Shown here: positions 1-11,023 of the stretch, piece by piece
How positions within the stretch are numbered: the stretch's first letter is position 1
How the letters are laid out: every line of letters starts with the position of its first letter
IMG/VR virus record: IMGVR_UViG_2531839448_000002
DNA: 11,023 nt
Source of the DNA: a virus
Taxonomy: Duplodnaviria > Heunggongvirae > Uroviricota > Caudoviricetes
Direction: 5' to 3' (one strand)
Translations under genes and position numbers: made by a program
The notes under the pieces: model-generated
Database searches by the model: none
The model's input: only the letters and a program-made list of their open reading frames with translations
Told to the model about the DNA's origin: nothing

Positions 1-974
1 AGGCTGCCAGCGATCCGATGGTGGACGGCATTCTGCTGGATATGGACACACCGGGCGGGATGGTGGCGGGAGCATTTGACTGTGCTGACATCATCGCCCG
101 TGTGCGAGACATAAAACCGGTATGGGCGCTGGCCAACGACATGAACTGCAGTGCAGGTCAGCTGCTTGCCAGCGCCGCCTCCCGGCGTCTGGTCACGCAG
201 ACCGCCCGGACAGGCTCCATCGGCGTCATGATGGCTCACAGTAATTACGGTGCTGCGCTGGAGAAACAGGGCGTGGAAATCACGCTGATTTACAGCGGCA
301 GCCATAAGGTGGATGGCAACCCCTACAGCCATCTACCGGATGATGTCCGGGAAACACTGCAGTCCCGGATGGATGCAACCCGCCGGATGTTTGCACAGAA
401 GGTGTCGGCATATACCGGCCTGTCCGTGCAGGCTGTGCTGGATACCGAGGCTGCAGTGTACAGCGGTCAGGAGGCCATTGATGCCGGACTGGCTGATGAA
501 CTTGTGAACAGTACCGATGCGATCACCGTCATGCGTGATGCACTGGATGCACGTAAATCCCGTCTCTCAGGAGGGCGAATGACCAAAGAGACTCAATCAA
601 CAACTGTTTCAGCCACTGCTTTGCAGGCTGACGTTACTGGCGTAGTGCAAGCGACGGAGGGCGAGAACGCCAGCGCTGCGCAGCCGGACGTGAACGCGCA
701 GATCACCGCAGCGGTTGCGGCAGAAAACAGTCGCATTATGGGGATCCTCAACTGTGAGGAGGCTCACGGACGCGAAGAACAGGCATGCGTGCTGGCCGAA
801 ACCCCCGGTATGACCGTGGAAACGGCCCGCCGTATTCTGGCCGCAGCACCACAGAGTGCACAGGCGCGCAGTGACACTGCGCTGGATCGTCTGATGCAGG
901 GGGCACCGGCACCGCTGGCTGCAGGTAACCCGGCATCTGATGCCGTTAACGATTTGCTGAACACACCAGTGTAA
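1..974 (+). CDS. C: Prohead protease / minor capsid protein C (lambda gpC-like, S49/ClpP-like peptidase), 5'-truncated by the window edge
   Basis: Open frame runs from the window edge (codons in phase from nt 3) to TAA at 972-974. The translation (...VDGILLDMDTPGGMVAGAFDCADIIARVRD...TARTGSIGVMMAHSNYGAALEKQGVEITLIYSGSHKVDGNPY...) is recognisable as the C-terminal two-thirds of lambda gpC. The ATG at 18 is internal, not the true start. Confidence 0.9.
   Translation, partial: AASDPMVDGILLDMDTPGGMVAGAFDCADIIARVRDIKPVWALANDMNCSAGQLLASAASRRLVTQTARTGSIGVMMAHSNYGAALEKQGVEITLIYSGSHKVDGNPYSHLPDDVRETLQSRMDATRRMFAQKVSAYTGLSVQAVLDTEAAVYSGQEAIDAGLADELVNSTDAITVMRDALDARKSRLSGGRMTKETQSTTVSATALQADVTGVVQATEGENASAAQPDVNAQITAAVAAENSRIMGILNCEEAHGREEQACVLAETPGMTVETARRILAAAPQSAQARSDTALDRLMQGAPAPLAAGNPASDAVNDLLNTPV
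579..974 (+). CDS. nu3: Capsid scaffolding protein Nu3, nested in-frame in the 3' end of C
   Basis: Internal ATG at 579 preceded by a strong SD (caGGAGGGcgaATG) gives a 131-aa product (MTKETQSTTVSAT...NDLLNTPV) sharing frame and stop with C, matching the known lambda C/Nu3 nested arrangement and the Nu3 length. Confidence 0.8.
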   Translation: MTKETQSTTVSATALQADVTGVVQATEGENASAAQPDVNAQITAAVAAENSRIMGILNCEEAHGREEQACVLAETPGMTVETARRILAAAPQSAQARSDTALDRLMQGAPAPLAAGNPASDAVNDLLNTPV

Positions 975-983
975 GGGATGTTT

Positions 984-1316
984 ATGACGAGCAAAGAAAC
1001 CTTTACCCATTACCAGCCGCTGGGCAACAGTGACCCGGCTCATACCGCAACCGCGCCCGGCGGGTTGAGTGCGAAAGCGCCTGCAATGACCCCGCTGATG
1101 CTGGACACCTCCACCCGTAAGCTGGTTGCGTGGGATGGCACCACCGACGGTGCTGCCGTTGGCATTCTTGCAGTTGCTGCTGACCAGACCAGCACCACAC
1201 TGACGTTCTACAAGTCCGGCACGTTCCGTTATGAGGATGTGCTCTGGCCGGAGGCTGCCAGCGACGAGACGAAAAAACGGACCGCGTTTGCCGGAACGGC
1301 AATCAGCATCGTTTAA
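984..1316 (+). CDS. D: Head decoration protein D (gpD-like)
   Basis: The 110-aa product [27 protein letters not shown]...AGTAISIV is near-identical to my recollection of lambda gpD. SD aaggg lies 6 nt upstream of the ATG at 984. The ORF-track start at 978 adds two residues (MF) and is probably not used. Confidence 0.93.
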
Positions 1317-1333
1317 CCTGACCCTTCATCACT

Positions 1334-1358
1334 AAAGGCCGCCTGTGCGGCTTTTTTT
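1334..1358 (+). terminator. D-E intercistronic GC hairpin followed by a T-run (terminator-like or RNA-stabilising structure)
   Basis: aaaGGCCGCctgtGCGGCttttttt: a 5-6 bp GC stem with a 4-nt loop followed by seven T, then a second T-run immediately before the E start codon. Confidence 0.45.
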
Positions 1359-1371
1359 ACGGGATTTTTTT

Positions 1372-2397
1372 ATGTCGATGTACACAACCGCCCAGCTGCT
1401 GGCGGCAAATGAGCAGAAATTTAAGTTTGATCCGCTGTTTCTGCGTCTCTTTTTCCGTGAGAGCTATCCCTTCACCACGGAAAAAGTCTATCTCTCACAA
1501 ATTCCTGGACTGGTAAACATGGCGCTGTACGTTTCGCCAATTGTTTCCGGTGAGGTTATCCGTTCCCGTGGCGGCTCCACCTCTGAATTTACGCCGGGTT
1601 ATGTCAAGCCGAAGCATGAGGTGAATCCGCAGATGACCCTGCGTCGCCTGCCGGATGAAGATCCGCAGAATCTGGCGGACCCGGCTTACCGCCGCCGTCG
1701 CATCATCCTGCAGAACATGCGTGACGAAGAGCTGGCCATTGCTCAGGTCGAAGAGATGCAGGCAGTTTCTGCCGTGCTCAAGGGCAAATACACCATGACC
1801 GGTGAAGCCTTCGATCCGGTTGAGGTGGATATGGGCCGCAGTGAGGCGAATAACATCACGCAGTCCGGCGGCACGGAGTGGAGCAAGCGTGACAAGTCCA
1901 CGTATGACCCGACCGACGATATCGAAGCCTACGCGCTGAACGCCAGCGGTGTGGTGAATATCATCGTGTTTGATCCGAAAGGCTGGGCGCTGTTCCGTTC
2001 CTTCAAAGCCGTCAAGGAGAAGCTGGATACCCGTCGCGGCTCTCATTCCGAGCTGGAGACAGCGGTAAAAGACCTGGGCAAAGCGGTGTCCTATAAGGGA
2101 ATGTATGGCGATGTGGCCATCGTCGTGTATTCCGGACAGTACGTGGAAAACGGCGTCAAAAAGAACTTCCTGCCGGACAACACGATGGTGCTGGGGAACA
2201 CTCAGGCTCGCGGTCTGCGCACCTATGGCTGCATTCAGGATGCGGACGCACAGCGCGAAGGCATTAACGCCTCTGCCCGTTACCCGAAAAACTGGGTGAC
2301 TACCGGCGATCCGGCGCGTGAGTTCACCATGATTCAGTCAGCACCGCTGATGCTGCTGGCTGATCCTGATGAGTTCGTGTCCGTTCAACTGGCGTAA
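1372..2397 (+). CDS. E: Major capsid protein E (gpE-like, HK97 fold)
   Basis: The 341-aa product MSMYTTAQLLAANEQKFKFDPLFLRLFFRESYPFTTEKVYLSQIPGLVNMALYVSPIVSGE...DEFVSVQLA matches lambda gpE in sequence and length. The ORF-track start at 1345 reads through the upstream hairpin and T-run and is rejected. Confidence 0.95.
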   Translation: MSMYTTAQLLAANEQKFKFDPLFLRLFFRESYPFTTEKVYLSQIPGLVNMALYVSPIVSGEVIRSRGGSTSEFTPGYVKPKHEVNPQMTLRRLPDEDPQNLADPAYRRRRIILQNMRDEELAIAQVEEMQAVSAVLKGKYTMTGEAFDPVEVDMGRSEANNITQSGGTEWSKRDKSTYDPTDDIEAYALNASGVVNIIVFDPKGWALFRSFKAVKEKLDTRRGSHSELETAVKDLGKAVSYKGMYGDVAIVVYSGQYVENGVKKNFLPDNTMVLGNTQARGLRTYGCIQDADAQREGINASARYPKNWVTTGDPAREFTMIQSAPLMLLADPDEFVSVQLA

Positions 2398-2399
2398 TC

Positions 2400-2420
2400 A
2401 TGGCCCTTCGGGGCCATTTT
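2400..2420 (+). terminator. E-FI intercistronic hairpin with UUCG tetraloop followed by a T-rich tract
   Basis: ATGGCCC-ttcg-GGGCCAT forms a perfect 7-bp stem with a UUCG loop, followed by tttctctct, 3 nt after the E stop codon. Confidence 0.45.
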
Positions 2421-2438
2421 CTCTCTGTGGAGGAGTTC

Positions 2439-2834
2439 ATGACGAAAGATGAACTGATTGCCCGTCTTCAGGTGCTGGGTGAGCAACTGAACCGTGATGT
2501 CAGCCTGACGGGGACGAAAGAAGAACTGGTGCTCCGTGTGGCAGAGCTGGAAGAGGAGCTTGATGACACGGATGACGCTGCCGGTCAGGACACATCTGTC
2601 AGCCCGGAAAATGCGCTGACCGGACATGAAAATGAGGTGGTATCAGCGCAGCCGGATACCGTGATTGATACGGCTGCTCTGGTCACGGTTGTGGCACTGG
2701 TGACGCTGCATACTGATGCACTTCACGCCACGCGGGATGAGCCTGTGGCATTTGTGCTGCCGGGAACGGCGTTTCGTGTCTCTGCCGGTGTGGCAGCCGA
2801 AATGACAGAACATGGCCTGGCCAGAATGCAATAA
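2439..2834 (+). CDS. FI: DNA packaging / head assembly protein FI (gpFI-like)
   Basis: The 132-aa product MTKDELIARLQVLGEQLNRDVSLTGTKEEL...EMTEHGLARMQ resembles lambda gpFI. SD GGAGG lies 6 nt upstream of the ATG at 2439. The upstream in-frame ATG at 2400 sits inside the hairpin. Confidence 0.9.
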   Translation: MTKDELIARLQVLGEQLNRDVSLTGTKEELVLRVAELEEELDDTDDAAGQDTSVSPENALTGHENEVVSAQPDTVIDTAALVTVVALVTLHTDALHATRDEPVAFVLPGTAFRVSAGVAAEMTEHGLARMQ

Positions 2835-2845
2835 CGGGAGGCGCT

Positions 2846-3199
2846 GTGGCTGATTTCGATAACCTGTTCGATGCTGCCATTGCCCGCGCCGATGAAACGA
2901 TACGCGGGTACATGGGAACGTCAGCCACCATGACATCCGGTGAGCAGTCAGGTGCGGTGATACGTGGTGTTTTTGATGACCCTGAAAATATCAGCTATGC
3001 CGGACAGGGCGTGCGCGTTGAAGGCTCCAGCCCGTCCCTGTTTGTCCGGACTGATGATGTGCGGCAGCTGCGGCGTGGAGACACACTGACCATCGGCGAG
3101 GAAAACTTCTGGGTGGACCGGATTTCGCCGGATGATGGCGGAAGCTGTCATCTCTGGCTTGGGCGTGGCGTGCCGCCTGCCGTTAACCGTCGCCGCTGA
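2846..3199 (+). CDS. FII: Head completion / head-tail joining protein FII (gpFII-like), GTG start
   Basis: The 117-aa product (M)ADFDNLFDAAIARADETIRGYMGTSAT...GRGVPPAVNRRR matches lambda gpFII. It starts at GTG 2846, with SD GGGAGG upstream. Confidence 0.9.
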   Translation: MADFDNLFDAAIARADETIRGYMGTSATMTSGEQSGAVIRGVFDDPENISYAGQGVRVEGSSPSLFVRTDDVRQLRRGDTLTIGEENFWVDRISPDDGGSCHLWLGRGVPPAVNRRR

Positions 3200-3210
3200 A
3201 AGGGGGATGT

Positions 3211-3789
3211 ATGGCCATAAAAGGTCTTGAGCAGGCCGTTGAAAACCTCAGCCGTATCAGCAAAACGGCGGTGCCTGGTGCCGCCGCAATGGCCATTAAC
3301 CGCGTTGCGTCATCCGCGATATCGCAGTCGGCGTCACAGGTTGCCCGTGAGACAAAGGTACGCCGGAAACTGGTAAAGGAAAGGGCCAGGCTGAAAAGGG
3401 CCACGGTCAAAAATCCGCAGGCCAGAATCAAAGTTAACCGGGGGGATTTGCCCGTAATAAAGCTGGGTAACGCGCGGGTTGTCCTGTCCCGACGCAGGCG
3501 TCGTAAAAAGGGGCAGCGTTCAGCCCTGAAAGGTGGCGGCAGTGTGCTTGTGGTGGGAAACCGTCGTATTCCCGGCACGTTTATTCAGCAACTGAAAAAC
3601 GGCCGGTGGCATGTTATGCAGCGTGTGGCCGGGAAAAACCGTTACCCCATTGATGTAGTGAAAATCCCGATGGCGGTGCCGCTGACCACGGCGTTTAAAC
3701 AGAATATTGAACGGATACGGCGTGAACGTCTTCCGAAAGAGCTGGGCTATGCGCTGCAGCATCAACTGAGGATGGTAATAAAGCGATGA
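3211..3789 (+). CDS. Z: Tail completion protein Z (gpZ-like)
   Basis: The 192-aa product MAIKGLEQAVENLSRISKTAVPGAAAMAINRV... matches lambda gpZ in sequence, length and position. Its stop overlaps the U start (ATGA). Confidence 0.9.
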   Translation: MAIKGLEQAVENLSRISKTAVPGAAAMAINRVASSAISQSASQVARETKVRRKLVKERARLKRATVKNPQARIKVNRGDLPVIKLGNARVVLSRRRRRKKGQRSALKGGGSVLVVGNRRIPGTFIQQLKNGRWHVMQRVAGKNRYPIDVVKIPMAVPLTTAFKQNIERIRRERLPKELGYALQHQLRMVIKR

Positions 3790-4181
3790 AACATACTGAA
3801 CTCCGTGCAGCCGTACTGGATGCACTGGAGAAGCATGACACCGGGGCGACGTTTTTTGATGGTCGCCCCGCTGTTTTTGATGAGGCGGATTTTCCGGCAG
3901 TTGCCGTTTATCTCACCGGCGCTGAATACACGGGCGAAGAGCTGGACAGCGATACCTGGCAGGCGGAGCTGCATATCGAAGTTTTCCTGCCTGCTCAGGT
4001 GCCGGATTCAGAGCTGGATGCGTGGATGGAGTCCCGGATTTATCCGGTGATGAGCGATATCCCGGCACTGTCAGATTTGATCACCAGTATGGTGGCCAGC
4101 GGCTATGACTACCGGCGCGACGATGATGCGGGCCTGTGGAGTTCAGCCGATCTGACTTATGTCATTACCTATGAAATGTGA
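3786..4181 (+). CDS. U: Tail tube terminator protein U (gpU-like)
   Basis: The 131-aa product MKHTELRAAVLDALEKHDTGATFFDGRPAVFDEADFPAVAVYLTG...LTYVITYEM matches lambda gpU. Stop TGA is at 4179-4181. Confidence 0.92.
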   Translation: MKHTELRAAVLDALEKHDTGATFFDGRPAVFDEADFPAVAVYLTGAEYTGEELDSDTWQAELHIEVFLPAQVPDSELDAWMESRIYPVMSDIPALSDLITSMVASGYDYRRDDDAGLWSSADLTYVITYEM

Positions 4182-4184
4182 GGA

Positions 4185-4193
4185 CGCTATGCC
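4185..4193. repeat. Left copy of the 9-bp IS10 target-site duplication (CGCTATGCC)
   Basis: An identical 9-mer, CGCTATGCC, directly abuts both ends of the IS element (4185-4193 and 5524-5532). It contains the original SD-proximal ATG of V. Confidence 0.85.
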
Positions 4194-4222
4194 CTGATGA
4201 ATCCCCTAATGATTTTTATCAA

Positions 4223-4273
4223 AATCATTAAGTTAAGGTAGATACACATCTTGTCATATGATCAAATGGTTTC
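4223..4273 (+). promoter_or_regulatory. IS10 outside-end regulatory region: putative IHF site and pIN promoter with Dam GATC site
   Basis: AATCATTAAGTTA resembles an IHF consensus at the position expected in IS10 (about bp 30-42). GATC at 4260-4263 falls where the Dam-regulated -10 region of the transposase promoter pIN lies in IS10. Assignments are by position from recalled IS10 organisation, not measured. Confidence 0.4.
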
Positions 4274-4308
4274 GCCAAAAATCAATAATCAGACAACAAA
4301 ATGTGCGA
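4239..4308 (-). ncRNA. Putative IS10 antisense RNA-OUT, complementary to the transposase mRNA 5' end
   Basis: Placed by positional homology only: in IS10, RNA-OUT is transcribed outward from about bp 115 to bp 46 and overlaps the transposase start codon (here ATG 4301). Boundaries are approximate. Confidence 0.4.
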
Positions 4309-5510
4309 ACTCGATATTTTACACGACTCTCTTTACCAATTCTGCCCCGAATTACACTTAAAACGACTCAACAGCTTAACGTTGGCTTGCCACGCCTTAC
4401 TTGACTGTAAAACTCTCACTCTTACCGAACTTGGCCGTAACCTGCCAACCAAAGCGAGAACAAAACATAACATCAAACGAATCGACCGATTGTTAGGTAA
4501 TCGTCACCTCCACAAAGAGCGACTCGCTGTATACCGTTGGCATGCTAGCTTTATCTGTTCGGGCAATACGATGCCCATTGTACTTGTTGACTGGTCTGAT
4601 ATCCGTGAGCAAAAACGGCTTATGGTATTGCGAGCTTCAGTCGCACTACACGGTCGTTCTGTTACTCTTTATGAGAAAGCGTTCCCGCTTTCAGAGCAAT
4701 GTTCAAAGAAAGCTCATGACCAATTTCTAGCCGACCTTGCGAGCATTCTACCGAGTAACACCACACCGCTCATTGTCAGTGATGCTGGCTTTAAAGTGCC
4801 ATGGTATAAATCCGTTGAGAAGCTGGGTTGGTACTGGTTAAGTCGAGTAAGAGGAAAAGTACAATATGCAGACCTAGGAGCGGAAAACTGGAAACCTATC
4901 AGCAACTTACATGATATGTCATCTAGTCACTCAAAGACTTTAGGCTATAAGAGGCTGACTAAAAGCAATCCAATCTCATGCCAAATTCTATTGTATAAAT
5001 CTCGCTCTAAAGGCCGAAAAAATCAGCGCTCGACACGGACTCATTGTCACCACCCGTCACCTAAAATCTACTCAGCGTCGGCAAAGGAGCCATGGATTCT
5101 AGCAACTAACTTACCTGTTGAAATTCGAACACCCAAACAACTTGTTAATATCTATTCGAAGCGAATGCAGATTGAAGAAACCTTACCGAGACTTGAAAAG
5201 TCCTGCCTACGGACTAGGCCTACGCCATAGCCGAACGAGCAGCTCAGAGCGTTTTGATATCATGCTGCTAATCGCCCTGATGCTTCAACTAACATGTTGG
5301 CTTGCGGGCGTTCATGCTCAGAAACAAGGTTGGGACAAGCACTTCCAGGCTAACACAGTCAGAAATCGAAACGTACTCTCAACAGTTCGCTTAGGCATGG
5401 AAGTTTTGCGGCATTCTGGCTACACAATAACAAGGGAAGACTCACTCGTGGCTGCAACCCTGCTTACTCAAAATCTATTCACACATGGTTACGTTTTGGG
5501 GAAATTATGA
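4301..5510 (+). pseudogene. IS10 transposase, frameshifted (disrupted single ORF)
   Basis: The expected continuous ~402-aa ORF is split into 4301-5230 (309 aa, ending ...QIEETLPRLEKSCLRTRPTP) and a +1-phase ORF 5118-5510 (...KPYRDLKSPAYGLGLRHSRTSSSERFDIML...). Both parts read as transposase on either side of about 5181-5190 (ccttaccgag). The element is 1 bp longer than canonical IS10, consistent with a single-base insertion. Confidence 0.8.
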
Positions 5511-5523
5511 GGGGATCTCTCAG

Positions 5524-5532
5524 CGCTATGCC
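5524..5532. repeat. Right copy of the 9-bp IS10 target-site duplication (CGCTATGCC)
   Basis: Identical to 4185-4193. It contains the functional V start codon at 5528. Confidence 0.85.
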
Positions 5533-6268
5533 TGTACCAAATCCTGTAATGCCGGTGAAAGGTGCCGGGACCACCCTGTGGGTTTATAAGGGGAGCGGTG
5601 ACCCTTATGCGAATCCGCTTTCAGACGTTGACTGGTCGCGTCTGGCAAAAGTTAAAGACCTGACGCCCGGCGAACTGACCGCTGAGTCCTATGACGACAG
5701 CTATCTCGATGATGAAGATGCAGACTGGACTGCGACCGGGCAGGGGCAGAAATCTGCCGGAGATACCAGCTTCACGCTGGCGTGGATGCCCGGAGAGCAG
5801 GGGCAGCAGGCGCTGCTGGCGTGGTTTAATGAAGGCGATACCCGTGCCTATAAAATCCGCTTCCCGAACGGCACGGTCGATGTGTTCCGTGGCTGGGTCA
5901 GCAGTATCGGTAAGGCGGTGACGGCGAAGGAAGTGATCACCCGCACGGTGAAAGTCACCAATGTGGGACGTCCGTCGATGGCAGAAGATCGCAGCACGGT
6001 AACAGCGGCAACCGGTATGACCGTGACGCCAGCCAGCGCTTCCGTAGTGAAAGGGAAGAGCACCACGCTGACCGTGGCATTCCAGCCGGAAGGCGCAACC
6101 GACAAGAGCTTCCGTGCGGTGTCAGCGGATAAAACAAAAGCCACCGTGTCGGTCAGTGGTATGACCATCACCGTGAATGGCGTTGCTGCAGGTAAGGTCA
6201 ACATTCCGGTCGTATCCGGTAATGGTGAGTTTGCTGCGGTTGCAGAAATCACCGTCACCGCCAGTTAA
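5528..6268 (+). CDS. V: Major tail tube protein V (gpV-like) with C-terminal Ig-like domain
   Basis: The 246-aa product [36 protein letters not shown]...AEITVTAS matches lambda gpV. The C-terminal ~80 aa ([25 protein letters not shown]...) is the Ig-like (Big_2-type) domain. The ORF-track start at 5507 lies inside IS10 (see findings). Confidence 0.9.
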
Positions 6269-6283
6269 TCCGGAGAGTCAGAG

Positions 6284-6706
6284 ATGTTCCTGAAAACCGA
6301 ATCATTTGAACATAACGGCGTGACCGTCACGCTTTCTGAACTGTCAGCCCTGCAGCGTATTGAGCATCTCGCCCTGATGAAACGGCAGGCAGAACAGGCG
6401 GAGTCAGACAGCAACCGGCAGGTTACTGTGGAAGACGTCATCAGAACCGGTGCTTGTGTGGTGGCGATGTCCCTGTGGCATAACCATCCGAAGAAGACGC
6501 AGATGCCGTCCATGAATGAAGCCGTTAAACAGATTGAGCAGGAAGTGCTTACCACCTGGCCTACAGAGGCAATTTCTCATGCTGAAAACGTGGTGTACCG
6601 GCTGTCCGGTATGTATGAGTTTGTGGTGAATGATGCCCCTGAACAGGCAGAGGACGCTGGGCCTGCAGAGCCTGTTTCTGCGGGAAAGTGTTCGACGGTG
6701 AGCTGA
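6284..6706 (+). CDS. G: Tail assembly chaperone G (gpG-like)
   Basis: The 140-aa product MFLKTESFEHNGVTVTLSELSALQRIEHLALMKRQAEQ... matches lambda gpG. SD GGAGAG lies upstream. Confidence 0.9.
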   Translation: MFLKTESFEHNGVTVTLSELSALQRIEHLALMKRQAEQAESDSNRQVTVEDVIRTGACVVAMSLWHNHPKKTQMPSMNEAVKQIEQEVLTTWPTEAISHAENVVYRLSGMYEFVVNDAPEQAEDAGPAEPVSAGKCSTVS

Positions 6707-7122
6707 GTTTTGCCCTGAAACTGGCGCGCGAGATGGGGCGACCCGACTGGCGTGCCATGCTTGCCGGGATGTCATCCACGGAGTATGCCGACTGGCACCG
6801 CTTTTACAGTACCCATTATTTTCATGATGTTCTGCTGGATATGCACTTTTCCGGGCTGACGTACACCGTGCTCAGCCTGTTTTTCAGCGATCCGGATATG
6901 CATCCGCTGGATTTCAGTCTGCTGAACCGGCGTGAGGCTGACGAAGAGCCTGAAGATGATGTGCTGATGCAGAAAGCGGCAGGGCTTGCCGGAGGCGTTC
7001 GTTTTGGCCCGGACGGGAATGAAGTTATCCCCGCTTCCCCGGATGTGGCGGACATGACGGAGGATGACGTAATGCTGATGACAGTATCAGAAGGGATCGC
7101 AGGAGGAGTCCGGTATGGCTGA
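6284..7122 (+). CDS. GT: Tail assembly chaperone GT, made by -1 programmed ribosomal frameshift from G into T
   Basis: Slippery heptamer G GGA AAG is in the G zero frame at 6682-6688. The -1 frame continues as ORF 6688-7122 (MFDGELSFALKLAREMGRPDWRAMLAGMSS...), which has no SD or independent start context and matches the lambda T segment. Confidence 0.8.
6682..6688 (+). other. -1 programmed ribosomal frameshift slippery site (G GGA AAG) for G/GT
   Basis: The X XXY YYZ heptamer GGGAAAG is in phase with G codons (gcG GGA AAG tgt), 6 codons before the G stop, and the T reading frame opens in the -1 phase. Confidence 0.8.
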
Positions 7123-9694
7123 ACCGGTAGGCGATCTGGTCGTTGATTTAAGTCTGGATGCGGCCAGATTTGACGAGCAGATGGCCAGAGTCAGGCGTCA
7201 TTTTTCCGGTACGGAAACTGATGCGAAAAAAACAGCGGCAGTCGTTGAACAGTCGCTGAGCCGACAGGCGCTGGCTGCACAGAAAGCGGGGATTTCCGTC
7301 GGGCAGTATAAAGCCGCCATGCGTATGCTGCCTGCACAGTTCACCGACGTGGCCACGCAGCTTGCAGGCGGGCAAAGTCCGTGGCTGATCCTGCTGCAAC
7401 AGGGTGGTCAGGTTAAGGACTCCTTCGGCGGGATGATCCCCATGTTCAGGGGGCTTGCCGGTGCGATCACCCTGCCGATGGTGGGGGCCACCTCGCTGGC
7501 GGTGGCGACCGGTGCGCTGGCGTATGCCTGGTATCAGGGCAACTCAACCCTGTCCGATTTCAACAAAAGGCTGGTCCTTTCCGGCAATCAGGCGGGACTG
7601 ACGGCAGATCGTATTCTGGCCCTGTCCAGAGCCGGGCAGGCGGCAGGGCTGACGTTTAACCAGACCAGCGAGTCACTGACGGCGCTGGTGAATGCCGGTG
7701 TGCGTGGTGGTGAGCAGTTTGAGGCGATCAGCCAGAGTGTGGCGCGTTTCTCCTCTGCATCCGGCGTGGAGGTGGACAAGGTCGCTGAAGCCTTCGGGAA
7801 GCTGACCACAGACCCGACGTCGGGACTGACAGCGATGGCACGTCAGTTCCATAACGTGACGGCGGAGCAGATTGCGTATGTTGCTCAGTTGCAGCGTTCC
7901 GGAGATGAAGCCGGGGCATTGCAGGCGGCGAACGAGGCCGCAACGAAAGGGTTTGATGACCAGACCCGCCGCCTGAAAGAGAACATGGGCACGCTGGAGA
8001 CCTGGGCAGACAGGACAGCACGGGCATTCAAATCCATGTGGGATTCGGTGCTGGATATTGGTCGCCCGGACACTGCCCAGGGAATGCTGGAGAAAGCAGA
8101 AAAGGCTTTTGATGAGGCGGACAAAAAATGGCAGTGGTATCAGAGCCGGAGCCACCGGCGCGGTAAAACCTCAGCATTTCTTGCCAATCTCCGGGGAGCA
8201 TGGGAGGACAGAGCGAATGCGCAACTTGGGCTTTCAGCCGCCACGTTGCAGGCCGATCTTGAAAAGGCCAGAGAGATGGCAGCAAAGGACTGGGCCGAGT
8301 CTGAGGCATCACGGCTGAAATATACCGAAGAGGCGCAGAAGGCTTACGAACGCCTGCAGACGCCGCTGGAGAAATATACCGCCCGTCAGGAAGAACTGAA
8401 CAAGGCACTGAAAGACGGGAAAATCCTGCAGGCAGATTACAACACGCTGATGGCGGCGGCGAAAAAGGATTATGAAGCGACGCTGAAAAAGCCGAAACAG
8501 TCCGGCGTGAAAGTGTCTGCGGGCGATCGTCAGGAAGACAGTGCTCATGCTGCCCTGCTGACGCTTCAGGCTGAACTCCGGACGCTGGAGAAGCATGCCG
8601 GAGCAAATGAGAAAATCAGCCAGCAGCGCCGGGATTTGTGGAAGGCGGAGAGTCAGTTCGCGGTACTGGAGGAGGCGGCGCAACGTCGCCAGCTGTCCGC
8701 ACAGGAGAAATCCCTGCTGGCGCATAAAGATGAGACGCTGGAGTACAAACGCCAGCTGGCTGCACTTGGCGACAAGGTTACGTATCAGGAGCGCCTGAAC
8801 GCGCTGGCGCAGCAGGCGGATAAATTCGCACAGCAGCAACGGGCAAAACGGGCCGCCATTGATGCGAAAAGCCGGGGGCTGACTGACCGGCAGGCAGCGC
8901 GGGAAGCCACGGAACAGCGCCTGAAGGAACAGTATGGCGATAATCCGCTGGCGCTGAATAACGTCATGTCAGAGCAGAAAAAGACCTGGGCGGCTGAAGA
9001 CCAGCTTCGCGGGAGCTGGATGGCAGGCCTGACGTCCGGCTGGAGTGAGTGGGAAGAGAGCGCCACGGACAGTATGTCGCAGGTAAAAAGTGCAGCCACG
9101 CAGACCTTTGATGGTATTGCACAGAATATGGCGGCGATGCTGACCGGCAGTGAGCAGAACTGGCGCAGCTTCACCCGTTCCGTGCTGTCCATGATGACAG
9201 AAATTCTGCTTAAGCAGGCAATGGTGGGGATTGTCGGGAGTATCGGCAGCGCCATTGGCGGGGCTGTTGGTGGCGGCGCATCCGCGTCAGGCGGTACAGC
9301 CATTCAGGCCGCTGCGGCGAAATTCCATTTTGCAACCGGAGGATTTACGGGAACCGGCGGCAAATATGAGCCAGCGGGGATTGTTCACCGTGGTGAATTT
9401 GTCTTCACAAAGGAGGCAACCAGCCGGATTGGCGTGGGGAATCTCTACCGGCTGATGCGCGGCTATGCCACCGGTGGTTATGTCGGTACACCGGGCAGTC
9501 TGGCTGACAGCCGATCGCAGGCGTCCGGGACGTTTGAGCAGAATAACCATGTGGTGATTAACAACGACGGCACGAACGGGCAGATAGGTCCGGCTGCTCT
9601 GAAGGCGGTGTATGACATGGCCCGCAAGGGTGCCCGTGATGAAATTCAGACACAGATGCGTGATGGTGGACTGTTCTCCGGAGGTGGACGATGA
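7115..9694 (+). CDS. H: Tail tape measure protein H (gpH-like), 859 aa
   Basis: MAEPVGDLVVDLSLDAARFDEQMARVRRHF... has a long Ala/Gln/Lys-rich predicted helical middle and a Gly-rich C-terminal region (GIVGSIGSAIGGAVGGGASASGGTAIQ...), matching lambda gpH. It overlaps the T stop and the M start (ATGA). Confidence 0.93.
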   Translation: MAEPVGDLVVDLSLDAARFDEQMARVRRHFSGTETDAKKTAAVVEQSLSRQALAAQKAGISVGQYKAAMRMLPAQFTDVATQLAGGQSPWLILLQQGGQVKDSFGGMIPMFRGLAGAITLPMVGATSLAVATGALAYAWYQGNSTLSDFNKRLVLSGNQAGLTADRILALSRAGQAAGLTFNQTSESLTALVNAGVRGGEQFEAISQSVARFSSASGVEVDKVAEAFGKLTTDPTSGLTAMARQFHNVTAEQIAYVAQLQRSGDEAGALQAANEAATKGFDDQTRRLKENMGTLETWADRTARAFKSMWDSVLDIGRPDTAQGMLEKAEKAFDEADKKWQWYQSRSHRRGKTSAFLANLRGAWEDRANAQLGLSAATLQADLEKAREMAAKDWAESEASRLKYTEEAQKAYERLQTPLEKYTARQEELNKALKDGKILQADYNTLMAAAKKDYEATLKKPKQSGVKVSAGDRQEDSAHAALLTLQAELRTLEKHAGANEKISQQRRDLWKAESQFAVLEEAAQRRQLSAQEKSLLAHKDETLEYKRQLAALGDKVTYQERLNALAQQADKFAQQQRAKRAAIDAKSRGLTDRQAAREATEQRLKEQYGDNPLALNNVMSEQKKTWAAEDQLRGSWMAGLTSGWSEWEESATDSMSQVKSAATQTFDGIAQNMAAMLTGSEQNWRSFTRSVLSMMTEILLKQAMVGIVGSIGSAIGGAVGGGASASGGTAIQAAAAKFHFATGGFTGTGGKYEPAGIVHRGEFVFTKEATSRIGVGNLYRLMRGYATGGYVGTPGSLADSRSQASGTFEQNNHVVINNDGTNGQIGPAALKAVYDMARKGARDEIQTQMRDGGLFSGGGR

Positions 9695-10020
9695 AAACCT
9701 TCCGCTGGAAAGTGAAACCCGGTATGGATGTGGCTTCGGCCCCTTCTGTAAGAAAGGTGCGCTTTGGTGATGGCTATTCCCAGCGAGCGCCTGCCGGGCT
9801 GAATGCCAACCTGAAAACGTACAGCGTGACGCTTTCTGTCCCCCGTTGGGAGGCCACGGCGCTGGAGTCGTTTCTGGAAGAGCACGGGGGCTGGAAAGCC
9901 TTTCTGTGGACGCCGCCTTATGAGTGGCGGCAGATAAAGGTGACTTGCGCAAAATGGTCGTCGCGGGTCAGTATGCTGCGTGTTGAGTTCAGCGCAGAGT
10001 TTGAACAGGTGGTGAACTGA
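9691..10020 (+). CDS. M: Minor tail (tail tip) protein M (gpM-like)
   Basis: The 109-aa product MKTFRWKVKPGMDVASAPSVRKVRFGDGYSQRAPAGLNANLKTYSV... matches lambda gpM. Its stop overlaps the L start. Confidence 0.92.
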   Translation: MKTFRWKVKPGMDVASAPSVRKVRFGDGYSQRAPAGLNANLKTYSVTLSVPRWEATALESFLEEHGGWKAFLWTPPYEWRQIKVTCAKWSSRVSMLRVEFSAEFEQVVN

Positions 10021-10718
10021 TGCAGGATATCCGACAGGAAACACTGAATGAATGCACCCGTGCGGAGCAGTCGGCCAGCGTGGTGCTCTGGGAAATCGAC
10101 CTGACAGAGGTCGGTGGAGAACGTTATTTTTTCTGTAATGAGCAGAACGATAAAGGTGAGCCGGTCACCTGGCAGGGGCGACAGTATCAGGCGTATCCCA
10201 TTCAGGGGACGGGATTTGAACTGAACGGCAAAGGCAGTGCTGCCCGTCCGACACTGACGGTTTCTAACCTGCACGGCATGGTCACCGGGATGGCGGAAGA
10301 TCTGCAGAGTCTGGTCGGCGGAACGGTGGTCCGGCGTAAGGTTTACGCCCGTTTTCTGGATGCGGTGAACTTCGTCAACGGAAACAGTGACGCCGATCCG
10401 GAGCAGGAGGTGATCAGCCGCTGGCGCATTGAGCAGTGCAGCGAACTGAGCGCGGTGAGTGCCTCTTTTGTACTGTCCACGCCGACGGAAACGGACGGCG
10501 CTGTTTTTCCGGGACGTATCATGCTGGCCAACACCTGCACCTGGACCTATCGCGGCGATGAGTGCGGTTATCACGGTCCGGCGGTCGCGGATGAATATGA
10601 CCAGCCAACGTTCGATATCACGAAGGATAAATGCAGCAAATGCCTGAGTGGCTGTAAGTTTCGCAATAACGTCGGCAACTTTGGCGGCTTCCTTTCCATT
10701 AACAAACTTTCGCAGTAA
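10020..10718 (+). CDS. L: Minor tail (tail tip) protein L (gpL-like) with C-terminal Cys cluster
   Basis: The 232-aa product MQDIRQETLNECTRAEQSASVVLWEIDLTEVGGERYFFCNEQN... matches lambda gpL. The C-terminal cysteines (CTWTYRGDECGYHG...DKCSKCLSGCKF) fit the Fe-S cluster reported for gpL. Confidence 0.92.
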   Translation: MQDIRQETLNECTRAEQSASVVLWEIDLTEVGGERYFFCNEQNDKGEPVTWQGRQYQAYPIQGTGFELNGKGSAARPTLTVSNLHGMVTGMAEDLQSLVGGTVVRRKVYARFLDAVNFVNGNSDADPEQEVISRWRIEQCSELSAVSASFVLSTPTETDGAVFPGRIMLANTCTWTYRGDECGYHGPAVADEYDQPTFDITKDKCSKCLSGCKFRNNVGNFGGFLSINKLSQ

Positions 10719-10722
10719 TCCC

Positions 10723-11023
10723 ATGACAGAGACAGAATCAGCGATTCTGGCGCACGCCCGGCGATGTGCGCCAGCGGAGTCGTGCGGCTTCGTGGTGAGA
10801 ACGCCGGAGGGGGAAAGATATTTTCCCTGCGTGAATATTTCCGGTGAGCCGGAGGATTATTTCCGGATGGCTCCGGAGGACTGGCTGCAGGCAGAAATGC
10901 AGGGTGAGATTGTGGCGCTGGTCCACAGCCACCCCGGTGGTCTGCCCTGGCTGAGTGAGGCCGACCGGCGGCTGCAGGTGCAGAGTGATTTGCCGTGGTG
11001 GCTGGTCTGCCGGGGGACGATTC
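10723..11023 (+). CDS. K: Tail tip assembly protein K (gpK-like, MPN/JAMM plus NlpC/P60), 3'-truncated by the window edge
   Basis: ATG at 10723 is 4 nt after the L stop. The translation MTETESAILAHARRCAPAESCGFVVRTPEGERYFPCVNISGEPEDYFRMAPEDWLQAEMQGEIVALVHSHPGGLPWLSEADRRLQ... matches the lambda gpK N-terminus, including the HxH...S..D JAMM-type motif. The frame is open to the window end. It is absent from the ORF track because there is no stop in the window. Confidence 0.88.
   Translation, partial: MTETESAILAHARRCAPAESCGFVVRTPEGERYFPCVNISGEPEDYFRMAPEDWLQAEMQGEIVALVHSHPGGLPWLSEADRRLQVQSDLPWWLVCRGTI

Follow-up and report, generated by a model that had tools for sequence, protein, structure and literature searches.

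The window analysed here, a stretch of 11,023 nucleotides (positions 1-11023), is the entire contig AFEB01000013.1 of the 2011 draft assembly GCA_000225245.2 of E. coli TX1999. Its two ends fall within gene C and gene K, and they probably represent an assembly break at sequence that is common to other lambdoid prophages. Family-level matches to PHROG and Pfam give the gene order C/Nu3-D-E-FI-FII-Z-U-V-G-T-H-M-L-K, which is that of a lambda-type late (head-tail) operon, with C/Nu3, D, E, FI, FII, Z, U, V, G, T, H, M and L standing in lambda order. The phage part is collinear with lambda NC_001416 and shares 97.9% identity with phage Kati. An earlier reading made from the letters of the window (the sequence-only reading) had described a lambda-type operon, and this is correct insofar as the operon is lambdoid; the phage is, however, 96–97% identical to lambda and not lambda itself. 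Laboratory lambda or a vector can be ruled out as the source, since this value has to be compared with 100% identity to a prophage of wild porcine ETEC. Every phage ORF in the window is intact and has an identical counterpart in the prophage of ETEC1731. The slippery heptamer GGGAAAG of the programmed G-T frameshift is intact at 6682-6688, and the H protein has 859 aa here versus 853 aa in lambda. The 11-kb contig contains neither Q nor qut nor pR'; the Q type of the TX1999 prophage lies outside the window. A literature search found no paper on TX1999 or on the accession prefix AFEB.

The features on which the following argument depends are, in the order of their position:

3786-4181, plus strand: gene U, tail terminator, intact (PHROG 37, E=2.9e-62; syntenic with lambda U)
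4180-4184, plus strand: native Shine-Dalgarno (SD) sequence of V, GAGGA, now apart from V (direct reading)
4185-4193, no strand: left copy of the target-site duplication CGCTATGCC (direct reading; single copy in lambda, Kati and ETEC1731)
4189-4197, plus strand: two-codon ORF ATG CCC TGA, made of the duplicated V start codon and a stop formed with the IS tip (direct reading)
4194-5523, plus strand: IS10 of the IS10-Left type (NCBI name ISVsa5 family), 1329 bp plus 1 inserted base
4194-4216, no strand: outside-end terminal inverted repeat, 17/23 match to the inside end
4239-4308, minus strand: RNA-OUT antisense RNA gene (Rfam RF00240, full length, 97.3 bits versus a gathering score of 41)
4301-5230, plus strand: transposase ORF, stopping after 309 aa (PF01609 DDE_Tnp_1, E=2.9e-18)
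5185, plus strand: extra A at IS position 992, which causes a frameshift (alignment)
5193-5510, plus strand: out-of-frame remainder of the transposase (C-terminal 107 residues), whose TGA at 5508-5510 overlaps the ATG at 5507
5501-5523, no strand: inside-end terminal inverted repeat with GATC at 5514-5517 (direct reading)
5507-5509, plus strand: ATG at the IS end in frame with V (ORF 5507-6268), with GGGG at 5498-5501
5524-5532, no strand: right copy of the 9-bp duplication, containing the authentic V ATG at 5528-5530 (direct reading)
5528-6268, plus strand: gene V, major tail tube protein, 246 aa (PHROG 41, E=8.5e-126 over the full length)
6284-7122, plus strand: G and G-T tail chaperone genes, the first genes 3' of V that need transcription through the IS

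Direct reading of 3900-5800 upheld all coordinates that the sequence-only reading had given for the insertion. The 1330-bp element runs from CTGATGAATCCCC at 4194 to GGGGATCTCTCAG at 5523 and is flanked by the direct repeat CGCTATGCC, which has no other occurrence in the window; for an exact 9-bp repeat at both tips of an element the chance expectation is about 4e-6. In detail, the element sits in the 7-bp spacer between U, the stop codon of which is the TGA at 4179-4181, and V, and the target consists of the end of this spacer together with the first five bases of V. As had been proposed, the initiation codon of V thus lies inside the duplication, and the native SD sequence is left to serve the two-codon ORF. 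V is now directly preceded by the inside end of IS10 (...TTTTGGGGAAATTATGAGGGGATCTCTCAGCGCTATG). No coding sequence is broken by the insertion, the V coding sequence being intact and 100% identical to that of ETEC1731, with the native SD sequence replaced by IS-end sequence.

The identification of the element as IS10 is borne out by alignment with both Tn10 copies of R100. All 1329 of 1329 bases of IS10-Left of Tn10 (R100, NC_002134, 36132-37460) are identical in the window copy, which differs by a single extra base, while it differs from IS10-Right by 15 substitutions and an indel and has the IS10-Left state at 15/15 of the diagnostic substitutions. The NCBI label 'ISVsa5 family' is given to both IS10-Left and IS10-Right transposases. 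The ISVsa5 copy in E. coli 700462 is also identical to the window IS10 except for the extra A. With IS10-Left of Tn10 the window copy shares the terminal repeats, RNA-OUT, transposase residues 1-294, the 9-bp duplication and the hotspot-like target; unlike it, the window copy is solo, lies outside Tn10 and carries the extra A that truncates the transposase. The terminal inverted repeats are imperfect and comprise about 23 bp (CTGATGAATCCCC... / ...GGGGATCTCTCAG). The outside end is on the left, so that the transposase is oriented the same way as the late operon, and the promoter pOUT and RNA-OUT point towards U, antisense to the operon.

The single long ORF of a 402-aa DDE transposase is interrupted by the +1 frameshift at 5185. 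Residues 1-294 are identical to IS10-Left and retain D97, D161 and E292, whereas residues 295-402 are lost. In none of the 1,606 IS10-carrying records (1,319 complete E. coli genomes) did the best-matching IS10 copy contain the extra A. It may be a private mutation or an uncorrected error of the 2011 draft contig, the latter because polishing is weakest in repeats. By its sequence the window copy is IS10 and, as deposited, it is pseudogenised and non-autonomous; if the extra A is real, it would be mobile only with transposase provided by another copy. IS10-Left is classically the defective copy of Tn10. A search with window 5437-5500 as the probe located the IS10-Left-type 3' end in no fewer than 604 complete E. 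coli genomes, at up to 44 places per genome, which argues that the IS10-Left variant does spread in wild strains.

The uninterrupted site is preserved in several relatives. Lambda NC_001416 and phage Kati are continuous at the U/V junction (...ATGTGAGGACGCTATGCCTGTACC...), each with a single CGCTATGCC. In addition, window 1-4193 and window 5524-11023 are each 100.000% identical, without gaps, to the chromosome of porcine ETEC1731, in which U and V are adjacent, and the two matches overlap by precisely the 9 duplicated bp. Removal of the IS together with one copy of the repeat yields 9,684 bp that are 100% identical to the uninterrupted ETEC1731 prophage (extracted locus 2817-12500). The alignments to lambda and to IS10 thus place the junctions and the 9-bp duplication exactly where the sequence-only reading had put them, and the exact repeat together with the uninterrupted site in lambda, Kati and ETEC1731 establishes its origin from true transposition. 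The IS is also the sole DNA in the window that is absent from the relatives, in agreement with the earlier view of it as the only accessory DNA. By these identities, TX1999 carries the same prophage as a pig-associated lineage. The right flank, where this part was compared, is 100.0% identical in ETEC1747 and CV839-06 too.

Neither the 5,426 complete E. coli genomes nor the 50,697 phage records contained the junction, i.e. no record spans the insertion. Exact 27-29-mers of both junctions had zero matches in GTDB species genomes, that of the left junction had zero matches in IMG/VR viral contigs and that of the right junction zero matches in JGI metagenome contigs. As both the tail module (carried by about 3,680 complete genomes) and IS10 (1,319 genomes) are common and the junction was seen once, the insertion is a private, one-off event. 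That it is also recent is indicated by zero substitutions in 9,684 bp of flank, by the one difference within the IS and by the junction being found in no other searched record.

With regard to target choice, the match to five of the six specified positions of the hotspot consensus is borne out by comparison of CGCTATGCC with GCTNAGC, the site class resembling NGCTNAGCN. The used target fits the known preference of IS10 (Halling and Kleckner 1982, as that work is cited in PMC4574204 and PMC2744996). At least 5/6 agreement with the consensus occurs at 67 of 9,678 positions (0.69%) of the empty phage segment as reconstructed (9,684 bp), two of them with 6/6 and 65 with 5/6. Among these 67 consensus-like sites, only the used one (4185) leaves every ORF intact, and non-disruptive positions make up 2.7% overall. 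The same 9-mer CGCTATGCC flanks an independent IS10-Left-type copy in torZ of E. coli 700462 (extracted locus 301-1647), so that it has been used as a target at least twice, at unrelated loci.

Expression of the genes downstream of the IS was considered at the level of transcription and of translation. On the plus strand of the IS no convincing intrinsic terminator was found, the one weak candidate (4561-4576) representing a count not above that of shuffled sequence. A sigma-70 consensus scan of 3700-6400 returned no promoter, and the same scan also misses pIN, pOUT, pIII and OUTIIp, which are known from the literature. Outward promoters have been reported at both IS10 ends (PMC4574204), and pIII and OUTIIp have been placed at IS nt 1000-1230, reading towards the inside end (PMC11481808); from these two promoters the tail genes might be transcribed weakly and constitutively in the lysogen. 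The lysogen is expected to keep the late operon silent, so that the insertion would be neutral to the host. Once the prophage is induced, Q-modified RNA polymerase would read through the 1.3-kb IS and V-G-T-H-M-L-K mRNA would still be made. Indeed, Q-modified RNA polymerase suppresses polarity, and lambda Q antitermination is a documented polarity suppressor (PMC12360218), so that a loss of V-K transcription is not expected in lytic growth.

Translation of V is a different matter. The native site forms an anti-SD duplex of -5.9 kcal/mol at a near-optimal spacer, which now leads to the ATG at 4189. The authentic V start at 5528 is preceded by the stronger GAGGGG (-8.5 kcal/mol), but at a distance of 13-15 nt, and an SD sequence at 13-15 nt is at or beyond the usual working range. 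The in-frame ATG at 5507, which overlaps the stop codon of the transposase frame (ATGA), is preceded by GGGG with an anti-SD duplex of -5.5 kcal/mol and a spacer of about 5 nt. V would hence start either at its own ATG by means of the too distant GAGGGG or at 5507 by means of the weak GGGG, and initiation at 5507 would add the seven residues MRGSLSA to the N-terminus of the protein. The predicted RNA fold around the new V start is not more stable than that of shuffled sequence (z=+0.87), and in the minimum-energy fold the GGGG is placed in a hairpin stem. The same scan, applied to the published fold-back inhibition of IS10, gave z=-1.12 for the fold at the transposase start on read-through transcripts, which is not significant. 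In the tail tube, gpV is ordered from residue 3 and its N-terminus contributes to the ring-ring contacts, and V is needed at about 192 copies per tail, arranged in 32 hexameric rings (PMC10721106). Given the role of the N-terminus in ring-ring contacts, a seven-residue extension could be harmful.

Taken together, the locus is very probably explained by one recent event, in which an IS10 of the IS10-Left type transposed into a lambdoid prophage carried by E. coli TX1999. Transposase cut the 9-bp target CGCTATGCC and repair duplicated it, and the SD sequence of V stayed on the left side, where it now serves a mini-ORF of Met, Pro and stop. One might suspect instead that a repeat was misassembled or that the junction was engineered or arose in cloning, given that the contig making up the window is short (11 kb) and comes from a 2011 draft assembly, that IS10-Left derives from Tn10, a standard laboratory tool, and that the unusual additional A at 5185 hints at imperfect sequence. 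Neither misassembly nor cloning, however, makes a perfect 9-bp duplication at the exact tips of an IS at a hotspot-like site, vector sequence is absent from the window, the flanks belong to a natural prophage that porcine ETEC isolates carry in identical form, and IS10-Left-type copies are common in wild E. coli, as their number in complete genomes shows; we therefore consider such an artefact hardly credible. It could further be argued that the position of the transposed copy is not a matter of chance, i.e. that selection for viability has filtered the insertions and that the phage stayed transmissible, as the sole ORF-sparing site among the consensus-like ones was hit and non-disruptive positions are scarce throughout. 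The site is nevertheless weak evidence of selection because it concerns a single event that was noticed for looking unusual. In addition, flanks that are fully identical to an IS-free prophage imply that selection has had hardly any time to act, insertions that disrupt late genes would be maintained just as readily because these genes are silent in the lysogen, and the insertion was found in no other genome searched. Selection of this kind appears very unlikely, and the non-disruptive site was probably hit by chance.

The consequences for the phage are less clear-cut than the origin of the insertion. The sequence-only reading had suggested, in guarded terms, that the insertion may make the prophage tail-defective or alter the stoichiometry of the tail genes, which is a reasonable view. 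The severest outcome would be that V synthesis is abolished, induction then resulting in DNA-filled heads without tails. The removal of the native SD sequence from V, the distance of the best substitute for the ATG at 5528 and the large number of V copies that each tail requires all point in this direction, as does the gene caller used on the record, which could not place the V start and began at Met8. Against this, an SD-like GGGG stands about 5 nt ahead of the in-frame ATG at 5507, with a duplex energy close to the native one, and transcription should go on under Q antitermination (PMC12360218), so that we regard a complete loss of V as rather unlikely. As judged from these sequence elements, translation of V is probably altered and not abolished, and on balance we would expect less or altered V to lead to a lower yield of good tails; that the phage is affected to no measurable extent seems improbable. 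A more far-reaching proposal is that the inside end of IS10 acts as a substitute translation-initiation region, its GGGG and ATG being fused to V by an accident of reading frame, that tails are built from V extended by MRGSLSA and that the insertion has endured because it hit the one consensus-like site at which the coding sequences of the late operon stay intact. We hold this to be doubtful; if true, it would be a natural case in which an essential structural gene with very high expression obtains its start site from an IS.

The deposited gene call for V starts at the eighth codon (Met8, 239 aa; 5549-6268) and not at 5528. The shifted start stems from the effect of the IS on annotation and has entered the protein databases as EGX25091.1.

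The left junction recalls another feature of lambda, the bar minigenes, which are two-codon ORFs of the form AUG AUA stop. They are toxic in hosts deficient in peptidyl-tRNA hydrolase, in a codon-dependent manner. The AUG CCC UGA of the left junction stands behind a good SD sequence on a very abundant late transcript; nothing suggests, however, that this mini-ORF has an effect.

Textbooks have covered IS10, together with its target preference and polarity effects, since the 1980s. The IS10-Left copy, the 9-bp duplication, the hotspot preference and the separation of a gene from its signals are all of known kinds, and the insertion is in this sense an ordinary event that opens no new question. 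Beyond what the sequence-only reading had recognised, our analysis adds the IS10-Left type, the frameshifted transposase, the in-frame start carried by the IS and the argument from Q on polarity, as well as the source strain and its IS-free twin prophage. The locus is one more case of insertion sequences eroding or modifying prophages, and TX1999 (with the IS) and ETEC1731 (without it, and identical over the 9.7 kb compared) constitute a clean natural pair. Comparison of the two could reveal to what degree a 20-kb late operon is shielded from an inserted IS by Q antitermination, how much weight the ribosome-binding site of V has in tail yield and to what extent an N-terminal extension of gpV is tolerated.

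Comparable insertions have been described between the cat promoter and the cat ORF in vectors of the pSU8 family (PMC4574204) and upstream of otsBA (PMC2744996). As in TX1999, IS10 splits the gene from its upstream signals in both cases, is flanked by a 9-bp duplication and leaves the ORF intact, and in both cases gene expression was changed by IS10 (PMC4574204, PMC2744996). There, the outside end with pOUT faces the gene and activates it under selection. In TX1999, unlike in these cases, the inside end faces V and pOUT points away, there is no sign of selection, and the displaced signal is the ribosome-binding site, not the promoter.

A further parallel is found in the Escherichia phage PhiR70_1 (PV340577), a deposited phage genome in which IS4 (InsG) lies between E and FI (extracted locus 2498-3826). 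It resembles the TX1999 locus in that the IS occupies an intercistronic gap of a lambdoid late operon and is oriented with the operon, whereas the IS and the gap are different ones. A literature search found no paper on PhiR70_1 or on its viability. The H gene of PhiR70_1 is annotated in two pieces.

Follow-up and report, generated by a model that had tools for sequence, protein, structure and literature searches.

An IS10-Left-type element with one extra base, real or misread, in its transposase gene, inserted between U and V in the tail gene region of a lambda-like prophage

Introduction

Of the two IS10 copies of Tn10, IS10-Right is the textbook active copy. The view that IS10-Left is inactive is repeated in the literature (PMC11148124), and transposition of an IS10L element has been observed in NEB5alpha, the element being so named in the same study (PMC11481808). 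Both belong to the IS10 subgroup of the IS4 family, in which 5'-CT ends are typical (PMC2266710) and the target duplication is 9 bp (PMC2266710, Table 1). One of the defining traits of the IS4 family is a transposase gene free of frameshifts (PMC2266710), and its transposases share the signature Y-(2)-R-(3)-E-(6)-K, the glutamate of which is the E of the DDE triad (PMC2266710, PMC2705183). In Tn5, the lysine of this YREK signature contacts a transferred-strand phosphate (PMC2566895).

Here we describe an IS10 element in a window of 11,023 bp, which is the whole of the draft WGS contig AFEB01000013.1 (assembly GCA_000225245.2). The coordinates of the element, of its parts and of the neighbouring phage genes are collected in Table 1.

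Table 1. Features of the IS10 element and of its surroundings in the window.
Feature	Position	Strand	Basis and remarks
Gene U, lambda-type minor tail gene	3786..4181	+	Pfam Phage_tail_U on the called gene; annotated U in related phages; left neighbour of IS10
Target-site duplication, left copy CGCTATGCC, 9 bp	4185..4193	.	Original V start ATG 4189-4191 lies inside; 9-mer repeated at 5524-5532
IS10, assigned to the IS10-Left type (RefSeq label 'ISVsa5 family'), 1,330 bp	4194..5523	+	Alignment to R100 copy; outside end 4194, inside end 5523
Outside-end terminal repeat CTGATGAATCCCCTAATGATTTT	4194..4216	+	Identical to the R100 IS10-Left end
RNA-OUT antisense RNA gene, complete	4239..4308	-	Rfam RF00240, 97.3 bits, gathering score 41, model positions 1-70 of 70
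Truncated transposase ORF, 309 codons	4301..5230	+	294 native residues and 15 out-of-frame; TAG stop 5228-5230
E292 codon, DDE/YREK glutamate	5174..5176	+	YREK pattern match; three codons upstream of the break
Extra A, +1 frame shift	5185..5185	+	Inside native codon 295 (TT-A-C); only difference from reference IS10-Left
Native codons 296-402 and TGA stop, in the +1 frame	5187..5510	+	Part of mechanical ORF 5118-5510 (130 aa); K299 at 5196-5198
Inside-end terminal repeat, reverse complement CTGAGAGATCCCCTCATAATTTC	5501..5523	-	Identical to R100 IS10-Left
Target-site duplication, right copy CGCTATGCC	5524..5532	.	Contains the V start now in use, ATG 5528-5530
Gene V, lambda-type major tail gene	5528..6268	+	Right neighbour of IS10; coding sequence intact, but separated from its own ribosome-binding site

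Results

Apart from the element, the window contains genes for the head and the tail from a lambda-like prophage (Nu3/C, D, E, FI, FII, Z, U, V, G, T, H, M, L and the beginning of K), and the gene calls give 14 of 14 phage genes as intact. The insertion point is the 7-bp gap between U and V. When the IS10 and one copy of the repeat are taken out, the remaining 9,684 bp are 100.000% identical, gap-free, to the prophage of the porcine ETEC strain ETEC1731 (NZ_CP122816.1), window positions 1-4193 and 5533-11023 corresponding to L007 408-10091. For the right flank, ETEC1747 and CV839-06 likewise show ~100% identity. The source strain is probably closely related to the pig ETEC isolates ETEC1731, ETEC1747 and CV839-06. 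In a junction query, IS10 was absent from the U/V site of all three isolates, and no other genome with the same U/V::IS10 insertion was found either by the junction query or by a search with the 239-aa V product. Short contigs that matched this V product were considered as further cases of the insertion and rejected, as they end in an IS66-family element, not in IS10. Because the element is flanked by a 9-bp duplication and the empty site is fully identical to ETEC1731 over the 9,684 bp, the insertion between U and V is a genuine, recent transposition into a known prophage.

Against a less similar phage, the 97.8%-identical phiSTEC1575-Stx2k, one further indel is seen, in the L-K intergenic spacer at ~10716, where the window has TAAT and the phage TAAAT. 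The TAAT version is a common natural allele (835 E. coli records are at least 99% identical to the window version), and this one-base difference is therefore not an assembly error.

With respect to gene V, the IS10 landed between its ribosome-binding site and its coding sequence (window 4179-4197 and 5498-5535). The GAGGA at 4180-4184 and the ATG at 4189 now open a two-codon ORF, ATG CCC TGA, and the V start at 5528 is now preceded by the IS10 inside end. Another ATG, at 5507, shares the reading frame of V; it overlaps the transposase stop TGA (5508-5510) and follows GGGG at 5498-5501. A start there would add the seven residues MRGSLSA to V (ORF 5507-6268). The inward-to-outward promoters of IS10, pIII and OUTIIp, are discussed in PMC11481808; since the inside end faces V, they point into V-G-T-H. 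With V cut off from its own ribosome-binding site, the prophage is probably crippled.

The start of V has also received other insertions. In the complete E. coli genome CP035884.1 (L013 270-300 and 2980-2995), an element of the IS66 family, which bears three genes (TnpB_IS66 and DDE_Tnp_IS66 among them) and has the duplication GTACCAAA, lies in codons 3-5 of V, ~10 bp from the IS10 site of the window, and several draft contigs (starts of L015 and L017) break at the same IS66 end. The IS10 and IS66-family insertions indicate that two IS families struck the V start independently.

The element itself shows the features of the IS10 subgroup, with the terminal sequences at both ends and the 9-bp duplication, and it has RNA-OUT opposite the transposase start, as is a feature of IS10. 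Compared by eye, 17 of 23 positions agree between the outside end (4194-4216) and the inside end (5501-5523, reverse complement). Window 4194-5523 (1,330 bp) was aligned globally to an IS10 copy of Tn10 on plasmid R100 (NC_002134.1:36132-37460; 1,329 bp), and the extra A at 5185 was the sole difference. A preliminary description of this DNA had put the length at 1330 instead of 1329 bp and had attributed the surplus to one additional base, probably this A; the alignment agrees on both counts, and the reading frame is repaired when the base is removed.

The two IS10 copies of R100 differ from each other at 15 nucleotides, which result in four amino acid differences (I266V, S381L, T389A and V398A), and the window copy agrees with the gltS-side copy at 15 of these 15 distinguishing positions. 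The gltS-side copy encodes WP_001352368.1 (RefSeq label 'IS4-like element ISVsa5 family'), a protein that is also the product of the NEB5alpha element at 168,787-170,113. A search of the literature for a text that ties ISVsa5 to IS10L by name found none. The tetD-side copy of R100 has the outside end GATTTTGGTAAAAATC, which we take to be the outside end of IS10-Right. The alignment to both copies, which had been proposed as a check in the preliminary description, thus yields one inserted base relative to Left, while 15 further differences set Right apart. Judged by these positions and by the protein shared with the IS10L of NEB5alpha, the window element is assigned to the IS10-Left type, which bears out the earlier impression of an IS10-Left-like copy.

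IS10-Left-type sequence is not rare in E. coli, with 1,310 records whose best match is at least 99% identical to the window copy; a further 989 E. coli records (complete genomes) lie in the band of 95-99% identity, where IS10-Right falls. The textbook picture of Left as a dead copy fits poorly with this abundance of IS10-Left as a solo IS.

The extra A stands in the context CCTT-A-CCGAG, and the junction reads CCTTACCGAG, where normal IS10 reads CCTTCCGAG. Deletion of A5185 in silico gives a 402-codon ORF identical to WP_001352368.1. Since the removal of one base restores the ORF, the window element is a damaged or misread IS10 and not another kind of element. The uninterrupted transposase ORF that is a hallmark of the IS4 family is split at 5185 into the frames 4301-5230 (309 aa) and 5118-5510 (130 aa), which are both present as described earlier. 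The 309-aa product has the first 294 residues of WP_001352368.1, then LPRLEKSCLRTRPTP, and then a stop. The gene calls on record list two genes, 4301-5230 (309 aa) and 5193-5510 (105 aa, without a Pfam hit), for what is one damaged transposase gene, and this two-gene annotation is a consequence of the extra base.

Other carriers of the base were sought with a query of 71 nt centred on A5185 in 5,426 complete E. coli genomes. The query found 5,338 places in 1,606 records (1,319 genomes), and the best place per record was always in the 95-99% identity band. Since no place in any record reached at least 99%, no E. coli copy examined carries the extra A (0 of 5,338 IS10 places). Also, exact 41-mer scans gave 0 matches in 185,579 species-representative genomes and 0 matches in JGI metagenomes, and an exact-protein look-up returned the 309-aa product for AFEB01000013.1 only; in a literature search, no paper gave this WGS accession. 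Two other contigs with the 105-aa tail ORF came up as candidate carriers and were rejected, as in both the sequence begins within a normal IS10 copy, reading CCTTCCGAG. A5185 is a singleton and, being unique among thousands of copies, the frameshift is uninformative on IS10 biology in general.

Two readings of this singleton have to be weighed. At the remaining 11,013 bases the contig shows no mismatch with independent references (the R100 IS10 and the ETEC1731 prophage), and the 14 phage genes contain no further frame-breaking indel. The contig consensus looks accurate, which favours a real base. Changes in homopolymer length are the commonest indel error of consensus sequences and the usual error mode of pyrosequencing and nanopore sequencing. 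CCTT-A-CCG is not a homopolymer, and this counts for a real base as well. These points speak against the reading of A5185 as a sequencing or assembly artefact, under which the true element would be an intact 1,329-bp IS10-Left with a 402-codon transposase. That reading nevertheless gains weight from the absence of the base from all other IS10 copies, whether at the E. coli places or in the genome and metagenome scans, from the single contig on record for the truncated protein, and from the nature of the source record, a short draft WGS contig. Further, zero substitutions over 11 kb leave very little time for a real mutation, and an untemplated insertion outside a homopolymer is an unusual spontaneous mutation. 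We consider an artefact a serious contender, with a chance somewhat short of even. A real private mutation in a non-autonomous IS10-Left is slightly favoured over a consensus error, and we put its probability a little above one half.

The broken frame could also be read as a functional one. The two frames overlap by 113 nt (5118-5230), such that a +1 shift anywhere in this stretch would lead to the long product, and a rare AGA codon (5189-5191) follows the insertion. Functional +1 frameshifting (e.g. at CCG-AGA, where the rare AGA would occupy the A site) or transcriptional slippage would then yield full-length transposase in small amounts and make the copy an attenuated autonomous IS10. However, an X_XXY_YYZ heptamer in the transposase frame is absent from 5118-5230, where the longest run is AAAA and no homopolymer exceeds 4, which upholds the earlier remark on the lack of a slippery heptamer. 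To judge from the codons, the P-site tRNA could not re-pair in the +1 frame at UUA-C or at CCG-A. The shift occurs in no other IS10 copy examined (0 of 5,338 places) and is thus not conserved. The preliminary description had further held that IS4-family transposases are not known to use programmed frameshifting, in keeping with the frameshift-free transposase gene that marks the family (PMC2266710). For a restart of the downstream frame, no Shine-Dalgarno-like sequence was found before any in-frame TTG or ATG candidate, and ORF 5118-5510 alone gave no Pfam hit. With neither a slippery site nor conservation among copies, programmed recoding is unsupported; the shift is accidental and does not amount to a mechanism, and an attenuated autonomous element of this kind is scarcely credible.

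Elsewhere in the window, GGGAAAG occurs at 6682-6688, close to where G (6284-6706), the tail chaperone gene, ends and at its overlap with T (6688-7122). This sequence is the classic -1 programmed frameshift site of lambda G/GT, a true signal for recoding that has nothing to do with the break in IS10.

The position of the break relative to the catalytic residues was determined from the family signature, which in the intact protein corresponds by motif match to Y285, R288, E292 and K299. The residue numbering is confirmed by W265, named as a base-stacking tryptophan in PMC2705183 and found here at position 265. The intact IS10 transposase had no match among PDB sequences in a phmmer search, even at E = 10, so that the DDE/YREK mapping rests on the motif match and the literature; a literature search on E292 of Tn10 transposase found no relevant paper. 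In the preliminary description the break had been located upstream of the third DDE residue. This has to be corrected, since the codon of E292 precedes the extra base, which lies in codon 295.

The 309-aa product retains D97, D161 and E292, together with W265, Y285 and R288, and loses K299 and the C-terminal 108 residues (295-402). The DDE triad and the full YREK signature do not occur together on one polypeptide, K299 (5196-5198) being readable in the +1 frame only. Pfam DDE_Tnp_1 covers residues 90-303 of the truncated product, equivalent to profile positions 3-175 of 200, as against 3-199 in the intact protein; the truncated product is without the final 25 positions of the model for the catalytic domain and without the whole C-terminal quarter. 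A 309-residue protein would keep its N-terminal DNA-binding part along with the complete DDE triad, and would be expected to be catalytically dead, with K299, the end of the catalytic domain and the C-terminal quarter missing. Knowledge of the family gives good grounds to regard the truncated protein as inactive.

Discussion

A canonical IS10-Left jumped into the 7-bp U/V gap and left the usual 9-bp duplication. We propose that the copy then gained a private, untemplated +1 insertion, A5185, in transposase codon 295. With both ends and RNA-OUT untouched, the result would be a non-autonomous IS10, mobile only via the transposase of another IS10. IS10 transposase acts preferentially in cis, and rescue in trans would therefore be inefficient. 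The copy could still supply antisense RNA that represses other IS10 copies. The term non-autonomous, which was also that of the preliminary description, holds only if A5185 is real; otherwise the element has an intact 402-codon transposase.

What the locus means differs accordingly between the readings. If the base is real, the element is one more pseudogenised IS copy, a fresh IS10-Left insertion without self-mobility. If the base is an artefact, there is only an annotation error in a draft genome, with two 'genes' for one transposase. A more active role may be imagined for a real base, by analogy with the Tn5 inhibitor protein: the 309-residue fragment, with its N-terminal end-binding region and DDE residues but no C-terminal part, might together with RNA-OUT inhibit the other IS10 copies of the cell in a trans-dominant manner. 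The copy would then be a repressor locus and not dead weight. We consider such a role very unlikely.

In comparison with described systems, the copy is already known, being textbook IS10-Left plus one extra base, with nothing new. It shares all 1,329 reference positions of the IS10-Left of Tn10 (R100), both ends included, with zero substitutions; IS10-Left has an uninterrupted 402-codon ORF, whereas the window copy is split into 309- and 130-codon pieces by the extra A. The IS10-Right of Tn10, the R100 copy adjoining tetD, is 98.9% identical and resembles the window copy in length class, organisation and end structure, but is set apart from it by changes in the outside end and the RNA-IN/RNA-OUT region as well. 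Two overlapping frames are all that the window copy has in common with the IS1- and IS3-family transposases that use programmed frameshifting. All copies of those elements carry a conserved -1 slippery A-rich heptamer, whereas the window copy has a +1 offset, no slippery site and a shift that is found in one copy.

What the first reader, a model, noticed from the sequence alone, without database searches (positions are those of the whole stretch)
5501..5532. IS10 inside end offers a substitute in-frame start for V, predicting a 7-residue N-terminal extension on the tail tube protein
The transposase stop codon (TGA 5508-5510) overlaps an ATG at 5507 that is in frame with V, giving MRGSLSA fused to MPVPNP.... 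This ATG has a G-rich SD-like stretch (GGGGA, 5498-5502) 4 nt upstream. The authentic V ATG at 5528 now has only GAGGGGA (5509-5515) about 12 nt upstream, which is a suboptimal spacing. V may therefore be made at reduced level from 5528, as an N-extended variant from 5507, or both. The gpV N-terminus lies in the tube-forming domain, so an extension could affect polymerisation on the tape measure and initiator complex.
Basis: inference. Interest (0 to 1): 0.6.

Follow-up and report, generated by a model that had tools for sequence, protein, structure and literature searches.

The report
IS10 insertion upstream of tail-tube gene
A common jumping gene (IS10/ISVsa5) has landed between the tail genes U and V of a lambda-like prophage in E. 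coli TX1999, separating V from its ribosome-binding site and by chance placing an in-frame ATG 21 bases upstream; this is an ordinary insertion mutation, and sequence alone cannot show what it does to the V protein.

Summary
ATG 5507 overlaps TGA 5508-5510, lies 21 nt upstream of V's ATG 5528 and is in frame with it, giving MRGSLSA+MPVPNP.

The context changes the reading:
- The element (4194-5523, 1330 bp) is an ISVsa5/IS10 copy flanked by a 9-bp target duplication, CGCTATGCC, which itself contains V's ATG.
- V's native SD and the other ATG copy stay at the left junction. There they open a 2-codon ORF (ATG CCC TGA).
- The transposase carries a +1 frameshift (extra A at 5185). As sequenced, TGA 5508-5510 is therefore not the stop of the full-length transposase frame.
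- The ATG/TGA overlap and the GGGG are fixed parts of every IS10 inside end (4,855 places in 1,017 of 5,426 complete E. coli genomes). Being in frame is a 1-in-3 accident.
- The authentic ATG gains a 7-bp anti-SD complement (UGAGGGG) at aligned spacing 11.

A crude thermodynamic model ranks the native V start best in all 9 settings. It cannot separate 5507 from 5528.

Most likely outcome: reduced gpV synthesis from one or both starts, leaving a weakened or defective prophage tail gene. Low interest; a new instance of a known kind.

The parts
3786..4181 (+). U gene (tail terminator), intact at 131 aa; stop TGA 4179-4181
   Evidence: PF06141. Reconstructed empty site is 100% identical to other E. 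coli prophages.
4180..4184 (+). Native Shine-Dalgarno of V (GAGGA), now separated from V by the IS
   Evidence: Sequence. Identical to the lambda U-V junction. GAGG pairs with the anti-SD at -5.6 kcal/mol, aligned spacing 4.
4185..4193 (.). Left copy of the 9-bp target-site duplication CGCTATGCC; contains the original V ATG (4189-4191)
   Evidence: family D18, 100% identity, spacing 1339.
4189..4197 (+). Two-codon ORF ATG CCC TGA, made from V's original ATG plus the first bases of the IS outside end
   Evidence: translation MP*. Best-scoring start in the region in the crude model.
4194..5523 (+). ISVsa5/IS10R-type insertion sequence, 1330 bp. Outside end on the left, inside end next to V, transposase co-oriented with the late operon.
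   Evidence: Differs from the intact 1329-bp copy in NZ_CM128581 by one inserted base. Terminal inverted repeats at 4194-4215 / 5502-5523 (pair I1). RefSeq annotation 'IS4-like element ISVsa5 family transposase'.
4301..5230 (+). Truncated transposase ORF (309 codons) ending at TAG 5228-5230 because of the frameshift
   Evidence: GenBank EGX25089.1; this product is seen on this one contig only.
5185..5185 (+). Extra A, a +1 frameshift after transposase residue T294. Could be real or a sequencing error; not resolved.
   Evidence: the only difference from the intact copy.
5193..5510 (+). C-terminal transposase frame, annotated separately as 'iso-IS10R ORF' (105 aa). Carries the ancestral stop TGA 5508-5510.
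   Evidence: EGX25090.1.
5498..5501 (+). GGGG, the SD-like run serving ATG 5507 (aligned spacing 4, -4.7 kcal/mol). 5498-5500 are paired with 5467-5469 in the predicted fold.
5507..5527 (+). Seven in-frame codons (MRGSLSA) from the IS10 inside-end ATG to V's ATG
5508..5516 (+). UGAGGGGAU: 7 consecutive pairs (two of them G-U) with the 16S 3' end, aligned spacing 11 to ATG 5528. Overlaps ATG 5507.
   Evidence: -8.2 kcal/mol; spacing penalty 3.2.
5514..5517 (.). GATC (Dam) site of the IS10 inside end
   Evidence: Its role in regulating transposition is from established IS10 knowledge and was not tested.
5524..5532 (.). Right copy of the target duplication CGCTATGCC; supplies V's present ATG (5528-5530)
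5528..6268 (+). V gene (major tail / tail tube protein), intact at 246 aa
   Evidence: 98% identical to lambda gpV. PDB hits 6P3E, 8IYK and others at E = 2e-156. PF16461 + PF02368.
5549..5551 (+). ATG of V Met8, the start chosen in the GenBank annotation (239 aa). No SD; worst of the V-frame starts in 7 of 9 model settings.
   Evidence: (EGX25091.1).

Best explanation
This is a recent, strain-specific transposition of an ISVsa5/IS10R-type insertion sequence into the U-V junction of a lambda-like prophage of E. coli TX1999.

Shown:
- The target was the near-consensus 9-mer CGCTATGCC, which spans V's start codon. After duplication V keeps an ATG at 5528.
- V's native SD now lies 1339 bp upstream, together with V's close spacing to the U stop (7 nt in the intact junction). 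There the SD serves a 2-codon ORF.
- The IS10 inside end, which is the same in every copy, supplies two makeshift ribosome entry options. One is a 7-bp anti-SD complement (UGAGGGG) at a long aligned spacing of 11 nt from the authentic ATG. The other is an in-frame ATG at 5507 with a weak GGGG four nt upstream.

Inferred:
- On induction, Q-antiterminated late transcription reads through the IS.
- gpV is then made at reduced level, roughly 2- to 15-fold lower initiation in a crude model.
- It comes from 5528, 5507 or both. The authentic start is at least as likely as the extended one.
- gpV is needed in about 190 copies per tail, so the likely phenotype is a low-yield or tail-defective prophage.

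This is an ordinary IS insertion mutation, not a dedicated mechanism.
For: Structure:
- Perfect 9-bp direct repeat flanks a 1330-bp element whose ends are the IS10 outside and inside repeats.
- The element is identical to an intact ISVsa5 copy except for one base.
- Removing the IS plus one repeat copy gives a 600-nt sequence that is 100% identical to at least 15 E. coli prophages and has the lambda U-V junction.
- The target matches 5 of the 6 specified positions of NGCTNAGCN and fits NPuCNNNGPyN, the consensus sequences quoted in PMC4574204.
- The same 9-mer is the target of another ISVsa5 copy, in torZ of strain 700462.

Recency and uniqueness:
- The junction is absent from 5,426 complete E. 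coli genomes, 50,697 phage records, GTDB species representatives, JGI metagenomes and IMG/VR.
- V and its flanks show no decay.

Translation model:
- The native V start scores better than 5528 by 0.9-6.2 kcal/mol and better than 5507 by 2.2-8.7 kcal/mol in all 9 parameter settings.
- 5507 beats 5528 in only 2 of 9 settings.

Coupling is the norm in this operon: Z/U and H/M overlap by 4 nt and M/L by 1 nt.
Against: - No expression data exist.
- The thermodynamic model is my own simplification, with spacing-penalty constants recalled from the RBS Calculator. It does not rank the other late genes by known abundance: D scores 6.3 and E 2.3, against H at -1.65 and U at -0.5. Differences under about 4 kcal/mol are therefore not reliable.
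- Read-through of the IS by Q-modified polymerase is assumed from lambda biology and was not tested for this prophage.
- Only 11 kb of the prophage is available, since the window is the whole contig. The prophage could be defective elsewhere, which would make V expression moot.
- The frameshift at 5185 may be a sequencing error. If so, stop-start coupling from the transposase to ATG 5507 would be possible, though IS10 transposase is translated very poorly (established knowledge; see PMC5006887, listed).
Confidence: 0.62

Rival explanations
1. ATG 5507 is the main start, so most gpV carries the 7-residue MRGSLSA extension. The extension sits on the N-loop, which forms ring-to-ring contacts, so it disturbs or poisons tail-tube polymerisation.
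For: - ATG 5507 is the first start in the frame and has a G-run at near-optimal aligned spacing of 4.
- It scores better than 5528 at two flank settings.
- The gpV N-loop (residues 1-14) is disordered in the monomer, ordered from residue 3 in the tube, and mediates inter-ring electrostatic contacts.
- The extension adds an Arg. It would also keep its Met, whereas native gpV appears to start at Pro2: the PDB 7T4F chain begins PVPNP.
Against: - The GGGG pairing with the anti-SD is weak (-4.7 against -8.2 kcal/mol for the element serving 5528).
- Three of its Gs are paired in the predicted fold.
- 5507 scores worse than 5528 in 7 of 9 settings.
- A 30S subunit bound to UGAGGGGAU (5508-5516) covers ATG 5507 and points to 5528.
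- Coupling to transposase termination is broken by the frameshift.
- No data show that a short N-terminal extension harms gpV. The NMR construct 2K4Q carries 3 extra N-terminal residues, but it was studied only as a monomer.
Confidence: 0.15
2. V is effectively silent. Without its SD and its coupling to U, and behind 1.3 kb of largely untranslated IS RNA, too little gpV is made for any tails. The prophage is simply tail-defective.
For: - Native signals are displaced by 1339 bp.
- Both makeshift starts score worse than the native one in every setting.
- IS10 copies lie beside or within prophage tail genes in other E. coli genomes too (H84 tape measure, H100 tail fibre). This suggests such hits are not rare. 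Those loci were not inspected.
Against: - The authentic ATG is preserved, with a 7-bp anti-SD complement within reach. Its total score of 4.4-5.7 is similar to the scores for G (4.6) and L (4.5) in the same model.
- Q-modified polymerase is terminator-resistant (established lambda biology).
- A 97.6%-identical deposited phage genome, PhiR70_1 (host given as E. coli C), carries an IS4 in the late operon between E and FI. An IS in this operon may therefore be compatible with a phage that propagates. The paper was not found, so viability is not confirmed.
Confidence: 0.2
3. V starts at Met8 (ATG 5549), as in the GenBank annotation (EGX25091.1, 239 aa). That would give a gpV lacking its first 7 residues.
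For: The gene call in the public record and in the collection's own annotation uses 5549.
Against: - There is no SD-like sequence upstream.
- It is the worst-scoring of the V-frame starts in 7 of 9 model settings.
- Most listed cluster members in other genomes are 246 aa, and the lambda V annotation is also 246 aa.
- The call looks like a gene-finder artefact caused by the missing SD.
Confidence: 0.03
4. The insertion is an assembly artefact: an IS10 repeat wrongly joined into a prophage contig of a 2011 draft genome.
For: - It is a draft assembly and the contig is only 11 kb.
- There is an unexplained single-base insertion inside the IS.
Against: - Both junctions fall exactly at the IS termini.
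- They are flanked by a perfect 9-bp duplication of a near-consensus IS10 target. Misassembly would not produce this signature.
Confidence: 0.02

Closest known systems
IS10 / Tn10 insertion mutations with effects on neighbouring genes (pOUT at the outside end; pIII and OUTIIp reading out across the inside end)
   Same: - Same element, same 9-bp duplication, same target preference.
- The downstream gene is separated from its expression signals.
- The inside-end region is already known to carry outward-directed promoter activity (Simons et al. 1983 and Martinez-Garcia et al. 2003, as cited in PMC4574204 and PMC11481808).
   Different: - The known effects are transcriptional.
- Here the insertion falls between an SD and its ATG, so the question is translational: which start, and how strong.
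- I found no paper describing the inside-end ATG as a functional start. The two key primary papers are not in the library.
IS10 insertion between the cat promoter and the cat ORF in pSU vectors (PMC4574204)
   Same: IS10 sits between expression signals and an intact ORF, and the ORF is still expressed well enough to be selected.
   Different: That insertion lies 53 bp upstream of the cat ATG, so cat keeps its own RBS. Here the RBS is lost and only the ATG is retained, through the duplication.
IS4 (InsG) between E and FI in Escherichia phage PhiR70_1 (PV340577)
   Same: An IS co-oriented with the late genes, in an intergenic spot of a 97.6%-identical lambdoid late operon.
   Different: It lies about 30 nt upstream of the FI ATG and leaves the FI SD (GGAGGAG) intact. 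It is a different IS, with an 11-bp duplication.
Lambda gpV (major tail / tail tube protein) and its N-loop
   Same: 98% identity over the full length. The N-loop residues are identical except T7V.
   Different: Native gpV has no N-terminal extension. PDB chain 7T4F starts at Pro2.
Stop-start overlaps (ATGA-type translational coupling) in the lambda late operon
   Same: The IS10 end carries ATGA, the same overlap type as Z/U (3786-3789) and H/M (9691-9694) in this window.
   Different: In this IS copy the upstream frame that ends at that TGA is cut off from the transposase start by a frameshift. IS10 transposase is also very poorly translated.

Membership tests
IS10 / ISVsa5 (IS4 family insertion sequence) | About 1329 bp, with the characteristic imperfect terminal inverted repeats (outside CTGATGAATCCCC..., inside CTGAGAGATCCCC...) | tested here: met
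   The element at 4194-5523 is 1330 bp. It is identical to a RefSeq-annotated 1329-bp ISVsa5 copy apart from one inserted A. The inverted arms are reported (I1).
IS10 / ISVsa5 (IS4 family insertion sequence) | 9-bp target-site duplication | tested here: met
   CGCTATGCC at 4185-4193 and 5524-5532, 100% identical (D18). Removing the IS and one copy restores a sequence found intact in many prophages.
IS10 / ISVsa5 (IS4 family insertion sequence) | Target preference NGCTNAGCN, or the relaxed NPuCNNNGPyN | tested here: met
   5 of 6 specified positions of the strict consensus match, and all 4 of the relaxed one (consensus quoted in PMC4574204). The same 9-mer is used by another copy, in torZ.
IS10 / ISVsa5 (IS4 family insertion sequence) | Intact 402-aa DDE transposase | tested here: not met
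   A +1 frameshift at 5185 splits it into 309-codon and 105/130-codon pieces. As sequenced this is a disabled copy. A sequencing error is not excluded.
Lambda gpV-type major tail (tube) protein | Sequence homology over both the tube domain and the C-terminal Ig-like domain | tested here: met
   242/246 identical to lambda gpV. PDB 6P3E and others at E = 1.9e-156. PF16461 and PF02368.
Lambda gpV-type major tail (tube) protein | Position in the operon: Z-U-V-G-T-H-M-L | tested here: met
   Gene order and Pfam families; ORF table. The only interruption is the IS between U and V.
Functional bacterial translation start at 5507 | Start codon with an anti-SD complement at workable spacing | tested here: met
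   ATG, with GGGG at -4.7 kcal/mol and aligned spacing 4. This is weak compared with the other late genes that have a clear SD.
Functional bacterial translation start at 5507 | Ribosome-binding region accessible in the mRNA | tested here: inconclusive
   Opening cost is 12.4 kcal/mol, the second highest among the 19 starts scored (FI is 13.3). Three of the four Gs are paired in the MFE fold. The fold is no more stable than shuffles (z = 0.5), and the ranking against 5528 flips with flank size.
Functional bacterial translation start at 5507 | Protein product with the predicted N-terminus | not testable with these tools
   Needs proteomics, toeprinting or reporter fusions. No gene with the 253-aa product is on record in the collection.

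The most novel reading that the evidence does not exclude
The IS10/ISVsa5 inside end works as a portable translation-initiation cassette. It combines a 7-bp anti-SD complement with an outward-facing ATG that overlaps the transposase stop. Insertions of this orientation just upstream of a gene would then keep that gene translated, and in one frame of three as an MRGSLS-tagged protein. In TX1999 this would give a mixture of native and 7-residue-extended gpV, with the extended form altering or poisoning tail-tube assembly through the N-loop ring-to-ring interface.
Probability: 0.1. Interest if true: 0.35.

Novelty: new member of a known kind. Interest (0 to 1): 0.15.

Why it matters
The direct importance is small. 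This is one more prophage gene disturbed by a very common IS, in one draft genome.

It is a clean natural example of a target duplication that preserves a gene's start codon while removing its Shine-Dalgarno sequence. It also shows that the constant IS10 inside end carries both an SD-like element and an outward ATG.

If either start proved efficient, it would add a translational component to the known transcriptional ways in which IS10 affects neighbouring genes. IS10 inside ends occur at 4,855 places in 1,017 of 5,426 complete E. coli genomes, so this would matter when interpreting such insertions.

For annotation, the GenBank call of V from Met8 (239 aa) is probably wrong, and the IS transposase should be marked as disrupted.

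Tried and rejected
- **Junction searches.** I looked for the same junction in complete E. coli genomes, phage records (6), GTDB species representatives (8), JGI metagenomes (10) and IMG/VR (15). There were no matches, so there is no comparative or evolutionary evidence on whether V stays functional behind the IS.
- **Exact-product look-up.** The 253-aa extended product is not on record.
- **Promoter and terminator scan of 4100-5700.** It found 0 promoter-like sites, missing even the known pIN and pOUT, and 1 terminator-like site against 1.3 expected. It is uninformative about outward transcription or polarity.
- **RNA fold of 5460-5580.** The z-score is 0.5, so there is no evidence of a selected structure.
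- **First RBS model.** It used plain MFE as the unfolding cost, over-penalised distant structure, and used wrong starts for D, E and FI. I replaced it with the footprint-opening version using annotated starts. That version still fails to track known protein abundances, so I use only its most robust result.
- **Primary papers not held.** Martinez-Garcia 2003 on OUTIIp, Campbell 2020 on the lambda tube and Pell 2009 on gpV. I relied on reviews and on citing papers.
- **Source paper for phage PhiR70_1.** It was not found. One search was a badly framed search and gave nothing.
- **TX1999 genome paper.** It was not found.
- **Structure prediction of the extended gpV.** I considered it and did not run it. 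A monomer model cannot address polymerisation.

Full report
**1. What the sequence shows**

- ATG 5507-5509 overlaps TGA 5508-5510.
- GGGGA (5498-5502) lies 4 nt upstream of that ATG.
- GAGGGGA (5509-5515) lies 12 nt upstream of ATG 5528.
- The two ATGs are 21 nt apart, and translation from 5507 gives [18 protein letters not shown].
- 5507 is the first possible start codon in that frame after a TAA at 5351.

**2. Source and surroundings**

The window is the entire contig AFEB01000013.1 of Escherichia coli TX1999 (GCA_000225245.2). It carries the late operon of a lambda-like prophage: C/Nu3, D, E, FI, FII, Z, U, then V, G, T, H, M, L, K. It is up to 97.9% identical to sequenced lambdoid phages such as Kati and phiSTEC1575-Stx2k. 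V encodes 246 aa, 242 of them identical to lambda gpV, and the U-V junction DNA is identical to lambda's.

**3. The insertion**

- Bases 4194-5523 (1330 bp) are an ISVsa5/IS10R-type element. The outside end is on the left and the transposase is co-oriented with the late genes.
- ISVsa5 is the database name used for IS10R-type copies (RefSeq annotations).
- The element is flanked by a perfect 9-bp direct repeat, CGCTATGCC, at 4185-4193 and 5524-5532 (D18).
- Deleting the IS and one repeat copy gives a 600-nt sequence that is 100% identical to at least 15 E. coli prophages. The event is therefore a clean and evidently recent transposition.
- The target matches 5 of the 6 specified positions of the classical NGCTNAGCN consensus and all positions of the relaxed consensus (PMC4574204).
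- The very same 9-mer is the target of another ISVsa5 copy, in torZ of strain 700462.
- The U-V junction with the IS was found nowhere else: not in 5,426 complete E. coli genomes, 50,697 phage records, GTDB representatives, JGI metagenomes or IMG/VR.

**4.

(a) The duplication spans V's start codon. The ATG at 5528 is one copy. The other copy (4189) stays on the left with the native SD (GAGGA, 4180-4184) and with the U stop codon (4179-4181) 7 nt away. It now opens ATG CCC TGA, a two-codon ORF closed by the first bases of the IS. V has therefore lost both its SD and its close coupling to U. Such coupling is the rule in this operon: Z/U and H/M overlap by 4 nt and M/L by 1 nt.

(b) The IS differs from an intact copy by a single extra A at 5185.
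- This shifts the transposase frame after residue 294.
- The ORF from ATG 4301 stops at TAG 5228-5230, and the C-terminal part is annotated separately (EGX25089 and EGX25090).
- TGA 5508-5510 is therefore the ancestral stop but, as sequenced, not the operative one. Stop-start coupling from a full-length transposase to ATG 5507 is not available.
- Whether the extra A is real or a draft-sequence error is unknown. It is not in a homopolymer run, and the 309-aa product is seen on this contig only.

(c) The ATG, the overlapping TGA and the G-run are invariant parts of the IS10 inside end. That end is present at 4,855 places in 1,017 of 5,426 complete E. coli genomes. Only the reading frame is specific to this locus, and its prior is 1/3.

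**5. Which start, and how strong**

I built a simplified thermodynamic score: anti-SD pairing, plus a spacing penalty, plus a start-codon term, plus the ensemble cost of opening the ribosome footprint. The spacing and start-codon constants are recalled from the RBS Calculator.

| Start | Anti-SD element | Pairing (kcal/mol) | Aligned spacing | Total score |
|---|---|---|---|---|
| Native V (reconstructed empty site) | GAGG | -5.6 | 4 | -1.0 to 3.7 |
| ATG 5528 | UGAGGGG, 7 pairs within 5508-5516 | -8.2 | 11 (penalty 3.2) | 4.4-5.7 |
| ATG 5507 | GGGG | -4.7 | 4 | 3.9-10.7 |
| ATG 5549 (Met8, the GenBank start) | none | 0 | n/a | 6.5-12.0 |

- 5507 has one of the highest opening costs among the starts scored, and three of its Gs are paired with 5467-5469 in the MFE fold.
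- Native V beats both makeshift starts in all 9 settings. 5507 beats 5528 in 2 of 9.
- Caveat: the same score puts H, U and M above D and E, contrary to known abundances. Differences of a few kcal/mol are therefore not trustworthy.
- The honest conclusion is that V initiation is probably reduced and that 5507 and 5528 cannot be ranked. Binding to the stronger SD-like element covers ATG 5507 and favours 5528.

**6. Transcription**

Late transcription in lambdoid phages is Q-antiterminated and resists terminators (established knowledge, not tested here). Read-through of the IS is therefore expected on induction.
- The consensus scan found nothing informative.
- IS10 is reported to have weak outward promoters near the inside end (pIII, OUTIIp). 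In principle these could give some V-G-T-H transcription in the lysogen. This is speculation.
- A deposited phage genome 97.6% identical in this region, PhiR70_1, carries an IS4 between E and FI. This is a precedent for an IS residing in such a late operon, although that insertion leaves the FI SD intact and I could not find the paper.

**7. Consequence for the protein**

- The gpV N-loop (residues 1-14) is disordered in the monomer. It becomes ordered from residue 3 in the tube.
- Together with the beta2-beta3 loop it mediates the electrostatic ring-to-ring contacts (PMC8718954, PMC10721106).
- A PDB chain of gpV begins at Pro2 (7T4F), consistent with Met removal.
- An MRGSLSA extension would retain its Met and add an Arg at this interface. 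Interference is plausible but untested.

**8. Verdict**

This is a real, well-defined but ordinary feature: an IS10-family insertion mutation in a prophage tail operon. The proposed N-extended gpV is possible but not favoured over the authentic start, and nothing about the arrangement exceeds chance. Novelty: a new instance of a known kind. Interest is low. The decisive tests are experimental: N-terminal mapping of gpV after induction, reporter fusions and toeprinting.

Noticed in passing
window 5185 (within 4301-5510): A single extra A is the only difference from an intact ISVsa5 copy. It frameshifts the transposase after residue 294, so this IS copy is disabled as sequenced. It is not in a homopolymer, and whether it is real or a sequencing error is unresolved.
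   Followed up: partly
window 4189-4241: At the left junction V's orphaned SD and ATG give ATG CCC TGA. The TGA overlaps a further ATG (4197) that opens a 14-codon ORF inside the IS outside end, giving a small cascade of stop-start overlaps after U.
   Followed up: partly
L001 (NZ_CM128581.1, torZ) versus window 4185-4193 / 5524-5532: An independent ISVsa5 insertion in torZ of E. coli 700462 uses exactly the same 9-bp target, CGCTATGCC, in the same orientation. It was the only one of 1,249 records whose best inside-end match carried the identical 9-mer.
   Followed up: partly
window 5549-6268: The GenBank annotation (EGX25091.1) and the collection's gene call start V at Met8 (239 aa) rather than Met1. 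This is probably a gene-finder artefact of the missing SD.
   Followed up: yes
window 4171-4191: The native U-V junction has its own in-frame ATG 18 nt upstream of V, inside U, which would give MKCEDA-. A 252-aa member of the V cluster from other genomes (P0024) has the length such a start would give; its sequence was not checked.
   Followed up: partly
L005 (PV340577.1, phage PhiR70_1) 2410-3850 and 7214-9774: A deposited lambdoid phage genome (host given as E. coli C) carries an IS4 (InsG) between E and FI, co-oriented with the late genes, with duplication GCCCTTCGGGG. Its tape-measure gene H is annotated in two pieces. Viability and the source paper were not verified.
   Followed up: partly
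window 6682-6688: GGGAAAG lies near the end of G, where the G and T frames overlap (6688-6706). From memory, this matches the lambda G-T -1 frameshift slippery site.
   Followed up: no
window 4207-4229 and 4265-4287: A 23-nt inverted repeat (78% complementary) lies in the IS outside-end leader, upstream of the transposase ATG at 4301. It may relate to the fold-back inhibition known for read-through transcripts entering IS10 (from memory). Such a late-operon read-through transcript would exist here.
   Followed up: no
one search hits H84 and H100: The feature lists for these IS10 inside-end matches in other complete E. coli genomes name a prophage tape-measure protein (H84) and a prophage tail-fibre protein (H100). 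IS10 hits in or next to prophage tail modules may therefore not be rare. The loci were not inspected.
   Followed up: no

Follow-up and report, generated by a model that had tools for sequence, protein, structure and literature searches.

A lambda-type G/GT tail assembly chaperone frameshift cassette in a lambda-like prophage with an upstream IS10 insertion

The stretch of viral DNA analysed here, 11,023 nucleotides in length and referred to as the window, carries two consecutive reading frames, G and T, whose relationship is the subject of this work. Are these frames two separate genes, as a plain open reading frame (ORF) track would present them, or a single cassette in which the second frame is reached only by ribosomes that slip back by one base? 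A sequence-only reading of the window had proposed the latter and had assigned the pair to the tail assembly chaperone frameshift of phage lambda. The locus proved to be, almost certainly, a G/GT cassette of that type. Its anatomy, homology, synteny, near-identity to lambda and slip-site conservation are directly observed, while the occurrence of the slip, its frequency and the roles of G and GT would follow from published work on lambda.

Anatomy and identity of the G/T region

Gene G extends from 6284 to 6706 on the plus strand; it starts with an ATG and encodes the zero-frame tail assembly chaperone of 140 aa. The codons of its frame start at 6683, so that the GGGAAAG heptamer located at 6682-6688 of the same strand is read G GGA AAG, a tandem -1 slip site where Gly134-Lys135 would be decoded in either frame. 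The G frame continues 3' of AAG with TGT TCG ACG GTG AGC and ends with the TGA at 6704-6706; as five sense codons separate AAG from the stop, the latter is the sixth codon past the slip codon. The -1 frame stays free of stops from 6643 until the TGA at 7120-7122, a length of 159 codons in total and of 146 when counted from the first base of the heptamer. Both frames are consequently open along 6643-6706 of the plus strand, which defines the G/T overlap. The T segment proper (6688-7122, plus strand) begins with GTG and consists of 144 codons and a stop. When G is translated through AAG and then in the -1 frame from 6688, a fusion of 279 aa is obtained, of which T forms the C-terminal part. The G stop itself is embedded in two conserved codons of the T frame, GAG CTG (Glu-Leu). 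Direct reading of the sequence therefore upholds the earlier placement of the heptamer in the zero frame six codons before the G stop, as well as the 144-codon ORF in the -1 frame and the absence of a stop just past the slip site, this frame being open to 7122. The description is refined in two small respects, as the -1 frame is already open from 6643 and the product read across the slip has 279 aa.

The genetic neighborhood is that expected for such a cassette in lambda. The G/T pair is located between the tail tube and the tape-measure genes, in the same V-G-T-H order. Gene V (5528-6268, plus strand; Pfam Phage_TTP_12 and Big_2) lies directly 5' of G and codes for the T-domain partner, which is the major tail tube protein. 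Gene H (7115-9694, plus strand; Pfam TMP_2 and Tape_meas_lam_C) encodes the tape-measure protein, the client of the G/GT chaperones, and its start codon, an ATG, lies within the 3' end of T (ATGGCTGA). Pfam assigns Z, U, V, H, M and L around G/T; taken as a whole, the window represents the head-tail late operon of a lambdoid phage.

Both parts of the fusion belong to recognised families. G matches Pfam PF06894 (Phage_TAC_2) with an E-value of 1.5e-57 and the NCBIfam equivalog TIGR01674 (phage_lambda_G) over residues 1-136 of the fusion, with 210.7 bits for a cut-off of 74.45. T matches Pfam PF06223 (Phage_tail_T) and the NCBIfam equivalog TIGR01715 (phage_lam_T) over fusion residues 140-245, with 185.8 bits for a cut-off of 77.35. 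The homology to the T family therefore begins only 5 residues past the slip. A single family of 290 positions, phrog_32165, spans both G (positions 1-142) and T (positions 140-285). A sequence search of the PDB with G or GT returned no relatives.

The comparison with lambda points the same way, and no feature of the sequence speaks against a cassette of the lambda type. Over 6200-7300 the identity to lambda is 97.5%, and with other lambdoid phages it reaches as much as 98.7%. The lengths of G (423 nt) and T (435 nt) agree with those in lambda, the alignment from G to T is devoid of indels, and the slip heptamer is likewise shared, as are the frame in which it is read and the distance that separates it from the stop. 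Identity with lambda and with phage 434 is base for base from 17 bases 5' to 39 bases 3' of the heptamer. The GT proteins are 96.5% identical; about 10 amino-acid changes are scattered along the sequence, nearly all of them in G, and include K46Q, F47V, F58C, L59V, Q70K, N125D and T130A. The identity to lambda, the two equivalogs, the synteny, the conservation of the slip site described below and the curated records of related phages together bear out the earlier assignment to the lambda-type tail assembly chaperone frameshift. The frameshift of the window is the already known textbook case of lambda; the prophage that carries it here is lambda-like, with about 97% identity to that phage.

The heptamer by itself carries no such information. 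GGGAAAG is present twice in the window against 1.55 copies expected from shuffles, and the bare motif is hence no rarer than chance would have it. As it is not enriched, its significance had to rest on frame, context and conservation. The second copy is located at 10811-10817, beyond the end of L (10718) and in none of the listed plus-strand ORFs; by comparison with lambda this position is expected to be the L-K intergenic gap, and nothing suggests a function. When the 12 structural genes of the plus strand (2,962 codons) are considered, 6 in-frame heptamers of the strict X_XXY_YYZ form are found. Only that of G is followed by a long -1 ORF (146 codons versus 3-48 for the others), and this ORF encodes a protein family recognised by both Pfam and NCBIfam.

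The slip site, its conservation and the sequences around it

The functioning of the cassette can be briefly outlined by analogy with lambda. The majority of ribosomes would read GGA-AAG and five further codons before terminating at TGA, which would yield the 140-aa gpG. A minor fraction (about 4% in lambda) would slip back by one base on G GGA AAG. The P-site tRNA-Gly would then re-pair from GGA to GGG and the A-site tRNA-Lys (anticodon mnm5s2UUU) from AAG to AAA. The slipped ribosomes would proceed in the -1 frame from the GTG at 6688 to 7119 and produce the 279-aa gpGT. The G part common to both products is expected to bind the tape-measure protein H, the T part would recruit the tail tube protein V, and both G and GT would be absent from the virion.

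This outline follows published work on lambda, where gpG and gpGT are made in a ratio of roughly 30:1 and are both required for tail assembly (PMC5009743). In that phage, the binding partner of the G part is the tape-measure protein and that of the T part the tail tube protein, both chaperones are left out of the virion, and the G_GGA_AAG sequence is highly shift-prone in E. coli (PMC5009743). The zero frame is retained about 96% of the time, and the thiolation of U34 in tRNA-Lys tunes the G:GT ratio (PMC3296357). The mechanism and the roles of both proteins are also covered in PMC7618472, and the original reports (Levin, Hendrix and Casjens 1993; Xu, Hendrix and Duda 2004, 2013, 2014) are referred to here as cited in PMC5009743. 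A discrepancy was noticed within one of these sources: the text of section 9 of PMC3296357 gives the lambda slippery sequence as GGGTTTG (GGT-TTG / GGG-TTT), whereas GGGAAAG is listed in Table 1 of the paper. It is the tabulated form that matches the sequence, and the GGGTTTG of the text therefore appears to be an error.

In order to evaluate the conservation of the slip site, relatives were gathered from a phage collection and from IMG/VR, using fusion proteins of the lambda, N15, cdtI and Vibrio HY01 types as queries. An alignment used as query against IMG/VR added no loci beyond the close lambda-like ones already obtained with a single protein, and separate cdtI, N15 and HY01 queries were used. 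The 278 loci collected comprise 270 with intact G and T, which represent 102 distinct overlap sequences, and 8 with broken G or T frames, which were excluded from the counts. In the IMG/VR loci L012, L013, L014, L064, L178, L179 and L180, G or T is interrupted by an early stop or a break of the frame. The frame-broken loci display 65-88% best-segment identity to the query (99% for L064) and could be decaying prophages or assembly errors.

All of the distinct overlap sequences (102/102) carry N_NNA_AAG or C_CCA_AAA, 6 or 2 codons from the G stop. At the level of named lineages, a slip-prone heptamer is present within the G/T overlap in 11 out of 11, from 97% down to about 32% protein identity. 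GGGAAAG is found in lambda and PhiR12_2, AAAAAAG in the Stx phages, GGAAAAG in N15, phi80, mEp213, LLS and cdtI, and CCCAAAA in Vibrio HY01. The constant element among these relatives is the A-site A_AAG or A_AAA, a pattern consistent with slippage of the single tRNA-Lys of E. coli (PMC5009743). In N15, phi80, mEp213, LLS and the Stx phages, G and T are homologous to those of the window (47-75% identity) and the slip site keeps its place, with six codons to a TGA contained in GAG CTG A, but the P-site part of the heptamer differs. The G_GAA_AAG of N15, phi80, mEp213 and LLS is not a strict X_XXY_YYZ sequence, so that only the A-site Lys tRNA would re-pair perfectly. The T of these five types is also shorter than those of the window and lambda, as it lacks their C-terminal extension of about 30 aa.

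The possible contribution of RNA structure was considered as well. A useful point of comparison is the dnaX gene of E. coli, with its A_AAA_AAG site. Its frameshifting reaches about 50% and depends on two stimulators, a Shine-Dalgarno-like sequence upstream and a strong hairpin 3' of the site, whereas the frameshift level of the window type is low and any stimulator is a candidate only. The slip is otherwise of the same tandem kind, with tRNA-Lys(UUU) on A_AAG (PMC5009743). The candidate of the window is a weak one. It begins 8 nt 3' of the heptamer (6697-6765, plus strand) and was predicted as a bipartite fold within the 84-100 nt that follow the slip site. Its outer helix, in which 6697-6703 would pair with 6759-6765, encloses the G stop, and its inner hairpin would pair 6722-6737 with 6743-6757. 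An upstream hairpin at 6662-6684 was set aside because the first GGG of the heptamer forms part of its 3' arm, which would melt inside the ribosome.

Several observations are in favor of this fold. In 11 divergent sequences, 92.8% of cells are paired, with 5 pairs changed on both sides, and only 0-2 of 500 shuffles score as high. The stability measured against synonymous recoding corresponds to a z of -2.6 in the window and of -1.9 to -3.75 in nine relatives. In relatives of the lambda, Stx, N15 and phi80 types the pairing holds (96-98% of cells). In the cdtI and HY01 types, the structure is not kept (64-68% of cells paired). A single clear compensatory pair is present, a GC<->AU exchange at 6697/6765, the Arg codons of the stems vary freely at their third positions, a non-pairing A included, and the RNAalifold consensus on 66 distinct sequences collapses to -1.6 kcal/mol. 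Among 175 control windows taken from the same operon and evaluated with the same null, 2.9% reach a z of -2.6 or below. Moreover, the signal is confounded by the strong amino-acid conservation of the region (LAREMGRPDWRAMLAGM). The lambda site is not known to depend on a defined 3' stimulator. An Rfam scan of the window recovered no frameshift element family, the sole match being RNA-OUT of IS10. A bipartite 3' RNA structure selected in the lambda/Stx/N15/phi80 clade and tuning a low frameshift level is accordingly considered doubtful, with a probability that we place well on the low side.

Alternative origins of T and the IS10 insertion

The proposal that T is translated by slippage has to be weighed against an ordinary start of its own. 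Historically, T was annotated as a separate gene starting at the GTG at 6688. RefSeq lambda still displays a stand-alone T coding sequence at the equivalent position, and starts at an internal ATG are annotated in several phage records; the heptamer would then be incidental. The predicted anti-Shine-Dalgarno pairing is weak or mis-spaced at this GTG (-4.3 kcal/mol with a 1-nt spacing) and at the next three in-frame ATGs (-1.8 to -2.2 kcal/mol), versus -6.6 to -10.8 kcal/mol for most genes of the operon. The sequence-only reading had stated that T lacks a ribosome-binding site of its own, and these values fit the statement. As D, E and FI are real genes whose pairing is also weak, this argument is supportive and cannot be decisive alone. 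Further evidence comes from the relatives. The GTG at the position of 6688 is observed only in lambda among six relatives and is absent from PhiR12_2, the Stx phages, N15, LLS and mEp213; phi80, cdtI and HY01 do not have a start codon at this position either. PhiR12_2 lacks it in spite of its GGGAAAG (GGGAAAGTC), the GTG arising only where the heptamer happens to precede TG. Internal starts fare no better, as the T-family profile begins 5 residues past the slip, before any internal ATG is reached. The T frame of LLS and mEp213 has its first start codon 75 nt downstream, inside the invariant DWRAMLAGM motif, and the ELxFxLxLAREFGRPDW stretch located between the slip and this start is conserved nonetheless. 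In addition, published work on lambda, as summarised in PMC5009743, found the G-T protein and not free T. Judged from these sequence comparisons, independent initiation of T at the GTG at 6688 or at an internal ATG is unlikely, and T as an ordinary gene next to an incidental heptamer is given a very small probability.

If ribosomes do not start at T, the fusion might in principle be produced one step earlier, by slippage of the RNA polymerase resulting in an mRNA with an extra or missing base. The relatives of the Stx type carry a run of six A at the site (AAAAAAG), which is nearer to the runs that support transcriptional slippage. The window only offers GGG and AAA, three bases each. Judging by known cases, runs of three bases are far too short for transcriptional slippage, and this origin is implausible here for that very reason. 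What is conserved across clades is the A_AAG motif of the A-site and its frame, not a homopolymer run, and the lambda frameshift level responds to the modification of tRNA-Lys (PMC3296357), which points to the ribosome. The transcriptional origin is thus retained as barely conceivable, even less probable than a separate T gene, and slippage of the ribosome on G GGA AAG is the reading followed below.

A different reservation concerns the expression of this particular copy. An IS10 element (ISVsa5) of 1330 bp occupies 4194-5523, in the start-codon region of V and 760 bp upstream of G, which is a difference between this genome and lambda. The element is flanked by a 9-bp target duplication, CGCTATGCC, at 4185-4193 and 5524-5532, and its antisense RNA, RNA-OUT, is recognised by Rfam at 4239-4308 on the minus strand. 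Comparison with lambda places the insertion target in the start-codon region of V, whose ATG was therefore duplicated. The left copy of this ATG now opens an ORF of 2 codons (ATG CCC TGA), while V retains the ATG at 5528 and an intact ORF, with 242 of 246 residues identical to lambda V (98%). The native Shine-Dalgarno sequence of V is displaced by the insertion, and a GAGGGG is found 12 nt upstream of the V ATG. Another ATG, at 5507, lies within the IS10 right end. It shares the frame of V and would extend the protein by 7 residues (MRGSLSA; positions 5507-5527 of the window). V consequently appears with 253 aa instead of 246 in the ORF list.

The transposase gene of this element differs from that of an intact ISVsa5 copy by one extra A at 5185 (ETF becoming ETL...). 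This +1 frameshift splits the 402-aa gene into two frames, 4301-5230 and 5118-5510, and the extra base is either the mark of a dead IS copy or a sequencing error. With its transposase frameshifted, this IS10 would be unable to supply its own enzyme. A search for the U-IS10 junction in 5,426 complete E. coli genomes gave no match (0/5,426), and neither did the GTDB species representatives, a result that suggests that the insertion is recent or private. IS10 could reduce the transcription or translation of V-G-T-H, in which case the cassette would be intact but poorly expressed.

Taken to its extreme, this possibility makes the cassette a silent remnant of a defective prophage, its late operon split by IS10 at the start of V and devoid of any consequential frameshifting. 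The displacement of the native V Shine-Dalgarno by an element bordered by the CGCTATGCC duplication, the +1 frameshift of the transposase and the absence of the junction from the complete E. coli genomes and GTDB representatives can be cited in its favor. On the other hand, all 12 structural genes of the window (12/12) are full-length, V is 98% identical to its lambda counterpart and its ATG is kept behind the GAGGGG. Late transcription in lambda is antiterminated by Q and reads through terminators. A silent remnant is on balance unlikely, while deserving more weight than any of the other alternatives, and it bears on the expression of this copy and not on the identity of the element, which remains that of a ribosomal G/GT frameshift cassette.

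Annotation of the cassette

The status of G and T in public records is uneven. The curated records of phages 434 and LLS annotate the same site as a joined, frameshifted coding sequence, and those of N15 and LLS include a slippery-sequence feature. The frameshift is marked only in some public records, namely those of 434, LLS, HK630 and N15. Many others, including RefSeq lambda (locus L002 of the present collection, 6712-7550), display G and T as two separate coding sequences, and T is often started at an internal ATG, with a loss of conserved residues. Records in which the annotation of G/T is at issue include L005 (1059-1472), L006 (1127-1435), L010 (1284-1556) and L173 (1083-1355). The earlier warning that a plain ORF track misreads the cassette as two genes is therefore substantiated by RefSeq lambda and by many further records.

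The practical value of the analysis lies in annotation: the locus should be described as gpG and a 279-aa gpGT instead of G and a T that is either start-less or falsely started. Its occurrence in a lambda-like prophage adds nothing new to the biology, which is the classic one, a chaperone ratio set by slippage and needed for a tail of the right length.

Follow-up and report, generated by a model that had tools for sequence, protein, structure and literature searches.

A natural alternative cassette in the tape measure gene H of a lambda-like prophage, shared with PhiR68.2

The tape measure gene H in the window analyzed here (the whole stretch of 11,023 nucleotides) encodes an almost pure lambda backbone that carries alternative alleles at two sites, one spanning amino acids (aa) 318-398 (block B) and one spanning aa 189-204 (patch A). 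Block B is almost certainly a mosaic allele, that is, an allelic cassette that lambdoid prophages trade through homologous recombination. The most likely consequence of this cassette swap is an effect on DNA injection, which is more plausible than a change in tail length. Below we present the evidence for the mosaic allele, and then weigh several explanations for its existence.

The window covers the late operon (head and tail genes) of a lambda-like prophage and extends from the C/nu3 region through L. Its DNA is ~98% identical to lambda (J02459) and is collinear with it from C/nu3 to L, except for a 1,330-bp IS10 insertion between U and V that breaks the tail operon. With this insertion removed, positions 3900-8400, which run from U into the first portion of H, match prophages of E. 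coli CV839-06, ETEC1731, and ETEC1747 at 100% identity. Gene H and its two neighbors are located as follows.

6688-7122: gene T, before H
[quoted passage not shown]
9691-10020: gene M, after H

As expected for a member of the gpH family, H follows the G/T frameshift chaperone pair and precedes M and L. Its protein product matches the Pfam families TMP_2 (PF06791, E = 1.6e-70) and Tape_meas_lam_C (PF09718, E = 5.9e-21), and scores 445 bits against TIGR01541, for which the cut-off is 105. The N- and C-terminal hydrophobic segments and the Gly-rich C-terminal region are identical or near-identical to those of lambda. Furthermore, the region that we modeled (aa 280-460, see below) is predicted to be helical, in agreement with the mostly alpha-helical ruler that is typical of this family. 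In a nucleotide search, H exhibits 97.3% identity to lambda H with 92% of its length covered.

When aligned to the reference H gene of lambda (J02459, 853 aa), the window gene exhibits 190 differences in 2,580 columns. The divergence is not uniform, but rather is gathered in a discrete block that lambda does not carry in the same form.

8065-8308, plus strand: block B, a divergent cassette that we term window-type or PhiR68.2-type (from alignment and maximum chi-square analysis)
8309-8352, plus strand: right junction interval, identical to lambda (from mismatch positions)

Block B occupies 244 alignment columns, in which lambda has an 18-nt gap and the aligned bases are 48.7% identical. Outside of both patches there are 37 differences in 2,287 nt (98.4% identity), and most of these reside at third codon positions. 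A two-breakpoint maximum chi-square scan chose the interval 8090-8308 (chi2 = 899, compared to a permutation maximum of 28, n=200), which we consider the statistical core of the block. The right edge is sharp, with the final block difference at 8308 and the following one at 8353. Mismatch positions place the left junction within 8046-8064, and five synonymous differences (8065-8077) precede the first amino acid change of the block at aa 323. Thus, although the block spans aa 318-398, its amino acid changes are confined to aa 323-396. BLASTP likewise yields 788/861 identities between the window protein and lambda gpH, with the differences concentrated in this same segment.

These measurements agree well with what had been proposed in the first-pass annotation of this DNA. 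The lengths given there (859 aa versus 853 aa for lambda) match the translations of ORF 7115-9694 and of J02459 H, and the block, which had been placed at 8075-8310, is located correctly to within ~10 nt. The ~6 extra residues correspond to the 18 nt, or 6 codons, by which the window exceeds lambda. Close identity of the flanks is borne out by the DNA identity outside the patches, and the block peptide quoted at that time is the one found in the translation of H.

Another divergent segment, which had not been included in the first-pass annotation, is located upstream of block B.

7678-7726, plus strand: patch A, covering aa 189-204, a mosaic patch smaller than block B (from alignment to lambda H)

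Patch A differs from lambda at 19 of its 49 bases, which results in eight amino acid changes and no indel, and it is separated from block B by 360 nt. Lambda carries the lambda allele at both sites (A-lambda, B-lambda), and the window carries the alternative allele at both (A-w, B-w). The combination of A-lambda with B-w is found in PhiR47_2 and in 61 database cluster representatives, and the reciprocal combination of A-w with B-lambda is found in ev099. Because all four gametes exist across a distance of 360 nt, recombination is required to explain their distribution.

Both classes of block B are widespread. In a set of 5,426 complete E. coli genomes, 2,031 (37%) contain the window-type block and 3,030 (56%) the lambda-type block. 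The window-type block is also present in 61 phage records, which fall into identity bands of 100%, 96-98%, 89.5%, and ~77%, and the lambda-type block is present in 61 records at 96-100% identity. Block B DNA is 100% identical in Kati, PhiR68_2, PhiR34_1, and phiSTEC1575-Stx2k, and a cluster of 859-aa TMPs that are ~96% identical to the window TMP includes 7,781 member sequences. A single E. coli genome can carry up to six copies of the block, and therefore recombination partners are plentiful.

The two classes share a common origin. Comparison of their profiles with hhalign (probability 93%, E = 2.6e-7, 38% identity over 58 columns) detects homology, and so the classes are ancient alleles of one segment. 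A non-homologous replacement of the block is ruled out by this same result. P0126 and P0147, which are TMPs of more distant relationship (overall identities of 58% and 41%), resemble the lambda-type block. A search of representatives clustered at 50% yielded mostly fragments and distant TMPs, and the distant relatives are similar to the lambda-type rather than to the window-type block.

Where window-type alleles differ from one another, most of the changes affect the third base of an H codon (40/65 relative to PhiR5_1). This bias indicates that the block is coding in the H frame and is under purifying selection there. The motif AFDEADKKWQWYQSRS-RRGKT is kept even across window-type alleles that are only 77% identical. 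These observations bear on whether the block might harbor a hidden element, such as a promoter, an RNA, or an ORF in an alternative frame or on the opposite strand. An 86-aa ORF with a TTG start (8058-8318) does coincide almost exactly with the block. However, third positions in the H frame are second positions in this alternative frame, and the ORF was rejected based on the codon-position pattern of the window-type substitutions. An Rfam search of H produced zero matches, and neither promoter-like sites nor a Chi site were found in or near the block, where terminator-like sites occur at chance level only. The block exhibits no compositional anomaly, as its GC content (0.57) is like that of neighboring sequence. 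We consider a hidden element to be exceedingly unlikely.

Perhaps the two classes are simply equivalent. If this part of the ruler serves as a helical spacer that tolerates changes in sequence, then routine recombination between lambdoid prophages that reside in the same cell could shuffle its alleles without consequence. The multiple block copies per genome fit this explanation, as do several other small patches and indels in H and the simple helix-loop-helix structure that is predicted for the region. However, purifying selection is evident within the window-type class, as described above, and the two classes are deeply diverged, are both present at high frequency, and have no intermediates. 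We therefore view neutral mosaicism as possible but rather doubtful.

A different explanation involves the length of the protein, since TMP length sets tail length. The location of the additional codons is most easily considered within the following interval.

8141-8200, plus strand: surroundings of the +6-codon difference (from MAFFT, hhalign, and an AlphaFold2 model)

MAFFT places the gap at 8183-8200, and hhalign reports an 8-residue insertion at approximately aa 342-349 (8138-8161) that is followed further on by a 2-residue deletion. An AlphaFold2 monomer model of aa 280-460, which with a pTM of 0.42 is informative for secondary structure only, has a mean pLDDT of 75, with values of 80-90 for the greater part of the block. 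It predicts helices at 281-314, 321-346, 353-433, and 439-458, with loops at 315-320 and 347-352. The second of these loops has the sequence HRRGKT (nt 8153-8170), and the extra residues are predicted to map at or near the helix-loop junction that it forms.

Each TMP residue contributes ~0.145-0.15 nm to tail length, as quoted in PMC5099701 from Katsura & Hendrix 1984, and the lambda tail tube comprises 32 gpV rings, each of which rises ~4.2 nm (42 Å) (PMC10721106). By this arithmetic, the six residues by which the window protein exceeds lambda gpH equate to ~0.9 nm, or ~0.2 gpV ring, and one ring equates to ~28 residues. Thus, the window TMP does differ in length from that of lambda, but not by enough to add one ring. 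Moreover, TMPs that carry block B can be 853, 855, 857, 859, or 866 aa long due to compensating or additional indels elsewhere (near aa ~461, ~521, and ~715), and so the total TMP length is not tied to the block. Independently of the block, the TMP family tolerates a range of ~13 residues in length. These findings, together with the position of the indel at or near a predicted loop, make it improbable that the extra residues serve to lengthen the ruler and hence the tail. In the explanation that we favor, the length difference would be incidental.

The earlier interpretation of this gene therefore divides in two. Its proposal of a recombinational mosaic is upheld by the discrete breakpoints, by the commonness of both classes, and by the independent assortment of block B and patch A. 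Its prediction of a marginally longer tail does not hold up well, given that the calculated change is a small fraction of a ring.

The explanation that we favor, an effect on DNA injection, begins with a comparison to a phage of known phenotype. PhiR68_2 (PV340576; the PhiR68.2 of Brenes & Laub 2025 and of Saxton et al. 2026) has a TMP of 859 aa, as does the window. The two TMPs differ at seven residues (F76, R152, I167, A169, A595, T640, and L796 in the window) and are identical from aa 170 to 594, which includes patch A and the whole of block B. The IS10 insertion between U and V is another difference between the window and PhiR68_2. Among temperate phages with TMPs of the lambda clade, only PhiR68.2 is able to dispense with ManYZ (Saxton et al. 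Nature 2026, PMC13190303). It is also only modestly inhibited by the SNIPE defence, a membrane nuclease that associates with ManYZ, and its TMP was singled out as divergent at 'amino acids 300 to 400' (PMC13190303). We checked seven other panel phages with lambda-clade TMPs (R11_1, R26_1, R29_1, R42_1, R49_1, R63_1, and R63_2), and all of them carry the lambda-type block. By sequence, window H is a PhiR68.2-type TMP variant, as it is identical in the 'aa 300-400' region; the phenotype is the one reported for PhiR68.2 only.

The same phages are informative regarding tail assembly chaperones. It is generally known that these chaperones coat the TMP during assembly (mentioned in PMC5099701), and G is variable at 29 sites among the panel phages. 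It could be envisioned that the block is a binding segment for G and GT that must be matched to the G/T allele. However, in PhiR68.2 the window-type block is accompanied by G and T proteins that are identical to those of lambda, and the window combines the same block with a different G protein. Because the same block occurs with different G proteins, it is not linked to the chaperone allele. Co-variation of G/T with the block was rejected from this comparison of PhiR68.2, the window, and lambda, and co-adaptation to chaperones is accordingly very unlikely.

Several published observations regarding lambda are consistent with a role for this part of gpH in injection. The gpH protein is labelled by TurboID-ManZ during lambda DNA injection (PMC13190303). 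As described in PMC13190303 with reference to Gupta et al., the substitution A304V in H creates a 'generalist' lambda that infects manYZ-deleted cells, and the 'aa 300-400' region overlaps this residue (PMC13190303).

8024-8026, plus strand: codon A304, unchanged in the window (from sequence)

The DNA boundary of the block (aa 318) lies 14 codons downstream of A304, and the first amino acid change (aa 323) lies 19 codons downstream of it. The block therefore adjoins the only ManYZ-bypass residue that has been mapped in H, which is another observation that weighs against neutral mosaicism. In addition, cryo-ET has revealed gpH* as a hexameric channel across the periplasm, and the hexamer models are split at residue 319/320 (PMC12617516), which is the left edge of block B.

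Given these connections, it seems reasonable to speculate on how an injection effect might arise. Residues 318-398 lie where the second helical section of gpH* begins. Once ejected, gpH* forms the hexameric channel across the periplasm and approaches ManYZ, the mannose permease of the inner membrane. The window-type cassette might alter the way in which the TMP interacts with this membrane, and such an alteration would reduce or remove ManYZ dependence. Phages that rely less on ManYZ would be less exposed to defences that are sited there, such as SNIPE, and probably also to DicB-type inhibition of ManYZ (PMC6832061). By analogy to one phage, PhiR68.2, block B may thus be an injection-specificity cassette that acts on the injection step rather than as part of the ruler, and we consider the case for this proposal to be evenly balanced. 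More tentatively, the 74-codon cassette might be a natural and portable module for inner-membrane entry that frees lambda-type phages from ManYZ, SNIPE, and DicB, with the two classes held in a balanced dimorphism via injection-stage immunity. If so, such immunity would be what keeps both cassettes in E. coli prophages at the frequencies reported above (37% versus 56% of genomes).

The link between the block and this function is a correlation that derives from one phage. In the published panel there is complete linkage between block B and patch A, with all seven ManYZ-dependent lambda-clade phages that we compared being lambda-type for both, and as a result their effects are not separable there. 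We also checked for confounders by comparing U, V, G, T, and H of PhiR68_2 to those of lambda and the ManYZ-dependent panel phages. The residues found only in PhiR68_2 are R71 of V (G in all others), E79 of U, and I76 of H. The TMPs of PhiR34_1 and Kati match that of PhiR68.2 except that I76 is absent, and V of Kati carries G71. According to a source that cites Scandella & Arber 1976, the classical pel (ManYZ) bypass mutations are located in V as well as in H. Thus, the V G71R substitution, which is unique to PhiR68.2, is a confounder in the published correlation. It could instead explain the PhiR68.2 phenotype, as would be expected if the block classes are equivalent. The window carries G71 in V, A79 in U, and F76 in H, and so lacks all three of the residues that set PhiR68_2 apart. 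If V G71R is the cause in PhiR68.2, then the phage of the window would still be ManYZ-dependent.

The block is an instance of ordinary lambdoid mosaicism, which is already known, and it is no new kind of element. Likewise, PMC13190303 has already described, for the same segment in PhiR68.2, both the divergence of 'aa 300-400' and a potential connection to ManYZ independence. Our analysis adds the exact junctions (8065-8308) of what proves to be a discrete and very common PhiR68.2-type cassette, the deep homology of the block classes, and the frequencies of these classes. It also adds natural recombinants that are PhiR47_2-like (A-lambda, B-w) or ev099-like (A-w, B-lambda), along with the confounding V substitution. 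With these in hand, the determinant should be easy to map. The use of ManYZ by the lambda TMP for DNA passage across the inner membrane is a question that dates from the pel mutants of the 1970s, and it is topical again because the SNIPE nuclease acts at ManYZ.

Among known systems, PhiR5_1, the PhiR12 phages, Stx2a-converting phages, and O157 prophages carry the same block class with no length difference at ~77% nucleotide identity. Their differences from the window within the block are mostly synonymous, and the KKWQWYQSRS-RRGKT motif is conserved. In this lineage the whole of H has diverged by ~15-25%, and therefore the block is native there and not a patch. Several database records from the PhiR5_1 and Stx2a lineage have an H gene that is interrupted by a frameshift.

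Lambda gpH shares with window H its gene position, its Pfam and TIGRFAM domains, its hydrophobic segments, and A304. It differs at aa 189-204, where there are eight substitutions, and at aa 323-396, where the window carries a distant homologue that is six residues longer and has ~30-38% amino acid identity. The A304V mutant of lambda affects the same part of gpH as the block and the same step, which is passage across the inner membrane. However, A304V is one laboratory-evolved substitution, whereas the window retains A304 and carries a natural replacement of ~74 codons.

The late operon of this prophage carries an IS10 copy between U and V, and the relevant features of the window are as follows:

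4185-4193 and 5524-5532: direct repeats flanking IS10, a 9-bp target duplication (CGCTATGCC)
4194-5523, plus strand: IS10, inserted between U and V
4239-4308, minus strand: match to the Rfam family RNA-OUT, within IS10
5528-6268: gene V, encoding the major tail protein (469-1209 in the fetched PhiR68_2 locus, L012)

The element differs from IS10R of plasmid R100 (99.9% identity) only by one additional A at 5185, which breaks the transposase into two ORFs (4301-5230 and 5118-5510). The ATG of V resides inside the target duplication, and the insertion has cut V off from its original ribosome-binding site. A polar effect on V-G-T-H should be expected. No insertion sequence was found at this U/V site in any of the 5,426 complete E. 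coli genomes of the collection.

V is also relevant to the interpretation of PhiR68.2 (PhiR68_2), the ManYZ-independent phage with a window-type main block in H, the tape measure gene. Residue 71 of V is R in PhiR68.2, and is G in lambda, the window, Kati, and seven ManYZ-dependent phages of the SNIPE panel (Saxton et al. 2026). Because some pel-bypass mutations can map to V (Scandella and Arber 1976, as cited), R71 is a possible confounder when the ManYZ independence of PhiR68.2 is credited to the tape measure block.

H appears interrupted in several phage records. In the Stx2a-converting phage Stx2a_JNE122398, a 1-nt deletion within the window-type block (equivalent to window position 8161) causes a frameshift that is followed by a later in-frame stop, and therefore this H, from the one record of the Stx2a group sampled, appears to be either a pseudogene or the result of a sequencing error. 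An identical block match (query 37-256, 76.8% identity) was obtained for the 32 remaining Stx2a records, with the frame having been read in Stx2a_JNE122398 alone. Two plaque-forming phages have H annotated as two CDS:

PhiR5_1 (L005), 714-3286: H as two CDS
PhiR49_1 (L017), 2057-4617: H as two CDS

One of these frameshifts is near the C-terminus and the other near codon 100, and both probably reflect faulty sequence in the database entries rather than real splits.

The length of the tape measure protein also varies. Its commonest value among close relatives is 866 aa (proteins P0004-P0118) because of a 7-residue insertion near window H residue ~521, and further small indels occur near residues 461 and 715. 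In the longer forms, of 903 and 953 aa, the block is of the lambda type. The 1,398-aa database protein P0014 is 97% identical to the window protein over 98% of the query and then runs on into domains characteristic of the tail-tip/fibre proteins encoded downstream (PF24421, PF24489, PF09327, and PF12421). This points to a fusion created by a deletion or to an artefact of annotation.

Two additional regions of H are variable:

7678-7726: second mosaic patch, residues 189-204, with 8 amino-acid changes relative to lambda and no indel
9455-9694: variable zone at the 3' end, the C-terminal ~80 codons

The patch and the main block reassort independently of each other. As with the main block, PhiR68.2 is the only lambda-clade phage of the SNIPE panel with the window-type version of the patch. 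In the 3' zone, relatives that are close elsewhere (PhiR47_2, 2B8, and ev243) show 13-22 differences per 60 nt, and across this same zone lambda and the window match.
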